A stretch of DNA of 38,769 nt from IMG/VR virus record IMGVR_UViG_2778261204_000005, positions 1 to 38,769 of that record; one strand, written 5' to 3'. Shown here one piece after another: positions 1 through 38,769 of this stretch. The position numbers were made by a program, and so were the translations under genes. Positions within the stretch are counted from its first letter, which is position 1, and each line of letters starts with the position of its first letter. The stretch comes from a virus. Its lineage: Duplodnaviria; Heunggongvirae; Uroviricota; Caudoviricetes. The notes beneath the pieces were generated by a model. It did no database searches. It was not told the DNA's origin and was given only the letters and a program-made list of their open reading frames with translations.

Positions 1-1248
1 ATGGCACTGAATATTCCATTCAGAAATGCGTACTATCGTTTTGCATCCAGTTACTCATTTCTCTTTTTTATTTCCTGGTCGCTGTGGTGGTCGTTATACG
101 CTATTTGGCTGAAAGGACATCTAGGGTTGACAGGGACGGAATTAGGTACACTTTATTCGGTCAACCAGTTTACCAGCATTCTATTTATGATGTTCTACGG
201 CATCGTTCAGGATAAACTCGGTCTGAAGAAACCGCTCATCTGGTGTATGAGTTTCATCCTGGTCTTGACCGGACCGTTTATGATTTACGTTTATGAACCG
301 TTACTGCAAAGCAATTTTTCTGTAGGTCTAATTCTGGGGGCGCTATTTTTTGGCTTGGGGTATCTGGCGGGATGCGGTTTGCTTGATAGCTTCACCGAAA
401 AAATGGCGCGAAATTTTCATTTCGAATATGGAACAGCGCGCGCCTGGGGATCTTTTGGCTATGCTATTGGCGCGTTCTTTGCCGGCATATTTTTTAGTAT
501 CAGTCCCCATATCAACTTCTGGTTGGTCTCGCTATTTGGCGCTGTATTTATGATGATCAACATGCGTTTTAAAGATAAGGATCACCAGTGCGTAGCGGCA
601 GATGCGGGAGGGGTAAAAAAAGAGGATTTTATCGCAGTTTTCAAGGATCGAAACTTCTGGGTTTTCGTCATATTTATTGTGGGGACGTGGTCTTTCTATA
701 ACATTTTTGATCAACAACTTTTTCCTGTCTTTTATGCAGGTTTATTCGAATCACACGATGTAGGAACGCGCCTGTATGGTTATCTCAACTCATTCCAGGT
801 GGTACTCGAAGCGCTGTGCATGGCGATTATTCCTTTCTTTGTGAATCGGGTAGGGCCAAAAAATGCATTACTTATCGGAGTTGTGATTATGGCGTTGCGT
901 ATCCTTTCCTGCGCGCTGTTCGTTAACCCCTGGATTATTTCATTAGTGAAGTTGTTACATGCCATTGAGGTTCCACTTTGTGTCATATCCGTCTTCAAAT
1001 ACAGCGTGGCAAACTTTGATAAGCGCCTGTCGTCGACGATCTTTCTGATTGGTTTTCAAATTGCCAGTTCGCTTGGGATTGTGCTGCTTTCAACGCCGAC
1101 TGGGATACTCTTTGACCACGCAGGCTACCAGACAGTTTTCTTCGCAATTTCGGGTATTGTCTGCCTGATGTTGCTATTTGGCATTTTCTTCTTGAGTAAA
1201 AAACGCGAGCAAATAGTTATGGAAACGCCTGTACCTTCAGCAATATAG
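1..1248 (+). CDS. cscB: sucrose permease, LacY-family oligosaccharide:H+ symporter (MFS)
   Basis: 415-aa ORF with about 12 hydrophobic segments and LacY-type motifs; recognised as CscB-like, and csc genes are known to lie beside argW in sucrose-positive E. coli. Confidence 0.8.
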   Translation: MALNIPFRNAYYRFASSYSFLFFISWSLWWSLYAIWLKGHLGLTGTELGTLYSVNQFTSILFMMFYGIVQDKLGLKKPLIWCMSFILVLTGPFMIYVYEPLLQSNFSVGLILGALFFGLGYLAGCGLLDSFTEKMARNFHFEYGTARAWGSFGYAIGAFFAGIFFSISPHINFWLVSLFGAVFMMINMRFKDKDHQCVAADAGGVKKEDFIAVFKDRNFWVFVIFIVGTWSFYNIFDQQLFPVFYAGLFESHDVGTRLYGYLNSFQVVLEALCMAIIPFFVNRVGPKNALLIGVVIMALRILSCALFVNPWIISLVKLLHAIEVPLCVISVFKYSVANFDKRLSSTIFLIGFQIASSLGIVLLSTPTGILFDHAGYQTVFFAISGIVCLMLLFGIFFLSKKREQIVMETPVPSAI

Positions 1249-1689
1249 ACGTAAACTTTTTCCGGTTGTTGTCGATAGCTCTATATCCCTCAACCGGAAA
1301 ATAATAATAGTAAAATGCTTAGCCCTGCTAATAATCGCCTAATCCAAACGCCTCATTCATGTTCTGGTACAGTCGCTCAAATGTACTTCAGATGCGCGGT
1401 TCGCTGATTTCCAGGACATTGTCGTCATTCAGTGACCTGTCCCGTGTATCACGGTCCTGCGAATTCATCAAGGAATGCATTGCGGAGTGAAGTATCGAGT
1501 CACGCCATATTTCGCTATCAGGATTCTGTGTGATGGTTACATCGCCCGGCTCAGGGCTGTTTAGTCATCAGCGCTTTCTGACAGTGCTGAGATTTCAACC
1601 TGTTGCAGTAAAAATGAGTAGATATAAGGCAAGTGTGCTGCCAAACCCATCTTTTACGGGGTGAAGGTAGATTTCGTTTGAAGGGTATC

Positions 1690-1704
1690 TGGTGTCCCCT
1701 GCAG
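1690..1704. repeat. attL core, direct repeat of the last 15 nt of tRNA-Arg (tggtgtcccctgcag)
   Basis: Exact 15-bp match to 37687..37701; position computed from torI stop codon. Confidence 0.75.
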
Positions 1705-1777
1705 ACATCGACTTGAGGCGGCAGGGGATTGATTGGAATGGTGTTTTTTAGATGTGAGAAATATTTTACCCGCTATT

Positions 1778-1978
1778 TTACCCATTGGCGCGGCTTAAGA
1801 GCTTATTTTTGAATTCACAATGGTCACGATATAACCATCTTGCTCGACCGTGGATAACTTTGGCTTTAGGCAGGTCGCCGGACTTAATCCGGTCGTAGAT
1901 GAAGGTTTTACCAAAGCCAGTATCAGCCATGATGAATTTCAAATCAACCAGTGAATCAGGTTGTAGTTCGTGTTGCAT
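1778..1978 (-). CDS. torI: excisionase / recombination directionality factor, TorI (AlpA/Xis family)
   Basis: 66-aa ORF recognised as TorI of the KplE1 prophage; sits at the attL end. Confidence 0.85.
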   Translation of the reverse strand: MQHELQPDSLVDLKFIMADTGFGKTFIYDRIKSGDLPKAKVIHGRARWLYRDHCEFKNKLLSRANG

Positions 1979-1997
1979 GAGTGCTATCTCCGAATAG

Positions 1998-2013
1998 GGA
2001 ATCGAACCTGCAA
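1998..2013 (-). repeat. second tRNA-Arg-derived fragment (ggaatcgaacctgcaa, T-arm segment) inside the prophage, just upstream of torI
   Basis: 16-nt identity to the tRNA segment immediately 5' of the attL core portion. Confidence 0.55.
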
Positions 2014-2020
2014 ATCAGGC

Positions 2021-2043
2021 AATAAAAAACCGCCATCAGGCGG
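2021..2043 (-). terminator. rho-independent terminator (CCGCC-ATCA-GGCGG plus U-run on minus strand)
   Basis: GC hairpin followed by TTTTTTATT on the minus strand, between orf103 and torI. Confidence 0.6.
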
Positions 2044-2086
2044 CTTGGTGTTCTTTCAGTTCTTCAATTCGAATATCGGTTATGTC

Positions 2087-2398
2087 TTATTCGATGCGTA
2101 CTCCTGGTATTTCGCCTTTTGATATTGCTAAGTCATAAATTTGCGCAGCACTATACCCATCTCGCATCCATGAATCTAAGGCGCGAATAGCCTCGCTACG
2201 CTTTTTATCTTCTCTCTCATTTTTGATATCAACGAGGACATCAACGCAATTAAGGCAAATGTGGATTTTGTCATTACATTCGATCATGGCGGCTTTACCA
2301 TGATTTCCGCCACACAGTGAGCATAAATCTTCAGGGTCTGGCTGGTATTTCTGTAACGTTAGATGGTTGAATGTTGAACAGACCATAATCATCTCCAT
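2087..2398 (-). CDS. hypothetical protein with Cys-rich zinc-ribbon-like motif
   Basis: 103-aa ORF with CSLCGG...CLNC motif; followed by terminator. Confidence 0.5.
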   Translation of the reverse strand: MEMIMVCSTFNHLTLQKYQPDPEDLCSLCGGNHGKAAMIECNDKIHICLNCVDVLVDIKNEREDKKRSEAIRALDSWMRDGYSAAQIYDLAISKGEIPGVRIE

Positions 2399-2572
2399 AA
2401 AACAAAACTCGCCGTAGCGAGTTCAGATAAAAGAAATCCCCGCGAGTGCGAGGATTGTTAGTTGCGCTCTGCTGCTGCCTTAGCCATTACCATATCCACC
2501 AAACTTCACCAGACATGATTCTCGCAATCACTATCATCACCAAAGTGATAATCACAACTTTAACTGGCGGCA

Positions 2573-3094
2573 TCATTCACCATCCTGCTGCGGTGCTGCT
2601 GGATATGCTTTTCTCATCCAATGCGTGGCGTCATGAATAACGAACTGATATTCATCATCAGTAAACATCGAGCCATCCCACTGTAGCCCGTCAAGAACGC
2701 CTCTGGATGGAGAGAATACCCAGATATCGAAATCGTATTTCTCCGGCATTCGCTCACTACAGCTTATCCAACCATCCGGAGTTACCGGAGAGTTGCCATT
2801 CACAAGGTCAGCTCGAACAAATAGCGTGTCATCATGGTGCTGATTGTGGCTGCACCACGTTAATTCGCTTAACTCGCCATCTTCTGGCCATACTCCAGCC
2901 GTTTGCAGCCAGATATGGGCTGGCGCATCCTGGCAAGGTGTATTAACTGGAAACTTGTAAGTTTGGCTTACAGGTTCGGCTTCCAGCGATGCCAGTGCAA
3001 TCCGTGCCAGTTCCATTTGTTCGCCACGGGTAAGTCCGTTTTCAAGCGGATTTTTAATGAACAATTCGATACGTTCTTTAGTGATAGTGCTCAT
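2573..3094 (-). CDS. DUF551-like phage protein
   Basis: Start moved to internal ATG (MSTITKER...) which has an AGGAG RBS and abuts the upstream gene stop; C-terminal region resembles DUF551. Confidence 0.6.
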   Translation of the reverse strand: MSTITKERIELFIKNPLENGLTRGEQMELARIALASLEAEPVSQTYKFPVNTPCQDAPAHIWLQTAGVWPEDGELSELTWCSHNQHHDDTLFVRADLVNGNSPVTPDGWISCSERMPEKYDFDIWVFSPSRGVLDGLQWDGSMFTDDEYQFVIHDATHWMRKAYPAAPQQDGE

Positions 3095-3095
3095 A

Positions 3096-3758
3096 TCACT
3101 CTCCTTTGATGCGAATGCCAGCGGCGCGCTCGGCTTTACTTTGTTCCCAAAACCACTTGTGAAGCTCCATAAGCTTTTCGTCAATCGGTGCATATTTGCG
3201 ATTAAAGTAGGCCTGAGCATCTTTCTCAGATTCGTCCGGCAATTCGCCTGGGCCAAACAGTGTGTTATAAATCCATGCCAGTCCGCTCTTAGCGTCGCCA
3301 GTTGCCTGCCATTCTATAATGGCAGCCTGCATGACCAGAATGTTTTTCCCGATTAACAGGTCCAGTTCTTTGAACCGGTTGCGGATGTATGCATTCTCGC
3401 TTTGTAATTTTGCGTTGCGCTTCTCTGCGGCTTCCAGCTCAACACGCAGCTTCCCTACCGTTAGCGCAATTTCCTCGTTCTCCTGGTCGCGTGATTTGAT
3501 GTATTGCTGGTTTCTTTCCCGTTCATCCAGCAGCGCCTGCACTACTTCAGGGTTGAAAGCTGCGATATAACGAGCGTTGTTCTCTGCGTTTTTCTGTTCG
3601 TCGAATCCTGGCCAGTCGACAATATCTCCGTGATGATTATCACCTGGTGTGTGTACGGCGTACGTGCCGTATTTGCCCGGCGAAATAAATGCGACCCATT
3701 CACCCTGTGTTGCCTTTTCTGCCGCATCACGTAGTGCCTGATAGTTAATCTTGCTCAC
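3096..3758 (-). CDS. Ead/Ea22-like early protein
   Basis: 220-aa ORF with coiled-coil centre, resembles lambdoid Ea22 family. Confidence 0.55.
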   Translation of the reverse strand: MSKINYQALRDAAEKATQGEWVAFISPGKYGTYAVHTPGDNHHGDIVDWPGFDEQKNAENNARYIAAFNPEVVQALLDERERNQQYIKSRDQENEEIALTVGKLRVELEAAEKRNAKLQSENAYIRNRFKELDLLIGKNILVMQAAIIEWQATGDAKSGLAWIYNTLFGPGELPDESEKDAQAYFNRKYAPIDEKLMELHKWFWEQSKAERAAGIRIKGE

Positions 3759-4225
3759 TGGTTGCCTCCTTTGCGAAGCTTCGCCGCAAAATCAGCCGCA
3801 ACCTCTTTGACCATATTGGATAGCGGAGTGCCACCTCCGAATTTTTCTGAGAACATCTCCACACCCTGTGCCCTCACTTCAGCCAGGAAAGCATCGGTGG
3901 CTGGGGTTTGTGGCATTCCTCCGTCCGTTGCGCAGATATACGCATCAGATATTTCATCCTGCTCGCCATCAAACACGTAGCAACTCTGTGCGATAAATTT
4001 ATTCAGCCCCGCATTCTCTGCCGCCAGCGCCGCGCACTTGGCCTCAAGGTTATCAATCGTGATTCCAGCAGAACGACACTCCCGCAACGCCGTTTCCAGT
4101 TTTGATTCAAGTTCACCGAACTTACGCACCAGATATTCAGCGTTTGTTTCGTTAACCTTTAAATCTCGGGGGATGCATTTACCTTTCAGGAATCCATCCA
4201 TCTCAATTAGTGACATTTGTTTCAT
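3755..4225 (-). CDS. Ead/Ea22-like early protein (second copy)
   Basis: 156-aa ORF, stop/start overlap with downstream gene. Confidence 0.5.
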
Positions 4226-4395
4226 TTCTTCCCACTCCGCAACATCGCATTCAGATATTTGTTGTCATTAACAGAACCGAAACTATTTCTCTTAAGCAAT
4301 TCCTCTCTCGATGGCATTGGCTTTACGCGTTGGCGAATAATCATTTCTGCCGGAAGAATGCCGGATTGTATGCAAGTCCTCTCATGGTAAATTCC

Positions 4396-4689
4396 TCAGT
4401 CATTACTGATAGCGCCATAGCGTGAGCGGTAATTACGCAGGCGCGGGTCAATTTCAGGGAAGTGGGTATATGTGGCTTTACGGAATGGTCGGATTGATGT
4501 CTGGTAAATTTGCTCGCGCTCTTCTTTCTCTGCAAGCCATATACAGTGGCGAAATTCCTTTTCCTCTTTCGTTTCCTGCGGTAGAGACATTATCCGGTCG
4601 TAGTTTTTTCTGAATTTATCCAGCACCTCCGATACGGAATTGCCGGAACAGCGGCGCACGTCGTCCGCACCATATAGAGGCGCTGGCAT
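4396..4689 (-). CDS. hypothetical early protein
   Basis: 97-aa ORF in early-left operon. Confidence 0.45.
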   Translation of the reverse strand: MPAPLYGADDVRRCSGNSVSEVLDKFRKNYDRIMSLPQETKEEKEFRHCIWLAEKEEREQIYQTSIRPFRKATYTHFPEIDPRLRNYRSRYGAISND

Positions 4690-4712
4690 AATGGGAGCCT
4701 TATTTTCAGTAA

Positions 4713-5300
4713 TCAGAAAGGAGGGTAATCGTTCTGGCTGTAACCATAATCATCTGCATGATTCTGGCTTACGTTTTTAGAGCGATTGTCTTTATCTTTG
4801 AGATTGGCAACCATGTTGGTGATAGTTTCTGGTTGCTTGCCTTCTGCCTTTTCTTTAAGGGTTTGACCTGTTTGTGCAATAAACGGGATGCGTATTTCCA
4901 TCTGGTAGCTGTCTGCGCCAGTCTTTTTGTTTGTGGTTAATACTTTCTGGAGCACTAACCCGATTTTCTTTCCATGAAATTCAGGTGCAACAAATTTACT
5001 GGCGGAAACCATATGCTGCGTTAATTGTCCAATCCCGGCACACCCCATCATGGCGTGAACGACATTTGCGCCAAATTTGTTTTCCGTTCCGTCATTTTTC
5101 TGAACACAGACGTTAAGATATTGGATTTTACGTCCGTCGTCGGATTCGCCAGAAAACTCAATAAATTTTGCTCCTTTTTCTGATTGCTTTAGTTCTGCTT
5201 CAGTAATGGTAATGATATGAGCGCCAGTTTCGTTAATAAAACCACCTTGCCCTGCGGTCAGTGCTGCTTCTTCGTTATAAGTAAAAATCACGTTGCTCAT
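4713..5300 (-). CDS. phage ssDNA-binding protein (DUF669-like partner of Sak4)
   Basis: 195-aa ORF overlapping the upstream Sak4-like gene by 4 nt; family assignment from recollection. Confidence 0.55.
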   Translation of the reverse strand: MSNVIFTYNEEAALTAGQGGFINETGAHIITITEAELKQSEKGAKFIEFSGESDDGRKIQYLNVCVQKNDGTENKFGANVVHAMMGCAGIGQLTQHMVSASKFVAPEFHGKKIGLVLQKVLTTNKKTGADSYQMEIRIPFIAQTGQTLKEKAEGKQPETITNMVANLKDKDNRSKNVSQNHADDYGYSQNDYPPF

Positions 5301-5977
5301 GCGGCGTTTTCCTTAATTTGATGAACATTATTGATGCCGTAGTAATCACAAACAGTGGCATCGACGAAAGAGAGATCGTTATCAATCTCATTGGAATCAA
5401 ACATTCCCATTGGGGATTTAACAGTGTCTGCACCGTTGTTTTTCGTGGTGAAAAAGAACTGGTCATCGTGGGTAAGAGTGCGAAGAACTATAGTAAACAT
5501 GCCTTCGACAGTGATTTTCTCGTCCAGCATTTTGCCGATAGTTTTCATTTTCACACGCCCCATAGGGGTTTCTTCGGTGTGCGCAAGAAAATAGACTCTC
5601 AGGTCATCAGGCGCATCCTGTGCAGCCTTAATGACCTCCCATGCGTGACGGCCTATCTCAGTGAATTTATCAAACGATTTTTCTTCTGAGCGGCGCATAA
5701 ACTCATTGCTCATCACATACTGGAAGTCATCAACAATAACGATTCTTTTCCCGTATTCGTGAGCACGCTTAATTACGGCAACTATTACGTCCCATTTGTC
5801 AGTGGTAACTACGGTTCCTTTTTTTTCTCTGGCGTCCCATGCAAGCCAGTCTTTTGATTTAAATGGTAGCGGCTTGCCTATTGGTTTTATAAGTATTGCT
5901 TCCTCTGGATTGATATTTCTCATGCTGGTTGATTTTCCGGTGCCAGACTCACCTAGTATTAATGTCGCAGTTCCCAT
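5297..5977 (-). CDS. Sak4-like RecA/Rad51-family recombination ATPase
   Basis: N-terminal Walker A GESGTGKST and overall Sak4-like pattern. Confidence 0.65.
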   Translation of the reverse strand: MGTATLILGESGTGKSTSMRNINPEEAILIKPIGKPLPFKSKDWLAWDAREKKGTVVTTDKWDVIVAVIKRAHEYGKRIVIVDDFQYVMSNEFMRRSEEKSFDKFTEIGRHAWEVIKAAQDAPDDLRVYFLAHTEETPMGRVKMKTIGKMLDEKITVEGMFTIVLRTLTHDDQFFFTTKNNGADTVKSPMGMFDSNEIDNDLSFVDATVCDYYGINNVHQIKENAA

Positions 5978-5985
5978 AATTCACC

Positions 5986-6186
5986 TCAGAATGGTAATTC
6001 GGATTGGGAGGAAAGAAACTCTCGCTCATTCATGCGCTCTCTTTGCGCCTGCCATAAGCAAAGTTGTTTCTTTGATTTATCTCCCGCTTTACGCCAGTAA
6101 CGAGCCTCAGCAATGTGATATTCTCTTTTTAATCGACTTAACTCTGGAGTTTTCGCCAGTTCTACCGGAATCATTTTGACCTCCAT
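5986..6186 (-). CDS. hypothetical small protein
   Basis: 66-aa ORF between kil and sak4. Confidence 0.4.
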   Translation of the reverse strand: MEVKMIPVELAKTPELSRLKREYHIAEARYWRKAGDKSKKQLCLWQAQRERMNEREFLSSQSELPF

Positions 6187-6284
6187 TTTCTGTAGGCTTC
6201 AACGGCCTCACGAAACATCTTTTCATCGCCAATAAAAGTGGCGATAGTGAATTTAGTCTGGATAGCCATAAGTGTTTTATCCAT
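6171..6284 (-). CDS. kil: host-killing protein Kil (FtsZ inhibitor), lambda-type
   Basis: Internal start MDKTLMAIQTKFTIATFIGDEKMFREAV matches lambda Kil; AGGAG RBS. Confidence 0.75.
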   Translation of the reverse strand: MDKTLMAIQTKFTIATFIGDEKMFREAVEAYRKWRSK

Positions 6285-6417
6285 TTTTGGGGACTCCTGG
6301 CTGATTAAGTATATCGATAAGGCGTTTCCATCCGTCACGTAATTTACGGGTGATTCGTTCAAGTAAAGATTCGGAAGGGCAGCCAGCAACAGGCCACCCT
6401 GCAATGGCATATTGCAT
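6277..6417 (-). CDS. cIII: CIII, FtsH protease inhibitor, lambda-type
   Basis: Hand translation gives MQYAIAGWPVAGCPSESLLERITRKLRDGWKRLIDILNQPGVPKNG (46 aa), matching lambda CIII; AAGGAG RBS; overlaps kil start as in lambda; not in the supplied ORF track because under 60 aa. Confidence 0.75.
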   Translation of the reverse strand: MQYAIAGWPVAGCPSESLLERITRKLRDGWKRLIDILNQPGVPKNG

Positions 6418-6489
6418 GGTGTGCTCCTTATTTATACATAACGAAAAACGCCTCGAGTGAAGCGTTATTGGTATGCGGTAACGCCGCGC

Positions 6490-6858
6490 TCAGGCGGCTT
6501 TGATAGTCATATCATCTGAATCAAATATTCCTGATGTATCGATATCGGTAATTCTTATTCCTTCGCTACCATCCATTGGAGGCCATCCTTCCTGACCATT
6601 TCCATCATTCCAGTCGAACTCACACACAACACCATATGCATTTAAGTCGCTTGAAATTGCTATAAGCAGAGCATGTTGCGCCAGCATGATTAATACAGCA
6701 TTTAATACAGAGCCGTGTTTATTGAGTCGGTATTCAGAGTCTGACCAGAAATTATTAATCTGGTGAAGTTTTTCCTCTGTCATTACGTCATGGTCGATTT
6801 CAATTTCTATTGATGCTTTCCAGTCGTAATCAATGATGTATTTTTTGATGTTTGACAT
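6490..6858 (-). CDS. hypothetical acidic phage protein (possibly DUF2528-like)
   Basis: 122-aa ORF; family guess from memory only. Confidence 0.45.
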   Translation of the reverse strand: MSNIKKYIIDYDWKASIEIEIDHDVMTEEKLHQINNFWSDSEYRLNKHGSVLNAVLIMLAQHALLIAISSDLNAYGVVCEFDWNDGNGQEGWPPMDGSEGIRITDIDTSGIFDSDDMTIKAA

Positions 6859-6876
6859 CTGTTCATATCCTCATAG

Positions 6877-6904
6877 ATAAAAAATCGCCCTCACACTGGA
6901 GGGC
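6877..6904 (-). terminator. rho-independent terminator (GCCCTC-loop-GAGGGC plus U-run)
   Basis: Hairpin followed by TTTTTT on minus strand upstream of the 122-aa gene. Confidence 0.55.
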
Positions 6905-7023
6905 AAAGAAGATTTCCAATAATCAGAACAAGTCGGCTCCTGTTTAGTTACGAGCGACATTGCTCCGTGTATTCACTCGTTGGAATGAATACACAGTGCA
7001 GTGTTTATTCTGTTGTTTATGCC

Positions 7024-7048
7024 AAAAATAAAGGCCGACTATGCGGCC
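7024..7048 (-). terminator. rho-independent terminator (tL1-like) immediately after the 140-aa membrane ORF
   Basis: GGCCG-loop-CGGCC hairpin followed by TTTATTTTT on minus strand. Confidence 0.6.
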
Positions 7049-7053
7049 TGAAA

Positions 7054-7476
7054 TTACTTAACCAATGATGCCGCATATTCAATTAGGAATAACTTAGGTG
7101 CAAGCAAAATCTTCAACCATTCGAAATTGAAGGCGATAATTAAAACACCCATAATTGAGCCAAATATAGGAACAAATACAGTGCATATATCGTAATAAAC
7201 CGAAGATATAAAATGTCCATCATTTGGACGTCCATCGAAAGACGTCCATCTCTCGCCATTATTTCTTGCCGTTCTTGCAAAACTAGGAAGTTTAATTGCT
7301 GCAATTAAAAGCAACAATCCAGCCACTTGGAAAAGTGCGCTATGGACAAAACTCCATATTAGCAACTGATGAACAACATCAGGAATCTGTGCCTGGCTAA
7401 ATGAAACAGCCGCGTCTATTCCATTGCTGGCTTTTTGCAGTAGTTCTACGAGAATCTTGTTTGCTTGTTCTTCCAT
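7054..7476 (-). CDS. small inner-membrane protein, candidate superinfection-exclusion/abortive-infection factor (SieB-position)
   Basis: 140-aa ORF with 2-3 hydrophobic helices, AT-rich, 9 nt downstream of N. Confidence 0.5.
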   Translation of the reverse strand: MEEQANKILVELLQKASNGIDAAVSFSQAQIPDVVHQLLIWSFVHSALFQVAGLLLLIAAIKLPSFARTARNNGERWTSFDGRPNDGHFISSVYYDICTVFVPIFGSIMGVLIIAFNFEWLKILLAPKLFLIEYAASLVK

Positions 7477-7484
7477 ATATCACC

Positions 7485-7784
7485 TCAAATAAGTGGTTTG
7501 CTGCCTAATTTCATTTTCTGGCGCCCAACACAAGTCACACCCATTTCGCTGCGTGGCTTGCGGTAGTAAATACGGTTCTGTTTACGCTCGACTTCTTCTG
7601 CCTTCTTGCAGCGAAGGCTTCCGAGTGATGCTGCTTTATCTGCTCTGACGCAACCAGAGAGCTTTAGCGCAATTTTTCGCGCCAGTCGCTGTTCTTGCAT
7701 TGCCTGTTCACGTTGAGCCTGTCTGCGTGCTCTGCGGCGATTTCTGGCGTTATCGTCAGCCAGATATGTAATTACTACTGTCAT
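7485..7784 (-). CDS. N: antitermination protein N (arginine-rich motif)
   Basis: Start moved to internal ATG with GGAGG RBS; N-terminal NARNRRRARRQAQRE arginine-rich motif; C-terminal half recognised as similar to N of phage 21/933W-type. Confidence 0.7.
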   Translation of the reverse strand: MTVVITYLADDNARNRRRARRQAQREQAMQEQRLARKIALKLSGCVRADKAASLGSLRCKKAEEVERKQNRIYYRKPRSEMGVTCVGRQKMKLGSKPLI

Positions 7785-7839
7785 GTTGACCTCCGATGAA
7801 ACAACTTTGGAATTGATAGTGATTGCAAAGTGGTTTCTG

Positions 7840-7869
7840 GCCCCTCGAACTGAGGGGCAGAAAGAGCAT
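7840..7869 (-). promoter_or_regulatory. nut-like element: boxA-like ATGCTCTTTCT followed by 7-bp-stem hairpin GCCCCTC-AGTTC-GAGGGGC, about 55 nt upstream of N
   Basis: Read on minus strand; no U-run so not a terminator. Confidence 0.4.
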
Positions 7870-8345
7870 CTCGCCACCTAATAGGTCAATGCTCGGATCG
7901 AGAGATTTAATTAACCTCGGTTTTGAAGTTATGCATTCACATAAATCCTCCTGTTGCATGTGCAGCATTGGCTGTGTTTGGCGGCTGCATTTCGCCTATG
8001 GAATTGACTTTGGCGGTGACGCGCCGGGTGCTTATCTTCCGGTTGCCGTCGTGCAGCTGCACTTCACGTCACCCCAAAGCCAACTACTCTTTGACTCACA
8101 CTCTCGCAGTGAGCGCGCCCATGCCATTGAGTCTCTGCCGCTTCATCGCCGCTGATAACCGGTGCGCGTCTGGCATTCGTGCTGCTTTACCGGAGCTACT
8201 TTTAATATATTGACCTTAACCCGATGCTAAGCAGGCTCGCTCAATGACGACTCAGGGCAGTATCATTACTGCTGCATTGCCTTTCGGCTGCGGTCTAACC
8301 GCGTTAGTGCACCATTACGGCACCTCCTGTTTGGTTAAACTCAGT

Positions 8346-8387
8346 TCCCGCATTTCGGCGGGACAATCCCATCAATGTTAAAGAGCC
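8346..8387 (-). promoter_or_regulatory. nutL: boxA (GGCTCTTTAA) and boxB hairpin (TCCCGC-CGAAAT-GCGGGA)
   Basis: boxB is the same 18 nt as at nutR. Confidence 0.65.
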
Positions 8388-8436
8388 TGCCAATCTGTTC
8401 CGTTTGGCTACCAGCGTCCTGCTGATGGCTTAAAGA

Positions 8437-8519
8437 TAACTTAGGTTATAGGTGCGGTCAATAACCTAATTTATATTTTATGGTAAATAAGTTATAAGTG
8501 ATGGATAACAAAGGTATTT
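8437..8519. promoter_or_regulatory. OL/PL region with three ATAAC-N4-GTTAT-type operator sites
   Basis: One perfect site ATAACTTAGGTTAT and two variants at about 25-bp and 44-bp spacing. Confidence 0.6.
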
Positions 8520-8644
8520 TATTTTTGTAAATGTTGCTGATTGATTGGTGTTTGAGGGCTTACGTGCGGGGTGAAGGTGTTACCTTTGGCTTGATGCTTG
8601 TCTATGATGAGGATGGTTGATTGGGTGGTGAACGGCAGGAAAAG

Positions 8645-8672
8645 AAAACCCGGCGCTGAGGCCGGGTGTTTT
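8645..8672. terminator. bidirectional rho-independent terminator (CCCGGC-GCTGAG-GCCGGG flanked by U/A runs)
   Basis: Ends the cI-orf98 transcript (minus strand) and insulates from plus-strand read-in. Confidence 0.6.
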
Positions 8673-8968
8673 TAGTCTTTTCTTTTGCTTAGCATTTCGT
8701 CGATTTCTAAGTCAATACGATATTGATCTATTGCTTTTCTCTCGTTTGGGGTTGGTATTTTATACTGTTCAATTAGATCTGTTGTGTATTTTATTTCATC
8801 TAATGTGATTTTTATATCAGAGAGAATCTCTTTTATATCAATTAGATGCTCTTCTTCTTTTGCGCGATTAGAGCTATGTTCAATCATTTGAGATAGCTTT
8901 TTGCTAATGCTTAGCAAAACAAAAAGAATGATGACCAAAACAACAACAAAAACTATCAGAAATTCCAT
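8672..8968 (-). CDS. AT-rich single-pass membrane protein co-transcribed with cI (rex-position moron)
   Basis: 98-aa ORF with N-terminal hydrophobic helix and charged coiled-coil-like tail; 40 bp downstream of cI. Confidence 0.55.
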   Translation of the reverse strand: MEFLIVFVVVLVIILFVLLSISKKLSQMIEHSSNRAKEEEHLIDIKEILSDIKITLDEIKYTTDLIEQYKIPTPNERKAIDQYRIDLEIDEMLSKRKD

Positions 8969-9008
8969 TATCCCTCCGCACTTCCGTAAGTCTTCTTCTG
9001 ATTATCGG

Positions 9009-9716
9009 TTACCAACTATGAGACGACCAGAATACTCTGCCAATAATCCTTACGGTTTCATGAAATTCATCTCTATCCATTACTTCATCCGGGTACTCTT
9101 CGCGATTTATTGATCTGATTATCACCGATGTAGGGGTGGCGATTAATGTTTTTACTCGTAACAAATCAGACTGGCAAATAGCGTAGGTTTTACCATCTCT
9201 GATTGTGGTATCTTGCGTGTTAACACCAACAACATCGCCATCGTGAAGCGTTGGTTCCATGCTTTGCCCTACAACCCTAACTAGCTTGGCTGATCTTTCT
9301 GATACTCCCATCTTTTTCAGATAGTGCTTTCTGAAAACCAAAGAGAACTCCGATGATTCCTCTAGCTCGCAGCTACCGCTTCCAGCTGAAAGCGAAACGT
9401 TAAGAAGAGGCAACGCAACAAACTCGTCATCGTTTCTTTTAATGTCTTCCCATACCACAGCTTTTAAAGATGACTCACGGACATTGGATGGTTCTTCATG
9501 TGCACCATCCCTCATTTCACCAATACCAGAACTAAGCCATTCAGGACGCACTTTTAAAGCATTGGCTAATTCAACCATCTTGCGAGATCCGTTTGTTTTA
9601 CCGGACGACATCTTCTGTATGGCTGGCTGAGATATTCCAACCATGTCAGCAAGCTGTGATTGTGATACCCCTGCTGAGCTCATGGCTGCATTTAGTCTTT
9701 CTGCGAATGTTTTCAT
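9009..9716 (-). CDS. cI: CI-type prophage repressor (HTH plus LexA-like S24 peptidase domain)
   Basis: HTH (QSQLADMVGISQPAIQKM) and S24 motif GQSMEPTL with downstream Lys; start set at ATG MKTFAERL; the track ORF extends to 9746 from a non-ATG start. Confidence 0.8.
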   Translation of the reverse strand: MKTFAERLNAAMSSAGVSQSQLADMVGISQPAIQKMSSGKTNGSRKMVELANALKVRPEWLSSGIGEMRDGAHEEPSNVRESSLKAVVWEDIKRNDDEFVALPLLNVSLSAGSGSCELEESSEFSLVFRKHYLKKMGVSERSAKLVRVVGQSMEPTLHDGDVVGVNTQDTTIRDGKTYAICQSDLLRVKTLIATPTSVIIRSINREEYPDEVMDRDEFHETVRIIGRVFWSSHSW

Positions 9717-9728
9717 ACCCACAAATCT

Positions 9729-9791
9729 ATAACTACGGTTATCCAAAGTAAAATAACAAAGGTTATTGCTATTTTTTATAACTTGAGTTAT
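9729..9791. promoter_or_regulatory. OR operators (three 14-bp ATAAC-N4-GTTAT sites at ~24-25-bp spacing) with divergent PRM/PR
   Basis: ATAACTACGGTTAT, ATAACAAAGGTTAT, ATAACTTGAGTTAT between cI and cro. Confidence 0.7.
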
Positions 9792-9827
9792 CTTTGGTTA
9801 TAAGTAATGACCACAAGAGGTATGCTC

Positions 9828-10052
9828 ATGAATTTAGTAATTCAACGAGCCTTGAAAATTGTCGGTAGCCAAAAGCGCCTTGCCGACAAGTGTGGTGTAA
9901 CGCAGCCAGCAGTACACAAATGGCTGAAAGGCGGGTTGGTCTCTCCAGAGAAAGTTACCGCCATCGTTAACGCCACTGGAGGGCAGATCAAGGCTTACGA
10001 AATTCGCCCCGATTTGCCACACCTGTTTCCAAAACCGAATCAGGCAGCATAA
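9828..10052 (+). CDS. cro: Cro-like HTH repressor
   Basis: HTH GSQKRLADKCGVTQPAVHKW; start chosen at third in-frame ATG which has an AAGAGG RBS (track ORF starts at 9807). Confidence 0.65.
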   Translation: MNLVIQRALKIVGSQKRLADKCGVTQPAVHKWLKGGLVSPEKVTAIVNATGGQIKAYEIRPDLPHLFPKPNQAA

Positions 10053-10059
10053 GTAACAC

Positions 10060-10104
10060 CGCTCTTTAACAGTCATGGTCCTCATTCCCGCCGAAATGCG
10101 GGAA
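10060..10104 (+). promoter_or_regulatory. nutR: boxA CGCTCTTTA and boxB hairpin TTCCCGC-CGAAAT-GCGGGAA
   Basis: Canonical boxA followed ~16 nt later by the hairpin, between cro and cII. Confidence 0.7.
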
Positions 10105-10161
10105 TACAACGCGCATAAGTTGATGCGCATAACTTCTTATTTGTTAAGGAAATACTTACAT

Positions 10162-10458
10162 ATGGTTCGTGCAAACAAACGCAACGAGGCTCTAAGAATC
10201 GAGAGTGCGTTGCTTAACAAAATCGCAATGCTTGGAACTGAGAAGACAGCGGAAGCTGTGGGAGTTGATAAGTCGCAGATCAGCAGGTGGAAGAGGGATT
10301 GGATTCCAAAGTTCTCAATGCTGCTTGCTGTTCTTGAATGGGGTGTCGTCGACGACGACATGGCTCGATTGGCACGACAAGTTGCTTCGATTCTCACCAA
10401 TAAAAAACGCCCGGTGTGCAAGACCGAGCGTTCTGATCAAATACAAATGGAATTTTAA
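10162..10458 (+). CDS. cII: transcriptional activator CII, essentially lambda CII
   Basis: MVRANKRNEALRIESALLNKIAMLGTEKTAEAVGVDKSQISRWKRDW... recognised as lambda CII; track ORF has a spurious N-terminal extension. Confidence 0.9.
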   Translation: MVRANKRNEALRIESALLNKIAMLGTEKTAEAVGVDKSQISRWKRDWIPKFSMLLAVLEWGVVDDDMARLARQVASILTNKKRPVCKTERSDQIQMEF

Positions 10459-10480
10459 CAACATCCAACGAGGTAATTAT

Positions 10481-10753
10481 ATGCGAAACAAAGGCTTTAA
10501 TCCACCTGATACACACAAAGAAGCTAAGCGTTTGCGCTTCCTTCGTTCCATTGATGAAAGAACTCAAATCTCTTTTGTGAAAGTTGCCAGAACTGAGCTT
10601 CTGAAGGCTGAGGCGAGGGCGTTGCTCCCGTCTCTACCAAAAGAGGAGGGATATACGTTCATTCCAAACGCATTTCTGGAAAAGCTGCTCAAAGAAGACA
10701 TATCCGTAAGTCAGTTTAACGATGTTCTTAAGGTCTTTCGTCAAGGCAGGTAG
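10481..10753 (+). CDS. hypothetical 90-aa protein between cII and the replication initiator
   Basis: Internal ATG with GAGG RBS just after cII stop. Confidence 0.5.
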   Translation: MRNKGFNPPDTHKEAKRLRFLRSIDERTQISFVKVARTELLKAEARALLPSLPKEEGYTFIPNAFLEKLLKEDISVSQFNDVLKVFRQGR

Positions 10754-10755
10754 TT

Positions 10756-11703
10756 ATGAGCAATACAGCAAAAATCTACGATTTCAGCGCCGCACACGAG
10801 CGCAGGAGCAACAGGATGGAGAACCAGAAAACTGGTTACATTCCGTTGTACCGGAGCATTCTGAAACAGTCATGGGCGAAAGATGTTTATCTTCGCACCC
10901 TGTGGGAAAACCTTCTCCTGAATGCCGCCAGAAAGCCATACAAAGCGAATTTCAAAGGTCATGAATGGCATCTGCAACCCGGTCAACTGGTTGTGACAGC
11001 AGCTGATTTAGGTCTTCAGTTATGCGACAGGCATGGCAAGCCAGCAAGCCGTGATCAGGTTGAGCGGATGCTTCAGGTTTTTGTGAAAGAGGGGATGATC
11101 TCCATTGATGGAGAGAAGCAAAAAGGTCGTGTGATAACCATCACAAATTACCATGAATATGCTCAAAAAATGGACAATTTACCCGCACATGAAGCCGCAC
11201 AAACAACCGCACATGATGCCGCACATGACGAAGACAGTAATGGCGCGGCTTTCAGCGCACATGCCGCACATGAAAGCGCACATGAAGCCGCACAAACAAC
11301 CGCACATCATGAACAAGAAGGTATTAACAAGAATATAAATAATACCCCCCTACCCCCCAATGGGGGAGGCGATGGGCAGGTTAAACCTGAACGTCGCAAG
11401 GCAGAACGAATCGACTACGAATCCTTCCTGAACGCCTACAACACCGAAGTCGGTGACAGACTGCCACACGCTGTTGCGGTCAACGAGAAACGCAAACGCC
11501 GCCTGAAGAAAATCATCCCACAACTGAAAACGCCAAACGTGGACGGTTTCAGAGCGTATGTCAGGGCGTTTGTGCATCAGGCCAAGCCGTTTTACTTCGG
11601 AGACAACGACACTGGCTGGACGGCAGATTTTGATTACCTGCTGAGGGAAGATTCGTTAACGGGAGTACGGGAAGGGAAGTTTGCAGACAGGGGGATTGCA
11701 TGA
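10756..11703 (+). CDS. replication initiator, O-like (ori iterons inside the gene)
   Basis: N-terminus [10 protein letters not shown] resembles lambda O MTNTAKILNF; internal repeated HEAAQTTAH peptide encoded by DNA iterons. Confidence 0.7.
11183..11345. repeat. origin of replication: tandem iterons (CCGCACATGA-type units) followed by an AT-rich stretch
   Basis: At least five directly repeated ~10-12-bp units inside the O-like gene, then a ~35-bp AT-rich segment. Confidence 0.65.
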
Positions 11704-13076
11704 GACAGGATATCGAAGCGAGCGTTATCGGTGGCCTGCTGATTGGTGGATTAACTCCAACCGCCAGCGACGTTCTGGCAACGCTGGAGCCGGAAGCGTT
11801 TTCAATTCCGCTCTACCGGAAAGCCTTCGAGGTTATCCGCAAGCAGGCGAGAAACAGAAACCTAATCGATGCGCTGATGGTTGCCGAGGCGTGCGGAGAG
11901 GAGCATTTCACGTCAATCCTGATGACCAGCAAAAACTGCCCGAGTGCCGCAAACCTGAAGGGATATGCCGGAATGGTCGCGGATAACTATCACCGCCGTC
12001 TGGTGCTGGAAATCATGGATGAAATGCGTGAACCAATTCAGAGCGGAACCATCGACGCATCGAGTCAGGCGATGGATGAGCTTGTAAAGCGTCTTTCAGC
12101 CATCAGAAAGCCCCGTGACGAGGTTAAGCCGGTACGGTTAGGGGAAATCATCACCGACTACACTGACACGCTTGACAGGCGTCTGAGGAACGGAGAAGAG
12201 TCCGATACCCTGAAGACCGGAATCGAAGAACTTGATGCCATCACCGGAGGGATGAACTCGGAAGACCTGGTGATAATCGCTGCTCGTCCTGGTATGGGGA
12301 AAACCGAACTGGCGCTGAAGATTGCCGAAGGCGTTGCAAGCCGCGTTATTCCTGGTTCTGACGTCCGGCGCGGAGTGTTGATTTTCTCAATGGAAATGAG
12401 CGCATTGCAGATTGCAGAGCGAAGCATTGCCAACGCCGGGAGGATGTCGGTTAGCGTACTGCGAAATCCTGCATCGATGGATGACGAAGGCTGGGCGCGT
12501 GTTGCTAACGGCATGAGTCAGCTTGCAGATTTGGATGTATGGGTAGTCGATGCCTCGCGGTTATCGGTCGAAGAAATACGCTCAATCGCAGAACGGCACA
12601 AACAGGAAAATCCAAACCTCTCACTCATCATGGCGGATTATCTTGGTCTGATTGAGAAGCCGAAAGCAGATCGCAACGACCTCGCAATTGCTCACATCTC
12701 CGGAAGCCTGAAGGCGATGGCGAAAGACCTGAAAACGCCAGTTATATCCCTAAGTCAGCTTTCGCGCGATGTTGAGAAGCGACCAAACAAACGCCCGACA
12801 AACGCAGATTTGCGTGATTCAGGAAGCATTGAGCAGGACGCAGACTCAATCATCATGCTCTATCGGGAAGCGGTATATGACGAGAACAGTAGCGCCGCGC
12901 CATTTGCTGAAATCATCGTGACGAAAAACCGTTTTGGCTCACTTGGTACGGTTTACCAGCGGTTCTGCAACGGACACTTTGTTGCATGCGACCAGGATGA
13001 AGCCAGGCAGATTTGCACAGCATCAAATGCACCCGCTGCACGTGGCAGACGATATGCACAAGGGGCTGACGTATGA
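11700..13076 (+). CDS. DnaB-like replicative helicase (P22 gene 12-type)
   Basis: 458 aa, Walker A GMGKT, DnaB N-terminal signature. Confidence 0.85.
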
Positions 13077-13157
13077 CCGTCTACATCACTGAGATAATAA
13101 CAGGGGCTATTTACACAGTAGCCCTTTTTTATTGGATTAAGAACGAGGGGGATCCTG

Positions 13158-13370
13158 ATGGACACCGTTAACGGAATGTGTTCAGACGCACCGCGTGCCA
13201 AAAAATGTAAATGCGGAAAATCACCGACAATATTCGACATGGAGAACGGGTGCCAAATCTACTGCGCTAACCACGCCGCTGTGGCGGCCGCGAATTATCG
13301 CAGTGCGGTAACGGAGTGGAATAACCTGAAATCTGTTAGAGAGGGAAGTCATGAAAAAACTAACCTTTGA
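13158..13370 (+). CDS. hypothetical Cys-rich small protein
   Basis: 70-aa ORF with CKCG...C..YC pattern. Confidence 0.4.
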   Translation: MDTVNGMCSDAPRAKKCKCGKSPTIFDMENGCQIYCANHAAVAAANYRSAVTEWNNLKSVREGSHEKTNL

Positions 13371-13791
13371 AATTCGATCTCCAGCACATCAGCAAAACGC
13401 TATTCACGCAGTACAGCAAATCCTTCCAGACCCAACCAAACCAATCGTAGTAACCATTCAGGAACGCAACCGCAGCTTAGACCAAAACAGGAAGCTATGG
13501 GCCTGCTTAGGTGACGTCTCTCGTCAGGTTGAATGGCATGGTCGCTGGCTGGATGCAGAAAGCTGGAAGTGTGTGTTTACCGCAGCATTAAAGCAGCAGG
13601 ACGTTGTTCCTAACCTTGCCGGGAATGGCTTTGTGGTAATAGGCCAGTCAACCAGCAGGATGCGTGTAGGCGAATTTGCGGAGCTATTAGAGCTTATACA
13701 GGCATTCGGTACAGAGCGTGGCGTTAAGTGGTCAGACGAAGCGCGACTGGCTCTGGAGTGGAAAGCGAGATGGGGAGATCGGGCAGCATGA
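13351..13791 (+). CDS. ninB: NinB recombination protein
   Basis: Recognised as lambda NinB-like, 146 aa. Confidence 0.85.
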
Positions 13792-13961
13792 TGCGATGTT
13801 ATCGGTGCGGTGAATGCAAAGAAGATAACCGCTTCCGACCAAATCAACCTTACTGGAATCGATGGTGTCTCCGGTGTGAAAGAACACCAACAGGGGTGTT
13901 ACCACTACCGCAGGAAAAGGAGGACGTGTGGCGAGACAGCGACGAAGCATTACTCAAATAG
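13788..13961 (+). CDS. ninD: NinD-like small zinc-ribbon protein
   Basis: 57-aa [19 protein letters not shown]... starting at an ATGA overlap with ninB stop. Confidence 0.65.
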
Positions 13962-14059
13962 CGTTAGACAACCTGATTTTTACTCCTACCAAACGCACCA
14001 AATCCCGCAAGAAACCAATCCCCACAGAAAGCCAGGTAAAGACATTCGATTATGTCTAA
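13928..14059 (+). CDS. ninE: NinE-like small basic protein (start uncertain, possibly GTG)
   Basis: Frame encodes ...RQRRSIT...[24 protein letters not shown], resembling lambda NinE; no clear ATG; coordinates approximate. Confidence 0.3.
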
Positions 14060-14100
14060 GGGCTGTTACAGGCCAAATGGAACCGCATGAGGAAAACAAG

Positions 14101-14271
14101 GTGATTGACCCAAATCGAAGTTACGAACAAGAAAGCGTCGAGCGGGCTTTAACGTGCGCTAACTGCGGTCAGAAGCTGCATGTGCTGGAAGTTCATGTGT
14201 GTGAGCACTGCTGCGCAGAACTGATGAGCGATCCGAATAGCTCAATGTACGAGGAAGAAGACGATGAATGA
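14101..14271 (+). CDS. ninF: NinF-like small Cys-rich protein
   Basis: VIDPNRSYEQESVERALTCANCGQKLHVLEVHVCEHCC...; GTG start with GAGGA RBS preferred over upstream ATG at 14077. Confidence 0.55.
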   Translation: MIDPNRSYEQESVERALTCANCGQKLHVLEVHVCEHCCAELMSDPNSSMYEEEDDE

Positions 14272-14986
14272 GTTAATAAATGGCAATGCCATCAAAATGA
14301 CAAGCATTGAAATTGCTGAGTTGGTTGGTAAGCGTCATGACAATGTGAAACGTACCATCGAAACGCTGGCTAAAAATGGTGTTATCCGGCTTCCTCAAAT
14401 TGAGGTTTCCGAAAGAATCAATAACTTAGGGTTCAATGTTCAGTACGAGCATTACGTCTTCGAAGGCGAACAAGGTAAGCGAGATAGTATTGTTGTTGTT
14501 GCCCAGTTGTCACCAGAGTTCACCGCTCGCCTTGTTGACCGCTGGCGAGAGCTTGAAGAAGCTGCGGTTAATATCCCCAAAACGCTACCGGAAGCGTTGC
14601 GCCTTGCTGCTGACCTTGCTGAGCAGAAAATGCAACTGGAAAACCAGCTCGCAATTGCCGCACCTAAAGTTGAGTTTGCCGATCGCGTTGGCGAGGCCAG
14701 CGGAATTTTGATTGGAAACTTTGCAAAGGTTGTTGGAATTGGTCCAAACAAACTGTTTGCGTGGATGCGCGATCACAAAATCCTTATTGCTTCAGGTTCC
14801 CGGCGCAATGTGCCAATGCAGGAATATATGGATCGCGGCTATTTCACAGTGAAAGAAACAGCGGTCAACACAAATCACGGAATACAGATATCGTTCACCA
14901 CAAAAATCACCGGGCGTGGTCAACAGTGGCTGACCAGAAAGCTGCTCGATAACGGAATGCTGAAAGTAACAGGGGAGGCTGCTTAA
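14264..14986 (+). CDS. Rha-family phage regulatory protein / antirepressor with KilA-C-type C-terminal domain
   Basis: N-terminal Rha-like motif (TSIEIAELVGKRHDNVKRTIETL). Confidence 0.65.
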   Translation: MNELINGNAIKMTSIEIAELVGKRHDNVKRTIETLAKNGVIRLPQIEVSERINNLGFNVQYEHYVFEGEQGKRDSIVVVAQLSPEFTARLVDRWRELEEAAVNIPKTLPEALRLAADLAEQKMQLENQLAIAAPKVEFADRVGEASGILIGNFAKVVGIGPNKLFAWMRDHKILIASGSRRNVPMQEYMDRGYFTVKETAVNTNHGIQISFTTKITGRGQQWLTRKLLDNGMLKVTGEAA

Positions 14987-15276
14987 TGGCTAACCTACGT
15001 AAAGAAGCGCGCGGCAGAGAATGCCAGGTACGTATTTACGGCGTATGCAATGGCAATCCTGAAACTACAGTTCTGGCACATTACCGGATGGCTGGAATTT
15101 GCGGAACTGGAATGAAGCCTGACGACCTGATCGGTGCATGGGCTTGTAGTGCGTGTCACGATGAAATAGACCGACGCACCCATAATCTCGACAACAAAGA
15201 CGCCAGACTTTACCACCTCGAAGGCGTGATCAGGACGCAGGCGATACTGCTGAAGGAGGGGAAGATTAAGTCATGA
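14986..15276 (+). CDS. DUF1364 (YbcO-like) protein
   Basis: RGRECQVRIYGVCNGNPETTVLAH...CSACHDEIDRR pattern as in DLP12 YbcO. Confidence 0.65.
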   Translation: MANLRKEARGRECQVRIYGVCNGNPETTVLAHYRMAGICGTGMKPDDLIGAWACSACHDEIDRRTHNLDNKDARLYHLEGVIRTQAILLKEGKIKS

Positions 15277-15635
15277 ACGAATATCAGTTTGTGCTTCCAT
15301 ACCCGCCGTCGGTGAACACCTACTGGCGAAGACGGGGAAACCAATACTACATCAGCGATAAAGGCCAGAAATACCGAAAAGACGTTCAGCAAATCATCCG
15401 CCAACTCAAGTTAGACATTTTCACCAAATCACGACTCCGCATCAAAGTCATCGCAGACGTTCCAGACTCCCGCCGCCGCGACCTCGATAACATCCTGAAG
15501 GGTTTACTCGACTCCCTTATCCACGCCGGATTTGCGGAAGACGACGAGCAATTCGATGACATTCGTGTAATTCGTGGTGTGAAAGTACCAGGCGGAAGGC
15601 TTGGAATAAAAATCACCGAACTGGAGAACGCATGA
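15273..15635 (+). CDS. rusA: Holliday-junction resolvase RusA
   Basis: RusA family pattern incl. RRRDLDN. Confidence 0.8.
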   Translation: MNEYQFVLPYPPSVNTYWRRRGNQYYISDKGQKYRKDVQQIIRQLKLDIFTKSRLRIKVIADVPDSRRRDLDNILKGLLDSLIHAGFAEDDEQFDDIRVIRGVKVPGGRLGIKITELENA

Positions 15636-15820
15636 ACGCCACAATTCAAACGATACCAGATCTTCTTATCCAGACACGAGGCAATCAGACCGAAGTGGCA
15701 AGGATGCTTTCCTGCGCAAGAGGAACAGTGCTCAAGTACAACCGAGACAGCAAAGGCGAGCGTCACGTAATAGTTAACGGCGTCCTGATGGTCAAACAGG
15801 GCAAGAGGGGAAGACGATGA
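15632..15820 (+). CDS. ninH: NinH-like protein
   Basis: IPDLLIQTRGNQTEVARMLSCARGTVLKY resembles lambda NinH. Confidence 0.7.
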   Translation: MNATIQTIPDLLIQTRGNQTEVARMLSCARGTVLKYNRDSKGERHVIVNGVLMVKQGKRGRR

Positions 15821-16335
15821 GCATAAGAGAACTAAACCTCACCAAAGAACAGCACGATTGGCTGAATGGCTGGCTTGAACTGTGGGGCGCATGGGTTTAT
15901 TCAGGCCGCCTGGAAAAGCGCATGAGCAGCGTAATAGCGAAGTTCATGGAGAGCGTAGAGCCGGGAAGAGTTATGACAAGGCCAATGTGTAATGATGATG
16001 ATGGAATGTTGATTTCTCAGGTCGTCGATTCCGTCATGTACATTGACAAGAGAGCCTTTGGCATCCTCCTCAGCTACTACGCTCATGGTTCATCTAAGCG
16101 AGCAATTGCATCCTACTATCACGCGACTGCAAAGCCACGCAAGATGTGTGGGCGTGGTGGCGAGGGATGGAGAAAACCTTCACTGGCAACCTGTAGAAAC
16201 GAAATTGACGACATCCTGAAAGCGTCGTTATTTGTTTTGTACCAACCAATGCAAAATGCTTTCAAAATGCGTAAACGTGTTGAGAAAGTTAAGCATGTTG
16301 CTGTTAAAAGCCTTGACATGCAATTATCCATTTAG
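15817..16335 (+). CDS. Q: late-gene antiterminator Q (P22 gp23 / QuuD-type)
   Basis: LELWGAW and PMCNDDDGMLI motifs as recalled for QuuD-type Q; followed by PR'. Confidence 0.7.
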   Translation: MSIRELNLTKEQHDWLNGWLELWGAWVYSGRLEKRMSSVIAKFMESVEPGRVMTRPMCNDDDGMLISQVVDSVMYIDKRAFGILLSYYAHGSSKRAIASYYHATAKPRKMCGRGGEGWRKPSLATCRNEIDDILKASLFVLYQPMQNAFKMRKRVEKVKHVAVKSLDMQLSI

Positions 16336-16342
16336 CCATAAT
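16313..16342 (+). promoter_or_regulatory. late promoter PR' (TTGACA -18 bp- CATAAT) overlapping the end of Q; qut expected here
   Basis: Consensus -35 and near-consensus -10 read directly. Confidence 0.6.
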
Positions 16343-16355
16343 TAGAAGGTAAGCT

Positions 16356-16394
16356 GCCGTTAGTGACTCTTAAGTTGCAACGGTGGCTTTTTTT
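16356..16394 (+). terminator. tR'-like terminator (hairpin plus T7 run) just downstream of PR'
   Basis: CCGTT...AACGG stem followed by TTTTTTT. Confidence 0.5.
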
Positions 16395-16932
16395 GTTTGC
16401 ACAACAGGTAAGAGCATTGAACCCGCAGACCTCGCGGAATTGGTGAAAGGTGCCGCGCAGTGCTCTTATCGTTGTGGTGAATACGCAGGCTGATGCGTTA
16501 ATCAGGTGAACGAGATACCCGCCGGTCCGTGATATGGCACACCGTGCCGGTCATATCTGCCGCGGTTAGGTTTACGATGATTTCGTAAAGCTGGTCTAGG
16601 GTGAAGCCGTGAAAGCGGAGGAAGTAAAACGAGGCGTCGGTACACGCCTATCGTCATTAAGTCGGAGTTCAGCACCGACCGCCACAACCCAAACTGAGCC
16701 GTAGCCACTGGCTATCCTGAATTCATCAGTGATAGTTATGCTGCGGCCTTCTACACATGATCTTCGTGAAAGCGGGTGGCAAGAGGCTGCGCTAACAACC
16801 TCCTGCCGTTTTGCCCGTGCATATTGGTCACGAACAAATCTGATTACTAAACACAGTAGCCTGGATTTGTTCTATCAGTAATCGACCTTATTCCTAATTA
16901 AATAGAGCAAATCCCCTTATTGGGGGTAAGAC

Positions 16933-17256
16933 ATGAAGATGCCAGAAAAACATGACCTGTTAGCCGCCATTCTCGCGGCAAAGGAACAAGGCATCGGGGC
17001 AATCCTTGCGTTTGCAATGGCGTACCTTCGCGGCAGATATAATGGCGGTGCGTTTACAAAAACAGTAATCGACGCAACGATGTGCGCCATTATCGCCTGG
17101 TTCATTCGTGACCTTCTCGACTTCGCCGGACTAAGTAGCAATCTCGCTTATATAACGAGCGTGTTCATCGGCTACATCGGTACTGACACGATTGGTTCGC
17201 TTATCAAACGCTTCGCTGCTAAAAAAGCCGGAGTAGAAGATGGTGGAAATCAATAA
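16933..17256 (+). CDS. S: holin S (lambda-type, dual-start MKM)
   Basis: Recognised as essentially identical to lambda S. Confidence 0.95.
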
Positions 17257-17716
17257 TCAACGTAAGGCGTTCCTCGATATGCTGGCGTGGTCAGAGGGAA
17301 CTGATAACGGACGTCAGAAAACCAGAAATCATGGTTATGACGTCATTGTAGGCGGAGAGCTATTCACTGATTACTCCGATCACCCTCGCAAACTTGTCAC
17401 GCTAAACCAAAAACTCAAATCAACAGCAGCCGGACGTTACCAGCTTCTTTCCCGTTGGTGGGATGCCTACCGTAAGCAGCTTGGCCTGAAAGATTTCTCT
17501 CCGAAAAGCCAGGACGCTGTGGCATTGCAGCAGATTAAGGAACGTGGCGCTTTACCGATGATTGATCGCGGTGATATTCGTCAGGCTATCGACCGTTGCA
17601 GCAATATCTGGGCTTCACTTCCGGGGGCTGGTTATGGCCAGTTCGAGCATAAGGCTGACAGCCTGATTGCAAAATTCAAAGAAGCTGGCGGAACAGTCAG
17701 AGAGATTGAGGTATGA
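17240..17716 (+). CDS. R: endolysin R (lytic transglycosylase)
   Basis: Recognised as essentially identical to lambda R, 158 aa. Confidence 0.95.
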
Positions 17717-18150
17717 GCAGAGTAACCGCGATTATCTCCGCTCTGGTTATCTGCATCATCGTCTGTCTGTCATGGGCTGTTAATCATTACCGTGATAACG
17801 CCATGACCTACAAAGAGCAGCGCGATAAAGCCACATCCATCATCGCTGACATGCAGAAGCGTCAACGTGATGTAGCAGAACTCGACGCCAGATACACAAA
17901 GGAGCTTGCTGATGCTAACGCGACTATCGAAAGTCTCCGTGCTGATGTTTCTGCTGGGCGTAAGCGCCTGCAAGTCGCCGCCACCTGTGCAAAGTCAACG
18001 ACCGGAGCCAGCAGCATGGGCGATGGAGAAAGCCCAAGACTTACAGCAGATGCTGAACTCAATTATTACCGTCTCCGAAGTGGAATCGACAGGATAACCG
18101 CACAGGTTAACTACTTGCAGGAGTACATCAGGACGCAGTGCCTTCGATGA
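17713..18150 (+). CDS. Rz: i-spanin Rz
   Basis: N-terminal TM, coiled-coil periplasmic domain; follows R. Confidence 0.85.
17906..18097 (+). CDS. Rz1: o-spanin Rz1 lipoprotein, embedded in +1 frame of Rz
   Basis: Signal peptide with lipobox (LGVSAC), proline-rich mature part, wholly inside Rz. Confidence 0.75.
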
Positions 18151-18324
18151 TAGCGATAATTTTACTCATCATCCTTCACATCTGGCTCTGTAGACAGGAT
18201 GGTGATCACTTCTGGAGTGAATCCAGATTAAACATCTCATTGCTGATGCTTGAAGTTGAGCATCTGGCGCGCGGTAAGGGGCTGCGTTGAGATAAGAGCC
18301 AGTCATTACAAATACCAGGATTTA

Positions 18325-18350
18325 GCCTCGCATTCGCGGGGCTTTTTATT
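18325..18350 (+). terminator. rho-independent terminator after the lysis cassette
   Basis: GCCTCGC-ATTC-GCGGGGC followed by TTTTTATT. Confidence 0.6.
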
Positions 18351-18371
18351 CCCAACTCTATAGGTAATTTT

Positions 18372-18893
18372 ATGACCCAGCATATTGGCGTAAAACTGAT
18401 TAACGCCTTTCCGATGACGAGACAGGCATATAACGATTTTCGTGGCTGGCAGCTTCCTGCCGGAGAAAACGGCGAGGATGAAGGCTATCTGGTTGAATAT
18501 CTTGATGGCGGAAAACCTAACACCGATCGCTTTGATGGCTACGTTAGCTGGAGTCCAAAAGAAGTATTCGAAAAGGCTTATCGTCCGGTATCAGGGCTAA
18601 GTTTCGGCCTTGCCATTGAAGCGCTCAAGTTGGGGAATAAAGTTTCCCGTGCTGGCTGGAATGGTAAGGGTATGTGGCTGGCATACGTTAAACCGTACAC
18701 TGAGGCTGTTCATACTGGCAGTACGCCTTGCTTTTGCAGTCGCGTCTTTGAGTTGCCTGAAGGTACGCATGGAGAATCGAAACGATCTCCGAAACAACTT
18801 CCGTATATCGCCATGAAAACAGCGGACGATAAATTAGTGCCGTGGCTGGCTAGTCAGACTGATGTTCTAGCAGAAGACTGGCAAATCATTTAA
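18372..18893 (+). CDS. two-domain accessory protein; C-terminal half resembles DUF2829 (family recalled to include Tad2 anti-Thoeris sponges)
   Basis: C-terminal GWNGKGMW ... PW.ASQTD.LAEDW signature; family assignment from memory, unverified. Confidence 0.45.
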   Translation: MTQHIGVKLINAFPMTRQAYNDFRGWQLPAGENGEDEGYLVEYLDGGKPNTDRFDGYVSWSPKEVFEKAYRPVSGLSFGLAIEALKLGNKVSRAGWNGKGMWLAYVKPYTEAVHTGSTPCFCSRVFELPEGTHGESKRSPKQLPYIAMKTADDKLVPWLASQTDVLAEDWQII

Positions 18894-19124
18894 CCATGTA
18901 GCCATTACAAAGCCCATCTACTGGTGGGCTTGATAATGAAACCGGAATTTATTCTGGGCAACCAGTTACGGCAGTACCACGAAACAACCCAAGCCAGTAA
19001 GTGGGGAAATAACACTGGCAGCCACTGAAAGATGAACCTCCTGCCTTATGGCAAAAAAGATTCTTTGTGGTGGCGGACTGATGGAAAGACATCCTAATTT
19101 CAGCCAAACATTGAAGGAGTTGTT

Positions 19125-19196
19125 ATGTCAGCAGAAGGTTTCAATAACCCATCAAAATTCCGGGATGAGTGGGATAGCAGCGTAAAGAGTAAGTGA
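19125..19196 (+). CDS. 23-aa small ORF (MSAEGFNNPSKFRDEWDSSVKSK), paralog of 19544..19615
   Basis: AAGGAG RBS; peptide conserved with the second copy; found by hand translation. Confidence 0.45.
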   Translation: MSAEGFNNPSKFRDEWDSSVKSK

Positions 19197-19298
19197 TGCC
19201 ATCACAAAAGCCATTCCCTACAGAGTGGCTTTGATGGCTTATACCCTACACGGGATAGCTTAACTGATATCCCTTTTAACGGATAAACGGAGCCAACA

Positions 19299-19541
19299 AT
19301 GGCAGAGATTATTCCCATGACTGAAGAACAGAAATTCCAGTTAGAGATTTACAAACTGGTCATGAACCAGAACGCAGCCGCAGAGGAAGCATTTCAGTTC
19401 ATTGGCACTGACGAGCTGAAGCTTGAGCTATTTAAAATTCACTTCCAGTCAGGCGGCGCTAACTCAGATATCACGACCCGCACTATCGAAGCGGTACGTA
19501 AATCGAAGGAAGCGTTAGACCTGTTCACTACGGGAGCGTAA
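19299..19541 (+). CDS. hypothetical 80-aa acidic protein
   Basis: ORF with GGAG RBS, flanked by the two small paralogous ORFs. Confidence 0.5.
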   Translation: MAEIIPMTEEQKFQLEIYKLVMNQNAAAEEAFQFIGTDELKLELFKIHFQSGGANSDITTRTIEAVRKSKEALDLFTTGA

Positions 19542-19543
19542 AC

Positions 19544-19615
19544 ATGGCAACTCAAGGTTTCGACAACCCATCCAAATTCCGCGATGAATGGGATAAGCAA
19601 GCAGAAGGGAAATAA
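19544..19615 (+). CDS. 23-aa small ORF (MATQGFDNPSKFRDEWDKQAEGK), paralog of 19125..19196
   Basis: Starts 2 nt after orf80 stop, ends 5 nt before terS ATG; GGGAG RBS. Confidence 0.45.
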   Translation: MATQGFDNPSKFRDEWDKQAEGK

Positions 19616-19620
19616 TCAAT

Positions 19621-20046
19621 ATGGCGACTGAGAAAAAGAAAGGTGGTCGCCCCTCTGATTATATGCCGGAGGTGGCTAATGACATTTGCGCATTGCTTTC
19701 CTCCGGTGAGAGTCTGCGCAAAGTTTGCGAACGCCCAGGAATGCCGAGCAAAACATCAGTTTTTCGCTGGCTGGCTGAACATCAGGAGTTTCGTGACCAG
19801 TACGCGAAGGCAACAGAGACTCGGGCCGACTCTATTTTCGAAGAGATATTCGAAATTGCTGACGACGTAATCCCTGATGCCGCCGAGGTGGCAAAGGCAA
19901 GACTTCGCGTTGATACCCGCAAATGGGCGCTGGCCAGAATGAATCCCCGTAAGTATGGCGACAAGGTAACTAATGAGCTTGTCGGCAAAGACGGCGGCGC
20001 AATCCAGATTGAAACATCACCGATGAGCACTCTGTTCGGAAAATGA
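19621..20046 (+). CDS. terminase small subunit (Sf6 gp1-type)
   Basis: Recognised as Sf6 gp1-like TerS; precedes large terminase with 4-nt overlap. Confidence 0.85.
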   Translation: MATEKKKGGRPSDYMPEVANDICALLSSGESLRKVCERPGMPSKTSVFRWLAEHQEFRDQYAKATETRADSIFEEIFEIADDVIPDAAEVAKARLRVDTRKWALARMNPRKYGDKVTNELVGKDGGAIQIETSPMSTLFGK

Positions 20047-21455
20047 CCTCGATTAATCCTATCTTTGAACCGTTCATTGAGGCGCATCGCTACAAAGTCG
20101 CCAAAGGCGGTCGAGGTAGCGGTAAGTCATGGGCAATCGCGAGACTGCTTGTTGAAGCGGCGCGTCGGCAGCCAGTGCGTATTCTCTGCGCTCGTGAACT
20201 GCAAAACAGTATCAGCGATTCGGTAATCCGGTTGCTTGAAGACACTATCGAGCGTGAAGGGTATTCGGCTGAGTTTGAAATTCAGCGTTCCATGATTCGT
20301 CATCTCGGAACGAATGCTGAGTTCATGTTCTACGGCATCAAAAACAACCCGACGAAGATTAAATCGCTAGAAGGCATTGATATCTGCTGGGTGGAAGAAG
20401 CGGAAGCGGTAACGAAGGAATCATGGGATATCCTGATCCCAACCATCCGTAAGCCGTTCTCTGAAATATGGGTGAGCTTTAACCCGAAGAACATACTCGA
20501 CGATACCTATCAGCGGTTCGTTGTAAATCCTCCCGATGATATTTGCCTGCTGACGGTGAACTACACCGACAACCCGCATTTTCCTGAAGTTCTCCGTCTG
20601 GAGATGGAAGAGTGTAAACGCAGAAATCCGACACTGTATCGTCACATCTGGCTTGGTGAGCCAGTAAGCGCAAGTGATATGGCAATCATCAAACGTGAAT
20701 GGCTTGAAGCCGCAACCGATGCGCACAAGAAACTCGGATGGAAAGCGAAAGGCGCGGTTGTTTCTGCACATGACCCGTCAGATACAGGGCCGGATGCTAA
20801 AGGTTACGCATCGCGTCACGGTTCGGTGGTTAAGCGCATTGCCGAAGGTCTGCTGATGGACATCAACGAGGGTGCTGACTGGGCTACTTCGCTGGCGATT
20901 GAAGACGGCGCTGACCATTACCTGTGGGATGGTGATGGTGTTGGTGCGGGGCTACGCAGACAGACAACGGAAGCGTTCTCCGGCAAGAAAATCACCGCCA
21001 CGATGTTCAAGGGCAGCGAATCGCCATTCGATGAAGATGCACCATATCAGGCCGGAGCATGGGCCGATGAAGTCGTACAGGGCGACAACGTTCGTACTAT
21101 TGGCGATGTATTCCGCAATAAGCGAGCGCAATTCTATTACGCGCTGGCTGACAGGCTGTATCTGACATATCGGGCGGTTGTCCACGGTGAGTATGCAGAC
21201 CCCGACGACATGCTGAGTTTCGACAAAGAAGCAATAGGCGAGAAGATGCTGGAGAAGCTGTTTGCAGAACTTACGCAGATTCAGCGCAAATTCAATAACA
21301 ACGGGAAGCTGGAGCTAATGACTAAGGTCGAAATGAAGCAGAAGCTCGGTATTCCATCTCCTAACCTGGCTGATGCGCTGATGATGTGTATGCATTGCCC
21401 GGCATTGGTTCGCGAAGAAACAGAAATATACGTTCCCTCATCCTCCGGTTGGTAA
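20043..21455 (+). CDS. terminase large subunit (ATPase/nuclease)
   Basis: 470 aa, Walker A GGRGSGKS. Confidence 0.9.
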   Translation: MTSINPIFEPFIEAHRYKVAKGGRGSGKSWAIARLLVEAARRQPVRILCARELQNSISDSVIRLLEDTIEREGYSAEFEIQRSMIRHLGTNAEFMFYGIKNNPTKIKSLEGIDICWVEEAEAVTKESWDILIPTIRKPFSEIWVSFNPKNILDDTYQRFVVNPPDDICLLTVNYTDNPHFPEVLRLEMEECKRRNPTLYRHIWLGEPVSASDMAIIKREWLEAATDAHKKLGWKAKGAVVSAHDPSDTGPDAKGYASRHGSVVKRIAEGLLMDINEGADWATSLAIEDGADHYLWDGDGVGAGLRRQTTEAFSGKKITATMFKGSESPFDEDAPYQAGAWADEVVQGDNVRTIGDVFRNKRAQFYYALADRLYLTYRAVVHGEYADPDDMLSFDKEAIGEKMLEKLFAELTQIQRKFNNNGKLELMTKVEMKQKLGIPSPNLADALMMCMHCPALVREETEIYVPSSSGW

Positions 21456-21457
21456 AC

Positions 21458-23584
21458 ATGGCAGAGACATTAGAGAAAAAACATGAGCGGATCATGCTCA
21501 GGTTTGACCGCGCCTATTCTCCACAGCAGGAAGTGCGCGAAAAGTGCATTGAAGCTACGAGGTTTGCTCGTGTCCCCGGAGGTCAATGGGAAGGAGCAAC
21601 GGCGGCTGGAACTAAGCTTGATGAGCAGTTCGAGAAGTATCCTAAGTTTGAAATCAATAAGGTAGCAACTGAACTTAACCGCATCATTGCAGAATACCGC
21701 AATAACAGAATCACCGTTAAGTTTCGTCCTGGTGACAGAGAGGCAAGCGAAGAGTTAGCCAATAAATTAAATGGTCTGTTCCGTGCTGACTACGAAGAAA
21801 CTGATGGCGGTGAGGCTTGCGATAATGCATTTGACGACGCTGCTACTGGTGGTTTCGGTTGCTTCCGTTTGACGTCGATGCTGGTCAATGAATACGACCC
21901 CATGGACGATCGTCAGCGTATTGCTATTGAACCAATATACGACCCGTCGCGCTCTGTGTGGTTTGACCCTGACGCTAAGAAGTACGACAAATCTGACGCG
22001 TTGTGGGCGTTCTGCATGTATTCGTTGTCACCTGAAAAATATGAGGCTGAATACGGAAAGAAACCTCCTGCTTCTCTGGATGTAACGTCTATGAACAGTT
22101 GGGAATATGACTGGTTTGATGCAGATGTTATTTACATAGCGAAGTATTACGAAGTTCGTAAAGAGTCTGTTGACGTCATCAGTTATCGACATCCAATCAC
22201 TGGAGAGATTGCAACATACGACAGTGATCAGGTTGAAGATATTGAAGATGAACTGGCAATAGCTGGATTTCAGGAAGTGGCAAGGCGCTCAGTGAAGCGC
22301 CGTCGTGTGTATGTATCCGTAGTGGATGGTGATGGTTTCCTTGAGAAACCTCGACGTATTCCTGGTGAGCATATCCCCCTCATCCCGGTTTATGGAAAAC
22401 GCTGGTTCATTGATGACATTGAGCGTGTCGAAGGGCACATTGCAAAAGCAATGGATCCGCAGCGTTTGTACAACCTTCAGGTTTCAATGCTGGCTGATAC
22501 TGCAGCGCAAGACCCCGGTCAGATCCCTATAGTTGGCATGGAGCAAATTCGTGGACTTGAGAAGCACTGGGAGGCTCGCAACAAGAAACGCCCAGCGTTC
22601 TTGCCGTTGCGCGAAGTGAGAGATAAATCTGGCAACATTATCGCTGGAGCTACCCCGGCAGGATATACACAGCCTGCGGTTATGAATCAGGCATTGGCTG
22701 CATTACTACAGCAAACCAGTGCTGATATTCAGGAGGTTACAGGCGGCAGTCAGGCCATGCAGCAGATGCCAAGTAATATTGCTCAGGAAACGGTTAACAA
22801 CTTGATGAACAGAGCAGATATGGCTTCGTTTATCTATCTGGACAATATGGCGAAAAGTCTTAAACGCGCTGGTGAAGTATGGCTGTCAATGGCGCGTGAA
22901 GTGTACGGTTCAGAACGTGAAGTGCGCATCGTTAACGAAGATGGAAGTGATGATATCGCAGTCCTGAGCGCACAGGTTGTTGACAGGCAAACAGGGGCTG
23001 TTGTTGCGTTAAATGACCTTTCTGTCGGTCGATACGATGTGACGGTTGATGTTGGACCAAGCTACACAGCACGACGTGATGCAACGGTTTCTGTACTGAC
23101 AAATGTCCTTAGCTCTATGCTTCCAACAGACCCAATGCGCCCGGCAATTCAGGGTATTATTCTGGACAATATCGATGGCGAAGGCCTTGATGACTTCAAA
23201 GAGTACAACCGAAACCAACTGCTGATATCTGGTATTGCAAAACCACGCAATGAGAAAGAGCAGCAGATTGTTCAACAGGCGCAAATGGCAGCACAAAGCC
23301 AGCCAAATCCTGAAATGGTTCTCGCTCAGGCGCAAATGGTAGCAGCGCAGGCAGAAGCGCAAAAAGCAACTAACGAAACTGCTCAAACTCAAATCAAAGC
23401 ATTTACTGCCCAGCAGGATGCGATGGAGAGTCAGGCAAACACTGTCTATAAACTGGCTCAAGCCAGAAACATCGATGACAAAGCAGTGATGGAGGCAATA
23501 CGCCTTCTGAAAGATGTCGCCGAGTCACAACAACAGCAATTCCAGTCACCACCACAGTCACCGGCAGACTTAATGCCGAGTTAA
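21458..23584 (+). CDS. portal protein (P22 gp1-type)
   Basis: Start set at ATG 2 nt after terL stop (MAETLEKKHERIMLRFD); track ORF has an upstream extension. Confidence 0.85.
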   Translation: MAETLEKKHERIMLRFDRAYSPQQEVREKCIEATRFARVPGGQWEGATAAGTKLDEQFEKYPKFEINKVATELNRIIAEYRNNRITVKFRPGDREASEELANKLNGLFRADYEETDGGEACDNAFDDAATGGFGCFRLTSMLVNEYDPMDDRQRIAIEPIYDPSRSVWFDPDAKKYDKSDALWAFCMYSLSPEKYEAEYGKKPPASLDVTSMNSWEYDWFDADVIYIAKYYEVRKESVDVISYRHPITGEIATYDSDQVEDIEDELAIAGFQEVARRSVKRRRVYVSVVDGDGFLEKPRRIPGEHIPLIPVYGKRWFIDDIERVEGHIAKAMDPQRLYNLQVSMLADTAAQDPGQIPIVGMEQIRGLEKHWEARNKKRPAFLPLREVRDKSGNIIAGATPAGYTQPAVMNQALAALLQQTSADIQEVTGGSQAMQQMPSNIAQETVNNLMNRADMASFIYLDNMAKSLKRAGEVWLSMAREVYGSEREVRIVNEDGSDDIAVLSAQVVDRQTGAVVALNDLSVGRYDVTVDVGPSYTARRDATVSVLTNVLSSMLPTDPMRPAIQGIILDNIDGEGLDDFKEYNRNQLLISGIAKPRNEKEQQIVQQAQMAAQSQPNPEMVLAQAQMVAAQAEAQKATNETAQTQIKAFTAQQDAMESQANTVYKLAQARNIDDKAVMEAIRLLKDVAESQQQQFQSPPQSPADLMPS

Positions 23585-23597
23585 CCAGGAGTAATCA

Positions 23598-24482
23598 ATG
23601 GAAAACGAACTGATCATCGACGGTCAGGTTATTGACCTGTCTGAAACACAGGAAAATGCAGAAGAAACCATCATCCAAACAGAGTCACAGCCTGAGAATG
23701 AAAGCCAGGATGACAACGGTAAAGAGGTGGCAACTGAGCCTGAAAAAACCGAAGAGACACCAGAAGATTACGCCTTGCGTATTGGTGATGAAGAAATTCA
23801 GCTTAACGCTGACGATGATGATCACATTGACGGGCAACCTGCACCGCAATGGGTGAAAGATCTTCGCAAAGGCTTCAAAGAAACACAGAAAGAAAACCGT
23901 GAGTTGCGACGCCAGCTTGAGGAAGCATTAGCCAAGCCTGCGGAACATCAGCAACCACAACCAGACGCTATTCCACCAAAACCGACTCTTGAGTCGTGTG
24001 ATTATGACGAACAGGCGTTTGAACAGGCATTGACTGATTGGCATGAGAAAAAAGGCCGTGTCGAACAGCAGCAGCAACAAAAACTACGTCAGCAACAGGA
24101 ATACCAACAGCGTTTCCAGCAAAGGGTAGAAGCGCATAAACAACGGGCAGCCAAACTTCCTGTGAAAGATTATCAGGAAATGGAGGCCATTGTTCTTAGT
24201 GAGCTACCACCAATTCAGCAGGAAATCATCATTCACTGTGCAGACGAAGGCTCTGAACTACTCGCCTATGGCTTAGGTAAGAGCCAGCAATTACGCCAGC
24301 GTGTAGCCGCTGAGACAGATCCAATTCGCGCAGCATTCCTCTTGGGGCAGATTAGCAAACAGGTAAGCCTTGCTCCAAAACCAAAGAAAGCCATCAAGCC
24401 AGAGCCGGAAGTACGTGGTGGCGGTGCTGATGCGAAACAAGACGAATTCAACAAATTATGCCCCGGCGCAAAAATCGAATAA
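23598..24482 (+). CDS. scaffolding protein
   Basis: Acidic, Q-rich helical protein between portal and coat. Confidence 0.75.
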   Translation: MENELIIDGQVIDLSETQENAEETIIQTESQPENESQDDNGKEVATEPEKTEETPEDYALRIGDEEIQLNADDDDHIDGQPAPQWVKDLRKGFKETQKENRELRRQLEEALAKPAEHQQPQPDAIPPKPTLESCDYDEQAFEQALTDWHEKKGRVEQQQQQKLRQQQEYQQRFQQRVEAHKQRAAKLPVKDYQEMEAIVLSELPPIQQEIIIHCADEGSELLAYGLGKSQQLRQRVAAETDPIRAAFLLGQISKQVSLAPKPKKAIKPEPEVRGGGADAKQDEFNKLCPGAKIE

Positions 24483-24493
24483 GGAAAAGATAA

Positions 24494-25765
24494 ATGCCTA
24501 ACAATCTCGACAGTAACGTCAGTCAAATCGTTCTGAAAAAATTCCTTCCGGGTTTTATGTCAGATTTAGTTCTGGCGAAAACCGTAGACCGTCAGTTGCT
24601 GGCAGGTGAAATCAACTCCAGCACTGGCGATAGCGTTAGCTTTAAACGTCAGCATCAATTCTCATCCCTCCGTACTCCCACTGGTGATATTTCAGGGCAA
24701 AATAAAAACAACCTGATCTCAGGTAAAGCTACGGGGCGTGTAGGTAACTACATCACTGTTGCTGTTGAATATCAGCAACTGGAGGAAGCGATCAAGCTTA
24801 ACCAACTGGAAGAAATTCTCGCGCCGGTTCGCCAGCGAATCGTTACCGACCTTGAAACAGAGCTTGCTCACTTCATGATGAATAACGGTGCGTTGTCACT
24901 TGGTAGCCCCAATACTCCAATCACCAAATGGTCTGATGTTGCGCAGACGGCATCTTTCCTGAAAGACCTCGGCGTTAATGAAGGTGAAAACTATGCTGTA
25001 ATGGATCCATGGTCTGCACAGCGACTTGCTGATGCGCAGACTGGTTTGCATGCTTCAGATCAATTGGTTCGTACTGCATGGGAGAACGCACAGATCCCAA
25101 CCAATTTTGGCGGCATTCGCGCACTGATGTCTAATGGGCTTGCCTCTCGTACGCAGGGGGCATTTGGCGGAACACTGACAGTCAAAACACAGCCAACTGT
25201 TACCTATAACGCAGTTAAAGACTCATACCAGTTCACTGTAACATTGACCGGAGCGACAGCCAGCGTTACAGGTTTTCTGAAAGCTGGTGATCAGGTTAAA
25301 TTCACCAATACCTACTGGCTGCAACAGCAGACCAAACAGGCGTTGTATAACGGAGCCACACCAATTAGCTTCACTGCAACGGTTACTGCTGATGCTAATT
25401 CAGACAGCAGTGGCGATGTGACGGTTACGCTTTCTGGTGTTCCGATTTATGACACTACAAACCCGCAGTACAACTCTGTAAGTCGTCAGGTAGCGGCAGG
25501 CGATGCCGTATCTGTAGTAGGCACTGCTAGCCAGACAATGAAGCCAAACCTGTTCTATAACAAGTTCTTCTGTGGACTTGGCTCTATCCCACTGCCGAAA
25601 CTGCACAGTATTGATTCTGCTGTTGCAACATATGAAGGTTTCTCCATCCGCGTACATAAATACGCAGATGGCGATGCCAACGTGCAAAAAATGCGCTTTG
25701 ACTTACTGCCTGCATATGTGTGCTTTAACCCTCACATGGGCGGTCAGTTCTTCGGTAATCCGTAA
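24494..25765 (+). CDS. major capsid (coat) protein, P22/Sf6-type
   Basis: 423 aa, position and size as Sf6 coat; followed by strong terminator. Confidence 0.85.
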   Translation: MPNNLDSNVSQIVLKKFLPGFMSDLVLAKTVDRQLLAGEINSSTGDSVSFKRQHQFSSLRTPTGDISGQNKNNLISGKATGRVGNYITVAVEYQQLEEAIKLNQLEEILAPVRQRIVTDLETELAHFMMNNGALSLGSPNTPITKWSDVAQTASFLKDLGVNEGENYAVMDPWSAQRLADAQTGLHASDQLVRTAWENAQIPTNFGGIRALMSNGLASRTQGAFGGTLTVKTQPTVTYNAVKDSYQFTVTLTGATASVTGFLKAGDQVKFTNTYWLQQQTKQALYNGATPISFTATVTADANSDSSGDVTVTLSGVPIYDTTNPQYNSVSRQVAAGDAVSVVGTASQTMKPNLFYNKFFCGLGSIPLPKLHSIDSAVATYEGFSIRVHKYADGDANVQKMRFDLLPAYVCFNPHMGGQFFGNP

Positions 25766-25769
25766 TAAC

Positions 25770-25796
25770 AAGGGGCTTACGCCCCTTTTATGTTTT
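25770..25796 (+). terminator. rho-independent terminator after coat gene
   Basis: AAGGGGC-TTAC-GCCCCTT followed by TTATGTTTT. Confidence 0.65.
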
Positions 25797-25807
25797 AAGG
25801 AAACAAT

Positions 25808-25993
25808 ATGGATCGCATGAGTGTATTCCTTGCCGCAGATAACGAATCCGGGCATGTACAGGCCGTTATCGCAGAAAAAGACTTCCAGCTTTTCGAAAAG
25901 TTGGGCTTTGTTGCCTCAGTTGATGAATTGAAACCGACCAGTAAGCGAGGTCGTAAGGCGGCAGACAATGGCAACAGTACTGACAAAGGGTGA
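25808..25993 (+). CDS. hypothetical small protein between coat and gp4
   Basis: 61-aa ORF with GGA RBS. Confidence 0.4.
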   Translation: MDRMSVFLAADNESGHVQAVIAEKDFQLFEKLGFVASVDELKPTSKRGRKAADNGNSTDKG

Positions 25994-26450
25994 GATCGTC
26001 CTTTTTGCGCTTCGTAAGTTTGCTATTGCTTCTAATGCATCGCTGACTGATGTTGAGCCGCAATCAATTGAAGATGGTGTAAATGATCTGGAAGATATGA
26101 TGTCCGAGTGGATGATTAACCCAGGCGACATTGGTTACGCTTTCGCAACTGGAGATGAGCAGCCATTACCAGATGATGAGTCAGGTCTTCCAAGAAAATA
26201 CAAACACGCAGTAGGCTATCAGTTATTGCTGAGAATGCTATCTGATTACAGTCTTGAGCCAACTCCGCAAGTTCTCAGTAACGCCCAACGCTCATATGAT
26301 GCCTTGATGACCGACACTCTGGTTGTTCCTTCAATGCGACGACGTGGAGATTTTCCTGTAGGACAGGGTAATAAATATGACGTGTTCACATCTGACCGAT
26401 ATTATCCAGGCGATCTCCATCTGATTGATGGCGATATCCCAAACGCATAG
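25968..26450 (+). CDS. head completion / tail adaptor protein (P22 gp4-type)
   Basis: LTDVEPQS and overall similarity to P22 gp4. Confidence 0.75.
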   Translation: MATVLTKGEIVLFALRKFAIASNASLTDVEPQSIEDGVNDLEDMMSEWMINPGDIGYAFATGDEQPLPDDESGLPRKYKHAVGYQLLLRMLSDYSLEPTPQVLSNAQRSYDALMTDTLVVPSMRRRGDFPVGQGNKYDVFTSDRYYPGDLHLIDGDIPNA

Positions 26451-26458
26451 GTGAATAA

Positions 26459-27877
26459 ATGCCTATTCAGCAACTTCCGCTTATGAAAGGTGTCGGCAAA
26501 GACTTCCGAAACGCCGACTATATCGACTATCTGCCAGTGAATATGTTGGCTACACCCAAAGAAATCCTGAACAGCAGCGGATATCTTCGCTCATTCCCGG
26601 GCATTGCCAAACGTTCTGATGTGAACGGTATATCGCGCGGCGTCGAGTACAACATGGCGCAGAATGCTGTCTATCGCGTATGTGGTGGCAAGCTGTACAA
26701 AGGAGAAAGCGAGGTCGGTGATGTTGCCGGAAGTGGTCGCGTATCAATGGCGCATGGTCGGACATCACAGGCGGTAGGCGTTAACGGTCAACTGGTCGAG
26801 TATCGCTATGATGGCACGGTTAAAACCGTCTCAAACTGGCCTACAGACAGCGGATTCACGCAGTATGAGTTAGGTTCGGTTCGCGACATTACGCGTTTAC
26901 GTGGGCGTTATGCGTGGTCAAAAGACGGCACTGATTCATGGTTTATCACTGACCTTGAAGACGAATCGCATCCTGACCGTTACAGCGCACAATATCGTGC
27001 CGAGTCTCAGCCGGACGGCATCATCGGTATCGGGACATGGCGAGACTTCATCGTCTGCTTTGGTTCATCGACTATTGAATATTTCTCCCTGACTGGCGCA
27101 ACCACCGTTGGTGCTGCTTTGTATGTCGCACAGCCATCACTGATGGTGCAAAAAGGCATCGCCGGGACTTACTGCAAAACGCCGTTTGCTGATTCGTATG
27201 CGTTCATCAGCAATCCGGCAACGGGTGCGCCGTCTGTGTATATCATCGGCTCCGGTCAGGTGTCACCAATTGCCAGCGCGAGCATTGAGAAAATCCTCCG
27301 CTCCTACACTGCTGATGAACTGGCTGATGGTGTGATGGAATCGCTGCGGTTTGATGCTCATGAGTTGCTGATTATCCACCTTCCTCGCCATGTTCTCGTG
27401 TACGACGCATCTTCAAGCGCCAATGGTCCGCAATGGTGTGTACTGAAAACAGGCTTGTATGACGATGTGTACCGCGCTATCGACTTCATTTACGAAGGAA
27501 ATCAGATAACGTGCGGCGATAAGCTGGAATCGGTGACCGGGAAATTGCAGTTCGATATCAGCAGTCAGTATGGGCTTCAACAGGAACACCTGCTGTTTAC
27601 TCCACTGTTCAAAGCGGATAACGCCAGATGCTTCGATCTGGAGGTGGAATCATCCACTGGCGTAGCTCAGTACGCCGACCGCCTGTTCCTCTCTGCAACC
27701 ACTGACGGCATCAATTACGGGCGTGAGCAGATGATTGAGCAGAATGAACCGTTCGTTTATGACAAACGTGTTTTGTGGAAGCGAGTCGGGCGCATCAGGA
27801 AAAATGTCGGCTTCAAATTGCGCGTTATCACGAAGTCACCTGTCACTCTGTCTGGCTGCCAGATAAGGATTGAGTAA
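26459..27877 (+). CDS. tail hub protein (P22 gp10-type)
   Basis: 472 aa, position after gp4. Confidence 0.75.
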
Positions 27878-28725
27878 TGGCGGATTCGAATCTCAATGTG
27901 CCGGTAATCATTCAGGCTACACGACTCGACACATCAGTCCTTCCGCGTAATATCTTCTCGCAGTCATATCTGCTGTACGTTATTGCACAGGGTACTGATG
28001 TTGGTAATGTGGCTAACAAGGCCAACGAGGCCGGACAGGGCGCTTATGACGCACAAGTCAGGAACGATGAGCAGGATGTGATTCTCGCTGACCATGAGCA
28101 GCGAATTTCTGCTGCGGAAGCAACGCTTGTTAATCATGAGGAGCGAATCAGCCAGGCAGAATCAACTCTTCAGGAACATGAAACGCGAATCGCTCAGAAT
28201 GAAAGCGATATTGCGTCGCTTGATACCAGAGTTCAGTCGCTGGAATCGCAGGTTTCAGACCATGAAACGCGCATCGATGCTCTTGAGTATGCCACTACGC
28301 GCAAGAAGTCAGAGGTTGTTTACTCTGGCGTATCTGTAACCATCCCGACAGCGCCGACCAACCTTGTTAGCCTGCTGAAAACGCTCACGCCGTCATCCGG
28401 CACGTTGGCACCATTCTTCGACACTGTTAACAACAAGATGGTTGTGTTCAACGAGAACAAAACCTTGTTCTTCAAGCTGTCGATTGTCGGGACGTGGCCC
28501 AGTGGAACCGCAAACAGGTCAATGCAGCTAACCTTTTCCGGCTCTGTTCCTGACACACTTGTGAGCAGTCGTAATGCGGCGACAACAACCGATAACATCC
28601 TGTTAGCTACGTTCTTCAGCGTGGATAAAGACGGCTTTCTTGCCACAAATGGCAGTACGTTAACCATTCAGTCAAATGGTGCGGCGTTTACTGCCACAAC
28701 CATCAAAATCATTGCGGAGCAGTGA
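27877..28725 (+). CDS. tail needle protein (gp26-type, Sf6-like knob)
   Basis: N-terminal gp26-like region, trimeric coiled-coil heptads, C-terminal knob-length extension (282 aa). Confidence 0.75.
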
Positions 28726-29204
28726 TGGAAATAAAGCTCATCGATAATCCGGTGAAGCTTGCAGAATTCCTCAACAACCCGGCAAACACGGGAAATATCG
28801 TAGACAGTGGAGATAAATACTACATCAAGCCTGATGCGGTATACCTCGGCATCTACGAAGGATTAGTGCTGGCTGGCGTTCATGAAGTGCGTAACTTCTG
28901 GCATAGCGTTGTTGAATGCCATGCGGTGTACGACCCCGGATTCCGTGGTGAATATGCACTGCAAGGTCATCGATTATTCTGCAAATGGCTTCTCGAAAAC
29001 TCACCATTCCTTAACAGCATCACCATGGTTCCTGACACCACCAAATACGGACGGGCAATTATCCGTTTGCTTGGCGCTACCCGTGTTGGTCACCTTGATG
29101 ATGCTTATACCAGCAATGGAAAGCCTGTAGGCATCACGATTTATCAGTTACCGCGCTCAAAATACGAGGAGCTAAAGAATGTTAATTTTCCAGATTGCCA
29201 ATAA
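28722..29204 (+). CDS. head assembly protein (P22 gp14-type)
   Basis: Position and size. Confidence 0.55.
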
Positions 29205-29832
29205 GCACCTCAGCAAAACTGTTTACTGCAAAGGTGGCAGTGATGGCGGTTCAAAAGCCCAGGCACGCGCAACTGAAAAGGGCATCGAACTGCAGCGTGA
29301 AATGTGGCAAACGAACATGCAGAACCTTGCACCGTTCACACCACTCGCTCAGCAGTATGTATCACAGTTGCAAAATCTTTCCTCTCTTCAGGGGCAAGGT
29401 CAGGCGCTTAACCAGTATTACAACTCCCAGCAGTACAAAGACCTTGCAGGTCAGGCTCGCTATCAGAGTCTGGCGGCAGCAGAGGCAACGGGTGGATTAG
29501 GCTCTACAGCAACAGGAAACCAGTTAGCAGCAATCGCGCCTACACTCGGTCAAAACTGGCTGTCAGGTCAGATGAATAACTACAACAATCTGGCAAATAT
29601 CGGCCTTGGCGCTCTTACAGGTCAGGCAAACGCCGGGCAGAACTATGCCAACAACGTCAGCCAATTGTATCAACAGCAAGCGGCAGCATCTGCGGCTAAT
29701 GCGAATAAACCTTCAGGATTTCAGAGCGCCCTTGGTGGAGCGGCAGCAGGTGCAGCTGCAGGTACTGCAATCATGCCTGGTTGGGGTACAGCAATTGGTG
29801 CTGGCGTCGGTCTTCTTGGTTCACTTTTTTAA
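29179..29832 (+). CDS. ejection (internal) protein gp7-type
   Basis: Q/A/G-rich 217-aa protein, first of three ejection-protein genes. Confidence 0.65.
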   Translation: MLIFQIANKHLSKTVYCKGGSDGGSKAQARATEKGIELQREMWQTNMQNLAPFTPLAQQYVSQLQNLSSLQGQGQALNQYYNSQQYKDLAGQARYQSLAAAEATGGLGSTATGNQLAAIAPTLGQNWLSGQMNNYNNLANIGLGALTGQANAGQNYANNVSQLYQQQAAASAANANKPSGFQSALGGAAAGAAAGTAIMPGWGTAIGAGVGLLGSLF

Positions 29833-29844
29833 TGGAGGTGTCTC

Positions 29845-31239
29845 TTGGCTACATGGCAACAGGCTGGTAATTCAGGCGCGCTTCTTGCCGGGTTAGGCGG
29901 CATGAACTCCAACGCTCCAAGAGCAAGTGATGCAGACGCCACGCTTGCATACATTCGACAGAATAACGAGATGGAGCGTTCAGGACGTAATAACGTTGGC
30001 TTGCAGGCTTTGCAGGGCATTTCATCTGTCATGGATATGTATAAGCAGATGGATCAGCAGAAGCGACAGCAAGAGTTTCAGCAGGCTTATGCTGATGCAT
30101 ATACATCTGGTGACCGCGATGCAATGCGAAAACTGGCATCACAGTATCCTGAGCAGTTTGACGCTGTAAGAAACGGCATGAAATTTGTCGATGAAGACCA
30201 GCGTTCCACTGTCGGCACACTGGCAGCAAGTGCCAGACTGGCAGCTTCATCTCCAGAAGCCATGATGTCATGGTTGCAGAACAACTCATCTGAGCTTACT
30301 CGTGCCGGAGTAGATCCTCTGGATGTGGCGAAAATGTATCAGCAAAATCCACAAGGTTTCACAGAGTTTGTTGATCACCTTGGAATGGCTGCGCTTGGTC
30401 CAGAACAATATTTTCAGGCGCAAGACAGAATCGTTGGGCGTGAGATTGATCGCGGAAAACTTGCAGAGACAATCCGCAGCAATCAGGCTGGCGAGGCGCT
30501 AACAGCACGAGGTCAGAACATCACGATGCGCGGTCAGGATTTATCTGCTTCTACTGCGCGACGCGGGCAGGATTTGGCAATGCAGCGAGCGTCAACAAGA
30601 GGAACCACTGGGAGTGATGAGCGTACAGTTCAGTTATCAGATGGCAGAACTGTAACGGTTGGCGGGAAACTTCACGGCGCTGGGGCAAATGCGTTCTACG
30701 AAGGCATCGACAACGAGGGGAATATGGTTCGCGTTCCTGCCAGTTCAATCGCAGCGCCTGCAACATCGTCTGCATCAGCACAAAACTATGCCATGAAGAA
30801 GGATATCGACGCGATCGCAAATGCAGACGCTTCTGCTCTCGATTTCATGACAGGAATGACCGGCGGCGCAGGTAACCCGGCAATTGGTGCTGATGTTCGC
30901 AGCCGATTAACAGGAAAAGAGCAGCGCCAGTTATATAACTCAGCACAACGTATTCAGGGCAGAATGCAGAATCAGGGTGTGGCGGCAGCAAGGGACATGG
31001 GGGCCAGTGGTATTAACACCGTTGCAGAAGCGAAGATGTATTTTCAGGGGATGCCGCAGGTTGACTATTCAAGCCCGGAGGCTATGCAGCAGTCGATTCG
31101 TGAGATTCAGGAATACACCAACAATTACAACCAACAATATAACGTTAATGTTGGTAAATCTCAGCGGCAGCAATCTCAACCTGCACAGGTATCACAGCCA
31201 GCAGCCAGCAGTAACTTTTCTTCACTATGGGGTGATTAA
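29845..31239 (+). CDS. ejection protein gp20-type
   Basis: 464 aa, position. Confidence 0.65.
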
Positions 31240-33236
31240 TGGCTAAAGCATGGAAAGATGTTATCGCCTCTCCACAGTATCAGGCGTTAGCACCAGAACA
31301 AAAAGCGCAGGCTCAGGAGCAATACTTCAATGAAGTCGTGGCCCCGCAAGCCGGAGAAAATGCAGAGCAGGCTAAGCAAGCTTTCTATGCAGCCTATCCA
31401 TTGCCATCCGTGCAGCCAGTGGAGACACAGCAACCAGTAGCACAGCAACAACCACAGCAAAGTGGATTTATGTCTGATCTTGGCGAAGCAGTAAAAGAGA
31501 CTGGTCGCGGACTGGTGCAGGCTGGCGTGAACGTGGCAAACATACCTGCATCAGTTGCCGATGCTGTAACAAGCGCGGCGGCTTGGGCTGGCGGTAAACT
31601 CGGCATTGGCGATGGGACATATCAACCAGCGCCACGAGTAACAACGCAGGGATTAGAGCAGGACTTTGGCCTTCAGCAAGGCGCGCTGACTCCACAAACT
31701 ACAGAGGGCAGGGTATTTGCTGAGGCATTGCCTTACCTCACTCCTGCTGGCATTGAGAGAGCGGCAACACAGGCACCAACACTCGCTGGTAGAATCGCTC
31801 AGGGTGCAACTCGCCTTCTCGCTGAAAACGCAGTCGGGTCACTTGCTGCAAATAGTGCGAAAGATGATGCGGAAGCACTCGCTACCGATTTAGGCGTTGG
31901 CGTTCTGGCTGGCGGCGCTATTAACGCTGCCGGACGTGGATTAGGCGCTGCTTATCGTGGCGTTCGTGGTGCTATTGCACCAGAAGCGCAGCAGGCTATC
32001 AGATTTGCAGAGCGTGAAGGAATTCCTCTGCACACCACAGACCTGTTACAACCAACTTCCCGCGTCGGAAAAATGGCGCAGACTACAGCAGAAAATATCC
32101 CTCTGGCTGGCACAAGCGGAATGAGAGCAACGCAACAGGAAGCGAGAAGCCAGCTGGTGCAGAGATTTGCCGATAAATTCGGTGAGTATGATCCAGCGGT
32201 TGTTATTGACAGCCTTAAAGCGAAAACATCAGGAATTCGTCGTGCCGCCGGTAATCGACTGGAGCAGGTTCAGAATGCTATGGCTGGAGTAAACATTCAG
32301 CCTGCGCGAGCAATTCAGCAGATTGATACAGAAATATCTAATCTGCAGAAGCTTGGTAAGGTCGCTGATAACGAGACTATTTCAAAACTTCAGTCATATC
32401 GTGATGAGCTTGTTCGCAATGCTGGTCCTGATGGTCCGGTAAATCTGGACTTGAAGCAATTAAGCGATCTGCGCAGCCAGTTCAGAATGGACGTGAAGGG
32501 TGAGCGACCAGTGTTACCAAACCGTTCCGATGCCGCCATTCAGCGCGTTTACAAGGCGATGACCGACGATATCAATGGTGCCATTGGTCAGAATCTTGGC
32601 AACGATACTCTCCGTAAATATCAGCAGGCCAATGCCGTCTACGCTGACGAAGCGGCGAAACTCAAGAATACCAGGCTGAAGAATGTTCTCATGAAAGGCG
32701 ATCTGACGCCGGAAGTTGTCAACAACATGCTATTCAGCAAGAACAAATCTGAAATTAAGACGCTGTATAACTCAGTTGGTCGTGTTGGCAGGGCGCAAAT
32801 GCGCAATGGCATCATTGGAAAGGCGATGGAGAAATCTGGCGGATCCCCTGACCAGTTCCTTCGGCAGCTTAACATCCTGCAAAACCAGACTGGCATCACA
32901 TTTAAAGGTCAGGAAGCCGCTTATCTGAAAGGATTGAAAAACTACCTGCAATCCACGCAGCAGGCTGCAAAAGCGGCAGTAACAACACCAACAGGGCAGC
33001 AAACCATCCCGTTCATTATCGGATATGGGACAGCAATGAACCCTGCGACAACTGGCGCAGCGGTAAGCTACGGACTTCTTACTCGCGCCTATGAGAGCGA
33101 GCCATTCAGAAATGCAATGCTCCGAATGGCAAACACACCACGCGGATCAACAGCGTTTGAGAAAGCCATGCAGCATGCGCAAAAGGCCATTAACGCTCTG
33201 ACTCAGGGTGCCAAGTCTGATGCGTTGTCAGAATAG
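31239..33236 (+). CDS. ejection protein gp16-type
   Basis: 665 aa, position. Confidence 0.65.
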   Translation: MAKAWKDVIASPQYQALAPEQKAQAQEQYFNEVVAPQAGENAEQAKQAFYAAYPLPSVQPVETQQPVAQQQPQQSGFMSDLGEAVKETGRGLVQAGVNVANIPASVADAVTSAAAWAGGKLGIGDGTYQPAPRVTTQGLEQDFGLQQGALTPQTTEGRVFAEALPYLTPAGIERAATQAPTLAGRIAQGATRLLAENAVGSLAANSAKDDAEALATDLGVGVLAGGAINAAGRGLGAAYRGVRGAIAPEAQQAIRFAEREGIPLHTTDLLQPTSRVGKMAQTTAENIPLAGTSGMRATQQEARSQLVQRFADKFGEYDPAVVIDSLKAKTSGIRRAAGNRLEQVQNAMAGVNIQPARAIQQIDTEISNLQKLGKVADNETISKLQSYRDELVRNAGPDGPVNLDLKQLSDLRSQFRMDVKGERPVLPNRSDAAIQRVYKAMTDDINGAIGQNLGNDTLRKYQQANAVYADEAAKLKNTRLKNVLMKGDLTPEVVNNMLFSKNKSEIKTLYNSVGRVGRAQMRNGIIGKAMEKSGGSPDQFLRQLNILQNQTGITFKGQEAAYLKGLKNYLQSTQQAAKAAVTTPTGQQTIPFIIGYGTAMNPATTGAAVSYGLLTRAYESEPFRNAMLRMANTPRGSTAFEKAMQHAQKAINALTQGAKSDALSE

Positions 33237-33325
33237 CTTCGCAAACACCAGGAACGTGCAAAAACCAAATATGTAGAACGCAATATTCAGCATATCTCTT
33301 TGCATAAATCCTCCGTAACTGATGG

Positions 33326-33586
33326 TTAGCTGCTGTCTTTTTTATATAGCTCTTTGAGCGTATCAAAGACAATTTTCTTAACCATATCAGATTGTTGTTC
33401 TGCCATACGCTCTGCATCGTCAATGTAAACGGATGCAGAGCTTTGTTTAGCCAACGATTCTTCAATCGCTGCAATTATCTCTGAGTTCAGCGACCTGTTA
33501 TTCATCTTCGCACGCTGTTTAATTTTCGCGTGGAGTTCATGCGGAAGTCTCAAGTGAAACTGCGCCTCGTCGTATTTGCTGTACAT
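33326..33586 (-). CDS. mnt: Mnt-like ribbon-helix-helix repressor (Arc/MetJ family)
   Basis: FHLRLPHELHAKIKQRAKMNNRSLNSEIIAAIEESL and C-terminal DAERMAEQQSDMVKKIVFDTLKELYKK resemble P22 Mnt; start at internal ATG. Confidence 0.7.
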   Translation of the reverse strand: MYSKYDEAQFHLRLPHELHAKIKQRAKMNNRSLNSEIIAAIEESLAKQSSASVYIDDAERMAEQQSDMVKKIVFDTLKELYKKDSS

Positions 33587-33707
33587 CCTTGATGCCTCAC
33601 CAGTTGGGTGGAATGGCATCGTAACCTACTGGATAAATACTCAATAGTACCATTTCGGTATGCAATCACATCATGGTTGCATCATATCATTCGTCTGGAG
33701 CAATGAA

Positions 33708-35924
33708 ATGTCAGATATCACCGCCAATGTTGTGGTCAGCATGCCTTCGCAACTCTTCACTATGGCTCGTTCTTTTAAAGCCGTAGCCAATGGCAAAATT
33801 TATATCGGTAAAATTGACACTGACCCGGTAAATCCTGAAAACCAGATTCAGGTTTATGTGGAAAACGAAGACGGCTCTCACGTTCCTGTTTCGCAACCAA
33901 TCATCATTAACGCTGCTGGTTACCCTGTATATAATGGACAGATTACCAAGTTCGTAACTGAGCAAGGCCATTCTATGGCTGTTTATGATGCGTATGGGGC
34001 GCAGCAGTTTTATTTCCCTAATGTGCTGAAGTATGACCCTGATCAGTTCAGTCAGCAATTAGCTTCATTTGACCCTCCAGGAACAAACCTGATTGGTACC
34101 AAGGGCGGTGTTAATCTCACGCAATACCTTGATCGTGTATTCATGTTTATCGACGATCTGCCTGGCGTAGATAAGACGGGCGTTCTTGATAGCTCTGCAG
34201 CGCTAAACACCGCCATCACCACCTACAGCGGCGTGGGTGTGGAGTTTATTGGCAATCCATCCAGTACGTATCTCCTTACCGGCACCGTACAATGCATTGG
34301 AGTCAGTAATATCACGCTGAACTTCAATGGCGCGAAGATAATGGATAACGTCCAGGGTTTTATCCCAACTTCTGGTAACCGCGCAAACCACACTTTTGTA
34401 GTTTACAACGCTAAAAAAATTCGTATCACAAACTTTGTTTATGATGTAGCCCCCACCCGCGCCGACGCCACGTTAAGCAACCCGTCCGCACCGTCAACGG
34501 TAATGCTTTGGGTGGGGGGGCAATACCTTGGCAGTGCAATGACAAGTGATGTTGAAATAGATCGCATCTACAACGTGGAAAATAAGGGGCTCAATAACGG
34601 GTTCGTTATCTGCGGGATGGGTGAGCTCGACGGCATCCACGTACATGACTGCCTGATAAAAGGTGGCGCGTGGAAATTTGGTTGTAACTTCGAATACGGT
34701 CTTGCACCTGTAGACCCAGCAACTAATTCAACACTAACTAACGGCCTTCACCCGTACAATATCTACGTAGAGCGATTTAACGTTGAGAATGTTCCTACTT
34801 GCGACGGTTGGTGGCGTACAGCATCTTGTTATAATGCTAAGTTCATAAACTGCACCGCGTATAACACACGCTCTCCGATTTATGTCTATTCGGGGGATAG
34901 GGGGATAACACGATACTCGCAGAACGTAACATTTGAAAACGTAAAGACTAAATATAGTGATGATGTCACATACACCAATGCCAGTGTACAGGTTATTATC
35001 ACGGATAAAGATGGCTCTACGGGGGACACGCTGCCGTCATGGTCAAACTTCGACCATACGTTTATGTTTATAAACTGTGAAATCGGCTCCACTAGAGGAG
35101 CAAACTCCAGTTCATATCGTGTATTCGGCAACATGGGTAAGGTGCATGTCATAGGGGGTATTGTAGAGAACTCCTACTTTGGGGCGCACTGTCAACCATC
35201 GCTCAATCCGACATTCCTGTCTGATGGGGCTATTATTTTCGAAGGAGTAGTATTCAAAAATTGCTTCCAGTTCCTACGCATGGGCGGGGTAAAAGGCTGG
35301 CGTGTCGAAAATTGTACATTTAAACGACATTTATGGGGTTCCACTAGCGCGGCGCAAGTAGACCCAGCCGTATTTTTCAACGGTACAACTGGTCTTCTTA
35401 GGGGTAATACCTGGAACGCACTATCAACTGGTAGTGGGGCGACATGGTATCTTAATTGCCAATCTAGTACCATTCGCATGCGGGATAATGACTTCACGTG
35501 TCCGTCTGTTTATAACTTCCCGGTTATATGGTCGTCTGTGCTGCCGGTGTTAATCGGTAATGGTAACTTGTCCAATACCACATACCTTATTAGCCCCGAT
35601 GTTAACTCCCCGGCCATCTACGGTGAACCTTGTCCGTCCAAAACACTGGAGTCGATAACCGGGTCCGCAATTAACTTCAATATATCAAGTATTTGGACCG
35701 CTAGCGGGACTAAGACCATTAACTCCATCACCGGCGGCAAGCCAGGAGATAAAGTTATCATAAACCCGACGACGGGAGCGGCAAACGTCACATTTGAGTT
35801 TGGTACGGTCACCGGTGAAAACCGCATAGTTCCTCGTACCGTAGCCACCGAGGTAAAAACAGGCACGGGATGGTCAAAAACATTTATCAAGATGTCAGGA
35901 GCACAAGGATGGTGGGAAGTGTAG
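33708..35924 (+). CDS. tailspike protein: P22-type N-terminal head-binding domain fused to a distinct beta-helix receptor-binding domain
   Basis: [47 protein letters not shown] matches P22 gp9 N-terminus; remainder is G/N/T-rich; GGAG RBS. Confidence 0.85.
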
Positions 35925-35929
35925 AGCGT

Positions 35930-35953
35930 AAGGGGTGGGCACCCCTTATATTT
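35930..35953 (+). terminator. terminator-like hairpin after tailspike
   Basis: AAGGGG-loop-CCCCTT followed by AT-rich tract. Confidence 0.5.
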
Positions 35954-35998
35954 ACTTAGCCTGATACAAATCACCACCGTATCCGAACCACCATATAA

Positions 35999-36334
<336 letters not shown>

Positions 36335-36367
36335 CTCGGTGGCCAGTTTTTGTTGACCACTTCAGGA

Positions 36368-37525
36368 TCACTCTACCTTCCCATCAAGACAGTCTGCCCA
36401 CCACTGCATCATTTCTCTGCGTTTATCGAGATACTGAGCATGGTTGTAAATCCCGCGCACAGATCCGCCGTTGGCATGTGCCAGTTGCACTTCAATAGCA
36501 TCAGCAGGCCATTCGTGCTCGTTCATAATTGTGCTGAATTCATGCCTGAATCCGTGACCGCTTTCCAGACCCTCATAGCCGATTTGTTTGATCACAAGCA
36601 GCACCGCGTTCTCGCAGATCGGCTTCTTCTTATCGTTGCGCCCGGCAAAAACAAACTCTGATACTGGTTTGGTGATTGAGCTTAGCGTAGTGAGAAGTTC
36701 AACCACCTGGTCTGACATCGGGACCACATGAATTTTGCGTCCCTTCATCACACTGGCGTCAATGGTGATAATCCTGTTTTCAAAATCGACGTTCTTCCAT
36801 AGCATGGAACGAAGCTCTTTTGTTCTGAGGGCTGTGTAGCGTAAAACTTTGGTCGCAATGAGCGATACGATGCTTCCTGAAAATGTTGCCAGTGCTTTGT
36901 TGAATGCCGGGATCTGGTCTGCAGGAAGAAACGGGAAGTTCTTCTTGCGGTATCCCTTCATGGCGTCAGCAAGGTCAGGTGCCGGGTTATATTTAGCCCT
37001 ACCAGTAACAATAGCGTAACGGAAAACCTCGCCGCATCTTCTGCGTGCTTTGTTGGCTCGCTCCATTGCGCCGCGATCTTCAAATCTGCGGATTACTTCC
37101 AGCAGTTGCATCGGCTCAATATCCTGAATTTCAAGACCGCCGATGATGGGTAAAATGTCGTCATCAAACATTTTGGCAAGTTCAGTTGCATAGCCTACTG
37201 ACCAGACTTGCTTCTTGTGCTCGTACCATTCCTTGTAAATCGCACTAAATGAATTGTTGTTAGACGAAGCCTTTTTCGCCTTTACCGGATCGATGCCAAC
37301 CGAGATGTCTTTCCTCGCAGTCCATGCCTTATCCCTTGCTTCCTGCAAAGTCATAAGCGGATATTTTCCGACAGTCAGGATTTTCTCCTTACCGTCAATC
37401 TTGTAGCGAAGCTGCCATACCTTTTTCCCTGACACAGGGACATAAAGGTACAGGCCATTACCATCGAGAAGGCGGTATGGTTTTTCTTTCGGCTTTGCTG
37501 CTTCAATCTGCTTAACGGTGAGCAT
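36368..37525 (-). CDS. intS: tyrosine integrase, IntS (KplE1/CPS-53-type)
   Basis: Catalytic C-terminal region (HGFRHEF, HANGGSVRGIY); start set at ATG (MLTVKQIEAAKPKEKPYRL) to give the 385-aa length recalled for K-12 IntS; track ORF extends to 37561 from a GTG. Confidence 0.9.
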   Translation of the reverse strand: MLTVKQIEAAKPKEKPYRLLDGNGLYLYVPVSGKKVWQLRYKIDGKEKILTVGKYPLMTLQEARDKAWTARKDISVGIDPVKAKKASSNNNSFSAIYKEWYEHKKQVWSVGYATELAKMFDDDILPIIGGLEIQDIEPMQLLEVIRRFEDRGAMERANKARRRCGEVFRYAIVTGRAKYNPAPDLADAMKGYRKKNFPFLPADQIPAFNKALATFSGSIVSLIATKVLRYTALRTKELRSMLWKNVDFENRIITIDASVMKGRKIHVVPMSDQVVELLTTLSSITKPVSEFVFAGRNDKKKPICENAVLLVIKQIGYEGLESGHGFRHEFSTIMNEHEWPADAIEVQLAHANGGSVRGIYNHAQYLDKRREMMQWWADCLDGKVE

Positions 37526-37686
37526 GGGTAAAAATCCGGTGGGTAAAATTATTTTATCCACTTTTTACCCGTCATGGAGTGCGGCTGTCAACGATCTGAC
37601 GCGAACCATGACGAACTGTGAATCTACGGGAGGCTTGATATCCAGGGGATTTTGCGGACTGGTACGGATGGGAGCGAACTGATAAA

Positions 37687-37761
37687 TGGTGTCCCCTGCA
37701 GGAATCGAACCTGCAATTAGCCCTTAGGAGGGGCTCGTTATATCCATTTAACTAAGAGGAC
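37687..37761 (-). tRNA. argW: tRNA-Arg (anticodon CCU), argW-type; its 3' end is attR
   Basis: 75-nt cloverleaf read on minus strand: acceptor stem GTCCTCT/AGGGGAC, anticodon loop CT-CCT-AA, T-arm GGTTCGATTCC, 3' ACCA. Confidence 0.9.
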
Positions 37762-37836
37762 AATGCGGCATGAGTATACCCGCTAATGGACTGCGGGGTA
37801 AGTACGCTGCCGCTCGATTGCTTAAACCCTCGCCAT

Positions 37837-38769
37837 TTATGCTGGGTTTTTATCATTTTTCTTAATGTTTTCCGCACGTTCTGCTTTTTGGCGTGCTTCT
37901 GCTTTACGCTTGTTGCTCATGTCGTTACGAATCTGTGCATGACTCATTAACGCGAAGATAAAGGTGCCGCCGCAGATGTTCCCCGCTAAAGTAGGTAGTG
38001 CGAAGGGCCAGATGAAATCGCTCCAGTGCAGCGTGCCGTTAAACACCAGATAGAGGATTTCAACAGAACCGACAACGATGTGGGTGGTGTCACCCAGTGC
38101 AATAAGCCAGGTCATCAATATAATCACCACAATCTTTGCCGCACCCGCAGCAGGAAACATCCAAACCATAGTGGCGATCAGCCAGCCGGAAATGATCGCG
38201 TTGGCAAACATCTCGCTGGGGGTGTTCTTCATCACATCCATGCCGATTTTGACAAATGCATCGCGAGTTTCTTCATTGAAGATAGGCATATATTCAAATG
38301 CCCATGCAGCAATACCTGTCCCGAGAATATTACCCAGCAGCACGACGCCCCATAATCGCATAAGTAAGCCGACGTTGCTCATTGTCGGTTTTTGCATGAC
38401 GGGTAGTACCGCAGTCACGGTGTTTTCGGTAAATAATTGCTGGCGGGCCATAATGACGATAATAAAACCAAAGGTATAACCGAGATTCTCCAGTAAGAAG
38501 CTGCCTGGCACTCCTTCCAGTTCGACATGAAATATCCCTTTTGCCAGTAGCGAAGCGCCCATCGACAGACCCGCCGCAATGGCTGACCACAGTAGCGCCA
38601 TTGCGTCGCGTTCCAGCTCTTTTTCACCATCCTGGCGGATATGCTCATGAATTGCCATCGCCCGGGAGGGGAGTCGGTCTTCATCTATTTCTATTTTTTT
38701 GCCGCGCTCTTTTTCTTCGCTCTCAACTTCAATTTCGTCGCTGTGTTGATCAATTTTGTCGTTGTCCAT
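37837..38769 (-). CDS. yfdC: FNT (formate/nitrite transporter) family inner-membrane protein YfdC
   Basis: 310-aa ORF recognised as YfdC; neighbour of argW in E. coli K-12. Confidence 0.85.
   Translation of the reverse strand: MDNDKIDQHSDEIEVESEEKERGKKIEIDEDRLPSRAMAIHEHIRQDGEKELERDAMALLWSAIAAGLSMGASLLAKGIFHVELEGVPGSFLLENLGYTFGFIIVIMARQQLFTENTVTAVLPVMQKPTMSNVGLLMRLWGVVLLGNILGTGIAAWAFEYMPIFNEETRDAFVKIGMDVMKNTPSEMFANAIISGWLIATMVWMFPAAGAAKIVVIILMTWLIALGDTTHIVVGSVEILYLVFNGTLHWSDFIWPFALPTLAGNICGGTFIFALMSHAQIRNDMSNKRKAEARQKAERAENIKKNDKNPA

Follow-up and report, generated by a model that had tools for sequence, protein, structure and literature searches.

The leader of torI, the excisionase gene of a prophage inserted at argW, contains an 11-nt box that copies the T-loop of the target tRNA and that recurs upstream of divergent xis genes in enterobacterial relatives. 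We tentatively interpret this box as an accessory cis-regulatory site in the DNA that would let TorI, or possibly IntS, feed back on excisionase expression, a reading to which we assign a probability of about 0.45. The box is not part of the recombination site proper. Excision control in this phage family is thought to rest on excisionase expression, and torI is reportedly controlled by Rho (said to be work of Menouni et al. in PNAS in 2013). The evidence for the whole finding is sequence conservation.

A P22-like prophage with an argW-specific IntS-TorI module

The window, i.e. the whole stretch of 38,769 nt that was analyzed, is a P22-like prophage at argW carrying the IntS-TorI recombination module of KplE1, HK620, and Sf6. 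This assignment follows from the empty site, the integrase, the tailspike, the 97% identity of positions 1690-2450 to Sf6, Kapi1, and IME10, and the sequence of TorI, which is 100% identical to HkaC of HK620, gp18 of Sf6, and TorI itself. At the empty site of another E. coli (L346), the same left flank is directly followed by tRNA-Arg and yfdC. We aligned this locus with both junctions of the window, which allowed attB to be reconstructed and placed the junctions at a 15-nt core. A 16-nt duplicated core, CTGCAGGGGACACCAT, was expected, of which 15 nt are duplicated here, the 16th base being C at position 1689 and A at position 37686. The transporter encoded in the left flank (positions 1-1248), a 415-aa MFS oligosaccharide transporter, presumably resembles the sucrose permease CscB, and the empty site L346 shows the same type of flank. 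Since dsdC/dsdX are found beside the corresponding prophage end in K-12 (L347), the argW-adjacent island is a different one in this strain.

The features of the module, which is already known, are all found in the window (Table 1). [quoted passage not shown] In the Sf6 and HK620 records, the order is int-attP-xis, i.e. attP lies between int and xis. According to PMC2951348, the five mapped TorI sites are located in the intS/tRNA-side arm and were mapped by mutating the pentamer GTTCG to CAAGC. The PintS promoter was mapped in this int-side arm and is repressed by TorI and IntS through sites located there, a TAAA-containing arm-type motif is described, and PtorI is termed 'non-characterized' (PMC2951348). 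The two GGGTAAAA repeats at the end of torI are kept in relatives and lie within the 135-bp torI-side substrate used for in vitro excision, as described in PMC3509656.

Table 1. Coordinates, strand, and basis of assignment of the features discussed in the text.
Feature	Position	Strand	Basis
Core copy, torI-side junction	1690-1704		Exact duplicate of 37687-37701; empty site L346
Phage core-proximal half-site AAGTCGATGT (C-type), partial T-loop look-alike	1705-1714	minus	
GCAGGGG, inverted partner of CCCCTGC (1696-1702, in the core)	1721-1727		Sequence
Two GGGTAAAA repeats overlapping the torI stop codon; putative IntS arm-type sites, by analogy	1765-1783	minus	Sequence
torI (xis), recombination directionality factor, 66 aa	1778-1978	minus	ORF
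Shine-Dalgarno GGAG of torI, 9 nt before ATG	1988-1991	minus	Conserved column in alignment A2
Conserved box GTTCGATTCCC (G53, T-loop, and C61-C62 of argW); contains GTTCG	1997-2007	minus	
16-mer, read on the minus strand as TTGCAGGTTCGATTCC (tRNA positions 46-61)	1998-2013	minus	Exact-match count
Intrinsic terminator of the upstream early-left gene, directly before the box; module edge (2021-2028) within or near it	2027-2046	minus	
Tailspike with P22 head-binding domain	33660-35924		
Integrase, IntS type, tyrosine	36368-37525	minus	Pfam Arm-DNA-bind_3, Phage_int_M, Phage_integrase
Int-side arm with five TorI-type pentamers	37592-37679	minus	Sequence; 2+3 block layout as in PMC2951348
Pentamers GATCG, GTTCG, GTTCG, GTCCG, GTTCG	37592-37596, 37602-37606, 37612-37616, 37655-37659, 37675-37679		
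argW, tRNA-Arg(CCU; anticodon CCT in ARAGORN)	37687-37761	minus	ARAGORN, sole tRNA found
argW core; genuine T-arm 16-mer	37687-37701; 37701-37716	minus	Exact-match counts and ARAGORN

tRNA-derived sequences at the torI end

Two strings of the left junction region are duplicated at argW, and the position of the tRNA-Arg gene predicted by ARAGORN places both of them in the 3' part of the tRNA. The 15-mer TGGTGTCCCCTGCAG occurs exactly twice in the window (1690-1704 and 37687-37701), where 0.07 matches are expected by chance, and the 16-mer GGAATCGAACCTGCAA also occurs exactly twice (1998-2013 and 37701-37716), with a chance expectation of 0.01 matches. The presence of two tRNA-Arg 3' pieces at this junction, proposed in the initial annotation of the sequence, is confirmed by these counts, which also support a tRNA origin of the 16-mer over a chance match. 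The two pieces had been described as consecutive; they do adjoin in the tRNA, of which they jointly cover the last 30 nt, but they are not strictly consecutive, G37701 being common to both. The gap between them, estimated at ~290 bp, is exactly 293 bp (1705-1997) and indeed contains torI, the ATG of which is 20 nt from the end of the 16-mer located upstream.

The core copy is the displaced original 3' end of argW, with bacterial DNA to its left. This junction had been labeled attL, but in the KplE1 literature (PMC2951348) attL designates the intS/tRNA junction and attR the torI junction, so that attR is the appropriate name. A degenerate tRNA match had also been reported beside each of the two pieces. 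This is correct for the core copy, where atcga (1707-1711) matches the T-loop and relatives have TTnGAT, but not for the inner 16-mer. The similarity of the sequence between the 16-mer and the torI ATG to the remaining tRNA 3' end, TGCAGGGGACACCA, is at chance level (shuffle p = 0.24), the same comparison in nine relatives revealed no detectable remnant (shuffle p = 0.24-0.92), and on the other side of the 16-mer the sequence enters the terminator without evident tRNA match. We also considered a decayed full tRNA 3' end after the box, in which GGAGAT would resemble GGGGAC, and rejected it, as the similarity is only at chance level.

The free phages Sf6 and HK620 contain an identical TTGCAGGTTCGATTCCCTATTCGGAGATAGCACTCATG before their excisionase gene, and the 16-mer is the same in Sf6 (L001, positions 2808-2823) and in HK620. 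The 16-mer is therefore not a junction scar of this chromosome: a scar should be present in the lysogen chromosome and missing from free phages, and its identity should continue to the tRNA 3' end, which is not what is observed. The idea of a remnant of an earlier integration, or of a pseudo-att site, in the host chromosome is not supported for the same reason, the same sequence being at the same place in free genomes. Absence of the 16-mer from the attP of related phages, which the initial annotation had named as a refuting observation, is not what we find, the 16-mer being present there. The 16-mer is thus shown to be a fixed phage-borne component of the argW-specific IntS/TorI module. The torI leader region is found in 1550 of the 5426 complete E. 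coli genomes (about 29%).

Within this leader, which is short, the 16-mer sits between the intrinsic terminator on one side and the torI ribosome-binding site on the other. Homology to KplE1 of K-12, which shares the argW module left of 2021-2028, stops at position 2028 of the window, and homology to Stx phages (933W L0063 region) starts at position 2021 and extends to the right with 97.7% identity over 2021-2450. Given this sharp mosaic junction, the 16-mer lies 8-15 nt inside the edge of a mosaic int-attP-xis module. In the Sf6 record, the stretch is labeled as part of the boundary sequence bsq2 (Casjens and Clark).

A conserved T-loop box in xis leaders

We gathered relatives by tblastn of TorI against phage genomes, by Xis-profile scans of bacterial genomes, and by searching viral contigs for Xis, starting from four divergent Xis sequences, which gave 222 loci representing 113 distinct leader contexts from about 10 enterobacterial genera. 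The box GTTCGATT(C/T)CC, or GTTCGATTCC in short form, is present in 83/113 distinct leaders, 3-6 nt before GGAG, the exception being Serratia L016 with a distance of 12 nt. The conserved 11-mer corresponds to G53, seven T-loop bases, and C61-C62 of tRNA-Arg(CCU). It is carried by the Erwinia phages Midgardsormr38 and phiEt88, by the Salmonella phages Emek and g341c, by prophages of Serratia, Citrobacter, Enterobacter, Pantoea, and Edwardsiella, and by E. coli and Shigella elements. The box is nearly constant across carriers whose Xis proteins are only 36-88% identical to TorI. At least 8 leader types have unrelated sequences in the 12 nt preceding the box and in the spacer that follows it, and the columns of the box in alignment A2 (41 sequences) show complete or at least 90% conservation, with variable sequence in the 6 nt before the box and in the 5-nt spacer after it. 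Conservation of the box columns between varying flanks shows, at the level of the alignment, that the box itself is under purifying selection.

Additional pieces of the T-stem are found according to the lineage: TTGCAGG on the 5' side in E. coli, with CAGG being widespread, CCTG on the 3' side in Serratia and Pantoea, and ACAGG...CCTGT in Edwardsiella. As different lineages retain different pieces of the stem, these sequences point to a complete ancestral T-arm behind the box. The 16-mer of the E. coli type exceeds the widely shared part by only 3 nt (TTG).

Tandem duplications of the box are found in three independent lineages, the period being 16 nt in L003/L216/L217, 13 nt in L213, and 15 nt in L014. 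The box has also been lost by deletion or has degraded on several occasions (L018; L187-L197; L121, L135, L204, L188), the clearest case being a clean 25-nt deletion in L187-L197 that joins GCCTG to GAGAT, and it is absent in L004 and L005 despite their GTTCG arms. Repeated loss or decay, and absence from lineages with GTTCG arms, indicate that the box is dispensable; in terms of its conservation, it is a selected but accessory element.

Additional copies of the box in the rest of the prophage are not above chance, and no relatives with another target tRNA were recovered, nearly all readable cores being of the argW type TGCAGGGGAC(A/G)CCA. For the common T-loop GGTTCGAATCC in viral contigs, 72 of the at least 80 matches listed are genuine tRNA genes, and none of the matches listed precedes an xis-like ORF. 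The Pseudomonas AlpA-type relatives (F116 group) were discarded as a comparison, since their layout differs, with xis and int being convergent.

A few observations concern the history of individual leaders. A change of GTTCG to GTTAG in the box is seen in L069, L121, L135, and L204, which belong to three different Xis groups, and further changes in the box often follow. The terminator-box-SD leaders of L165/L169 and L015/L017 are nearly identical, and the xis alleles that follow them share only about 50% identity, which indicates a recombination breakpoint at the xis start codon. Two short contigs, L015 and L029, show a typical enterobacterial argW-type xis leader and core, and the taxon labels of their MAGs ('Actinomycetes' and 'Parachlamydiaceae', respectively) are probably due to mis-binning or contamination.

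The box is of the bacterial type

The box could derive from either of two T-loop-like sequences, the argW T-arm or the core-proximal half-site of the phage. The latter has the consensus aTTnGrTGTm before TGCAGGGG (89 distinct relatives), and GT is invariant in 89/89 of these half-sites at the positions where the tRNA and the box read TC. As the box has TC, it copies the bacterial T-loop arm of attB and does not duplicate the phage core region, and its bacterial (B-arm) type is shown by this sequence comparison. We infer that it goes back to an argW T-arm fragment that an ancestor of the whole module had captured. In many lineages, xis and the P arm are flanked on both sides by a T-loop motif, namely the box and TTCGATGT, respectively, and one may speculate that such an arrangement is consistent with ancient recombination at the T-loop.

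The half-site of most relatives avoids the TorI pentamer, with A for G at position 1 and often A for C at position 4. The invariant GT and the avoidance of the pentamer may define how far strand exchange extends to the left, or may keep TorI off attP. In the same region, an inverted repeat, CCCCTGC...GCAGGGG, with an 18-nt spacer, spans the core and the phage P arm. Its two halves change together in Rouxiella L021 (CCCCTACA / TGTAGGGG) and in Edwardsiella L022 (TCCCTGCA / TGCAGGGA), which suggests that they function as paired sites, perhaps of the IntS core type but unusually spaced.

Possible functions of the box

A regulatory contact of TorI or IntS outside att is our leading hypothesis because the box contains the published TorI pentamer GTTCG. 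In this view, the box would be bound as DNA by a recombination protein for which the T-loop side of attB/attL is already a target, and the bound protein would feed back on the production of the excisionase. The likeliest binder would be TorI/Xis, through GTTCG, the alternative being the core-binding domain of IntS. The pentamer of the box (2003-2007, minus strand) is in the same strand orientation as the five arm sites, and the tandem duplications would suit a protein-binding site.

Several observations argue against recognition by TorI alone. The box is invariant over 10-11 nt, i.e. 5-6 nt past the pentamer, and the TorI arm sites are degenerate where the box is constant (GTTCG, GATCG, GTCCG, and GTTCT in Emek-type arms). 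Since the mapped TorI sites are degenerate pentamers, TorI recognition alone leaves the conservation of ATT(C/T)CC unexplained. In addition, phiEt88 retains the box though its int-side arm repeats are GTWAC-like and not GTTCG. Such observations would agree with recognition that depends on the constant attB sequence, for instance by the IntS core-binding domain. Nevertheless, an IntS site would be expected to resemble the phage half-site, whose characteristic GT is missing from the box.

A more elaborate version of the operator hypothesis, to which we give rather low odds, is that the box mimics the attB half and that a T-loop reader (the IntS core-binding domain and/or TorI) would titrate or repress the synthesis of the excisionase, which would couple excision to the occupancy of the recombination proteins. 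The operator would then have arisen from captured target-site DNA, a route that may be general to int-attP-xis elements integrating in tRNA genes.

GTTCG is found at two other places of interest. The T-loop of argW itself contains this pentamer (37706-37710), 31 bp or about three helical turns from the TorI site I1 (37675-37679) and in the same orientation, and the tRNA side of attL/attB could be an unrecognized sixth TorI site. A second GTTCG is present near the box, in codons 3-5 of torI (1966-1970, plus strand), inverted relative to that at 2003-2007; the two pentamers, 32 nt apart, bracket the ribosome-binding site and the start codon of torI. Such bracketing pentamers are also found in many Emek-type leaders (CGCGAACTT), though not in all groups.

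The box might instead be a relic, an ancient tRNA fragment persisting without function in a linker used for homologous int-attP-xis exchange, which we find unlikely. Its location fits, as the stretch is annotated as boundary sequence in Sf6, the mosaic break is 8-15 nt away, and the near-identical leaders preceding divergent xis alleles (L165/L169 and L015/L017) reveal exchange at the start codon; the dispensability of the box in several lineages is also expected of a relic. But the 11-mer is identical across at least 8 leader types with unrelated flanks, and hitch-hiking in a linker would have preserved the flanks too. Moreover, homologous recombination requires as a rule more than 11-16 bp, so that the conserved stretch is short for such exchange, and the accumulation of several more changes after one change in the box (L121, L135, L204) is typical of released constraint. 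An element acting in the 5' UTR of the torI RNA, be it an SD-masking hairpin, a processing site, or a T-loop mimic for a host RNA-binding factor, seems quite unlikely. In the hairpin model, AUUCC pairs with GGAGAU and GGUU with AACC, and this topology is the minimum-free-energy fold of 9/14 representative leaders, with standard pairs in 79% of the cells compared to 30-58% in slid controls. The arrangement of a conserved block, a variable spacer of variable length, and a conserved SD block, together with the tightly constrained distance between box and SD, is also consistent with an RNA element. However, the folding z-scores are mostly between -1.5 and +0.7 (-0.82 for the leader of the window), covariation is no greater than in shuffles, and the native box closes the ribosome-binding site no better than 60 shuffled boxes per leader (mean z = -0.15 for 56 leaders; z = -0.81 for the opening energy in the leader type of the window). 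The CG positions that the model leaves unpaired are invariant, and AAACC, the partner in the outer helix, is missing in the E. coli type. A hairpin masking the SD or the AUG was rejected on the weak z-scores, the lack of covariation, and the comparison with shuffled boxes. No known Rfam family was recognized, the best match being STnc130 with 24.3 bits for a gathering score of 55. This sub-threshold match (1928-2055, plus strand) is antisense to the torI start and leader, and its alignment is mainly driven by the bidirectional terminator hairpin.

Two further explanations start from existing annotations and from the location of the box. A 'phage integration' promoter and a cII-binding site are annotated over this sequence in the HK620 record, and the Sf6 record mentions 'pI; possible integrase expression promoter', but we regard a CII/C1-activated pI promoter for integrase expression as very unlikely. 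The consensus for lambda CII is TTGC-N6-TTGC, whereas the spacing here is TTGC-N5-TTGC, and the second TTGC is limited to the E. coli type, other lineages having TTCC or another sequence and yet keeping the box. A sigma-70 scan of positions 1600-2500 gave no promoter, and the N6 repeat astride a -35 element with a -10 hexamer, as in a CII-dependent pI, is not found. From such a promoter, xis would be transcribed as well, contrary to what integration requires, and the intS promoter has been mapped in the other arm (PMC2951348). More generally, we looked for a promoter at the box, or for an int-side-arm promoter reading into argW that would yield an RNA complementary to the box, and found none. 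That the recombination site includes the box as a working element, or that the box is a secondary or pseudo-att site for alternative excision or integration, appears extremely improbable, even if it is the attB segment adjoining the core, in the same orientation, and if the box of Serratia L016 is still a perfect T-arm palindrome (CAGG-TTCGATT-CCTG) shaped like a T-loop crossover core. Excision proceeds in vitro with the 135-bp torI-side substrate (PMC3509656), whose inner primer maps to 1782-1801 of the window, 196 bp short of the 16-mer, so that the box lies outside the minimal recombination substrate. As this substrate stops short of the box and the intS/tRNA arm carries the mapped TorI sites (PMC2951348), the box is not required for recombination in vitro, and the earlier suggestion that the 16-mer relates to TorI/IntS binding in the attL arm is not supported in that form. 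Furthermore, no core-like sequence is found beside the box, the reconstructed empty site places the junction at the 15-nt core only, and recombination at the box would be expected to break argW.

An 11-nt conserved element that immediately precedes torI and copies the T-loop of the target tRNA is a concrete target for mutagenesis, and a cheap one. If the box is an operator, target-site DNA can be recruited as a regulatory site, and this would help explain the stability of a prophage module present in ~30% of complete E. coli genomes. If its mutation has no phenotype, the finding is that of an ancient tRNA fragment at a mosaic boundary.

Comparison with known systems

At the level of the module, we observe no difference between this prophage and KplE1 (CPS-53), HK620, Sf6, and Kapi1, with which it shares the core CTGCAGGGGACACCA, the identical TorI, the location of int at one end of the prophage and of the RDF gene at the other, attP being flanked by int and xis, and the five GTTCG-type sites with the GGGTAAAA arm repeats (PMC2951348, PMC8787464). 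The prophage is an ordinary member of this group. The lambda pI/CII int promoter, the label of which appears in the HK620 and Sf6 records, differs from the sequence found here by the N5 spacing, a repeat that is not kept with the box, and the lack of a -10/-35 match.

Displaced tRNA 3' fragments occur at the distal ends of prophages and islands, as exemplified by the pseudo-tRNA ptwF at CP4-6, and the core copy at 1690-1704 is exactly such a fragment. The inner 16-mer differs from this class in that it is off the junction, inside phage DNA, and present in free phages, and in that it corresponds to the T-arm and not to the recombined 3' end.

With regard to regulation, P4 Vis, P2 Cox, and the AlpA family are RDFs that also act as transcription regulators, i.e. 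small winged-helix proteins that bind short repeats and control the promoters of recombination genes. We know of no RDF operator that copies the T-loop of the target tRNA. In the literature covered by a limited search, and in the portions of the sources available, we found no mention of the leader box being identical to tRNA sequence, of its conservation across genera, or of its B-arm character. The closest parallel is integrase autoregulation via att sites that overlap a promoter (Panis et al. 2010, PMC2951348), in which the sites of recombination proteins double as operators. Compared to that system, the candidate operator described here would lie outside the functional att site and upstream of the RDF gene, and would derive from the bacterial instead of the phage arm.

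Follow-up and report, generated by a model that had tools for sequence, protein, structure and literature searches.

Abc2 of phage P22 has been characterised structurally and biochemically, and its Pro68 is the residue engaged by PpiB (PMC9836394). Lambda ea22 is dispensable, in that deletion mutants grow. The Ea22 protein is tetrameric in lambda and in P27, and published deletion phenotypes describe a pro-lysogenic protein (PMC7093339). Gp27 of phage HK446, named Oad2 (OLD anti-defence 2), is reported to be an inhibitor of the P2 OLD defence nuclease; an HK75 homologue of Oad2, 54% identical, is reported not to inhibit P2 OLD (bioRxiv 10.64898/2026.07.10.737580). For yfdS of E. coli CPS-53, deletion gives H2O2 sensitivity, as cited in PMC4776307 and PMC10834534. 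The N-terminal zinc-binding domain (ZBD) of ClpX has an adaptor and substrate patch at F16 and I46 (PMC7804408).

The locus compared here with these systems lies in a window of 38,769 nucleotides, the whole stretch of DNA that was analysed. The window carries an apparently complete prophage (ends 1690 and 37701), which is HK620-like in its structural genes, integrase and att core. Positions 2087-4689 are the distal, 'ea/exo-xis' section of the PL operon in this P22-type prophage, which is integrated at argW. Genes for an N-like antiterminator, a cI-like repressor and CII-like, O-like and DnaB-like proteins lie upstream of the block. A sequence-only reading had taken the block for a non-essential lambdoid early-left accessory region, which holds for this P22-like prophage; its 'b2' label gives way to 'ea/exo-xis'. 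We consider it very likely that the block is a distal early-left accessory segment of an HK620-like P22-type prophage, with the gene roles proposed below. The features are as follows.

1778-1978, minus strand: torI (excisionase / TorR inhibitor), the downstream boundary of the block, identical to HK620 hkaC
1985-2023, minus strand: PI-type (integration) promoter, by homology with the HK620 annotation
2010-2022, minus strand: cII box TTGCCTGATTTGC of the PI-type promoter, by the same homology
2027-2046, minus strand: intrinsic terminator (hairpin and T-run) 3' of the zinc-protein gene, just upstream of the PI-type promoter
2087-2386, minus strand: 99-aa zinc protein, homologue of 933W L0063 / ST933Wp03 (profile searches, PHROG)
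2405-2456, minus strand: tandem intrinsic terminators, HK022 tL4 homologue (hairpins, RNA fold, alignment)
2487-2576, minus strand: putative 29-aa hydrophobic ORF MMPPVKVVIITLVMIVIARIMSGEVWWIW, its ATG overlapping the DUF551 stop
2573-3094, minus strand: DUF551 (P22 EaA / YfdS-like) protein, 173 aa (Pfam, alignment)
3096-3758, minus strand: Ea22 orthologue, 220 aa, GTG start (Pfam, BLASTP)
3755-4225, minus strand: 156-aa HK97 gp37 / P22 EaE / HK446 Oad2-family protein (BLASTP, PHROG)
4222-4385, minus strand: DUF2737 gene, homologue of HK620 hkaI / HK97 gp38, split (Pfam, HK620 alignment)
4396-4689, minus strand: abc2, anti-RecBCD protein 2 (RecBCD hijacker), 97 aa (Pfam, PHROG and PDB matches)
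4713-5300: SSB-like gene, between the Sak4-like gene and abc2
5297-5977: Sak4-like gene, directly upstream in the recombination module
6372-6430: lambda cIII thermometer RNA
10756-11703: O-like replication protein gene
37687-37761: tRNA-Arg(CCT)

The block holds seven reading frames, all on the minus strand. By transcription their order is Abc2, DUF2737 (split), the 156-aa protein, Ea22, the DUF551 protein, the 29-aa ORF and the 99-aa zinc protein. Five ORFs had been recognised earlier at the correct minus-strand coordinates, and because each of the five has a strong family match, they are not chance frames; that count missed the 29-aa ORF and the split DUF2737 gene. The tight packing with overlapping stops and starts that had been described is borne out by the junctions. 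These are ATGA between DUF2737 and the 156-aa gene, GTGA between the 156-aa gene and Ea22, TGA-T-ATG between Ea22 and DUF551, and ATGA between DUF551 and the 29-aa ORF. Six of the seven frames are intact and the coupling junctions are preserved. An independent Logan assembly shows 100% identity across 6094 nt.

A scan of 1250-6500 returned 3 minus-strand promoter-like (sigma-70-like) sites against 8.8 expected, and none within 2087-4689. Terminators were found at two places. At 2405-2456 there are two hairpins, each followed by a T-run (-25 kcal/mol, z = -6.0), and the segment is 96.7% identical to a stretch of the HK022 record X51962 that carries the feature 'tL4 terminator'; it also matches an annotated phage 434 leftward terminator (88%). 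Its T-tract nearly abuts the zinc-protein gene's Shine-Dalgarno sequence and ATG, which leaves almost no room for a promoter. The second, at 2027-2046, has an 8-bp GC-rich stem and T6 (-13 kcal/mol, z = -2.5) and lies within 393 nt that align with HK620 1369-1761 at 97.7% identity. The PI-type promoter and its cII box were transferred through this alignment (offset 321) from HK620 features 1664-1702 and 1689-1701. RefSeq annotation in related genomes names the torI product 'response regulator inhibitor TorI'. From the terminators, the absent promoter matches and the homology with annotated phages, we infer N-dependence: the genes are probably expressed only via N-antiterminated PL transcripts that read through the internal terminators. 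The block is a mosaic series of small accessory genes that are coupled in translation and lack promoter-like sites of their own.

The first gene product, Abc2, matches Pfam PF11043 (Anti-RecBCD_p2) over residues 1-97 of 97 (3.9e-62, 206.9 bits against a cutoff of 25) and PHROG 656 ('abc2 anti-RecBCD'). It shares 87 of its 97 residues with P22 Abc2 in PDB 8B1T and 8B1U (8B1T, 1.4e-56), and Pro68 is conserved. RecBCD hijacking, as shown for P22 Abc2, is inferred here from about 90% identity. By binding RecC, Abc2 would stop RecBCD from acting as a phage-degrading nuclease and make it a resection machine for the phage's own Sak4/SSB recombinase. The 97-aa protein had been placed between the recombination module and torI. 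It is instead part of that module, which is Sak4-SSB-Abc2.

A 1-nt deletion breaks the DUF2737 gene, leaving frames of 14 aa (4341-4385) and 40 aa (4222-4344) that meet at ATGA. Alignment with HK620 hkaI identifies the deletion as CCC to CC, and the Logan assembly carries it as well. The match to Pfam PF10930 (1.5e-19, 70.1 bits) covers profile positions 15-53 only; an intact full-length domain was not found, as the deletion puts the N-terminus out of frame. With this gene frameshifted, not every gene of the block need be functional. DUF2737 has no supported mechanism, and an anti-defence role for it is pure conjecture.

The 156-aa protein had been read as one of two Ea22-like proteins. This was rejected, as it matches neither Pfam Ead_Ea22 nor, by BLASTP, lambda Ea22; searches of Pfam, NCBIfam and PDB gave no sequence match. 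It belongs to the HK97 gp37/EaE/Oad2 family. BLASTP gives 56% identity to HK446 gp27 over the full length (176 columns, 1.8e-59), 61% to HK620 hkaH and 60% to HK75 gp28. Salmonella phage homologues with 68% identity are annotated EaE, and PHROG 614 is matched at 6.9e-55. HK75 gp28 and HK446 gp27 are 54% identical, the figure that the preprint reports for its homologue from HK75, in agreement with the gene assignment. The order abc2-DUF2737-gp37-like is common to HK446, HK75, HK620 and this prophage. Going by homology and synteny, the 156-aa protein is a candidate OLD-type nuclease inhibitor. It would probably bind and block an OLD-type ABC-ATPase/TOPRIM nuclease; since that defence fires when RecBCD is inhibited, the protein would cover the liability created by Abc2.

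With Oad2, HK97 gp37, HkaH and EaE the protein shares a nearly identical N-terminal part of 74 residues, a 14-letter motif and the LRKGGNQ tail. Its middle and C-terminal portions have been exchanged; a module of phage TL-2011c matches residues 77-154 at 100% identity, and residues 77-121 match, at about 89% identity, sequence that the Stx phages P13374 and phi191 annotate within Ea22-like genes. As a 54%-identical homologue is inactive on P2 OLD, function is not transferable by homology, and the 56%-identical protein may likewise not inhibit P2 OLD. The variant may inhibit an OLD-family or related ABC-ATPase/TOPRIM defence other than P2 OLD, with the swapped middle and C-terminal modules setting the specificity.

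The Ea22-like call was correct for the gene at 3096-3758. Its product has an N-terminal Ead_Ea22 domain (Pfam PF13935, 1.4e-34, 120.1 bits against a cutoff of 27), a coiled coil and a 933W-type C-terminal domain. The match to 933W Ea22 is 63% overall (1e-107), C-terminal domain included. BLASTP against lambda Ea22 (3e-22) pairs the N-terminal 124 residues with lambda residues 1-85, and sequence comparison finds a C-terminal AGIRIKGE tail in common. The lambda-type C-terminal domain, which has been solved by NMR, is absent, and there is no PDB sequence match at E<=1. The C-terminal domain occurs in 1323 protein clusters, and the named matches listed are nearly all ead/Ea22-like. The only match of the PADLOC scan, a doubtful one, was the model of the Dpd protein DpdH to Ea22 (PDLC02890, residues 109-210, 4.3e-37). 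We rejected this assignment because the gene lies in the phage PL operon and none of the named homologues listed is DpdH. The deletion phenotypes of lambda and Phi24B suggest that Ea22, probably a coiled-coil protein that forms oligomers, would slow lytic development and favour lysogeny through its variable C-terminal domain.

The DUF551-like protein named earlier is confirmed by Pfam PF04448 (9e-10, residues 108-161, 39.7 bits against a cutoff of 22). A 227-aa TTG-start ORF for it is an artefact; the ATG at 3094 comes 1 nt after the Ea22 stop. Alignment points to module swapping, with three independently exchanging modules (residues 1-41, 42-99 and 100-173). There are at least 7655 related clusters. 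The predicted model (pLDDT 47) is unusable. For the family's function there is nothing beyond the yfdS deletion phenotypes, and an anti-defence role is pure conjecture. The putative 29-aa peptide has a mean Kyte-Doolittle hydropathy of 2.6 over residues 5-21. In five related loci its frame stays open, although substitutions occur and the upstream DUF551 C-termini differ, and it carries no annotation in RefSeq or phage records. Neither it nor the DUF551 protein has a supported mechanism.

The last gene had been described as a Cys-rich gene with its own terminator and a 103-aa product. The terminator is present (2046-2027), and the tandem terminator lies upstream as well; the protein most likely starts at ATG 2386 and has 99 aa. 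This start has GGAG 7 nt upstream, it is used by the homologues and PGAP, and the first four residues of the 103-aa version lie ahead of the PHROG match, which begins at residue 5. The protein is 96% identical to 933W p03 and matches PHROG 3680 (1.3e-68). It comprises a predicted N-terminal ClpX-type C4 zinc-binding domain (C22, C25, C44, C47) and a C-terminal helical part. The family profile retrieved seven ClpX sequences from the PDB, from 2.3e-7 (1OVX) to 5.6e-3, with the next match at 0.07, and hhalign to E. coli ClpX residues 14-54 gave 96.9% probability. Pfam zf-C4_ClpX (PF06689) is matched by 17 of a set of 23 family members and remote relatives (best 1.1e-32); the protein alone scores under the gathering threshold (15.5 bits against 27, E 0.016). 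The four cysteines are invariant in the family, and the flanking motifs are kept across genera. The AlphaFold model (pLDDT 67) is confidently helical in the C-terminal half and poorly modelled in the zinc region (pLDDT about 50), and it gave no Foldseek PDB match.

Like the ClpX ZBD (1OVX, 2DS5-8), the zinc protein has CxxC-x18-CxxC, with ligands aligned to ClpX C14/C17/C36/C39, and the CS[FL]CG and IC..CVDL motifs. The positions of ClpX F16 and I46 remain hydrophobic, as L24 and I54. Unlike the ClpX ZBD, it carries YQPDPEDL as a conserved lead-in of its own, and a C-terminal extension that is helical and ends in G(K/E)IP..RI(D/E). We rejected a ClpX unfoldase: at 99 aa, without a P-loop/AAA+ module, the protein is only ZBD-like. 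Set off by the tL4-like tandem terminator, this last gene would encode a free-standing ClpX-N-domain-like zinc module. Its activity is most likely protein-protein binding, by analogy with the ClpX ZBD and its adaptors and substrates.

One unlikely alternative concerns this protein. Rather than a ClpX-related interaction module, it could be a small regulator that acts in DNA binding or transcription, the positional analogue of lambda Ea8.5. The xis-proximal position is similar, lambda ea8.5 lying at the end of the PL operon and being separated from xis only by orf55; zinc is present in the likewise small Ea8.5, whose fold is a hybrid of homeodomain and zinc finger (PMC8614690), and the C-terminal half of the zinc protein is confidently helical. 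However, there is no sequence similarity to Ea8.5, and no structure of an Ea8.5 homologue is among the PDB matches at E<=10. The ligands are N-terminal with the exact ClpX spacing, and only ClpX chains were retrieved. Within the preferred ClpX-like interaction module, a doubtful further step is that the protein is a phage free-standing mimic of the ClpX N-terminal ZBD, retuning ClpXP proteolysis early in infection or induction. It would do so by forming heterodimers with ClpX N-domains, or by soaking up adaptors (SspB, RssB) or substrates (O-type initiator). If so, the O-like protein (10756-11703), for example, might be stabilised. An anti-defence role for the zinc protein is pure conjecture.

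The sequence-only reading held that five uncharacterised genes, none assignable a function, are all unknown host-takeover or anti-defence factors. It had the region type right. Two genes have counter-defence links, Abc2 (its own example, anti-RecBCD) and the Oad2 homologue; DUF551, DUF2737 and the zinc protein are without tested function, and the 2026 OLD preprint regards recombination-adjacent loci as a likely reservoir of anti-immunity genes. As a whole, however, this reading is quite improbable. Abc2 is well characterised, and the published Ea22 deletion phenotypes concern the lysis-lysogeny balance and not defence evasion, so 'uncharacterised' is wrong for at least two genes; the remaining proteins fall in named families. 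Known anti-defence families are matched only by Abc2 and the Oad2-family protein, PADLOC added the one doubtful match, and the gene count and two family calls were wrong.

We regard it as very unlikely that most of the block is neutral mosaic cargo of a resident prophage, retained through linkage and recombination instead of selection for function and already starting to decay. The DUF2737 frameshift, reproduced in the second assembly, fits such a reading, as does the growth of lambda ea22 deletion mutants. In related E. coli prophages, this position holds numerous DUF551, Abc2 and DUF550 genes that are partial or pseudogenised, and no complete E. coli genome carries >=80% of positions 1-6500 in one place. 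Against this stand the six intact frames with their coupling junctions, the extremely widespread families (the DUF551 and Ea22 C-terminal-domain clusters counted above), the retained functional residue P68 of Abc2, the invariant Cys ligands and flanking motifs of the zinc-protein family, and the complete look of the remaining prophage. It is highly improbable that some genes serve lysogenic conversion as 'morons', being expressed in the repressed prophage to the benefit of the host, even with the H2O2 sensitivity of the deletion of yfdS, whose DUF551 product in CPS-53 has been suggested to act in oxidative-stress tolerance (cited in PMC4776307 and PMC10834534), and with moron-like bracketing of the zinc-protein gene by terminators: no coding-strand sigma-70-like promoter lies anywhere in the block, the zinc-protein gene has a terminator downstream, no promoter-like site and almost no promoter room after the upstream T-tract, and the other genes are all translationally coupled within the PL transcript.

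The distal early-left accessory segment can thus be compared with known phages gene by gene. Abc2 agrees with P22 Abc2 and HK620 HkaJ in its 97-aa length, Pro68 and full-length Pfam match, with ten substitutions from P22, mostly C-terminal. As in HK620, abc2 lies directly downstream of the recombinase/SSB pair (Sak4-like, SSB-like), whereas P22 Abc2 is partnered with Erf/Abc1/Arf. Ea22 shares with lambda, 933W and Phi24B the Ead_Ea22 domain, central coiled coil, tail, GTG start and exo-xis/ea position; 933W Ea22 has 257 aa with insertions, against 220 aa here. The DUF551 protein has the C-terminal domain and the conserved GNSPVTPDGWISCSERMP...THWM motif of P22 EaA, CPS-53 YfdS and 933W L0140-type proteins. 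Its N-terminal MSTITKERIELFIKNPL module is common with HK620 HkaE, which differs in its middle module and DUF551 subtype. Like HK022 tL4 and the 434 terminator, the tandem terminator separates the ea genes from the xis-proximal cassette; here the zinc-protein gene comes next. In 933W (L0063) and in the Stx1/Stx2 phage copies this gene is likewise the last before xis/int, with the same tL4-like terminator upstream; homologues in Enterobacter and a metagenomic prophage are likewise placed at the end of the early operon nearest the integrase. Here, unlike in 933W, it adjoins a torI/IntS (KplE1/HK620-type) integration module and takes the place of HK620 eaG (hkaD), which encodes another small Cys-rich protein. 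Overall the block is ordinary, with most of its genes belonging to known phage families, and the ClpX-domain-like protein is its sole modestly new point.

The block at 2087-4689 forms the distal stretch of the PL operon in a Lederbergvirus-type prophage at argW that is apparently complete. Alignment with phage HK620 placed the attP-core junctions at 1690 and 37701, and the integrase, torI, early-left arm and most head and tail genes are HK620-like. The operon placement follows from these arms together with the N- and cI-like genes, the CII-, O- and DnaB-like genes (on the strand opposite the block genes), the cIII thermometer and the neighboring Sak4 and SSB genes. The relevant features are:

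1-1248, plus strand: host oligosaccharide/sucrose-type MFS permease gene, at the start of the window
2046-2027, minus strand: terminator downstream of the Cys-rich gene (-13 kcal/mol, z = -2.5)
2087-2386, minus strand: Cys-rich zinc protein
2456-2435 and 2424-2405, minus strand: tandem hairpins with T-runs, between the 29-aa ORF and the Cys-rich gene
2487-2576, minus strand: hydrophobic 29-aa ORF, MMPPVKVVIITLVMIVIARIMSGEVWWIW, whose ATG overlaps the DUF551 stop (ATGA)
2573-3094, minus strand: DUF551 protein
3096-3758, minus strand: Ea22
3755-4225, minus strand: 156-aa Oad2-family protein
4222-4344 and 4341-4385, minus strand: split DUF2737 frames (40 and 14 aa), meeting at ATGA
4396-4689, minus strand: Abc2
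4713-5300, minus strand: SSB of the Sak4-like annealase
5297-5977, minus strand: Sak4-like annealase, upstream of the block
6372-6430, minus strand: full-length lambda cIII RNA thermometer (Rfam Lambda_thermo, 88.5 bits against a gathering score of 50)
7485-7877, minus strand: N-like antiterminator, upstream of the block
9009-9746, minus strand: cI-like repressor, upstream of the block
37687-37761: tRNA-Arg(CCT), near the end of the window

The thermometer, a cIII translational thermoregulator, marks the cIII start region of the prophage. It was the sole Rfam match and lies outside the block. The sequence-only reading had described five tightly packed minus-strand ORFs. All five are present, each with strong family support, and the tight junctions are seen as ATGA, GTGA, TGA-N-ATG and ATGA. 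Two further frames had been missed, the DUF2737 gene and the 29-aa ORF.

A promoter scan found no minus-strand promoter-like sites in 2087-4689, and over 1250-6500 it returned 3 sites compared with 8.8 expected from shuffles. The tandem hairpins (2456-2405) fold as RNA at -25 kcal/mol (z = -6.0). This stretch is 96.7% identical to an HK022 element annotated 'tL4 terminator'; further matches are to a terminator annotated in phage 434 and to the DNA directly 5' of L0063 in 933W-type Stx phages. Hardly any spacing separates the T-tract of the second hairpin from the Cys-rich gene's Shine-Dalgarno sequence and ATG. There is thus almost no room for a promoter of its own, and we rejected the idea that this gene is a moron (an autonomous promoter-gene-terminator cassette). 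Its downstream terminator at 2046-2027 sits in a 393-nt cassette that is 97.7% common to HK620, where the copy holds a cII-activated integration promoter. The cII box TTGCCTGATTTGC, transferred from HK620 by alignment, maps to 2010-2022. We infer that N-antiterminated PL transcripts are the sole source of expression for the entire block. The sequence itself shows the operon membership, the coupling and the terminators.

None of the complete E. coli genomes carried at least 80% of window 1-6500 contiguously, and 507-6600 is 100% identical to another public assembly. As lambdoid ea regions go, the block is typical: it is highly mosaic, and each module is common. Similarity to HK620 within it clusters at gene boundaries, with the gene interiors replaced: 2942-3128 covers the Ea22 tail AGIRIKGE and the DUF551 N-terminus, and 3709-3760 covers the tail LRKGGNQ of the 156-aa protein and the Ea22 start. 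This is the classic junction 'linker' pattern mediating mosaic exchange.

The 97-aa gene at 4396-4689 was identified as abc2. Its product gave a full-length match to Pfam Anti-RecBCD_p2 (3.9e-62) and shares about 90% identity (87/97 residues) with the P22 Abc2 chain in the RecBCD-Abc2 cryo-EM structures 8B1T and 8B1U. Pro68, which in the P22 protein lies in the active site of host PpiB (PMC9836394), is conserved in both. The study of HK620 counted abc2 within the Sak4-SSB recombination module (PMC5928155). On these grounds the gene encodes a well-characterized protein and belongs inside the recombination module, not beyond it as had been supposed.

The 156-aa protein had been taken for a second Ea22-like protein. 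Pfam Ead_Ea22 does not match it, and BLASTP found no similarity between it and either lambda Ea22 or the adjoining Ea22 gene product. Instead, its identity is 61% to HK620 HkaH ('similar to HK97 gp37'), 60% to HK75 gp28, 68% to EaE-annotated proteins of P22-like Salmonella phages and, over its full length, 56% to HK446 gp27 (E 1.8e-59). HK446 gp27 was identified as Oad2 in a July 2026 preprint, according to which Oad2 binds to OLD, the ABC-ATPase/TOPRIM nuclease of P2, and keeps it from being activated, OLD being triggered by RecBCD inhibitors (bioRxiv 10.64898/2026.07.10.737580). We measured 54% identity between HK75 gp28 and HK446 gp27; this equals the preprint's figure for the HK75 homologue of Oad2 and so fits the gene assignment. 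The order abc2, DUF2737, 156-aa-type gene is the same in HK446, HK75, HK620 and the window.

The first 74 residues are nearly invariant across the 156-aa protein, HkaH, HK75 gp28 and HK446 gp27, and a 14-residue motif and the LRKGGNQ tail are common to all four; the middle and C-terminal portions have been exchanged. A module of Stx phage TL-2011c matches residues 77-154 with 100% identity, and residues 77-121 recur at about 89% identity inside Ea22-like genes of P13374 and phi191. PHROG 368 joins an Ea22-like N-terminus to the C-terminus of the 156-aa protein. This pattern agrees with the preprint's observation that Oad2 relatives occur fused to Ea22 (bioRxiv 10.64898/2026.07.10.737580). A single-sequence search of the PDB returned nothing meaningful for the 156-aa protein. 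By these alignments its membership in the Oad2 family is solid, while inhibitory activity and target are only candidates. Family membership does not settle them, because the HK75 homologue gave no protection against P2 OLD (bioRxiv 10.64898/2026.07.10.737580). It is possible, if on balance doubtful, that the protein inhibits some OLD-family nuclease; that it acts on P2 OLD itself is less likely still. The hkaM-like ORF at 5986-6186 was considered as a counterpart of HK446/HK75 Gp33, the OLD trigger, and was rejected for lack of similarity.

The other Ea22-like protein (3096-3758) held up as such. With its Pfam Ead_Ea22 match (1.4e-34), it is assigned as a genuine Ea22 orthologue. It matches lambda Ea22 in the N-terminal domain, coiled coil and AGIRIKGE tail, and shares its C-terminal domain with 933W Ea22 (63% overall identity). 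When ea22 is deleted from lambda or Phi24B, the latent period becomes shorter and the burst larger, fewer host cells survive and lysogenization is altered (PMC7093339). The lambda protein forms a tetramer whose dimeric C-terminal domain is detachable, and Stx-phage variants have unrelated C-terminal domains (PMC10834534). A single-sequence PDB search found no similarity to solved structures, including the lambda C-terminal domain. PADLOC model PDLC02890, labeled DpdH, matches residues 109-210 (4.3e-37), that is, the end of the coiled coil and the C-terminal domain. Taken at face value, this match would mean an unexplored link between the Ea22 C-terminal domain and the Dpd system. The region belongs to 1323 clusters of prophage proteins, and among the matches listed, nearly all the named ones are ead/Ea22-like; homologue and literature searches found no link to a real dpd cluster. 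We consider the label unreliable here, and PDLC02890 is probably a mislabeled model.

The DUF551 assignment made in the sequence-only reading was borne out (Pfam DUF551, 9e-10). We placed the start at the ATG at 3094 (173 aa), replacing the TTG of a mechanical 227-aa ORF. Modules 1-41, 42-99 and 100-173 recombine independently in an alignment of 25 relatives, and there are at least 7655 related clusters. The AlphaFold model (pLDDT 47) was too poor for a fold search, and a single-sequence PDB search gave nothing meaningful. Functional hints in the literature are solely phenotypes of the CPS-53 homologue yfdS (PMC10834534, PMC4776307). The DUF2737 gene (HK620 hkaI/HK97 gp38), between the Abc2 and 156-aa genes, has a 1-nt deletion relative to HK620 (CCC to CC near 4362). 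The lesion is also present in Logan assembly SRR3971252, which is 100% identical to the window over 6094 nt. Since the two resulting frames overlap at ATGA, re-initiation might still yield the 40-aa C-terminal part. The 29-aa ORF, just 5' of the tL4-like terminators, is strongly hydrophobic. Its frame is open in five related loci, with conservative changes and differing DUF551 C-termini, and it is absent from the annotation of the RefSeq and phage records compared. This putative ORF could encode a small membrane peptide. No mechanism can be supported for the DUF551 protein, the DUF2737 protein or this peptide.

Several neighboring regions were also noted. Two minus-strand genes lie between cIII and N, at 6490-6858 (PHROG 646, 122 aa) and 7054-7476 (PHROG 3054, 140 aa, with hydrophobic segments), where GC is low (0.37-0.39 around 6800-7400). 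HK620 differs at this position in carrying a putative superinfection-exclusion gene on the opposite strand. The two genes are possible exclusion or defense cargo. A 98-aa minus-strand ORF at 8672-8968 (PHROG 18389) comes right after the cI-like repressor gene, where the DNA is AT-rich (GC 0.36-0.39); lambdoid prophages often bear defense genes co-transcribed with the repressor at this position. About 440 nt (1249-1690) separate the host permease gene from the prophage att core. In the related genome of APEC O2-211 a DUF4942 fragment is annotated at the counterpart, which suggests a remnant of an earlier element at argW.

The Cys-rich gene had been read as a 103-aa protein with its own terminator. 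The terminator stands, but the start is most likely at 2386, giving 99 aa, with GGAG 7 nt upstream and agreement from homologues and RefSeq. The protein is 96% identical to 933W L0063/ST933Wp03 and is borne by many Stx1 and Stx2 phages, including 933W and VT2-Sakai, annotated so far as 'hypothetical'. A search of 1.84 billion proteins pointed to a small family, with 30 representatives at E<=1e-3. Homologues in Enterobacter prophages and a metagenomic prophage likewise sit at the end of the early operon closest to the integrase. These distant homologues (loci L019/L020, 4001-4315, and L002-L005, 5001-5330; 31-53% identity) lie a few genes upstream of xis/int, and all have a 'PDP' motif directly before the first Cys. 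Lambda Ea8.5 and orf55 were rejected as homologues, showing no similarity to the zinc protein, as was Phi24B gp05 (vb_24B_3c; PMC8614690), an unrelated winged-helix protein.

Alone, the zinc protein reached 15.5 bits against the Pfam ClpX zinc finger, below the cutoff of 27, with E 0.0015 for TIGR00382 and 0.026 for PDB 2DS7; NCBIfam added nothing beyond weak ClpX matches. When a profile built from 21 single-domain family members was run against the PDB, every match down to E 5.6e-3 was a ClpX sequence, seven in all. The strongest was the E. coli zinc-binding domain (ZBD) 1OVX at 2.3e-7, and the match following the seven was at 0.07. Comparison of the family with E. coli ClpX 1-78 by hhalign gave 96.9% probability over residues 14-54, and Pfam zf-C4_ClpX was matched by 17 of 23 family members and remote relatives (best 1.1e-32). 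The invariant C22, C25, C44 and C47 align with ClpX C14, C17, C36 and C39. The positions of ClpX F16 and I46, a hydrophobic patch used by lambda O, SspB, RssB and trigger factor (PMC7804408), are hydrophobic here as well (L24 and I54). An AlphaFold2 model from 19 sequences had a mean pLDDT of 67, falling to about 50 over the poorly modeled zinc site, and Foldseek found no matches to it in the PDB, so the fold claim comes from profile comparisons only. These make a ZBD fold probable; a ClpXP-modulating function we consider unlikely.

A mechanism can be proposed in which, upon infection or induction, N-modified transcription would pass the tL-type terminators and the block would be expressed. 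Abc2 would redirect RecBCD to serve Sak4/SSB, and the adjacent Oad2-family protein might neutralize an OLD-type sentinel that otherwise responds to RecBCD manipulation. Ea22 would damp lytic development, and the ZBD-like protein may engage ClpX partners or ClpX itself. The family assignments and the conservation of Pro68 and of the zinc ligands rest on our alignments; the Abc2-RecC interaction (PMC9836394) and the role of the ZBD as adaptor and substrate docking site of ClpX (PMC7804408) are taken from the literature.

Overall, the block has the lambdoid architecture familiar from textbooks and contributes little beyond that. The suggestion that this is an anti-defense region is partly right, given Abc2 and, as a candidate, the Oad2-family gene, though the description needed several corrections. 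The view that no gene could be assigned a function was too pessimistic: Abc2 is textbook, the function of an Oad2 homologue was reported in 2026 and Ea22 phenotypes are published. Here abc2 occurs together with a gene of the Oad2 family, two genes further downstream, which fits the recent idea that phages pair RecBCD antagonists with inhibitors of defenses that sense RecBCD inhibition. The Oad2 family varies by modules, and this makes it a natural source of specificity variants. The corrections (frameshifted gene, hydrophobic ORF, tL4-type terminator and start codons) improve the annotation of a very common E. coli prophage region.

Only one item had no description that we could find in the literature searched: the likeness of the 933W L0063 family to the ClpX N-domain. 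It is a modest annotation advance, by which the 933W/VT2-Sakai zinc protein can now be described as ClpX-N-domain-like, giving a testable hypothesis of phage control of ClpXP. Compared with ClpX, the zinc protein has an invariant YQPDPEDL lead-in and a C-terminal half, confidently helical in the AlphaFold model, as its own additions. ClpX has an AAA+ module, whereas the zinc protein is without one and is therefore ClpX-N-domain-like, not a ClpX.

Follow-up and report, generated by a model that had tools for sequence, protein, structure and literature searches.

The described systems to which the gene considered here can most closely be compared are SieB of lambda and of P22-like phages, Imm of phage T4, and gene 34 of phage Sf6. 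SieB is said to have its own promoter and to be expressed from the prophage, as Ranade and Poteete reportedly found in 1993. T4 Imm, produced directly upon infection by a phage in its lytic programme, is an early membrane protein of small size that has two hydrophobic helices. Gene 34 of Sf6 was annotated in 2004 and gives its name to a family that is catalogued as PHROG 3054, where its annotation reads ‘unknown function’; a literature search on Sf6 gp34, PHROG 3054, lambdoid early-left membrane proteins and HK639 found no functional work. According to a P22-like genome paper (PMC8022706), most genes of the early left operon are of unknown function.

The DNA analyzed in the current work (referred to as “the window”) is a stretch of 38,769 nt representing the genome of a P22-like/lambdoid phage, of which the first 25 kb match HK620, CUS-3 and Sf6 over half their length at ~97% identity. 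The region of interest is the early-left (pL) operon of this phage, in which the minus strand carries, in the order of transcription, pL, a nut-like site, the antitermination gene N, a gene specifying a protein of 140 amino acids (aa), the terminator belonging to the cassette of this gene, a spacer hairpin, tL2a, ea10, cIII and recombination genes (Table 1). The candidate nutL, which is assigned by resemblance only, folds at -18.4 kcal/mol (z -3.7), and the DNA of the N-like gene is, over part of the gene, 97.5-98.5% identical to N of phage 21 and imm21 (97.5% for phage 21 itself). The genes kil and cIII share the operon with the 140-aa gene, and no sieB was found in the window.

Table 1. Features of the early-left region of the window, listed from the repressor gene leftwards, followed by the regions of the 140-aa protein (residue numbers)
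Feature	Position	Strand	Remarks
cI-type repressor gene	9009..9746	-	Faces the cro-type gene across operator palindromes
Small membrane ORF and bidirectional terminator	Between the cI-type repressor gene and candidate pL		
Candidate pL (TTGACC-17-TATCTT)	8461..8433	-	Overlaps operator-like palindromes, which are found again at OR
Candidate nutL	7868..7840	-	boxA-like TGCTCTTTC, then boxB-like element with 7-bp stem and 5-nt loop
N-like antitermination gene, 101 aa	7485..7790	-	PHROG 271, E 1.9e-37
Gene for 140-aa inner-membrane protein	7054..7476	-	Sf6 gene 34 family (PHROG 3054)
Cassette terminator	7049..7023	-	Hairpin and T-tract
Very stable hairpin between the two terminators	7000..6961	-	Without T-tract
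Second terminator	6906..6879	-	Homologue of lambda tL2a, just upstream of ea10
ea10 (DUF2528)	6490..6858	-	Pfam E 1.8e-47; PHROG 646; first gene past the terminators
cIII with Rfam thermoregulator	Downstream of ea10	-	88.5 bits
Sak4-type and SSB recombination genes	Downstream of cIII	-	
Regions of the 140-aa protein	N-terminal helix, 1-46; C-terminal helix, 118-140		Both helices conserved; the TM1-loop-TM2 region between them variable

The open reading frame (ORF) of the 140-aa gene runs from ATG to TAA. Judged by its pattern of substitution it is a real protein-coding gene and not a chance frame, since within allele classes pN/pS is low at the ends (0.09-0.16 in the two well-sampled classes of 140 and 149 aa, the counts for the 121-aa class being small; against 0.35-0.48 in the centre) and since the HK639 homologue keeps its N-terminal residues despite many synonymous differences. 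A gap of 8 nt (GGTGATAT) separates the ATG from the TGA stop codon of the N-like gene at 7487-7485, so that the ORF starts at the ninth base past N, as the initial annotation had it. The Shine-Dalgarno sequence of the ORF (GAGGTGAT) overlaps this TGA (7477..7487, minus strand), an arrangement which suggests translational coupling to N, and the same N-stop/Shine-Dalgarno junction, or a remnant of it, recurs in many prophages. The AT-richness previously ascribed to the ORF is also found, its GC fraction being ~0.36-0.40 as compared to ~0.50 across N. A tblastn match of the ORF at 22685-22888 is weak, lies inside the portal gene and was discarded as a chance match.

The encoded protein can be assigned to the Sf6 gene 34 family with confidence, being 98.6% identical to the Sf6 gene 34 protein (AAQ12224.1), 92.1% to CUS-3 ECRS218_0047 and 47.5% to the HK639 gene 44 protein, and matching PHROG 3054 over profile positions 1-137 of 137 with an E value of 2.6e-51, which is its sole significant match among the PHROGs. 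In one search, 445 family clusters at 90% identity were retrieved, while a profile search against a library of representatives at 50% identity returned at least 3,755 of them at E<=1e-3 and 1,746 at E<=1e-10; the best 150 of these 3,755 representatives are all single-domain proteins of 70-184 aa. Pfam, NCBIfam and PADLOC hold no family for the ORF: the best Pfam match was DUF1031 (E 0.059), situated over the variable loop, and the PADLOC defence models yielded zero families at E<=10. When 41 aligned members were scanned against Pfam, scattered matches above E 0.005 were obtained, none of them in more than four members, and no match to an annotated exclusion, holin, Abi or anti-defence family was found in Pfam, PHROG, NCBIfam or PADLOC. 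Searches by fold returned only family members or generic helical hairpins; the best result of a sequence profile search of the PDB (E 2.7) was to the TM helices of connexin, and Foldseek against viral structures retrieved uncharacterised family members only.

Kyte-Doolittle hydropathy places strong hydrophobic segments at residues ~38-62 and ~96-118, followed by a hydrophobic-amphipathic C-terminal helix at 119-139, and an AF2 model generated from a 41-sequence alignment contains helices at 2-72, 93-116 and 119-139 (mean pLDDT 81.8). The two to three hydrophobic helices proposed previously can thus be specified as two clear transmembrane (TM) segments and one hydrophobic-amphipathic C-terminal helix. 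As modelled, the polypeptide forms a helical hairpin within the inner membrane, with its conserved ends on the same face. Its orientation in the membrane cannot be called from charge bias, because the K+R count is balanced between the termini (5.2) and the loop (5.0).

Conservation within the family is unevenly distributed. Across 144 representatives the N-terminal 46 and the C-terminal 22 residues are strongly conserved, and the motifs that they contain (F26, P32, Q37-L-L and W41 at the N-terminus, W-L-K-I-x-x-A-P-K-x-Y-L-x-E-Y-A-A at the C-terminus) are both present in the 140-aa protein. The TM1-loop-TM2 centre is poorly constrained and cannot be aligned between alleles; it varies in sequence as well as in length, only W77 and D96 being semi-conserved there. 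This pattern extends to the DNA, where alleles with 20-50% identity in the centre agree at 97-100% over their first ~100 nt; for the 87 proteins with an N-terminus at least 85% identical to that of the query, clustering of the centres yields at least 16 unrelated types, the median identity being 29%. The allele classes among the loci listed are of 149 aa (44 loci), 140 aa (12 loci) and 121 aa (11 loci), in addition to a truncated class (10 loci). No positive selection was detected on the variable centre, for which pN/pS ranges from 0.35 to 0.76 and is never above 1, so that its diversity may represent relaxed constraint and recombination rather than an arms race. The simplest reading of these values would be a membrane anchor under relaxed constraint, in combination with allelic lineages of old age and with recombination inside the conserved ends.

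Comparison of the window with Sf6, CUS-3 and lambda, and between prophage loci, indicates that the gene is a self-contained cassette, in which the coding sequence is preceded by a strong ribosome-binding site and followed by an intrinsic-terminator hairpin of its own, the cassette consisting of GAGGTGATATATG, the coding sequence and then TAATTTCAGGCCGCATAGTCGGCCTTTATTTTT. In lambda, which is without the cassette, the post-ral sequence ending in GTGGCCTTTATTTTT runs straight into GGCATAAATAACAG, and in Sf6 and CUS-3 the cassette is flanked by two copies of GGCCTTTATTTTT. Its 5’ junction occurs in two types: in one, represented by the window, HF4s and many prophages, the 3’ end of N or a remnant thereof (TTATTTGAGGTGATATATG) abuts the gene; in the other, represented by Sf6 and CUS-3, the gene is preceded by the ral hairpin and a 58-nt spacer. 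Among the loci listed, both junction types are found with every allele class.

In lambdoid prophages the homologue is always located within one or two genes of N and is co-oriented with it. Elsewhere its surroundings differ, since it lies between RNA polymerase genes and replication genes in the N4-like Ithacavirus, in the early cluster of rV5-like phages, in the replication modules of (marine) Vibrio phages and of one metagenomic phage, and at the classical moron site between Rz and Nu1 in PhiR46_1. Strictly lytic phages also carry homologues, in their early regions, and a conserved partner gene was not found, the neighbours in lytic phages being genes for an AAA ATPase, a CapR-domain protein, NADAR, DUF2800 and a YadA-like protein. 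Given that about 10 of the 77 prophage copies among the loci listed are truncated, and that the gene is absent from lambda, it appears to be dispensable; P22 itself presumably also lacks it.

The transcriptional arrangement of the gene was deduced from scans for terminators and promoters. No terminator-like site is present on the minus strand between candidate pL and the ORF, and transcription leaving the ORF meets two terminator-like hairpins ahead of ea10, cIII and the recombination genes. With no terminator in front of it and two behind it, the ORF of the window should be independent of N antitermination and the genes downstream should depend on it. The initial annotation had advanced this same logic for the gene; it agrees with the layout of the window, and its validity is confined to the junction type in which N abuts the gene, because in Sf6 and CUS-3 the gene is located behind the post-ral hairpin and T-tract. 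Upstream of the ORF the sense strand yielded no promoter-like site, even when the required match was relaxed to 8/12, nor was one found for the gene in Sf6; such scans score matches to the sigma-70 consensus, and a weak or activator-dependent promoter could escape them. The result points to expression from pL, in which case the gene is expected to be switched on alongside N as soon as the phage infects or is induced, and to be repressed during lysogeny. In HK639, where N is absent and a put RNA is used, the corresponding layout is pL, put RNA, a gene, the homologue and two terminators.

Two intrinsic terminators had been proposed to follow the ORF, and the terminator scan and fold energies place a hairpin with a T-tract at both sites. 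The cassette hairpin (AGGCCG-CATAGT-CGGCCT with a TTTATTTTT tail; 7049..7032 plus tail, minus strand) begins 5 nt past the stop codon of the ORF, has a GC-rich stem of 6 bp and a 6-nt loop, and folds at -9.7 kcal/mol (z -2.0), which makes it only moderately stable as 7 of 200 shuffled sequences fold equally well. The second hairpin (TTGCCCTC-CAGTGT-GAGGGCGA followed by TTTTTT; 6906..6885 plus tail, minus strand) has a stem of 8 bp and folds at -12.9 kcal/mol (z -2.95), none of the 200 shuffles being as good. Eight terminator-like sites are present in the interval 6000-9900, against 3.5 +/- 1.7 in shuffles. The second hairpin can be equated with lambda tL2a, its stem and T-tract being identical to lambda 33,933-33,950, likewise just upstream of ea10. 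The first hairpin is instead part of the gene cassette, as it accompanies the gene in Sf6, CUS-3, SPN9CC and prophages, whatever comes next. A pattern scan of viral contigs covered at least 80 loci with the cassette; among the 80 listed, its stem is intact in 68, has a one-sided mismatch in 8 and is otherwise altered in 3. The hairpin in the spacer between both sites (6961..7000) folds at -22.6 kcal/mol (z -5.9) and is identical in lambda.

Both hairpins may not be functional terminators at all, and instead constitute conserved mosaic ‘boundary sequences’ or RNA-processing elements through which transcription proceeds without N. In support of such a role, the spacer hairpin falls in a segment of Sf6 that is annotated ‘bsq4 boundary sequence’ ahead of ‘tL2A’, the spacer up to the second hairpin is near-identical in lambda, Sf6, CUS-3 and the window while containing this very stable hairpin devoid of a T-tract, and the first hairpin is not only weak but also broken in some relatives (Sf6, SPN9CC and about 10 among the 80 viral contigs listed). 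We nevertheless consider this explanation quite improbable, as both sites match the intrinsic-terminator pattern of a canonical GC-rich stem, a short loop of 3-8 nt and a U-tract on the transcribed strand, as the curated record of Sf6 labels the second ‘tL2A’ and that of phage 21 labels it a terminator, and as one locus among the 80 listed preserves the first stem by a compensatory change on both sides (GGACG...CGTCC). Furthermore, unrelated canonical terminators occur at the same place in other phages: the HK639 homologue is followed by a ACCCGCTCCGGCGGGTTTTTT terminator and a second terminator, both annotated by the depositors, and the homologues of K1M and F14 are directly followed by terminators of unrelated sequence, a recurrence which speaks for genuine termination behind the gene. 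In PhiR46_1 the hairpin behind the homologue is strong but has only a weak T-tract, and in Oslo it is a variant of the cassette hairpin of the window. With regard to the protein, the initial annotation had pointed to sieB, and its remark on position is correct in that the slot between N and ral/ea10 also holds sieB in lambda and in P22-like phages. SieB-type superinfection exclusion, in which a prophage-expressed protein aborts the lytic growth of superinfecting phages, would be compatible with this slot between N and ea10 and with a small membrane protein. The suggested profile search against SieB and Abi families was, however, negative: neither the ORF nor 40 diverse family members matched PF14163 even at E<=1, as opposed to E values of 1e-29 for lambda SieB and 7e-28 for SPN9CC SieB, and no Abi match was obtained. 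Alignment of the ORF family to a SieB alignment by hhalign gave a probability of 0.1%, and blastp of the ORF against SieB gave nothing. In addition, SieB (~184 aa) is encoded opposite to the N strand in lambda, SPN9CC and Oslo, whereas the 140-aa ORF is co-oriented with N, and in SPN9CC and Oslo sieB adjoins a homologue of the ORF, so that one does not stand in for the other. Homology to SieB, and membership of its family, were rejected on these grounds, i.e. the PF14163, hhalign and blastp results, strand and co-occurrence. The lack of a detectable promoter of its own moreover renders prophage expression, which this type of exclusion needs, unlikely in the window, and homologues occur in strictly lytic phages; exclusion of the SieB type is for these reasons highly improbable.

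Two further explanations retain the early timing of expression and differ in the presumed target. One is counter-defence, where a membrane protein of the immediate-early class, produced ahead of everything else to keep the infection alive, would neutralise an abortive-infection or exclusion effector (e.g. SieB- or Rex-like) of the host or of a prophage. The N-independent first segment of the pL transcript and the tight coupling to N would suit this function, as would the position next to ral (an anti-restriction gene) in Sf6 and CUS-3, the presence of the gene in both lytic and temperate phages, and the conservation of the ends across hosts; yet similarity to known anti-defence proteins is lacking, the gene does not consistently co-occur with a particular defence gene, and we regard this explanation as speculation of low likelihood. 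The other is modulation of host physiology, the conserved ends binding a conserved inner-membrane machine (a protease, the division apparatus, a transporter or an energy-coupling component) in favour of early development, by a logic that would be analogous to that of cIII or Kil from the same operon. The combination of a variable anchor with ends that are conserved across phages of Vibrio, Pseudomonas and enterobacteria, the operon shared with cIII and kil, and the location in early or replication modules of other phages are all consistent with such a modulator. Homology to such a protein or a partner was not found, however, and frequent loss or truncation together with absence from lambda indicates that the gene is not needed for basic growth, which leaves modulation of host physiology a doubtful explanation.

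The overall explanation that we favour, and to which we assign about an even chance of being correct, is that of a pL-operon cassette which is made together with N and specifies an accessory early membrane factor, with N-dependent genes downstream of it. The 140-aa gene occupies the short segment that is transcribed before any terminator, so that its product would appear with N upon infection or induction; in the lysogen the gene would be repressed, and the tandem terminators would make everything downstream dependent on N. The product itself may be an accessory and dispensable early membrane factor whose conserved ends act on some conserved component of Gammaproteobacteria that is located in the envelope or associated with the membrane; its likeliest effect would be to render the freshly infected cell refractory to secondary infection or to abortive responses at the level of the membrane. 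Such a protein would exclude early, in the manner of T4 Imm, and not from the prophage, in the manner of SieB. As a best guess held with low confidence, it is an immediate-early accessory inner-membrane factor in phage-phage or phage-host conflict, and the neighbourhood between N and cIII, where established conflict genes including ral and sieB are located, gives indirect support to a function in conflict. Within this guess, exclusion as part of the lytic programme, by analogy to T4 Imm, is the leading candidate, with counter-defence and modulation of host physiology as close rivals. Exclusion proteins are usually narrow in range and the gene 34 family spans very different phages, an observation that speaks against an exclusion role.

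A more general proposal, which we put forward tentatively as a possibility, is that the gp34 family represents a class of unrecognised immediate-early membrane effectors of phages, in which the conserved ends engage a conserved host or defence component and the hypervariable TM hairpin sets the specificity. It is equally tentative that this specificity would serve to exclude secondary phages during the lytic programme or to neutralise membrane-bound abortive-infection effectors.

As regards the locus itself, it is a further member of a catalogued and uncharacterised family in an ordinary lambdoid architecture, and it adds little, being a near-identical copy of a gene already annotated in Sf6 within the textbook arrangement of a lambdoid early operon. 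The Sf6 gp34 family merits more attention, as it has a very large membership and no entry in Pfam, NCBIfam or the defence catalogues, and as it belongs to the earliest transcription unit of many phages, where it is often coupled to an antiterminator gene and combines constant ends with a variable centre. If a role in exclusion or counter-defence were true, a common player that is independent of phage lifestyle would be added to the biology of phage conflict, for the study of which the pL-proximal and N-independent position of the gene offers a simple experimental handle.

In comparison with known systems, the cassette resembles a moron in that it is a discrete insert relative to lambda, has a lower GC content than N and carries its own terminator; it differs in that a promoter of its own was not detected in the window or in Sf6, so that it is not classified as a moron here. 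With SieB, the protein shares its small size, its inner-membrane location and the interval between N and ral/cIII, and it differs from SieB in length (140 aa as opposed to ~184 aa), in not being antisense to N and in having no similarity to it in sequence or profile. The likeness to T4 Imm (Pfam Imm_superinfect), also a small early two-helix membrane protein, is by analogy only, as the 140-aa protein has no Pfam or PHROG match to Imm or to another exclusion family. Compared to the tL1/tL2 logic of the lambda pL operon, the first barrier encountered after N in the window is the cassette hairpin and not tL1, and the lambda counterpart of the 3’ junction of the cassette folds poorly. The closest correspondence is with gene 34 of Sf6, its CUS-3 counterpart and gene 44 of HK639, all of which are located in the same pL operon and in the same orientation: in Sf6 and CUS-3, ral and a hairpin intervene between N and the gene, whereas in the window the gene abuts N with a gap of 8 nt, but the same 3’ hairpin follows the gene in Sf6, CUS-3 and the window, and in HK639 the gene is succeeded by two terminators, as it is in the window.

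The 140-aa gene adjoining N (window 7054..7476, minus strand) was compared with its alleles at loci L010, L014, L008 (SPN9CC) and L022-L101, among which the first ~100 nt of the gene are 97-100% identical at the DNA level and the 3' hairpin is shared, while the centres, of which there are at least 16 types, cannot be aligned. Members of each length class (121, 140 or 149 aa) combine freely with the two different upstream junctions, in which the gene either abuts the 3' end of N or its remnant, or follows the ral hairpin. Taken together, the constant ends, the unalignable centres and this free assortment show that the coding sequence has been recombined internally.

Features located in the window and in the compared loci
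Feature	Record	Coordinates	Strand	Description
cIII thermoregulator	window	6372..6430	-	Rfam Lambda_thermo, 88.5 bits, E 2e-21
hairpin	window	6961..7000	-	14-bp, near-perfect, no T-tract; between terminators 7049..7023 and 6906..6879
promoter-like match	window	7127..7155	+	TTGAAG-17-CATAAT, 9/12; antisense, within 140-aa ORF
candidate nutL	window	7840..7868	-	boxA-like TGCTCTTTC, then stem-loop
bidirectional terminator	window	8648..8667		accompanies 98-aa ORF
98-aa ORF	window	8672..8968	-	directly 3' of cI-type repressor gene
SieB Pfam-matching frame	lambda (L005)	1483..2037	+	SieB Pfam profile
SieB Pfam-matching frame	SPN9CC (L008)	1779..2330	-	SieB Pfam profile
SieB Pfam-matching frame	Oslo (L104)	1069..1656	-	SieB Pfam profile
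121-aa homologue	HK633 (L007)	2501..2863		unannotated as such
149-aa homologue	PhiR46_1 (L105)	1801..2250		between lysis gene Rz and terminase Nu1

The HK633 record instead carries CDS 2191-2580 and 2690-2866 overlapping the 121-aa homologue (region 2191..2866); either the annotation is wrong or the copy is disrupted, in all probability. The PhiR46_1 homologue lies outside the early-left operon, at what is in lambda the classical 'bor' moron site. In all three phages with a frame matching the SieB profile (lambda, SPN9CC and Oslo), that frame is opposite in strand to N and the pL operon.

The hairpin separating the two terminators (fold energy -22.6 kcal/mol, z -5.9) recurs unchanged in lambda, Sf6 and CUS-3 and is contained in bsq4, a boundary sequence segment of the Sf6 record; it could be a site of processing, form a structural barrier or serve as a linker in recombination. 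The antisense promoter-like match, which is kept in Sf6 (L001 3850..3822), is no more than expected by chance for the region. The candidate nutL, whose stem-loop has a 7-bp stem and a 5-nt loop (GCCCCTC-AGTTC-GAGGGGC), is located 50-78 nt upstream of the start codon of N, the product of which has an arginine-rich N-terminus that differs from its counterparts in lambda, P22 and phage 21. By the Rfam match, lambda's cIII translational thermosensor is conserved in the window.

As a prophage-expressed gene co-transcribed with cI, the 98-aa ORF is a better candidate than the 140-aa ORF. It is very AT-rich (GC 0.34) and has a hit at E 5e-62 to PHROG 18389, a family annotated 'unknown function', with a single, partial match among 50,697 phage records. 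Its product has an N-terminal transmembrane helix followed by a charged, repeat-like tail. Compared with lambda, this ORF occupies the position of rexAB.

Follow-up and report, generated by a model that had tools for sequence, protein, structure and literature searches.

Between the early promoter pL and the antitermination gene N, this phage carries an untranslated leader that is three times the lambda-type length because of two insertions, and the explanation that on balance we think probable is a mosaic leader that has taken up a mobile RNA cassette: a discrete RNA entity headed by a ribosome and not a regulator of N. Our best guess at what the cassette is would be a ribosome-primed, autonomous RNA "moron." Leader mosaicism and nutL sites are textbook material for lambdoid phages; the 250-nt insertion that holds the cassette is something different. 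It carries a conserved, high-information RNA fold that hundreds of phages and prophages share (among their hosts are E. coli, Klebsiella, Hafnia, Morganella, and Xenorhabdus), and its build is unusual, with a conserved mini-ORF and a structured core held at a fixed spacing in a mobile, protein-free accessory module. To our knowledge, noncoding morons are barely documented. What, then, is such an RNA doing in front of N, and does it have anything to do with N at all?

Results

A Mosaic Leader

The window (the whole stretch of 38,769 nt that was analyzed) holds the following features from pL to N.

8433..8461, minus strand: pL promoter, TTGACC-17 nt-TATCTT, with a probable transcript start at ~8426
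8346..8387, minus strand: nutL, boxA 8387-8376 and boxB 8363-8346, aligned with the annotated nutL of HK620
8094..8343, minus strand: insertion A, 250 nt, absent from HK140, HK620, and CUS-3; carries the conserved RNA cassette
8003..8093, minus strand: module B, the invariant core leader common to all HK620-type N leaders
7800..8002, minus strand: insertion C, 203 nt, common to HK140, CUS-3, and E. coli prophages and absent from HK620
7485..7794, minus strand: N gene with its Shine–Dalgarno (SD) sequence; SD GGAGG 7794-7790, ATG 7784-7782, CDS 7784-7485

Within 7400-9000, pL is the only sigma-70-like site, and it aligns with the pL/OL annotation of HK620. The leader from pL to N comes to ~640 nt here vs. 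~187 nt in HK620; the N leader of lambda has ~220 nt. Compared with HK620 and HK140, the leader has two clean insertions by its BLAST break points, one of 250 nt (8343-8094) and one of 203 nt (8002-7800); for insertion A, the break points fall exactly at 8344/8093. These exact break points against HK140, HK620, and CUS-3 bear out the mosaic recombination that a preliminary description of this DNA had suspected, and the comparison shows a minimal HK620-type leader (nutL, the invariant long hairpin of module B, and the N ribosome-binding site) into which two accessory modules have recombined.

Module B is 98-100% identical in HK620, HK630, HK140, CUS-3, N7, and others and is predicted to form a long imperfect hairpin with arms at ~8084-8067 and 8021-8003; for the fold of 8100-7770, the MFE and centroid structures agree (z = -4.4). 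It lies between nutL and the N ribosome-binding site, where lambda has an RNase III-sensitive stem, and by analogy with the lambda N leader, it may be an RNase III-type processing site.

nutL, nutR, and N

What one looks for in the sequence of a lambda-type nut site is found in nutL: a boxA, a boxB in common with nutR, and a position after pL. Its boxA, GGCTCTTTAACA in DNA (8387-8376) and GGCUCUUUAACA in RNA, is close to the consensus CGCUCUUUAACA, which nutR carries at 10060-10071. Its boxB, TCCCGCCGAAATGCGGGA (8363-8346), reads UCCCGC-CGAAAU-GCGGGA as RNA. In the window, there are exactly two copies of the 16-nt boxB core, one at 8347-8362 (minus strand) and one just downstream of cro at 10087-10102 (plus strand), with 0.01 expected by chance; the identity of the boxB elements of nutL and nutR, claimed earlier, is thereby confirmed, and the coordinates coincide with HK620 nutL. 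The spacer between boxA and boxB is ~12-15 nt in both sites. As in lambda, the sites lie downstream of pL and cro and are accompanied by an arginine-rich N, and by its sequence, nutL is a bona fide member of the lambda-type class.

The N gene itself matches PHROG 271 ("anti-termination protein N-like," E 4.8e-37). Its product is arginine-rich at the N terminus and phi21/HK620-like at the C terminus, and it is annotated as N in CUS-3, HK140, and HK620. The distance of about 560 nt that had been remarked on between nutL and N comes to 561 nt, counted from the end of nutL to the ATG at 7784.

A Mini-ORF at the Head of the Cassette

The RNA cassette in insertion A is ~235 nt long, and the nhmmer family profile lies on 8332-8089 (E 6.6e-70), the sole copy in the window. 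It begins with a short translational module.

8304..8328, minus strand: cassette 5' module; SD AGGAGG 8328-8323, 7-nt spacer, mini-ORF AUG GUG CAC UAA 8315-8304

Both the AGGAGG and the ATG GTG CAC TAA reported near 8300 are thus present, with a spacer of 7 nt and not the 6 nt first given. Across homologues, the layout is an SD, an AUG, zero to two codons, and a stop. The SD is found in 88/104 distinct homologues; the start codon is ATG in 83 of the 104 and GTG or TTG in 8 more; and 90 of them have an ORF of three codons or fewer, spelling >20 different peptides. Of the 74 homologues that have no earlier stop, 65 keep one at codon 4, vs. 5 of the 17 with an earlier stop; in 74/80, the distance from the A of AUG to the start of P1, the first helix of the core, is 13-14 nt. 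Stop conservation is therefore aware of the frame, and the spacing from AUG to P1 is fixed. A conserved SD, AUG, and early stop around codons that vary are what a real mini-ORF would leave behind, and we take this one to be real. About 10% of the homologues lack the SD/AUG, so the core may work without its head. In the 38.8-kb window, the pattern GGAGG-N4-9-ATG-(<=2 sense codons)-stop occurs only twice on the two strands together (~0.65 expected), both times in the leader.

An RNA Fold Backed by Covariation

Downstream of the mini-ORF, comparison of homologues yields the following fold.

8095..8302, minus strand: structured core of the cassette, 11 helices, comparative
8302-8299/8293-8290, minus strand: helix P1
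8288-8286/8281-8279, minus strand: helix P2, with a GAAA loop
8275-8270/8262-8257, minus strand: helix P3
8256-8254/8216-8214, minus strand: helix P4, enclosing P4a and P4b
8250-8247/8240-8237, minus strand: helix P4a, inside P4
8236-8232/8223-8219, minus strand: helix P4b, inside P4
between P4 and P5, minus strand: A/U-rich linker
8193-8190/8162-8159, minus strand: helix P5, containing P5a
8182-8178/8168-8164, minus strand: helix P5a, with P5
8159-8136, minus strand: conserved single strand GUUAUNAGCGGC...GCGAC of the core
8131-8128/8121-8118, minus strand: helix P6
8113-8109/8099-8095, minus strand: helix P7

The comparative statistics come from a structure-blind MAFFT alignment (A3) of 58 cassette sequences below 92% identity. 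Paired cells make up 92.4% in the proposed fold vs. 30-36% with slid partners; 26 pairs have changed on both sides (shuffle mean 14.2, 0/500), as have 132 cells (shuffle mean 32, 0/500). RNAalifold independently recovers P3, P5, P5a, P6, and P7, and the 11-helix fold is strongly supported by this covariation. As a single sequence, the window copy has an MFE no better than its shuffles (z = -0.07), and the support for the fold is therefore entirely comparative. Homologues from different genera are 50-90% identical, with compensatory changes, and many junction and loop nucleotides of the ~210-nt fold are invariant. The homologues were gathered via one conserved 17-19-mer, so invariance around GUUAUNAGCGGC is partly ascertainment, and the true diversity is under-sampled.

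Does the cassette act as RNA, as DNA, or as protein? We argue for RNA because of the covariation, the G-U pairs (~8% of paired cells, which would give A-C on the other strand), the co-orientation of flanking genes, the single-nucleotide indels that the conserved core tolerates, and the lack of an ORF family. A protein-coding gene in the leader was rejected on the 1-nt core indels, the compensatory pairs, and the conservation of no frame beyond that of <=3 codons; none of the five leader ORFs matches a Pfam or PHROG family.

Two elaborations of the fold were tried and rejected. An alternative-fold switch, with the conserved J5/6 arms GCGG...GCGAC invading P1 and P4a, is argued against by sequence variants because those of P4a (GUAGC/GCUAC, UCUC/GAGA) go unmatched in J5/6. 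The variable N in GUUAUNAGC was considered as a specifier or tertiary partner, and its mutual information with all columns proved to be subtype correlation only.

Absence from Described RNA Families

The window copy of the cassette (8094-8343) and two other subtypes have no match in Rfam 15 at E <=10, where only chance-level matches came up elsewhere, and at the gathering threshold, the whole window gives nothing relevant. ARAGORN finds no tRNA- or tmRNA-like gene in the leader. Likenesses between core parts and type I-E/I-F CRISPR repeats or SRP RNA were discarded as too weak by eye, that to I-E being on the wrong strand. PGAP either leaves the cassette without annotation or lays a spurious ORF over it, and hypothetical proteins of this kind are the mark that gene callers leave on the element. 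A literature search found no paper with the conserved strings or with a description of such an element. As far as these searches reach, the cassette matches no described RNA family and is absent from Rfam 15, from genome annotation, and from the searchable literature. The earlier suggestion that the leader might hold an undescribed RNA has held up: a structured RNA family, supported by covariation, has the mini-ORF near 8300 as its conserved 5' end.

Comparable in kind are the orphan RNAs of phages and prophages in Rfam (int-alpA, Mu-gpT-DE, isrK, C4), which likewise have comparative folds, lie between genes of temperate phages, and have roles that are unknown or cis-regulatory. The cassette, however, finds no match among the 4,227 models of Rfam 15, and we know of no such orphan RNA with a conserved SD-mini-ORF head.

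Distribution and Genomic Context

Searched with one 19-mer, the IMG/VR loci place the cassette in >120 viral contigs. Of 5,426 complete E. coli genomes, 117 (2%) have it, as do ~17 Enterobacterales species plus one Shewanella. A scan of genome contigs with a degenerate 17-mer gave 120 rows, most of them chance, and the true matches, separated by nhmmer, lie in Kluyvera, Citrobacter, Enterobacter, Leclercia, Yokenella, Hafnia, Morganella, Xenorhabdus, Ewingella, and Shewanella genomes. The carriers include mEp213 and Hafnia yong1, and HK140 and HK620 are without the cassette; natural isogenic comparators in genetically tractable hosts make its function directly testable.

The slots vary from the pL leader to positions downstream of Q and downstream of lysis genes or Rz/Rz1 spanins. 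For the 123 instances, neighboring genes fall into 51 protein clusters upstream and 63 downstream, among them cI-like repressors, two Q-like antiterminator families, and Rz-like spanins on the upstream side and N, a holin, a TerB-like moron, and (in RothC) tRNA genes on the downstream side. Flanking genes are co-oriented ((+,+) at 47 loci vs. (-,-) at 1), 24/106 copies directly follow an intrinsic terminator, and the gap to the next ORF runs from -8 to 455 nt. No terminator was found after P7, and no partner protein within 3 kb is common across loci (an HNH endonuclease lies near 11/119).

These contexts argue that the cassette is not an N-specific regulator. It had been taken for a feature of the N leader, a view that did not survive: copies also lie after Q, after Rz/Rz1, and before >60 unrelated downstream genes. 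A riboswitch or cis-regulatory leader of some other defined gene was rejected on the 63 downstream clusters and the lack of a terminator after P7.

Might the cassette then work in trans, drawing off a host factor as a decoy or sponge? It would in that case be an RNA anti-defense or host-takeover moron, and its suggested targets are a ribosome-associated protein, an RNase, or an anti-phage defense protein. The accessory, patchy spread over 2% of E. coli genomes fits this proposal, as do the classical moron slots beside other morons, the independence from neighboring genes, and a high information content with no partner encoded nearby. We nevertheless consider it unlikely: no target has been identified, the cassette has neither promoter nor terminator of its own, and the timing of its expression would differ by context, early in pL and late after Q.

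Insertion C and a Second nut-Like Element

The other insertion holds two elements of its own.

7937..7952, minus strand: second SD and start-stop, AGGAGG-AUUU-AUG-UGA; AGGAGG 7952-7947, ATG TGA 7942-7937
7840..7868, minus strand: boxA-like sequence and hairpin; TGCTCTTTC (DNA) 7868-7860, hairpin GCCCCUC-AGUUC-GAGGGGC 7858-7840

Wherever insertion C occurs, it lies ahead of N. Of 5,426 E. coli genomes, 159 have it, as two alleles ~70% identical and as recombinants between them; a 19-nt block, TAGGAGGATTTATGTGAAT, is kept in both alleles amid surroundings only ~60-70% identical. The AGGAGG and ATG TGA described near 7950 are there, separated by 4 nt and not 5. A hairpin at +13 after this second mini-ORF, mirroring P1, was considered and dropped; it is present in one allele and not kept in the other.

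A boxA-like sequence with a hairpin just upstream of N had also been described and is found at 7868-7840. The boxA-like part, UGCUCUUUC, has a GCUCUUU core without the AACA tail, and GCUCUU is kept in the other allele, where UGCUCUUCC is joined to CCCCGUC-UAAUU-GGCGGGG. (In the window, GCTCTTT is not over-represented, with 10 copies vs. 6.8 expected.) The stem is kept by compensatory and wobble changes, seen between two independent alleles only. The loop is not conserved (AGUUC, AAUUC, UAAUU); that of the cognate boxB is CGAAAU. The stem follows the boxA-like core after 1-2 nt, a spacer below the nut-site norm.

Is this a second N-utilization site with a more lambda-like boxB, as had been proposed? 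The GCCC stem fits the comparison with lambda, but the loop AGUUC is not GNRA-like. A second utilization site finds little encouragement in a loop that differs from the cognate boxB and is unconserved between alleles, although the stem is kept. Unlike a lambda-type nut, the element has no cognate boxB loop and abuts its boxA-like core, features that argue against a second, classical N-binding site in the hairpin. Insertion C might still, by placing a second SD-AUG-UGA and a boxA-like stem-loop ~80 nt upstream of N, have some part in modulating N translation or Nus-factor loading.

A much larger claim would make the whole 560 nt a dedicated N-control leader, in which the mini-ORFs adjust how much N is translated and the second hairpin works as a nut or Nus-loading site. 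The confinement of insertion C to the front of N and the retention of the GCUCUU core, the stem, and the SD-AUG-UGA between alleles ~70% identical would suit this claim. So would a precedent from E. coli, where a study of suhB describes that Nus complexes, once bound to boxA, can repress the translation of a gene that lies downstream (PMC5725501). Yet insertion A, with mini-ORF 1, sits in many contexts unrelated to N, and HK620-type phages have the same N without either insertion; the loop of the hairpin and the tail and spacing of the boxA-like core, described above, also tell against it. We regard N control by the whole leader as improbable.

Discussion

If the cassette is not there for N, how might it work? 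We propose that it is an autonomous, horizontally mobile, noncoding moron of enterobacterial temperate phages, one that sits in several untranslated slots of their antiterminated operons (after pL/nutL, after Q and a terminator, or after the lysis cassette) and would be read only within the phage's own long transcripts, here the N-antiterminated pL transcript. Its build, a strong SD, an AUG, a frame of 1-3 codons, and then at +13/+14, a multihelix RNA of ~210 nt, suggests that a ribosome starts on the mini-ORF and stops almost at once. This ribosome could mark and shield the 5' edge of the cassette, insulate its fold from the upstream RNA of whatever landing site it finds itself in, and guard an untranslated segment against RNase E and Rho. 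P1 sits at the mRNA channel's edge, so the same ribosome may also control when, or whether, the core folds. Once folded, the core would be a discrete RNA entity, either a binding target for a host or phage factor or a place where processing occurs, and not a regulator of N.

We put forward more tentatively, as possible but short of probable, that the cassette represents a new ribosome-engaging class of structured RNA in temperate phages of Enterobacterales that spreads between phage operons as a noncoding moron, and that the RNA, alone or in complex with the ribosome, has an activity of its own. The mini-ORF would dock a ribosome one mRNA-channel length ahead of the ~210-nt fold, and the activity could be that of a translation-gated switch, a ribozyme, or an RNA factor for anti-defense or host takeover.

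A different role is that of an RNA-processing element, with the cassette as a new self-cleaving ribozyme or a dedicated RNase substrate at which long phage transcripts would be cut; here, the cut would uncouple the nutL/N complex from the N ribosome-binding site. Small ribozymes are also known at positions within polycistronic phage transcripts, where the cassette always lies, and its complex fold, with so many invariant junction and loop nucleotides, also speaks for this role. Lambda offers a precedent of the other kind in that RNase III cleavage in its N leader relieves N autorepression. However, the cassette has no similarity to any Rfam ribozyme model, ~210 nt is large for a self-cleaver, module B already supplies an RNase III-like hairpin, and the conserved SD and mini-ORF would be left without explanation, all of which makes processing quite unlikely in our eyes.

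Neutral mosaic filler, with hairpins and mini-ORFs present by chance or as remnants of decayed genes, has in its favor the high mosaicism of lambdoid genomes, the unremarkable frequency of GCTCTTT alone, and the single-sequence fold of the window copy, but it was already disfavored and is very improbable given a cassette conserved across genera at 50-90% identity with compensatory changes, frame-aware stop codons, and the fall of both SD/mini-ORF motifs of the window in the leader. A leader evolving neutrally without conserved mini-ORFs, which the preliminary description had set against its own reading, is not what the genera display: the SD, AUG, stop, and fold of the cassette are conserved across them.

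For the mobile, ribosome-headed cassette that we prefer, three known systems invite comparison. The STAB-SD of Bacillus cryIIIA (a 5' stabilizer, with ribosome-protected 5' ends) and the shunt leaders of CaMV 35S also set a ribosome-binding site or very short ORF just before a stable structure, for an action on the RNA and not for a protein product. Those systems are Gram-positive or eukaryotic, lie at mRNA 5' ends, and have a defined downstream gene, whereas the cassette has a variable downstream gene and is internal to long transcripts; in mechanism, the likeness is speculation only.

The put RNAs of HK022 are, like the cassette, structured RNAs in a lambdoid early leader that are read within the operon transcript. 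They are cis-acting antitermination RNAs just downstream of pL and pR, ~70 nt long, with two stem-loops and no SD or mini-ORF, and they replace N. The cassette, in contrast, has ~235 nt, coexists with N or Q, and is also found after lysis genes. An identification of the cassette with put was rejected on size, architecture, and the lack of a sequence match; when 50,697 phage records were searched with the leader by sensitive BLAST, HK022 was not among the hits.

The bar minigenes of lambda resemble the mini-ORFs: in both, a strong SD and a frame of two to four codons lie in untranslated RNA of the pL operon and encode no meaningful peptide. The bar-type layout of SD, AUG, one or two sense codons, and stop in the pL-operon transcript is found here at 8328-8304 and at 7952-7937. 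What defines a bar minigene is its toxicity in pth-defective hosts, and A/U-rich sequence comes after it. The mini-ORF of the cassette, unlike bar, has no conserved rare last codon; it makes up the constant 5' part of a conserved structured RNA that has a helix at +14, and the two move together into other operons.

Architecture of the Leader

The object of interest in this leader is a 250-nt cassette whose combination of a mini-ORF and an RNA fold is unusual. The gene order is lambdoid, running on the minus strand from cI (9746-9009) through a 98-aa ORF and a terminator to pL, nutL, the leader, and N. The features of the region are these.

8461-8433 (-), pL, TTGACC-17-TATCTT
8387-8376 (-), nutL boxA, GGCUCUUUAACA
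8363-8346 (-), nutL boxB, UCCCGC-CGAAAU-GCGGGA
8328-8304 (-), mini-ORF 1, AGGAGG-N7-AUG GUG CAC UAA
8113-8109/8099-8095 (-), P7, the last helix of the cassette
7952-7937 (-), mini-ORF 2, AGGAGG-N4-AUG UGA
7868-7860 (-), boxA-like element, UGCUCUUUC
7858-7840 (-), hairpin GCCCCUC-AGUUC-GAGGGGC, after the boxA-like element
7794-7790 (-), SD of N, GGAGG
7784 (-), ATG start of N (PHROG 271, "N-like", E 4.8e-37)

The preliminary description was right that the boxB elements of nutL and nutR are identical: the window contains the 16-nt boxB core at just two places, nutL and a site 35 nt 3' of cro that is preceded by boxA CGCUCUUUAACA. The position of nutL agrees with the annotation of nutL in phage HK620, and its sequence is that of a typical lambda-type nut site. 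The long leader was also correctly seen, with N beginning 561 nt past nutL (about 560 had been estimated) and some 640 nt from the transcript start.

BLAST against annotated phages finds the whole leader in no record and its pieces in many. In HK140, HK620, and CUS-3, the end of nutL (window 8344) joins window 8093 directly, with exact pairwise break points, so that the window carries a 250-nt insertion, 8343-8094, which is the cassette (insertion A). A second segment of 203 nt, 8002-7800 (insertion C), is missing from HK620 and present in HK140 and CUS-3, and the lengths add up: the HK620 leader of about 187 nt plus 250 plus 203 gives the roughly 640 nt of the window. That is, the mosaic origin suggested earlier resolves into a minimal leader and two insertions with exact break points. 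Between the insertions lies module B (8093-8003), which is 98-100% identical across all HK620-type leaders and folds as an extended, imperfect hairpin (over 8100-7770, MFE and centroid structures concur, z = -4.4). The lambda N leader contains an RNase III-sensitive stem, of which module B may be the positional counterpart.

Near each end of insertion C is a copy of a 9-nt direct repeat, TCAATTCCA (8007-7999 and 7816-7808, minus strand). The repeat may be a trace of the recombination event that formed the insertion or deleted it; the second copy sits 9 nt inward of the break point with HK620, which makes its relation to the ends inexact.

A Conserved RNA Fold

Homologues of the cassette, all gathered through one conserved anchor, were aligned with structure-blind MAFFT (the window copy plus 57 representatives below 92% identity, some down to about 40-50%), and the alignment shows invariant nucleotide blocks alternating with variable stems, the central domain occurring in three alternative versions. 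RNAalifold finds five helices in which 13 of 24 pairs have changed on both sides. In an 11-helix, 44-pair model, 92.4% of cells are paired, against 30-36% after the 3' partners are shifted 1-3 columns. Both sides have changed in 26 pairs (mean over shuffles 14.2, 0/500) and in 132 individual cells (mean over shuffles 32, 0/500), with a covariation score of 0.220 vs. 0.119. The clearest single pair, 8254-8216, is C-G in 28 sequences and U-A in 25. G-U pairs make up about 8% of paired cells and are compatible with the transcribed strand only. On its 3' side the insertion stops at 8094, one nucleotide past P7, so the inserted segment is, on this predicted fold, exactly the RNA module.

Could the leader instead hold a protein gene? 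The 1-nt indels inside the conserved core, together with leader ORFs that match nothing in Pfam or PHROG, exclude it. Neither an alternative-pairing switch nor a specifier-like role of the variable N in GUUAUNAGC found support when examined on the alignment.

"Hypothetical protein" ORFs, some antisense, are annotated over the cassette in Klebsiella phage RothC (locus L006, 1416-1752) and in E. coli genome matches H47-H49, H94, and H97, and the largest "protein cluster" of our neighbourhood analysis is an antisense ORF across the conserved core; such calls are probably spurious, caused by the conserved RNA.

The Mini-ORF Head

Both SD-preceded mini-ORFs of the preliminary description are present, with spacers of N7 and N4 where N6 and N5 had been given, each one nucleotide off; they are the sole such motifs on both strands of the 38.8-kb window, where about 0.65 would be expected. 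Conservation of the cassette begins at the SD of mini-ORF 1, an SD-like sequence being found in 88 of 104 distinct homologues. The aligned start is ATG in 83 of the 104 and GTG or TTG in 8 more, and the frame has three codons in 67 and two in 7, while in 16 the stop follows the start codon directly. The encoded peptides number more than 20, with MKH, MKQ, MVH, MHQ, MNQ, and MQI among them. A stop stands at codon 4 in 65 of the 74 homologues without an earlier stop vs. 5 of the 17 already stopped, an internal control from which it follows that the constraint is aware of reading frame. P1, the first helix, starts 13-14 nt after the A of the AUG in 74 of 80 homologues. Mini-ORF 1, to judge from these alignments, belongs to the cassette, and the pattern is what selection for initiation and immediate termination, with the first helix at the mRNA-channel entrance, would be expected to produce.

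A minority of homologues (L015, L028, and L073) lack the SD/AUG head or P1-P2, and the copy at L029 is internally truncated; either the core can work without the mini-ORF or these copies are decaying.

Distribution and Genomic Context

The window holds one copy of the cassette (nhmmer 8332-8089, E 6.6e-70). Sensitive BLAST finds it at 78-97% identity in mEp213, Stx2c phages, Hafnia phage yong1, E. coli phage 733R5, Klebsiella phages RothC and RothD, and a Providencia phage, and at least 120 IMG/VR loci match a 19-mer from its most conserved stretch. Our scan of bacterial genomes was over-degenerate and gave chance matches, from which a profile search sorted true copies in Kluyvera, Pseudocitrobacter, Silvania, Citrobacter, Enterobacter, Leclercia, Yokenella, Hafnia, Morganella, Xenorhabdus, Ewingella, and Shewanella. 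Among complete E. coli genomes, 117 of 5,426 carry it, chromosomally in every case and with an RNA annotation in none.

Its surroundings vary between loci: 3' of rexB and a presumed pL in yong1, 5' of a second N gene in mEp213, between Q and two tRNA genes upstream of the lysis genes in RothC, and between lysis genes and terminase in 733R5. Over 123 instances, the flanking protein clusters number 51 upstream (including cI-like repressors, two Q-like antiterminator families, and Rz-like spanins) and 63 downstream (including N, a holin, and a TerB-like moron). At 42 of 119 distinct loci the upstream genes include one for a cI-like repressor, and no protein is common to all loci. An intrinsic terminator ends 15-25 nt 5' of the cassette AUG in 24 of 106 distinct flanks, and long flanking ORFs run the same way as the cassette, (+,+) at 47 loci vs. 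(-,-) at 1. Varied neighbours, upstream terminators, and co-oriented flanks together place the cassette in those parts of antiterminated operons that are classical moron slots. The cassette itself was found to contain neither promoter nor terminator; at the level of sequence, its expression is shown to depend on read-through transcription and the cassette to be independent of neighbouring genes.

The terminators just 5' of the cassette (L006, L011, L025, L046, L050, L136, and others) are mutually unrelated in sequence, and in the window the boxB hairpin holds their position; a hairpin directly 5' of the cassette may be part of its use or insertion. In mEp213 (L004, JQ182733), tandem N genes of HK244 and HK620 type lie at 359-691 and 1844-2116, with a degenerate boxB and then the cassette immediately 5' of the second, an arrangement suggestive of duplication or recombination of a pL-leader segment. 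Free-standing HNH/AP2-type homing endonuclease genes occur near the cassette at 11 of 119 loci (for example, L126, about 130 nt 3' of it; L006, 2089-2628; and L007, 2604-2954), too rarely for an obligate partner; they may be relevant to exchange of these intergenic slots.

What the Cassette Might Do

In this phage, N-modified RNA polymerase would read from pL through nutL into the cassette, where a ribosome would dock on the strong SD, make fMet-Val-His, and terminate. That ribosome could shield the module's 5' edge, insulating it from upstream RNA, RNase E, and Rho, and, given P1 at +14, it may gate folding of the core as well; the folded core would be a discrete RNA, either factor-binding or processed. 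It may serve as a decoy in trans, as a processing element, or in some other capacity, and no one of these is favoured over the rest. We are very confident that the cassette is an autonomous structured RNA and not an N-specific regulator, and we propose the shielding or gating role of the mini-ORF only tentatively, as the less probable case.

The lambda bar minigenes resemble both mini-ORFs in form; unlike them, mini-ORF 1 heads a structured RNA and is conserved as part of it. The HK022 put RNAs share the cassette's location and differ in size, architecture, and sequence. Rfam 15 has no model matching any of the three cassette subtypes tested, and neither the conserved strings nor a description of such an element was found in open-access text. 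The undescribed leader RNA that had been suspected is thus this cassette, its fold comparatively supported; as far as the evidence goes, it is a protein-free accessory module, widespread and undescribed, a judgment based on absence from Rfam and open-access text, which is not proof.

The Second boxA-Like Element

Insertion C occurs solely before N (in HK140, CUS-3, and 159 of 5,426 E. coli genomes), as two alleles about 70% identical and recombinants between them. Both alleles keep a 19-nt block with SD-AUG-UGA, a UUAAUUAAAU block, the boxA-like core AUGCUCUU(U/C)C, and the hairpin stem, which is GCCCCUC/GAGGGGC in one and CCCCGUC/GGCGGGG in the other; the stems differ yet pair, so compensatory and wobble changes have preserved them. 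The loop varies (AGUUC, AAUUC, UAAUU) and is unlike the cognate CGAAAU. The second boxA-like and hairpin element announced earlier does exist, then, and its reading as a second N-utilisation site fails at boxB, whose loop is neither kept nor cognate-like. Two independent alleles are thin ground, and on them the stem-loop is probably functional, next to a boxA core of Nus type.

Neighbouring Features

The 98-aa ORF between cI and pL (8672-8968, minus strand) is predicted to have a transmembrane segment at its N terminus, matches PHROG 18389 (unknown function) and no Pfam family, and is followed by a bidirectional terminator-like hairpin (8648-8667). In lambda, rexAB occupies this slot, and by that equivalence the ORF is probably a lysogen-expressed moron. 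Further along the pL operon, the Rfam family Lambda_thermo (the cIII thermoregulator) matches at full length at the start of a cIII-like ORF (6372-6430, minus strand, 88.5 bits, E 1.8e-20). At the window end, a tRNA-Arg(CCU) gene (37687-37761, minus strand) adjoins a 397-aa ORF (36368-37561, minus strand) that looks like an integrase beside its tRNA attachment site, a reading under which the window would be an entire prophage of the P22/HK620-like type.

What the first reader, a model, noticed from the sequence alone, without database searches (positions are those of the whole stretch)
8645..8968. AT-rich 98-aa membrane ORF co-transcribed with the cI repressor (rex-position cargo gene)
The 98-aa ORF at 8672..8968 lies 40 bp downstream of cI on the same strand and is closed by a bidirectional terminator, so it should be expressed from PRM in the lysogen. 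It has one N-terminal transmembrane helix and a highly charged tail, and is markedly more AT-rich than the flanking phage DNA. In lambda this slot holds rexAB, so it is a classic place for prophage-encoded exclusion or abortive-infection functions. I do not recognise the protein.
Basis: partly seen in the sequence, partly recalled or inferred. Interest (0 to 1): 0.65.

Follow-up and report, generated by a model that had tools for sequence, protein, structure and literature searches.

The report
Small membrane gene riding behind cI
A real, conserved 98-residue inner-membrane protein gene of unknown function sits directly behind the prophage repressor gene, where lambda keeps rexAB; it is a credible but untested candidate for blocking other phages.

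Summary
A 98-codon ORF (8672..8968, minus strand) starts 40 nt after the cI stop, has a GGAGG ribosome-binding site and no intervening terminator. It ends 4 nt before a symmetrical terminator hairpin (8648-8667). At 30.3% GC it is the most AT-rich 297-bp stretch of the window.

It lies between cI and OL/PL, the slot that holds rexAB in lambda. The gene is under purifying selection (dN/dS 0.17; 0.07 in the C-terminal part).

It belongs to a very small family (phrog_18389; about 14 clusters at 50% identity in 1.8 billion proteins). Nothing matches in Pfam, NCBIfam, PADLOC, PDB or BFVD.

The new result is positional. In 8 of 12 readable contexts the gene sits 0-54 nt after an S24-type repressor, although those repressors are only 18-38% identical to the window's. 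A 93%-identical (DNA) cI carries different cargo instead.

The predicted form is N-out/C-in: one transmembrane helix, a long cytoplasmic stalk, an invariant Y-K-[LI]-P turn and a return helix. This is the same build as the unrelated HK97 gp15 exclusion protein.

Expression in lysogens and any anti-phage function are inferred, not shown. It is a new member of a known kind, of moderate interest.

The parts
8672..8968 (-). orf98: 98-aa protein. It has a transmembrane helix (about residues 3-21), a cytoplasmic stalk helix, the Y69-K-I-P72 turn and a C-terminal helix (74-97). It matches phrog_18389.
8969..9008 (-). 40-nt cI-orf98 spacer. GGAGG lies at 8973-8977, 4 nt before the ATG. No terminator-like hairpin is present.
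9009..9746 (-). cI repressor ORF (HTH_3 plus Peptidase_S24). The start is probably the ATG at 9716, giving 235 aa.
8637..8676 (.). Symmetrical intrinsic terminator: stem 8648-8667, A-tract on one side and T-tract on the other. It closes the cI-orf98 unit and shields OL/PL and N from read-through.
   Evidence: (I13)
8432..8520 (.). OL operator cluster (ATAAC-N-GGTTAT repeats shared with OR). It overlaps a PL-like promoter (-35 at 8461-8456, -10 at 8438-8433, minus strand).
   Evidence: D1-D3, I2, I4, I5, I7
9727..9808 (.). OR operator cluster between cI and cro. This is the presumed PRM/PR region from which cI-orf98 would be transcribed.
8906..8924 (-). 5' arm (ORF nt 45-63) of a 19-nt long-range complementarity inside the orf98 mRNA.
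   Evidence: (I3)
8678..8696 (-). 3' arm (ORF nt 273-291) of the same complementarity. It is 17/19 paired and is kept in the Citrobacter homologue through two compensatory double changes.
   Evidence: (I3)

Best explanation
orf98 is a genuine accessory ('moron') gene fixed in the cI-OL slot of one lambdoid immunity module.

**Proposed mechanism:**
1. Inferred: it is transcribed as the distal gene of the cI message (PRM in the lysogen, PRE during establishment). It is translated from its own GGAGG site, and the message ends at the hairpin at 8648-8667.
2. Inferred from sequence rules: the product inserts in the inner membrane with a 2-residue N-terminus outside and about 75 residues inside. Those residues form a long stalk helix continuous with the transmembrane helix, an invariant Y-K-[LI]-P turn, and a return helix carrying ER..ID..R.D.EID.
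3. Inferred from position, architecture and precedent: it has no enzymatic domain and no partner gene. It therefore most likely acts by binding at the cytoplasmic face of the membrane. There it would protect the lysogen from superinfecting phages at or just after genome entry, as the unrelated but similarly built HK97 gp15 does.

**Shown here:**
- the gene's anatomy;
- purifying selection;
- the family and its conserved motif;
- its obligate position behind diverse repressors.

**Not shown:** transcription, topology and phenotype.
For: **Anatomy**
- ORF, ribosome-binding site, 40-nt gap, no internal terminator, terminal hairpin.
- Placement between cI and OL, as for lambda rexAB.

**Selection**
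- dN/dS is 0.17 overall and 0.07 for codons 44-98.

**Position**
- An S24-type repressor lies directly upstream in the window and seven other lineages: the Citrobacter homologue at 77% identity and six at 35-46%.
- Gaps are 40, 15, 12, 23, 1, 0, 54 and 24 nt.
- The repressors are only 18-38% identical to the window's, and their similarities do not track those of orf98. Window against L037 gives cI 22% and orf98 77%. L042 against L049 gives cI 72% and orf98 33%.

**The slot exchanges cargo**
- A cI that is 93% identical in DNA (SH2026Stx1) carries a DUF3024 gene plus another gene instead.
- A 79%-identical cI (PA28) carries no orf98.
- HK140 carries a 122-aa gene there.

**Linkage in E. coli**
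- 106 complete genomes hold this cI at 95% identity or more, and 106 hold the orf98 region at 95% or more.

**Topology**
- 0 K/R before the transmembrane helix in 17 of 17 members, and 1-4 K/R within 15 residues after it.

**Fold**
- Helices only, mean pLDDT 80-81.

**Precedents**
- cI-bstA is one operon from a single start site (PMC7067206).
- The cI-N interval is a recognised mosaic hotspot that holds rexAB and bstA (PMC8585504).
- HK97 gp15 is a small inner-membrane exclusion protein encoded by a moron (PMC3594210). Its sequence shows the same ME-transmembrane helix-basic flank-charged helix build.
- A 7.9-kDa exclusion protein is co-transcribed with the repressor of Pseudomonas phage Fc02 (PMC9936078).
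Against: - No expression or phenotype data exist.
- There is no homology to any known exclusion or defence protein in PHROGs, PADLOC, Pfam, NCBIfam, PDB or BFVD.
- The bulk of the protein is predicted to be cytoplasmic, whereas several injection blockers work from the periplasmic side.
- The family is rare: 2% of complete E. coli genomes and about 14 clusters worldwide. It therefore gives no broad or indispensable advantage.
- The four most divergent members (26-35% identity) are not next to a repressor.
- Position in a hotspot is compatible with non-defence cargo.
Confidence: 0.4

Rival explanations
1. Abortive-infection effector. The protein sits inert in the membrane and, when triggered by an infecting phage, oligomerises through its helices. 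It then depolarises or permeabilises the membrane and kills the cell before phage release (RexB-like or holin-like logic).
For: - It occupies the slot of the two known abortive-infection systems, rexAB and bstA (PMC8585504).
- It is small, with one transmembrane helix and a highly charged C-terminal tail, the generic holin build.
- Its composition resembles designed coiled coils, which suggests self-association.
Against: - There is no sensor partner gene in the unit.
- The transmembrane helix has no polar or charged residue that could line a pore.
- A lone constitutive pore-former made with cI would need a control that is not visible in the sequence.
- There is no similarity to RexB (hhalign probability 0.8%) or to any PADLOC effector.
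Confidence: 0.2
2. An accessory gene that is not for defence. A lysogeny-expressed membrane protein would tune host or prophage physiology. Possible targets are a membrane protease such as FtsH, cell division, envelope stress, or the induction threshold.
For: - Prophage genes expressed in lysogeny also include non-defence functions such as lom and bor (PMC7067206, PMC3594210).
- A cytoplasmic, membrane-tethered helical domain suits docking onto host membrane complexes.
- The distant members sit outside prophage immunity regions: next to a sigma-54 activator, a SHOCT-domain protein, or an integrase.
Against: - The gene is not tied to a particular repressor, and close cI relatives do without it. 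It is therefore not part of the switch itself.
- No similarity to CIII, Kil or any known host-modulating family was found.
Confidence: 0.2
3. Not a functional protein. The stretch would be an AT-rich 3' untranslated region of the cI message with a chance ORF, or a decaying remnant. Any role would be at the RNA level, for example mRNA stability through the 19-nt 5'-3' stem.
For: - The 401-nt stretch folds better than shuffles (z = -3.3).
- A 19-nt internal complementarity is kept between E. coli and Citrobacter by two compensatory double changes.
Against: - dN/dS is 0.17, and 0.07 in the C-terminal part.
- The protein-level motif is conserved down to 26-35% identity while the DNA has diverged.
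- There is a strong GGAGG site.
- Gaps of 0-1 nt to cI in two lineages suggest translational coupling.
- The RNA stem is absent from the six more distant homologues.
Confidence: 0.03

Closest known systems
HK97 gp15 (moron-encoded superinfection exclusion protein; YebO-like)
   Same: - It is a small prophage-expressed protein of a lambdoid coliphage, encoded by an inserted, compositionally distinct unit with its own terminator.
- Its sequence has the same build: Met-Glu, one hydrophobic helix, a basic flank, then a charged helical tail.
- It inserts in the inner membrane and blocks genome entry without an enzymatic domain (PMC3594210).
   Different: - No sequence relationship (hhalign probability 1.7%).
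- gp15 is 62 aa and sits in the tail operon with its own promoter. orf98 is 98 aa, has an extra turn-plus-helix with a conserved motif, and sits behind cI without a recognisable promoter of its own.
Lambda rexAB
   Same: - Same genomic slot and strand: between cI and OL, ahead of a terminator.
- Expressed with cI in lysogens (PMC7067206).
- RexB is an inner-membrane protein.
   Different: - rexAB is a two-gene system of 279 and 144 aa, and RexB is multi-spanning.
- orf98 is a single gene with one transmembrane helix.
- No similarity was found (hhalign probability 0.8%).
BstA of Salmonella prophage BTP1
   Same: It is a single gene directly downstream of cI, transcribed from the cI promoter, with this position conserved across homologues (PMC8585504, PMC7067206).
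   Different: BstA is a larger protein that localises to sites of phage DNA replication (PMC8585504). It is not described there as a membrane protein. orf98 matches no Pfam domain and no PADLOC model.
7.9-kDa exclusion protein co-transcribed with the repressor of Pseudomonas phage Fc02
   Same: It is a small protein on the repressor transcript that excludes superinfecting phages (PMC9936078).
   Different: It lies upstream of the repressor, in an overlapping-gene arrangement, in an unrelated phage group (beetreviruses). No sequence comparison was made here.

Membership tests
phrog_18389 (PHROGs family of unknown function) | Full-length match to the family profile | tested here: met
   E = 5.2e-62, residues 1-98 against profile positions 1-98 of 98
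cI-downstream accessory gene of lambdoid prophages (rex-slot moron) | Lies between the cI stop and OL/PL, on the cI strand | tested here: met
   cI is at 9009-9746, orf98 at 8672-8968 and the OL repeats at 8432-8520. Lambda has the same layout.
cI-downstream accessory gene of lambdoid prophages (rex-slot moron) | No terminator between cI and the cargo; a terminator after it | tested here: met
   No terminator-like site lies in 8969-9008. The hairpin at 8648-8667 is followed by a T-tract.
cI-downstream accessory gene of lambdoid prophages (rex-slot moron) | Base composition unlike the surrounding phage DNA, and presence or absence varying among related phages | tested here: met
   GC is 30.3% against 47.8% for the window. 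cI alleles that are 93% and 79% identical carry other cargo or none.
cI-downstream accessory gene of lambdoid prophages (rex-slot moron) | Transcribed in the lysogen | not testable with these tools
   No transcript data are available here. The precedent is the cI-bstA operon (PMC7067206).
RexAB | Homology to RexB, and a RexA partner gene | tested here: not met
   hhalign probability is 0.8% against lambda RexB. orf98 is the only ORF of 30 aa or more on the cI strand between cI and OL.
HK97 gp15 / YebO | Sequence homology | tested here: not met
   hhalign probability is 1.7%. No YebO family appears among the Pfam hits.
HK97 gp15 / YebO | Phage exclusion phenotype at genome entry | not testable with these tools
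   This needs plating and DNA-entry assays.
Holins | Small membrane protein with a charged C-terminus, encoded in the lysis cassette next to an endolysin | tested here: not met
   The architecture is compatible, but the neighbours are cI and OL. In a prophage with the identical module the holin and endolysin lie about 9 kb away. No holin family appears in Pfam or PHROGs.
MotB / ZorB stator-like anchors | Significant profile match, and the conserved acidic residue within the transmembrane helix | tested here: not met
   Only weak matches were found (E = 0.009 for the window protein, best 2.4e-4 in 2 of 17 members). The transmembrane segment of the window protein, residues 3-21, has no charged residue.
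YmfJ (gene behind the cI-like repressor YmfK of prophage e14) | Sequence homology | tested here: not met
   hhalign probability is 0.1%, and YmfJ has no transmembrane helix.

The most novel reading that the evidence does not exclude
The family is a new, self-contained, one-protein anti-phage system that works from the inner face of the membrane. Its invariant Y-K-[LI]-P helical hairpin would recognise a conserved component of the genome-entry machinery, either a tape-measure or ejection protein or the host channel it uses. The gene's obligate coupling to the repressor transcript, sometimes with a 0-1 nt gap, would set its dose to the lysogenic state. A further twist that is not excluded is that the 19-nt 5'-3' stem in the mRNA throttles its translation.
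Probability: 0.12. Interest if true: 0.65.

Novelty: new member of a known kind. Interest (0 to 1): 0.4.

Why it matters
- **A well-defined candidate.** The interval between cI and OL is a recognised depot for prophage-encoded protection systems, yet most of its cargo is unnamed. This work turns one anonymous ORF into a defined family. The family has a conserved motif, a predicted topology and an unusually strict positional rule: it sits directly behind otherwise unrelated repressors. That makes it a cheap and well-posed candidate for a phage-challenge experiment.
- **Medical relevance.** The gene is carried by prophages of O26:H11 strains and by an Stx1a-converting phage. Any exclusion activity would affect which Stx phages can enter these lineages.
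- **If it is not defence.** It would then be a rare example of a membrane protein whose dose is tied to the lysogenic switch.

Tried and rejected
**Searches for a known family (none found)**
- Pfam, NCBIfam and PADLOC gave only sub-threshold hits driven by the transmembrane helix or coiled-coil composition: DUF5385, DUF4446, DUF948, MscL, ZorB/MotB.
- A PDB profile search matched only designed coiled coils.

**Fold searches with the two AlphaFold models**
- BFVD gave 0 hits.
- PDB Foldseek gave one hit at E = 8.
- The afdb50 library was not available.

**Specific candidates rejected by profile comparison**
- YmfJ of e14, which occupies the same position behind a cI-like gene.
- Lambda RexB.
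- HK97 gp15.

**Attempts to find more homologues**
- Two scans of species-representative genomes found none.
- IMG/VR and the metagenome scan returned only the E. coli type. Intermediate sequences to test the mRNA stem could therefore not be obtained.
- The IMG/VR hit L034 (46% identity over 47 residues) has no matching ORF and was dropped as spurious.

**Other checks**
- An internal promoter for orf98 inside the 3' end of cI (TTGGCA-17-CATAGT, 9043..9015) is no better than chance: 3 sites were found against 4.3 expected.
- Rfam has nothing significant in 7750-9050.
- The G-rich spacer does not fold notably as RNA on the plus strand (z = -1.8).
- No paper mentions the protein accessions or the PHROG.
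- Brenes and Laub 2025, on E. coli prophage defence systems, could not be read. I cannot exclude that this protein was tested there.

Full report
**1. The observation**

The window is an E. coli chromosomal stretch carrying a lambdoid prophage. cscB lies at the left end and tRNA-Arg(CCU) at 37687-37761.

On the minus strand the order is cro/OR, cI, orf98, terminator, OL/PL, nutL, N.
- cI occupies 9009..9746 and has HTH_3 plus Peptidase_S24.
- orf98 occupies 8672..8968. Its ATG is 40 nt after the cI stop, and GGAGG lies 4 nt before the ATG.
- No terminator-like hairpin lies in the gap.
- Four nt after the stop codon a hairpin of 7 pairs (6 G-C) at 8648-8667, flanked by A- and T-tracts, scores as a terminator on both strands.
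- Operator-like repeats of the form ATAAC-N-GGTTAT occur at 8432-8520 and again at 9727-9808. A PL-like promoter (TTGACC-17-TATCTT) at 8461..8433 points leftwards.

So orf98 sits inside the immunity region exactly where lambda has rexA-rexB.

The ORF is 30.3% GC. This is the lowest 297-bp window of the whole 38.8 kb (mean 47.8%, sd 3.9%).

**2. It is a real gene**

A Citrobacter freundii homologue is 77% identical in protein and 80% in DNA. Against it, dN/dS is 0.17 overall: 0.07 for codons 44-98, 0.26 for the linker and 0.37 for the transmembrane part. The other five frames hold 2-13 stop codons.

**3. The family**

The protein matches phrog_18389 (function unknown) end to end, with E = 5e-62. 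Nothing else matches in Pfam, NCBIfam or PADLOC.

The family is very small:
- a word-indexed search of 5.8 billion proteins found 11 clusters, all from E. coli or Citrobacter and all named 'hypothetical protein';
- an exhaustive HMMER profile search of 1.84 billion cluster representatives found 14 at E ≤ 1e-3.

The alignment shows three parts:
- a hydrophobic N-terminal helix;
- a variable linker;
- a conserved C-terminal block, IKYTTDxIEKYK[LI]Pxx(x)ERxxIDxIRIDxEID, in which Y69, P72, D81 and E88 are invariant.

AlphaFold gives only helices at mean pLDDT 80-81.
- With the deeper alignment there is one continuous helix 2-68, a turn at 69-73 and a helix 74-97.
- pTM is low (about 0.3), so how the helices pack is not established.

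In all 17 aligned members there is no Lys or Arg before the hydrophobic helix, and 1-4 occur within the next 15 residues. By the positive-inside rule the N-terminus is outside and the charged domain is cytoplasmic. This is a prediction.

**4. Where the gene lives**

*Within E. coli.* In 31 IMG/VR viral contigs and in E. coli chromosomes, the block cro-OR-cI-orf98-terminator-spacer-OL is 95-100% identical, while the flanks (PL leader, N) vary. It behaves as one immunity cassette in mosaic phages.
- Among 5,426 complete E. coli genomes, 106 have this cI at 95% identity or more, and 106 have the orf98 region at 95% or more.
- Carriers include O26:H11 strains 11368 and H19 and the Stx1a-converting phage Stx1a_10051.

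*Beyond E. coli.* Eight lineages have an S24-type repressor directly upstream on the same strand. They are the window, the Citrobacter homologue at 77% identity, and six homologues at 35-46% identity.
- The gaps are 40, 15, 12, 23, 1, 0, 54 and 24 nt.
- An N-type antiterminator follows wherever the contig extends far enough and Pfam recognises it.
- These repressors are only 18-38% identical to the window's, and their similarities do not track those of orf98. Window against L037 gives cI 22% and orf98 77%. L042 against L049 gives cI 72% and orf98 33%.

*The slot carries other cargo too.*
- A cI that is 93% identical in DNA (phage SH2026Stx1) is followed by a DUF3024 gene and another gene.
- A 79%-identical cI (PA28) is followed by no gene on the cI strand.
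- HK140 has a 122-aa gene in this position.

The gene is therefore exchangeable cargo, not a partner of a particular repressor. What is conserved is its place at the 3' end of the repressor gene.

*Exceptions.* The four most divergent members (26-35% identity) lie elsewhere: after a sigma-54 activator, after a SHOCT-domain protein, after an unknown gene, and near an integrase.

**5. How it probably works**

Shown: anatomy, selection, family, motif and position.

Inferred:
- *Co-transcription with cI.* There is no terminator in between, and the gaps shrink to 0-1 nt in two lineages. In prophage BTP1, cI-bstA is one operon from a single start site across an 88-bp gap (PMC7067206).
- *A cytoplasmic, membrane-tethered helical domain.* This follows from the charge distribution.
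- *A binding rather than catalytic action.* There is no domain, no partner gene and only 98 residues.

The cI-N interval is a recognised mosaic hotspot that houses rexAB and bstA (PMC8585504). Small membrane proteins expressed from prophages are known to block genome entry. HK97 gp15, whose 62-residue sequence has the same ME-transmembrane helix-basic flank-charged helix build, is the clearest example (PMC3594210). A 7.9-kDa exclusion protein is co-transcribed with the repressor of phage Fc02 (PMC9936078).

I therefore commit to superinfection exclusion at or just after genome entry, acting from the inner face of the membrane, with confidence about 0.4. The rivals are:
- a trigger-dependent membrane-damaging abortive-infection effector (0.2);
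- a non-defence modulator of host or prophage physiology (0.2);
- a non-functional ORF or a purely RNA-level element (0.03; contradicted by dN/dS and by protein-level motif conservation).

**6. Comparison with known systems**

By position the gene is a rex-slot moron, and every testable defining feature is met. By family it is not RexB, BstA, gp15/YebO, a holin, MotB/ZorB or YmfJ; each was tested and not met. It plausibly works like gp15, but it is not a member of that family.

**7. An unexplained detail**

ORF nt 45-63 (window 8906-8924) and nt 273-291 (window 8678-8696) are 17/19 complementary (pair I3).
- The Citrobacter homologue keeps 17/19 through two compensatory double substitutions. 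These change amino acids on both sides: F16L, and R96S with K97R.
- The duplex energy is 3.6-3.8 sd better than mononucleotide shuffles in these two lineages, but not in the six more distant homologues.
- The K95N alleles seen in E. coli break one pair.

It may be a lineage-specific stem in the mRNA. Its meaning is open.

**8. Novelty and score**

No publication or database names this protein. One relevant paper (Brenes and Laub 2025) could not be read.

The kind of element is well known: a lysogeny-linked accessory gene in the cI-N hotspot. The family is new to description, and its positional rule is notable. I rate it a new member of a known kind, with interest 0.4. It is a good experimental candidate, but a specialist would not be surprised by it.

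Noticed in passing
window 8678-8696 and 8906-8924 (minus-strand mRNA of orf98): A 19-nt complementarity (17/19) links the 5' and 3' parts of the ORF. The Citrobacter homologue (L037/L038) preserves it through two compensatory double substitutions that change amino acids. The duplex z-score is about -3.7 in these two lineages, and the feature is absent from more distant homologues.
   Followed up: partly
window 8521-8639 (between OL and the terminator); compare L036 3082-3348 (+) and L037 6324-6548 (-): The window has a 119-bp G-rich spacer (positive GC skew) here, with only a 29-aa plus-strand ORF (8531-8620). At the same place, phage PA28 and the Citrobacter prophage carry a small gene convergent with cI (phrog_3946 and phrog_3975, 74-88 aa). 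That gene ends at the same bidirectional terminator and is unannotated in PA28. This may explain why the terminator works in both directions. The spacer shows no detectable similarity to those genes.
   Followed up: partly
window 7880-8345 (minus strand, between nutL and N): The PL leader is unusually long: about 560 nt without a convincing ORF, 52-59% GC, lying between the boxA-like site (about 8375-8386) and the N start (about 7785). Parts of it are 90-98% identical in mEp213, Stx2c phages, CUS-3 (where it is annotated 'boundary sequence bsq5') and HK140. A related stretch occurs in the Citrobacter prophage. Rfam has no match.
   Followed up: partly
window 7054-7476 (-): A 140-aa protein with several hydrophobic segments lies directly downstream of N in the PL operon. 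It matches phrog_3054 (function unknown) and has no Pfam, NCBIfam or PADLOC hit. It is near where lambda and P22 encode SieB, so it could be a second membrane accessory protein.
   Followed up: no
L035 2401-3465 (SH2026Stx1) and L055 2056-2424 (HK140): Other lambdoid phages carry different unnamed cargo in the same cI-OL slot. SH2026Stx1 has a DUF3024 protein (phrog_3467) plus a 177-aa protein (phrog_2602) behind a cI that is 93% identical in DNA. HK140 has a 122-aa hypothetical protein behind its cI.
   Followed up: partly
window 6372-6430 (-): An Rfam match to the lambda cIII thermoregulator element (RF01804, 88.5 bits) lies upstream of a cIII-like ORF. This confirms a lambda-type PL operon.
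   Followed up: no
window 1-1248 and 37687-37761: The window starts with a 415-codon ORF at 1-1248 (a sucrose/oligosaccharide MFS transporter in the matching E. coli records) and ends near tRNA-Arg(CCU). The prophage therefore appears to be integrated beside that tRNA gene next to the csc sucrose locus.
   Followed up: no
window 6490-6858 (-): A DUF2528 protein (phrog_646, function unknown) is encoded in the PL operon. It is conserved but uncharacterised.
   Followed up: no

Follow-up and report, generated by a model that had tools for sequence, protein, structure and literature searches.

A putative anti-defense cassette of a P22-like phage or prophage joins a Tad2-like domain to a widespread, sponge-associated N-terminal domain

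The window analyzed in this study (the whole stretch of DNA, 38,769 nucleotides) has a P22-like (Lederbergvirus) phage or prophage as its source genome and contains on its plus strand an ORF at 18372..18893 (coordinates including the stop codon), which starts with an ATG and encodes a protein of 173 aa comprising an N-terminal domain and a Tad2-like domain. With a Pfam check of the neighboring genes, the Q antiterminator was located at 15817-16335, the holin at 16933-17256, Rz at 17713-18150 and Rz1 at 17906-18097, followed behind the ORF by a DUF2560 gene (19299-19541) and by the small (19621-20046) and large (20043-21455) terminase genes. The resulting gene order is Q antiterminator, holin, endolysin, Rz/Rz1, ORF 18372..18893, DUF2560, small and large terminase, with the ORF being part of the late operon downstream of Q. 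Escherichia phage Kapi1 matches the region 18100-19300 at 97% identity across 87% of the length of that region, and the ORF itself is 97% identical to Kapi1_043. The ORF also shares 99.6% nucleotide identity with an E. coli G3/10 prophage gene labeled in RefSeq as "DUF2829 domain-containing protein". The initial annotation of this locus had given the same ORF with identical coordinates, had placed it behind an upstream terminator and between Rz and the terminase, and had considered this a typical location for cargo and anti-defense genes. ORF and position hold up in this analysis, with DUF2560 lying between the gene and the terminase; the terminator and the nature of the location are addressed in the following.

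A terminator-like hairpin with a T-run, identified in a consensus scan and thus being a consensus match only, is located at 18324..18350 (plus strand). The hairpin itself (18324-18343) has an 8-bp stem with 6 GC pairs and is followed by TTTTTATT, in agreement with the terminator proposed before. It lies at the 5′ end of a cassette, both junctions of which are marked by a 9-bp direct repeat, CATTACAAA, with the left copy at 18304..18312 and the right copy at 18903..18911 (both plus strand); these two copies, one per junction, are the only ones in the whole window. Phage Sf6 aligns with the window up to 18312, resumes at 18903 and exhibits an uninterrupted site with a single CATTACAAA. As two repeat-bearing junctions are found here and an uninterrupted site in Sf6, the hairpin and the ORF together are, judged by this alignment, a cassette of 599 bp which was inserted before the native hairpin. 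The ORF is likewise absent from the close relatives HK620 and CUS-3. In an unrelated Klebsiella phage, the similarity (88.5% nucleotide identity) is confined to the ORF and extends from its start to its stop. No sigma-70-like promoter was found on the plus strand from 18313 to 18372. A place in the late operon without a promoter of its own is a late timing for an immune evasion factor.

A second slot is present about 200 bp downstream (window positions 19098 to 19201), which is empty here. In Sf6, which lacks the cassette with the Tad2 gene, this second slot holds an Acb4 gene (gp66, PF13876, 3.6e-35). Phage Huey contains both the gene for the N-domain-Tad2 protein and the Acb4 gene, and in N4 the Acb4 gene (gp48) is located directly upstream of the N-domain-Tad2 gene (gp49). 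The comparisons with these phages support the reading of the gene as a putative moron cassette in an anti-defense slot, and they give substance to the earlier notion of a cargo or anti-defense location, which can now be specified as a discrete cassette by comparison with Sf6.

The C-terminal half of the protein can, by its sequence, unambiguously be assigned as a Tad2-like/DUF2829 domain. The Pfam model PF11195 matches aa 77-173 (18600..18890, plus strand) with an E-value of 3e-25 and 89 bits (cut-off 25), covering profile positions 2-73 of 73. A sequence search of the PDB yielded MoTad2 (9eib, 1e-16), Tad2 (8v3e, 1.4e-16), HgmTad2 (8kbi, 7.6e-15), SptTad2 (8wjd, 5.1e-14) and SPO1 Tad2 (8sme, 2.7e-13), with further matches to HgmTad2/AcrIIA7 (9kzr) and SPO1 Tad2 (8wje). 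The C-terminal 97 aa align end to end with the Tad2 sponges SPO1 Tad2 (gp34.65), MoTad2, HgmTad2/AcrIIA7 and SptTad2. In the AF2 model, this half has pLDDT values of 74-89 outside of an insertion and adopts the expected helix-sheet-helix layout (helices 78-86 and 162-166; strands 91-93, 102-106, 145-149, 155-157 and 170-172). The initial annotation had already suggested a C-terminal DUF2829/Tad2 domain, and both the Pfam match and the PDB Tad2 chains (1e-16 to 1e-13) bear this out. The family assignment is firm, and this half, being already known and annotated, is ordinary.

Also the two motifs on which that suggestion had been based, GWNGKGMW and a terminal pattern, were found again, at aa 95-102 and at aa 157-170 (PWLASQTDVLAEDW), respectively. 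The GWNG motif (G95, W96, N97, G98; 18654..18665, plus strand) corresponds to W21/N22/G23 of HgmTad2. Within the WLASQTDVLAEDW motif (W158-W170; 18843..18881, plus strand), W158, L159, S161, T163 and D164 align with HgmTad2 W87, L88, S90, T92 and D93. In HgmTad2 all of these residues hold gcADPR, with W21/N22/G23 contacting its diphosphate and adenine (bioRxiv 10.1101/2023.11.15.567273). An alignment of the pocket, comprising the domain, five experimentally studied Tad2 proteins and N4 gp49, revealed invariant columns for W96, N97, G98, W158, S161 and D164 in the SPO1, Mo, Hgm, Tad2_70, Tad2_71 and N4 proteins. The GWNG and W-L-x-S-x-T-D pocket residues are a common feature of the protein described here and the Tad2 sponges. 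Tad2 is a tetramer with two gcADPR-class pockets at inter-protomer interfaces, and sequestration of the signal prevents activation of the effector. Hadari et al. screened 18 Tad2 homologues, and homologues of this family inhibit Thoeris I, II, IV, CBASS or Pycsar, depending on the individual member (bioRxiv 10.1101/2025.08.24.671296). As specificities differ in this way between members, the exact ligand is not readable from a Tad2 sequence.

Between its conserved parts, the Tad2 domain carries a hypervariable insertion of 37 aa (aa 107-143; 18690..18800, plus strand), which AF2 predicts at low confidence (pLDDT 47-55). Among 48 homologues, the N-domain had a mean pairwise identity of 0.67 and the conserved Tad2 parts had values of 0.74 and 0.69, as opposed to 0.12 in the insertion. 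Phage Huey and the loci L027-L029 diverge from the window exclusively within ~18676-18829, i.e., in the insertion. From the lysis genes to 18623, L007-type prophages match the window at 96.7% nucleotide identity; they then diverge totally until 18870, which amounts to a replacement of the Tad2 core. On the protein level, 152 of 223 pairs with at least 90% identical N-domains exhibit Tad2 halves which are less than 60% identical. A match was obtained in 45 of 5,426 complete E. coli genomes, with four of the 45 containing a full allele (at least 80% of the query). Among the matches listed, about six to eight are partial, at the higher count four with only the 5′ half (nt 1-252 or 1-296) and four with 74% of the query in two pieces. 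This pattern, which resembles the signature of an arms race, would be expected if the ligand-binding half is exchanged in a diversifying manner with the N-domain remaining constant.

The N-terminal domain (aa 1-73; 18372..18590, plus strand) is predicted by AF2 with a pLDDT of 94.5 as a beta-beta-alpha-beta-beta-alpha fold. Searches of Pfam, NCBIfam and PADLOC with this domain yielded no match, a profile search of the PDB gave nothing below E=1, and a Foldseek search against the PDB returned nothing. The previous description of the N-terminal part as a separate domain that could not be placed is thereby borne out, with the borders now at aa 1-73. Its strongly conserved motif reads K..A.PM.R..Y..RGW.lP..E...DEGYLVEY.DGGkpN.....GYvSWSPK.vFe.aY. 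The domain is acidic (pI 4.9), with K8, R17, R24 and K63 being nearly invariant, and many polar and aromatic residues of surface type are near-invariant across phages of three bacterial phyla, the hosts being Proteobacteria, Bacteroidota and Firmicutes. Examples from Bacteroidota are crAssphage gp41 (N-domain with Acb4) and a Parabacteroides phage (with Sequestin), and a Clostridium perfringens phage with an N-domain-Acb4 protein is an example from Firmicutes. The near-invariance in three phyla would be easier to reconcile with a target that is a small molecule or conserved universally than with a host protein specific to one lineage.

A profile of the N-domain was searched against 1.84 billion cluster representatives and yielded 2,743 of them at E<=1e-3 and 1,317 at E<=1e-10. 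In the best 150 of the 2,743 representatives, the partners identified with Pfam were Tad2 (46), Sequestin (PF21825; 44), Acb4 (PF13876; 14) and the Acb2/Tad1 hairpin (2), with WDGH, AP2 or HNH occurring as single cases; these counts may overlap, as some proteins contain two sponge domains. No recurrent non-sponge partner was found in these best 150. A second sample of 156 unique N-domain proteins, compiled from two IMG/VR scans and phage records and biased to relatives of the query, included 119 with Tad2, 23 with Sequestin, three with Acb4 and one each with RyR and Acb2; a further four have a partner domain without match, three consist of the N-domain alone and two are triple arrays. A single-sequence search with the N-domain against a collection of 5.8 billion proteins returned only proteins of up to 132 aa, and the census was taken from the IMG/VR scans and the library of representatives. 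Altogether, the N-domain is fused to six sponge families, namely Tad2, Sequestin, Acb4, Acb2, Lockin and RyR-Tad, with two Lockin homologues (Table S4 of Tal et al.) carrying a short form of it. The Sequestin table of the same authors contains at least 148 "SWSP" strings, a count of strings and not of validated domains. Stand-alone N-domain genes of 73-78 aa are common and occur without a sponge gene nearby. The assumption that the domain is always N-terminal had to be rejected, as Tad2-N, Acb4-N, Sequestin-N and Acb4-N-Sequestin arrangements all exist. This free order weakens the ideas of the N-domain being a leader, a lid or a folding nucleus.

The combination of N-domain and Tad2 had been regarded as an unusual fusion in the initial annotation. 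This view is refuted by several results. The whole protein is a full-length match to phrog_872 (3.5e-72). A search of the 5.8 billion proteins gave more than 7,900 matches, with nearly all of the best 120 spanning 100% of the query. N4 gp49 has the same architecture, and Tad2 is the partner in the 46 of the best 150 N-domain representatives mentioned above. The N-domain-Tad2 architecture is widespread on the sequence level.

Several known families were considered for the N-domain and rejected. The Pfam name "N4 Gp49/Sf6 gene 66" suggested that it could be Acb4; however, it has no PF13876 match even at E<=10. PF13876 is found in Sf6 gp66 and N4 gp48, not in N4 gp49, and the sequence of Sf6 gp66 is unrelated to the N-domain. 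Lockin and Acb5 were discarded: Lockin, which has an unrelated sequence and does not occur in INPHARED phages, is instead a fusion partner. For DUF1653 (PDB 3be3) and for Tudor/SH3-like domains (CarD, Mfd RID, UvrD C-terminal domain), scores were marginal and do not support homology; hhalign against a crAssphage DUF1653 protein gave a probability of 0.3%. A function as virion-packaging tag is unlikely, with the domain being acidic and conserved across unrelated virion types, and with gp68 of Pectobacterium phage vB_PatP_CB1, which contains a homologous domain, not being among the MS-confirmed structural proteins of phage CB1.

Unlike the Tad2 proteins characterized so far, which either consist of a single domain (80-104 aa) or, in the case of HgmTad2 and Tad2_73, have an unrelated head of two helices, the protein described here has a beta-rich N-domain of 73 aa and an insertion sequence of its own. 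The N-domain is present in none of the 18 Tad2 homologues of the screen cited above (bioRxiv 10.1101/2025.08.24.671296). The two-domain arrangement is shared by N4 gp49 (EF056009, 34003-34485), the N-domain of which is 54% identical and the Tad2 domain of which matches PF11195 at 8e-24. Both genes reside in a known anti-signaling hotspot, with the Acb4 gene being adjacent in N4. N4 gp49 differs in belonging to Schitoviridae, in having a short insertion and in being encoded near the virion RNA polymerase gene and not in a late slot between lysis and terminase genes.

The only member of the N-domain family that has been both crystallized and tested functionally is RyR Tad, the above-mentioned gp68 of phage vB_PatP_CB1. 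Both N-domains are homologous (hhalign probability 97.5%, E=5.8e-12), although that of RyR Tad is shorter, more divergent and without the DGGKPN loop. The sponge at the C-terminus of RyR Tad is not Tad2 but all-helical and RyR Repeat12-like. In the gp68 crystal described in a 2026 preprint, the N-domain forms a strand-swapped dimer, and Fedorova et al. found gp68_N (1-86) to be without apparent anti-Thoeris-I activity, with gp68_C being sufficient (bioRxiv 10.64898/2026.06.04.730250). The isolated gp68_N was tested against one defense system only.

Fusions of two sponges, such as Acb4-Tad2 of Pasteurella phage Pm86, Tad2-Sequestin and Acb4-Sequestin, exhibit the same beads-on-a-string modularity (bioRxiv 10.1101/2025.07.12.664507). 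The N-domain shares partners and arrays with them, e.g., in N-Acb4-Sequestin (Achromobacter phage Axy13) and N-Tad2-x-x-Acb4 (L116). Both parts of these fusions are proven sponges, whereas the N-domain is a tentative candidate. Tal et al. discovered Sequestin via Pfam families fused to Tad2 or Acb4, and among the traits which they list for known sponges are homo-oligomerization and positively charged inter-protomer pockets (bioRxiv 10.1101/2025.07.12.664507). From their generic sponge traits, the N-domain shares the occurrence as a short phage protein and the fusion to known sponges. As it has no Pfam model, it was invisible to their Pfam-based fusion search, which would also explain why a function in anti-defense has been missed so far. 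No motif match to a stand-alone N-domain was found among the 124 candidates which they screened (Table S2), and the papers searched report neither what the N-domain does nor how its fusions are distributed over the sponge families.

Taken together, it appears probable that the gene is an anti-defense moron of a P22-like prophage which encodes a Tad2 sponge together with a separate N-terminal module. Q-dependent late transcription would read through the hairpin to the ORF. For the C-terminal Tad2 domain, assembly into a homotetramer is most likely, and in each of its ligand pockets the GWNG loop and the WLASQTD helix would come together from two protomers. This tetramer would sequester ADP-ribose-derived Thoeris signals made by TIR proteins, presumably of the 3′cADPR/gcADPR class and possibly His-ADPR or N7-cADPR, with the consequence that the Thoeris effector would never be switched on. 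The insertion between the conserved halves may tune or add ligand specificity, and recombination would swap it between phages.

The N-terminal 73 aa form a self-contained module, seen as a strand-swap dimer in the one crystallized homologue. That this module has its own conserved target in signaling immunity and is not a mere scaffold is the reading towards which we lean, although not strongly. An independent function is suggested by the stand-alone genes, the free domain order, the near-invariant residues and the partners of differing oligomeric state, as the partner sponges comprise dimers, tetramers and hexamers. Against it stand the published negative result for gp68_N with type I Thoeris and the pI of 4.9, which contrasts with the positively charged pockets of sponges. 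A more specific proposal, which can only be made tentatively, is that the N-domain acts as an anti-defense sponge or inhibitor module across phyla; the remainder of the preference for an independent function falls to some other binding role. Under this proposal, and with the same reserve for its two versions taken jointly, the N-domain would either be a new family of immune-signal sponges for a ligand beyond those assayed so far, or it would inhibit a component conserved in nucleotide-signaling immunity. It is equally tentative that phages would string the N-domain with Tad2, Sequestin, Acb4, Acb2, Lockin and RyR-Tad into multi-target evasion proteins.

Other explanations are conceivable for each half of the protein. 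The N-domain might be a mere dimerization/avidity scaffold or a folding aid, with the protein functionally being just a Tad2. This would be in line with the acidic character of the domain and with RyR Tad, which hhalign links to the protein described here: there, the homologous domain is the strand-swapped dimer that contributes to dimerization, and the C-terminal domain alone is enough for the anti-Thoeris-I activity that the isolated N-terminal part lacks. Nevertheless, a scaffold appears rather unlikely, given that the N-domain is commonly encoded alone and away from any sponge gene, that its order is free and its partners are dimers, tetramers and hexamers, and that polar and aromatic residues of surface type are near-invariant in phages of three phyla; the negative result for gp68_N, moreover, refers to one defense system. 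For the Tad2 half, an action mainly on non-Thoeris signals (CBASS cyclic di-nucleotides or Pycsar cCMP/cUMP) via the long insertion is considered unlikely. In a phmmer alignment, which is uncertain in the insertion, the residues of the cyclic di-nucleotide pocket of HgmTad2 are not conserved, with K, F, E and Q opposite R31, K46, S47 and F70 and a gap opposite N85. The gcADPR pocket, in contrast, is fully conserved, and the insertion is predicted at low confidence. What keeps such an action in consideration is the length (37 aa) and hypervariability of the insertion, as well as the precedents of HgmTad2 and SptTad2, which bind cGG or cGAMP by their insertion (bioRxiv 10.1101/2023.11.15.567273), and of MoTad2 and Tad2_70, which inhibit Pycsar via a pocket at the A-C interface (bioRxiv 10.1101/2025.08.24.671296).

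The homologue in phage Huey is labeled "anti-CRISPR protein" in a Pharokka-style annotation, AcrIIA7 chains match at 7.6e-15 and 3.6e-14, and head-less AcrIIA7 binds tracrRNA in vitro. A function as AcrIIA7-type anti-CRISPR, blocking Cas9 by binding of tracrRNA, is nevertheless extremely improbable. Type II-A Cas9 systems are not known from the bacteria which these phages infect (E. coli, Shigella and Klebsiella). Furthermore, as full-length AcrIIA7 with its own N-terminal head is inactive in the cleavage assay, such a role is unlikely for a protein with an N-terminal add-on, and Yirmiya et al. argue for an anti-Thoeris and against an anti-CRISPR role of the DUF2829 family. Hardly any probability is likewise assigned to an ordinary housekeeping gene, i.e., a lysis or packaging accessory with a DUF2829-like fold, as which the gene could be taken from its site in the late operon, with the lysis cassette before it and the terminase genes behind it. 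This role is contradicted by the presence/absence polymorphism (absence from Sf6, HK620 and CUS-3) and by the cassette structure with a direct repeat at the empty-site junction. The movement of the single ORF to unrelated phages, the presence of Acb4 in the same slot in other phages and the absence of CB1 gp68 from the MS-confirmed structural proteins speak against it as well.

The gene itself would not surprise a specialist; its Tad2 half places a further E. coli prophage in the large and well-studied family of Thoeris/CBASS sponges. The N-domain, in contrast, is a useful lead, as every recurrent partner in the best 150 of this family of ~2,700 clusters is a proven sponge, and as Sequestin was found by the same guilt-by-fusion logic. 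Judged by these sequence comparisons, its association with six sponge families is near-exclusive and is a concrete, cheaply testable lead. Among the unmatched domains joined C-terminally to the N-domain, new sponge families could be sought at low cost, and the hypervariable insertion beside a constant N-domain provides a natural experiment in the switching of ligand specificity. If it is true that the N-domain has its own target, this would mean a new pair of immune signal and sponge or a shared vulnerability of signaling defenses, and many phage and prophage genes annotated only as "DUF2829" would have to be re-annotated as dual-function evasion factors.

The 599-bp cassette is flanked exactly by a 9-bp direct repeat, CATTACAAA, with one copy at 18304-18312 and the other at 18903-18911. 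In phage Sf6, which lacks the cassette, a single copy of this repeat is present at the empty site. The repeat has the appearance of a target-site duplication or of a microhomology junction through which morons are exchanged. Approximately 200 bp downstream of the cassette lies a second cargo slot (19099-19200), which is empty in the window; phage Huey and Sf6 each have a gene of the Acb4 sponge family (PF13876) there, gp66 in the case of Sf6. Between Rz and DUF2560, P22-like phages therefore appear to have a sponge hotspot that offers two points of insertion.

Upstream of the cassette, the ORF between holin and Rz (17240-17716), which is an endolysin according to the annotations of the phages Kapi1, Huey and Sf6, yielded no match in a Pfam search at E<=1e-3. 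It is followed by Rz, the end of which is overlapped by an ORF of 50 aa (18138-18290, GTG start codon) that stops shortly before the cassette junction. No Pfam match was found for this small ORF, which occupies the place of Kapi1_042 and Sf6 gene 65, an equivalence by position only; the annotation of Kapi1_042 includes a signal peptide. The sole tRNA found within the window is a tRNA-Arg (anticodon CCT) at 37687-37761 on the minus strand.

The name of the Acb4 family sits uneasily with region 1109-1962 of the Escherichia phage N4 record (L005, EF056009). PF13876 bears the title 'N4 Gp49/phage Sf6 gene 66', yet in this record it is gp48 that matches PF13876 (8.8e-35), while gp49 is composed of N-domain and Tad2 and was not matched by PF13876. 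This constitutes a naming trap which could mislead annotation.

In P0315, an N-domain-Tad2 protein of 354 aa, approximately 180 aa interrupt Tad2 within its variable insertion. The Pfam matches among the best 150 of 2,743 N-domain cluster representatives include one AP2 and one HNH_3, as tallied for the set and not for individual members, and we suspect from the sequence that both belong to P0315. If so, its ligand loop would hold a homing-endonuclease-like insertion.

A 408-aa ORF of locus L116 (IMGVR_UViG_3300022303_000062) contains, in this order, the N-domain, Tad2, two tandem units of ~55 aa and Acb4. The unannotated ~55-aa unit, with the pattern AEIPEGF..W....P......VEV........IIAYRVVE, could be a further unrecognised sponge-array module. 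Partner domains without any Pfam match are joined to the N-domain in Rhodoferax phage P26218 gp06 (L090, 181 aa), in a 174-aa ORF (L085) and in a 230-aa protein (P0284). The same reasoning from fusions makes these partners candidates for further sponge families.

What the first reader, a model, noticed from the sequence alone, without database searches (positions are those of the whole stretch)
19125..19615. Pair of paralogous 23-codon ORFs flanking an 80-aa ORF immediately upstream of terS
Two small ORFs encode MSAEGFNNPSKFRDEWDSSVKSK and MATQGFDNPSKFRDEWDKQAEGK. Each has its own Shine-Dalgarno sequence, and the second is packed exactly between orf80 (2-nt gap) and terS (5-nt gap). The peptides share a conserved GF.NPSKFRDEWD core while the DNA has diverged, which argues for selection on the peptide rather than a recent DNA duplication. 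I do not recognise a function; such micro-ORFs are below the 60-aa cut-off of the supplied track.
Basis: seen in the sequence. Interest (0 to 1): 0.55.

Follow-up and report, generated by a model that had tools for sequence, protein, structure and literature searches.

The report
Conserved 23-codon phage micro-gene family
The two tiny ORFs are real copies of a conserved, never-annotated 23-31-residue peptide gene that moves as a small cassette through the lysis-to-packaging region of lambda-like phages of enteric bacteria; its function is still unknown.

Summary
ORF2 lies 2 nt after orf80 (DUF2560) and 5 nt before an Sf6-type terS.

Between the two copies the 13-codon core has pS 0.59 and pN 0.03. 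In a set of relatives chosen only by their upstream sequence, 87 of 90 anchors are followed by an intact ORF of exactly 23 codons.

The ORFs belong to a family seen in more than 190 viral contigs, about 6% of complete E. coli genomes, and prophages of Enterobacter, Proteus and Providencia. It always lies between the spanin genes and terS. No library or paper searched describes it. The nearest relative is Pfam DUF2740 (P22 orf48), through a shared 17-residue motif scoring below Pfam's cut-off.

The pair is not a conserved architecture. Each copy is a separate cassette that normally occurs alone. The two lie side by side in only 1 of 5,426 E. coli genomes.

Function is inferred, not shown. My best guess is a late-expressed, single-helix accessory peptide that binds a partner in trans.

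The parts
18324..18343 (+). Intrinsic terminator after the lysis cassette (AGCCTCGCATTCGCGGGGCT followed by a T run). Versions of the same terminator lie just upstream of the Proteus-type micro-ORF and about 80 nt downstream of the 27-aa type.
18372..18893 (+). Accessory gene with a Tad2-like (Thoeris anti-defence 2) domain. It marks the region as an accessory/anti-defence slot.
   Evidence: PF11195, E 3e-25
19094..19124 (+). 31-nt leader of the ORF1 cassette, with the Shine-Dalgarno site GAAGGAG at 19113-19119. It is the first part of a 103-nt insertion relative to P22, HK620 and Kapi1.
19125..19196 (+). ORF1, a 23-codon micro-gene (MSAEGFNNPSKFRDEWDSSVKSK).
19198..19238 (+). Extended hairpin just after ORF1 with no U tract. 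P22 and HK620 have the same hairpin with compensatory changes.
19299..19541 (+). orf80, a DUF2560 protein (HK620 hkbM, P22 orf80), predicted to be a four-helix protein.
19532..19536 (+). Shine-Dalgarno site GGGAG of ORF2, inside the 3' end of orf80.
19544..19615 (+). ORF2, a 23-codon micro-gene (MATQGFDNPSKFRDEWDKQAEGK). It occupies the slot that holds the 59-codon hkbN/orf59c in HK620 and P22.
19621..20046 (+). Small terminase subunit of the Sf6 type. Its start codon is 5 nt after the ORF2 stop.

Best explanation
Shown: ORF1 and ORF2 are two copies of a genuine, translated micro-gene family of 23-31 codons. The consensus is x-Q-G-F-D-N-P-[ST]-[KQ]-F-R-[DE]-E-[WL]-D-K followed by about 5 more residues. 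The family is under purifying selection on the peptide. It travels as a minimal cassette (Shine-Dalgarno site plus ORF) in the late operon of lambdoid phages of Enterobacterales, always between the spanin genes and terS. The window carries two copies because recombination joined a lineage with the cassette upstream of orf80 to a lineage with the cassette abutting terS.

Inferred: the peptide has no signal or membrane segment and folds as one short amphipathic helix. The helix starts at the invariant Pro, with F12, W/L16 and residue 20 on one face. It is made late in infection and acts in trans as an optional accessory factor by binding a partner protein. That partner is more likely a conserved host or defence protein than a phage protein, because the cassette occurs with unrelated lysis, packaging and virion modules. 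Where it abuts terS or overlaps the o-spanin stop codon, its translation is probably also coupled to the neighbouring gene. I regard that coupling as secondary.
For: Coding and selection:
- Core pN/pS between the two window copies is 0.05, against 0.72 in the flanks.
- In a set picked only by an upstream terminator-plus-SD anchor, 87 of 90 anchors are followed by an intact ORF of exactly 23 codons.
- In that set pN/pS is 0.36 in frame and 0.6-0.7 in the other two frames, which carry stop codons.
- In codons 12-23 of that set, 10 of 14 changes fall at third positions (p = 0.004).
- 72% of 36 distinct upstream contexts have a strong Shine-Dalgarno site, against 9.5% of control positions.

Breadth:
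- tblastn finds it in 16 phage records, including P22-like phages, HK544, and Proteus, Providencia and Cronobacter phages.
- At least 120 IMG/VR stretches match the core pattern.
- The ORF1 cassette is in 129 and ORF2 in 212 of 5,426 complete E. coli genomes.
- Only Enterobacterales appear among 185,579 species representatives.

Cassette nature:
- ORF1 is a precise 103-nt insertion relative to P22, HK620 and Kapi1.
- ORF2 and hkbN are alternatives in one slot.
- Neighbouring genes vary.

Stand-alone peptide: an exhaustive HMMER search of 1.84 billion proteins found only accidental calls of the same micro-ORF, and no larger protein carrying the motif.

Helix:
- AlphaFold puts the homologous DUF2740 motif at the turn and start of helix 2.
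- It puts a helix at P9-A20 of the peptide in a natural orf80-ORF2 fusion.

The region also holds a Tad2-like accessory gene.
Against: - I have no expression data and no identified partner.
- The helix in the fusion model has low confidence (pLDDT 55-63).
- Within each cassette type the DNA is at least 99% identical. The number of independent substitutions behind the selection statistics is therefore modest, and the sequences are related by descent.
- The large IMG/VR set was found with a pattern that fixes the core residues, so it cannot measure core conservation by itself.
- The accessory or anti-defence role rests only on the cassette being optional and mobile and on its neighbourhood.
- No promoter of its own was found.
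Confidence: 0.4

Rival explanations
1. The micro-ORF acts in cis as a translational coupling device. Ribosomes that finish it reinitiate on terS, or ribosomes finishing the o-spanin gene run into it. On this view only the act of translation matters, not the peptide.
For: - The ORF2 and MVIKVC types end 5 nt before the terS start at an identical junction (AAATAATCAATATGGC), in front of two unrelated terS families.
- The 27-aa types start inside the 3' end of the o-spanin gene.
- The RNA around ORF2 is unstructured (z = +1.36).
Against: - The amino-acid sequence is conserved while silent sites are close to saturated.
- The same peptide occurs with no nearby downstream gene. The Proteus type is followed by a hairpin preceded by an A run, which reads as an opposite-strand terminator. 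ORF1 is followed by a hairpin and a 102-nt gap.
- P22 and HK620 lack the cassette and have a different ORF (orf59c/hkbN) in front of terS.
Confidence: 0.15
2. The peptide is real and acts in trans, but on a phage late protein (terminase, spanin or the neighbouring DUF2560 protein), tuning the switch from lysis to packaging.
For: - The cassette always lies between the spanin genes and terS.
- DUF2560 is the immediate neighbour in 42 of about 125 loci.
Against: - The cassette occurs with different endolysin and spanin types, with Sf6-type, P22-type and HNH-associated packaging modules, and in both podovirus and siphovirus genomes.
- Most DUF2560 phages lack it, and HK544 and Pm34 carry it with no DUF2560 gene annotated in the stretch I read.
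- AlphaFold gives no confident docking of the peptide onto DUF2560 in the natural fusion.
Confidence: 0.15
3. The conserved core is kept mainly as DNA, as a short homology patch at module boundaries that promotes mosaic exchange. On this view the ORF is incidental.
For: - L113 is an ORF1/ORF2 hybrid that abuts terS and lacks orf80. It is the product expected from a crossover inside the core.
- P0012 joins the first 17 codons of ORF2 to a gp7-like gene.
- Rad52-like phage recombinases recombine short, diverged homologies (PMC3945230).
Against: - Variation is concentrated at third codon positions, and replacement changes are depleted.
- The start codon, Shine-Dalgarno site, frame and stop position are kept in unrelated contexts.
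- Phages almost never carry two copies, so the core cannot serve as a flanking linker pair.
Confidence: 0.1
4. The nascent peptide is a ribosome-arrest or sensor leader, like TnaC or SecM, that controls late-operon expression.
For: - The C-terminal half (F-R-[DE]-E-[WL]-D-K) is the most conserved part.
- The tail after D17 is 6 residues long in nearly all variants, while the N-terminus varies in length.
Against: - The last residues vary (K, E, A, Q) and lack any arrest motif known to me.
- No constant downstream gene, Rho site or alternative RNA structure accompanies the ORF.
Confidence: 0.05
5. The ORFs are hitch-hiking sequence with no function, and look conserved only because the cassettes spread recently.
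For: - Each cassette type is at least 99% identical across E. coli genomes.
- The cassette is optional.
Against: - The types have diverged strongly from each other, yet all keep an intact ORF across two bacterial families, Enterobacteriaceae and Morganellaceae.
- Core pN/pS is 0.05.
Confidence: 0.08

Closest known systems
Pfam DUF2740 (PF10872), e.g. phage P22 orf48, 48 aa, function unknown
   Same: - Both are tiny hydrophilic ORFs of lambdoid phages of Enterobacterales.
- They share a 17-residue motif (tQGFDnPskFReEwDk against LSSFKQPGRFRAELEKV), and both families alternate L and W at the same column.
- hhalign gives probability 88.6% and P = 2.7e-6. hmmscan gives E = 0.016-0.11.
   Different: - The peptides score 12.7-15.3 bits against a cut-off of 27.
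- DUF2740 is a two-helix hairpin, and the micro-peptides have only the turn and second helix.
- DUF2740 lies in the early operon between c1/cII and the replication initiator gene, not in the late operon.
- After correction for scanning all of Pfam the match is borderline.
Morons of lambdoid phages (extra genes inserted between genes that are adjacent in relatives; concept recalled from the HK97/HK022 comparative work)
   Same: - ORF1 is a precise presence/absence insertion between flanks that are collinear in P22, HK620 and Kapi1.
- It is optional, and it sits in the accessory region that follows the lysis genes.
   Different: - No promoter of its own was found.
- The downstream hairpin lacks a U tract.
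- At 103 nt it is far smaller than described morons.
hkbN (HK620) / orf59c (P22), 59 aa, function unknown
   Same: It occupies exactly the same slot as ORF2, between the orf80 stop codon and the terS start codon.
   Different: I saw no sequence similarity by eye in the translations and the DNA alignment, and hkbN has no DUF2740 hit. It is an alternative cassette, not a homologue.
Phage T4 Stp, a 26-residue anti-restriction peptide (recalled from memory)
   Same: It is a precedent for a free phage peptide of about 25 residues that acts in trans on a host defence complex.
   Different: Stp belongs to a virulent phage and, as I recall, is made early. I tested no sequence relationship. The analogy is functional only and is unproven here.
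Regulatory leader or arrest peptides (TnaC, SecM)
   Same: Similar length, and the peptide sequence is conserved rather than only the ORF.
   Different: There is no constant regulated downstream gene or structure, and the C-terminal residues vary.

Membership tests
Pfam DUF2740 (PF10872) | Score at or above the curated gathering cut-off (27 bits) | tested here: not met
   Seven variants were scanned. Six score 12.7-15.3 bits (E 0.016-0.11) and one (MAVEGSDNPVKFREELDKSIPKE) has no hit. P22 orf48 scores 98 bits.
Pfam DUF2740 (PF10872) | Shared core motif F-x-x-P-x-x-F-R-x-E-[LW]-[ED]-K | tested here: met
   hhalign of A2 against A1 aligns 17 columns with probability 88.6% and P = 2.7e-6. L and W alternate at the same column in both families.
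Pfam DUF2740 (PF10872) | Helical hairpin of about 43-48 residues | tested here: not met
   The DUF2740 model has helices 7-25 and 28-44. The peptides are 23-31 aa and correspond only to the turn plus helix 2.
Pfam DUF2740 (PF10872) | Position between cII/c1 and the replication initiator gene | tested here: not met
   P22 orf48 lies at 32349-32495, between c1 and gene 18. The micro-ORFs lie between the spanin genes and terS. The window has no DUF2740 in the cII-O slot.
Lambdoid-phage moron | Insertion between sequences that are adjacent in related phages | tested here: met
   A 103-nt insertion follows GGAAAGACATC relative to P22, HK620 and Kapi1.
Lambdoid-phage moron | Own promoter upstream and terminator downstream | tested here: inconclusive
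   No sigma-70-like site was found on the + strand in 18100-19700. The hairpin at 19198-19238 has no U tract. A consensus scan cannot exclude a weak promoter.
Ribosome-arrest / leader peptides | A constant downstream gene or RNA switch controlled by the ORF | tested here: not met
   Downstream neighbours include two terS types, DUF2560, Rha/KilA-like genes, an apparent opposite-strand terminator, or nothing within 600 nt.
Ribosome-arrest / leader peptides | Ribosome stalling on the nascent chain | not testable with these tools
   This needs toeprinting or ribosome profiling.
Arbitrium-type phage signalling peptides | Secretion signal on the precursor and an adjacent receptor gene | tested here: not met
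   The translations show no hydrophobic N-terminal stretch, and no constant neighbouring gene exists.
T4 Stp-like anti-restriction peptides | Binding and inhibition of a host restriction complex | not testable with these tools
   This is a functional analogy from memory only. No sequence comparison was made.

The most novel reading that the evidence does not exclude
The family is a new class of minimal phage effector. A free peptide of about 20 residues, forming a single helix, is made with the late genes and disables or decoys a conserved Enterobacterales defence or housekeeping protein. It would be a lambdoid counterpart of T4 Stp, carried as the smallest self-contained accessory cassette so far seen (about 100 nt). 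More exotic readings are not excluded but are less likely: a peptide released at lysis that signals to neighbouring cells, or a nascent-chain sensor.
Probability: 0.2. Interest if true: 0.65.

Novelty: new variant of a known kind. Interest (0 to 1): 0.4.

Why it matters
Gene callers ignore ORFs under about 30 codons. As a result, a conserved gene present in roughly one in sixteen complete E. coli genomes and in many enteric prophages is missing from RefSeq annotation, Pfam, PHROGs and NCBIfam. It is a clean, easily testable case for studying what the smallest phage proteins do. It has only 23 codons, two natural alleles in one phage, natural presence/absence relatives and a natural recombinant. 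It also shows how a 100-nt cassette moves between module boundaries. If the peptide proves to be a counter-defence or host-takeover factor, it would set a lower size limit for such effectors. If it does nothing measurable, it is still a useful annotation fix.

Tried and rejected
- **Literature:** full-text searches found nothing relevant for the motif strings, DUF2740/PF10872, DUF2560/orf59c/hkbN or small ORFs near lambdoid terminase genes. The papers that mention P22 orf48 assign it no function.
- **Family libraries:** there was no hit in PHROGs, NCBIfam or PDB sequences.
- **Protein databases:** a first search failed because the query was too short. A concatenated query and an exhaustive profile search returned only accidental calls of the same ORF. 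No fusion protein gives a functional clue.
- **RNA explanation:** there was no credible Rfam match; the two hits were far below the gathering scores (E about 0.5) and neither lies on the ORF cores. The ORF2 region is less structured than shuffled sequence, and the ORF1 region has only the downstream hairpin.
- **P22 orf25:** this annotated 25-codon ORF lies in the equivalent intergenic region but is unrelated.
- **Docking on DUF2560:** AlphaFold on the natural orf80-ORF2 fusion P0008 gave only low confidence for the peptide part. Foldseek of that model against the PDB found nothing.
- **Frameshift fusion of ORF2 to terS:** I considered this by reading the sequence. terS is in the -1 frame, but there is no slippery heptamer, so I rejected it.
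- **Antisense gene:** the opposite strand is not kept open, and ORF1 itself puts stop codons there.
- **An alignment artefact:** MAFFT placed several peptides on the N-terminus of DUF2560. I treated this as an artefact and dropped those rows.

Full report
**1. What is there**

The window is a P22-like (Lederbergvirus) phage genome. Its closest relatives over this stretch are phages Kapi1 and HK620.

In the part that matters, the late operon reads as follows:
- holin, endolysin and Rz, ending at 18150;
- an intrinsic terminator at 18324-18343;
- a gene with a Tad2-like domain at 18372-18893;
- ORF1 at 19125-19196;
- a hairpin at 19198-19238;
- orf80 (DUF2560) at 19299-19541;
- ORF2 at 19544-19615;
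- an Sf6-type terS at 19621-20046, followed by terL.

Every detail in the finding checks out. That covers the two peptide sequences, the Shine-Dalgarno sites (GAAGGAG at 19113-19119 and GGGAG at 19532-19536), and the 2-nt and 5-nt gaps. A back-translated pattern of the shared core matches the window twice and matched none of 100 shuffles.

**2. Is the peptide under selection?**

The two copies are 51/72 identical at the DNA level: 34/39 in the 13-codon core and 17/33 outside it. By Nei-Gojobori counting, the core has pS 0.59 and pN 0.03 (ratio 0.05). The flanks have pS 0.72 and pN 0.52 (ratio 0.72). Silent sites in the core are therefore about as diverged as anywhere else in the ORF, and only replacements are missing.

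That is a single pair, so I looked for relatives. tblastn against 50,697 phage records found the peptide in 16 of them. These include P22-like coliphages and Salmonella phages, the siphovirus HK544, and phages of Proteus, Providencia, Cronobacter and Enterobacter. In the four I opened, the ORF is exactly 23 codons long with an ATG and a Shine-Dalgarno site.

A degenerate pattern of the core found at least 120 IMG/VR stretches. Their ORFs are 23-31 codons long and fall into about eight subfamilies. That pattern fixes the core residues, so this set cannot be used to measure core conservation.

I therefore ran a second scan with only the upstream terminator-plus-SD sequence of the Proteus-type copies.
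- Of 90 anchors, 87 are followed by an intact ORF of exactly 23 codons. The other three are a contig end, a copy containing an N, and a replaced cassette.
- Among the 40 distinct DNA sequences, pN/pS is 0.36 in frame. It is 0.6-0.7 in the other two frames, which carry stop codons.
- In codons 12-23, 10 of at least 14 changes are at third positions (binomial p = 0.004). R13, E15, L16 and P21 each use two to four synonymous codons.

Across 36 distinct and mostly unrelated upstream contexts, 72% have an anti-SD duplex of -6 kcal/mol or better. Only 9.5% of random positions do.

RNA structure does not explain the conservation. Rfam gave no credible match. The ORF2 region folds worse than shuffled sequence (z = +1.36), and the ORF1 region has only the downstream hairpin.

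I conclude that this is a real protein-coding micro-gene. One caveat applies: sequences within a subfamily are close relatives, so the number of independent changes is modest.

**3. Anatomy and distribution of the family**

The consensus is x-Q-G-F-D-N-P-[ST]-[KQ]-F-R-[DE]-E-[WL]-D-K followed by about five hydrophilic residues. G5, P9, F12, R13, E15 and D17 are invariant in my alignment. Variants from Proteus and Providencia have L at position 16. Variants traced to Escherichia, Salmonella, Enterobacter or Atlantibacter have W.

The longer forms (27-31 aa) differ only by an N-terminal extension. That extension arises where the start codon lies inside the 3' end of the preceding o-spanin gene.

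The position is always between the spanin genes and terS, but the slot differs by subfamily:
- overlapping the o-spanin stop codon (27-aa types);
- just after the lysis-cassette terminator (Proteus type);
- between accessory genes and a hairpin (ORF1 type);
- 5 nt before terS (ORF2 and MVIKVC types). The same junction lies in front of two unrelated terS families, the Sf6 type and the P22 type.

Among one genome per species for 185,579 species, only Enterobacterales carry it. Three MAG contigs assigned to other taxa also match. The two carrying ORF1 have flanks identical to enterobacterial prophage sequence, and the third carries a Proteus-type copy, so I take all three to be mis-binned.

In 5,426 complete E. 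coli genomes the ORF1 cassette occurs in 129 and ORF2 in 212. PGAP annotates it in none of the rows I saw.

Protein databases hold it only by accident. A word-index search of 5.8 billion proteins found 12 entries. An exhaustive HMMER search of 1.84 billion representatives found 21. All are the same micro-ORF, extended by an upstream in-frame start, a lost stop codon or a fusion. No larger protein contains the motif.

**4. The pair is a recombinant, not a unit**

Compared with P22, HK620 and Kapi1, ORF1 with its 31-nt leader is a precise 103-nt insertion after GGAAAGACATC. The flanks on either side are nearly invariant.

ORF2 and the 59-codon hkbN/orf59c are alternative fillings of the same slot, between the orf80 stop codon and the terS start codon.

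Among 195 loci carrying the motif, only the window has two copies. Most ORF2-type loci had ample upstream sequence and show no ORF1. In the E. coli genomes, the two cassettes lie side by side in a single strain, 23CRST032. That strain has a P22-type terS and a different upstream gene, so it is a separate recombinant.

Locus L113 carries an ORF1/ORF2 hybrid abutting terS with no orf80. This is the product expected from a crossover inside the core of a two-copy phage, or else the ancestral state. Phage Rad52-like recombinases are known to recombine short diverged homologies of this kind (PMC3945230).

The window's arrangement is therefore best read as the joining of two lineages that each carried one cassette.

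**5. Closest known family**

Six of the seven variants scanned give a weak hit to Pfam DUF2740 at the same profile positions (12.7-15.3 bits, E 0.016-0.11, cut-off 27). P22 orf48 is a full member at 98 bits.

A profile-profile comparison of 13 peptides with 19 DUF2740 proteins aligns 17 columns, with probability 88.6% and P = 2.7e-6. Both families alternate L and W at the same column. After allowing for the number of Pfam families scanned, this is borderline. I put true homology at roughly 60-70%.

DUF2740 has no known function. It sits in the early operon between c1 and the replication gene. AlphaFold models it as a helical hairpin, with the shared motif at the turn and the start of helix 2. 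The micro-peptides would then be a one-helix version in a different slot.

**6. How it most likely works**

The following is inference.

The peptide is hydrophilic and has no signal or membrane segment. In a natural orf80-ORF2 fusion (P0008), AlphaFold places a helix from P9 to A20, but with low confidence (pLDDT 55-63). There is no confident packing onto DUF2560. By my own reading of the sequence, F12, W/L16 and residue 20 lie on one face of such a helix, and K11-E15, R13-D17 and D14-K18 could form i/i+4 salt bridges.

The cassette is optional, mobile and conserved. It sits in a region of accessory genes, here next to a Tad2-like gene. It also occurs with unrelated lysis, packaging and virion modules. 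I therefore favour a trans-acting accessory peptide that binds a conserved host or defence protein late in infection (confidence about 0.4).

I keep five other readings open at lower weight:
- binding to a phage late protein;
- pure translational coupling;
- conservation as a recombination patch;
- nascent-chain arrest;
- no function.

The evidence for and against each is given in the rival explanations.

**7. Verdict**

The finding is a genuine, previously undescribed micro-gene family, with a borderline link to a domain of unknown function. The flanking pair is incidental, and the function is unknown. This is a useful annotation and small-protein lead, but not evidence of a new kind of system.

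Noticed in passing
window 18372-18893: This 173-aa ORF has a Tad2-like (Thoeris anti-defence 2, PF11195) domain at residues 77-173 (E 3e-25) and an unassigned N-terminal region of about 75 residues. In the related phages Huey and Louie, features under the matching stretch are annotated as anti-CRISPR proteins.
   Followed up: partly
window 19030-19093: A block of about 64 nt is almost invariant across the window, HK620, Kapi1, P22 and HK544, and ends exactly where the ORF1 cassette is inserted. It contains tiny ORFs (MNLLPYGKKDSLWWRTDGKTS at 19032-19097; MAKKILCGGGLMER... from 19048). I did not work out why it is so conserved.
   Followed up: no
window 19198-19238 and 18908-18931: Two similar hairpins (AAAGCC...GGCTTT, followed by GATGG or GATAATG) close ORF1 and the Tad2-like gene. 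P22 and HK620 have GAGGCCA/TGGCCTC in place of AAAGCCA/TGGCTTT, which are compensatory changes. Neither hairpin has a U tract, so they may be boundary or RNA-stability elements rather than terminators.
   Followed up: partly
L113 1872-1943: A hybrid micro-ORF (MSAEGFNNPSKFRDEWDKQTEGK) has the ORF1 upstream region and the ORF2 tail. It abuts terS and has no orf80. This is a crossover inside the conserved core.
   Followed up: yes
L090 564-677: The terminator-plus-SD anchor occurs twice, 87 nt apart. The first copy is followed by only six codons of the micro-ORF before an N. This is either a tandem duplication or an assembly artefact.
   Followed up: no
protein P0012 (70 aa): A chimeric ORF joins the first 17 residues of ORF2 to the C-terminal 55 residues of a P22 gp7-like ejection protein (PF25688). 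This is another joint inside the peptide core.
   Followed up: no
L199 (P22 NC_002371) 32349-32495: The RefSeq product name for P22 orf48 is 'tail protein', but it is a DUF2740 protein in the early operon (98 bits). The name looks like a mis-annotation.
   Followed up: yes
window 18138-18290: A 50-codon ORF overlaps the end of Rz. Its homologue in Kapi1 is annotated as a hypothetical protein with a predicted signal peptide. It has no Pfam match.
   Followed up: partly
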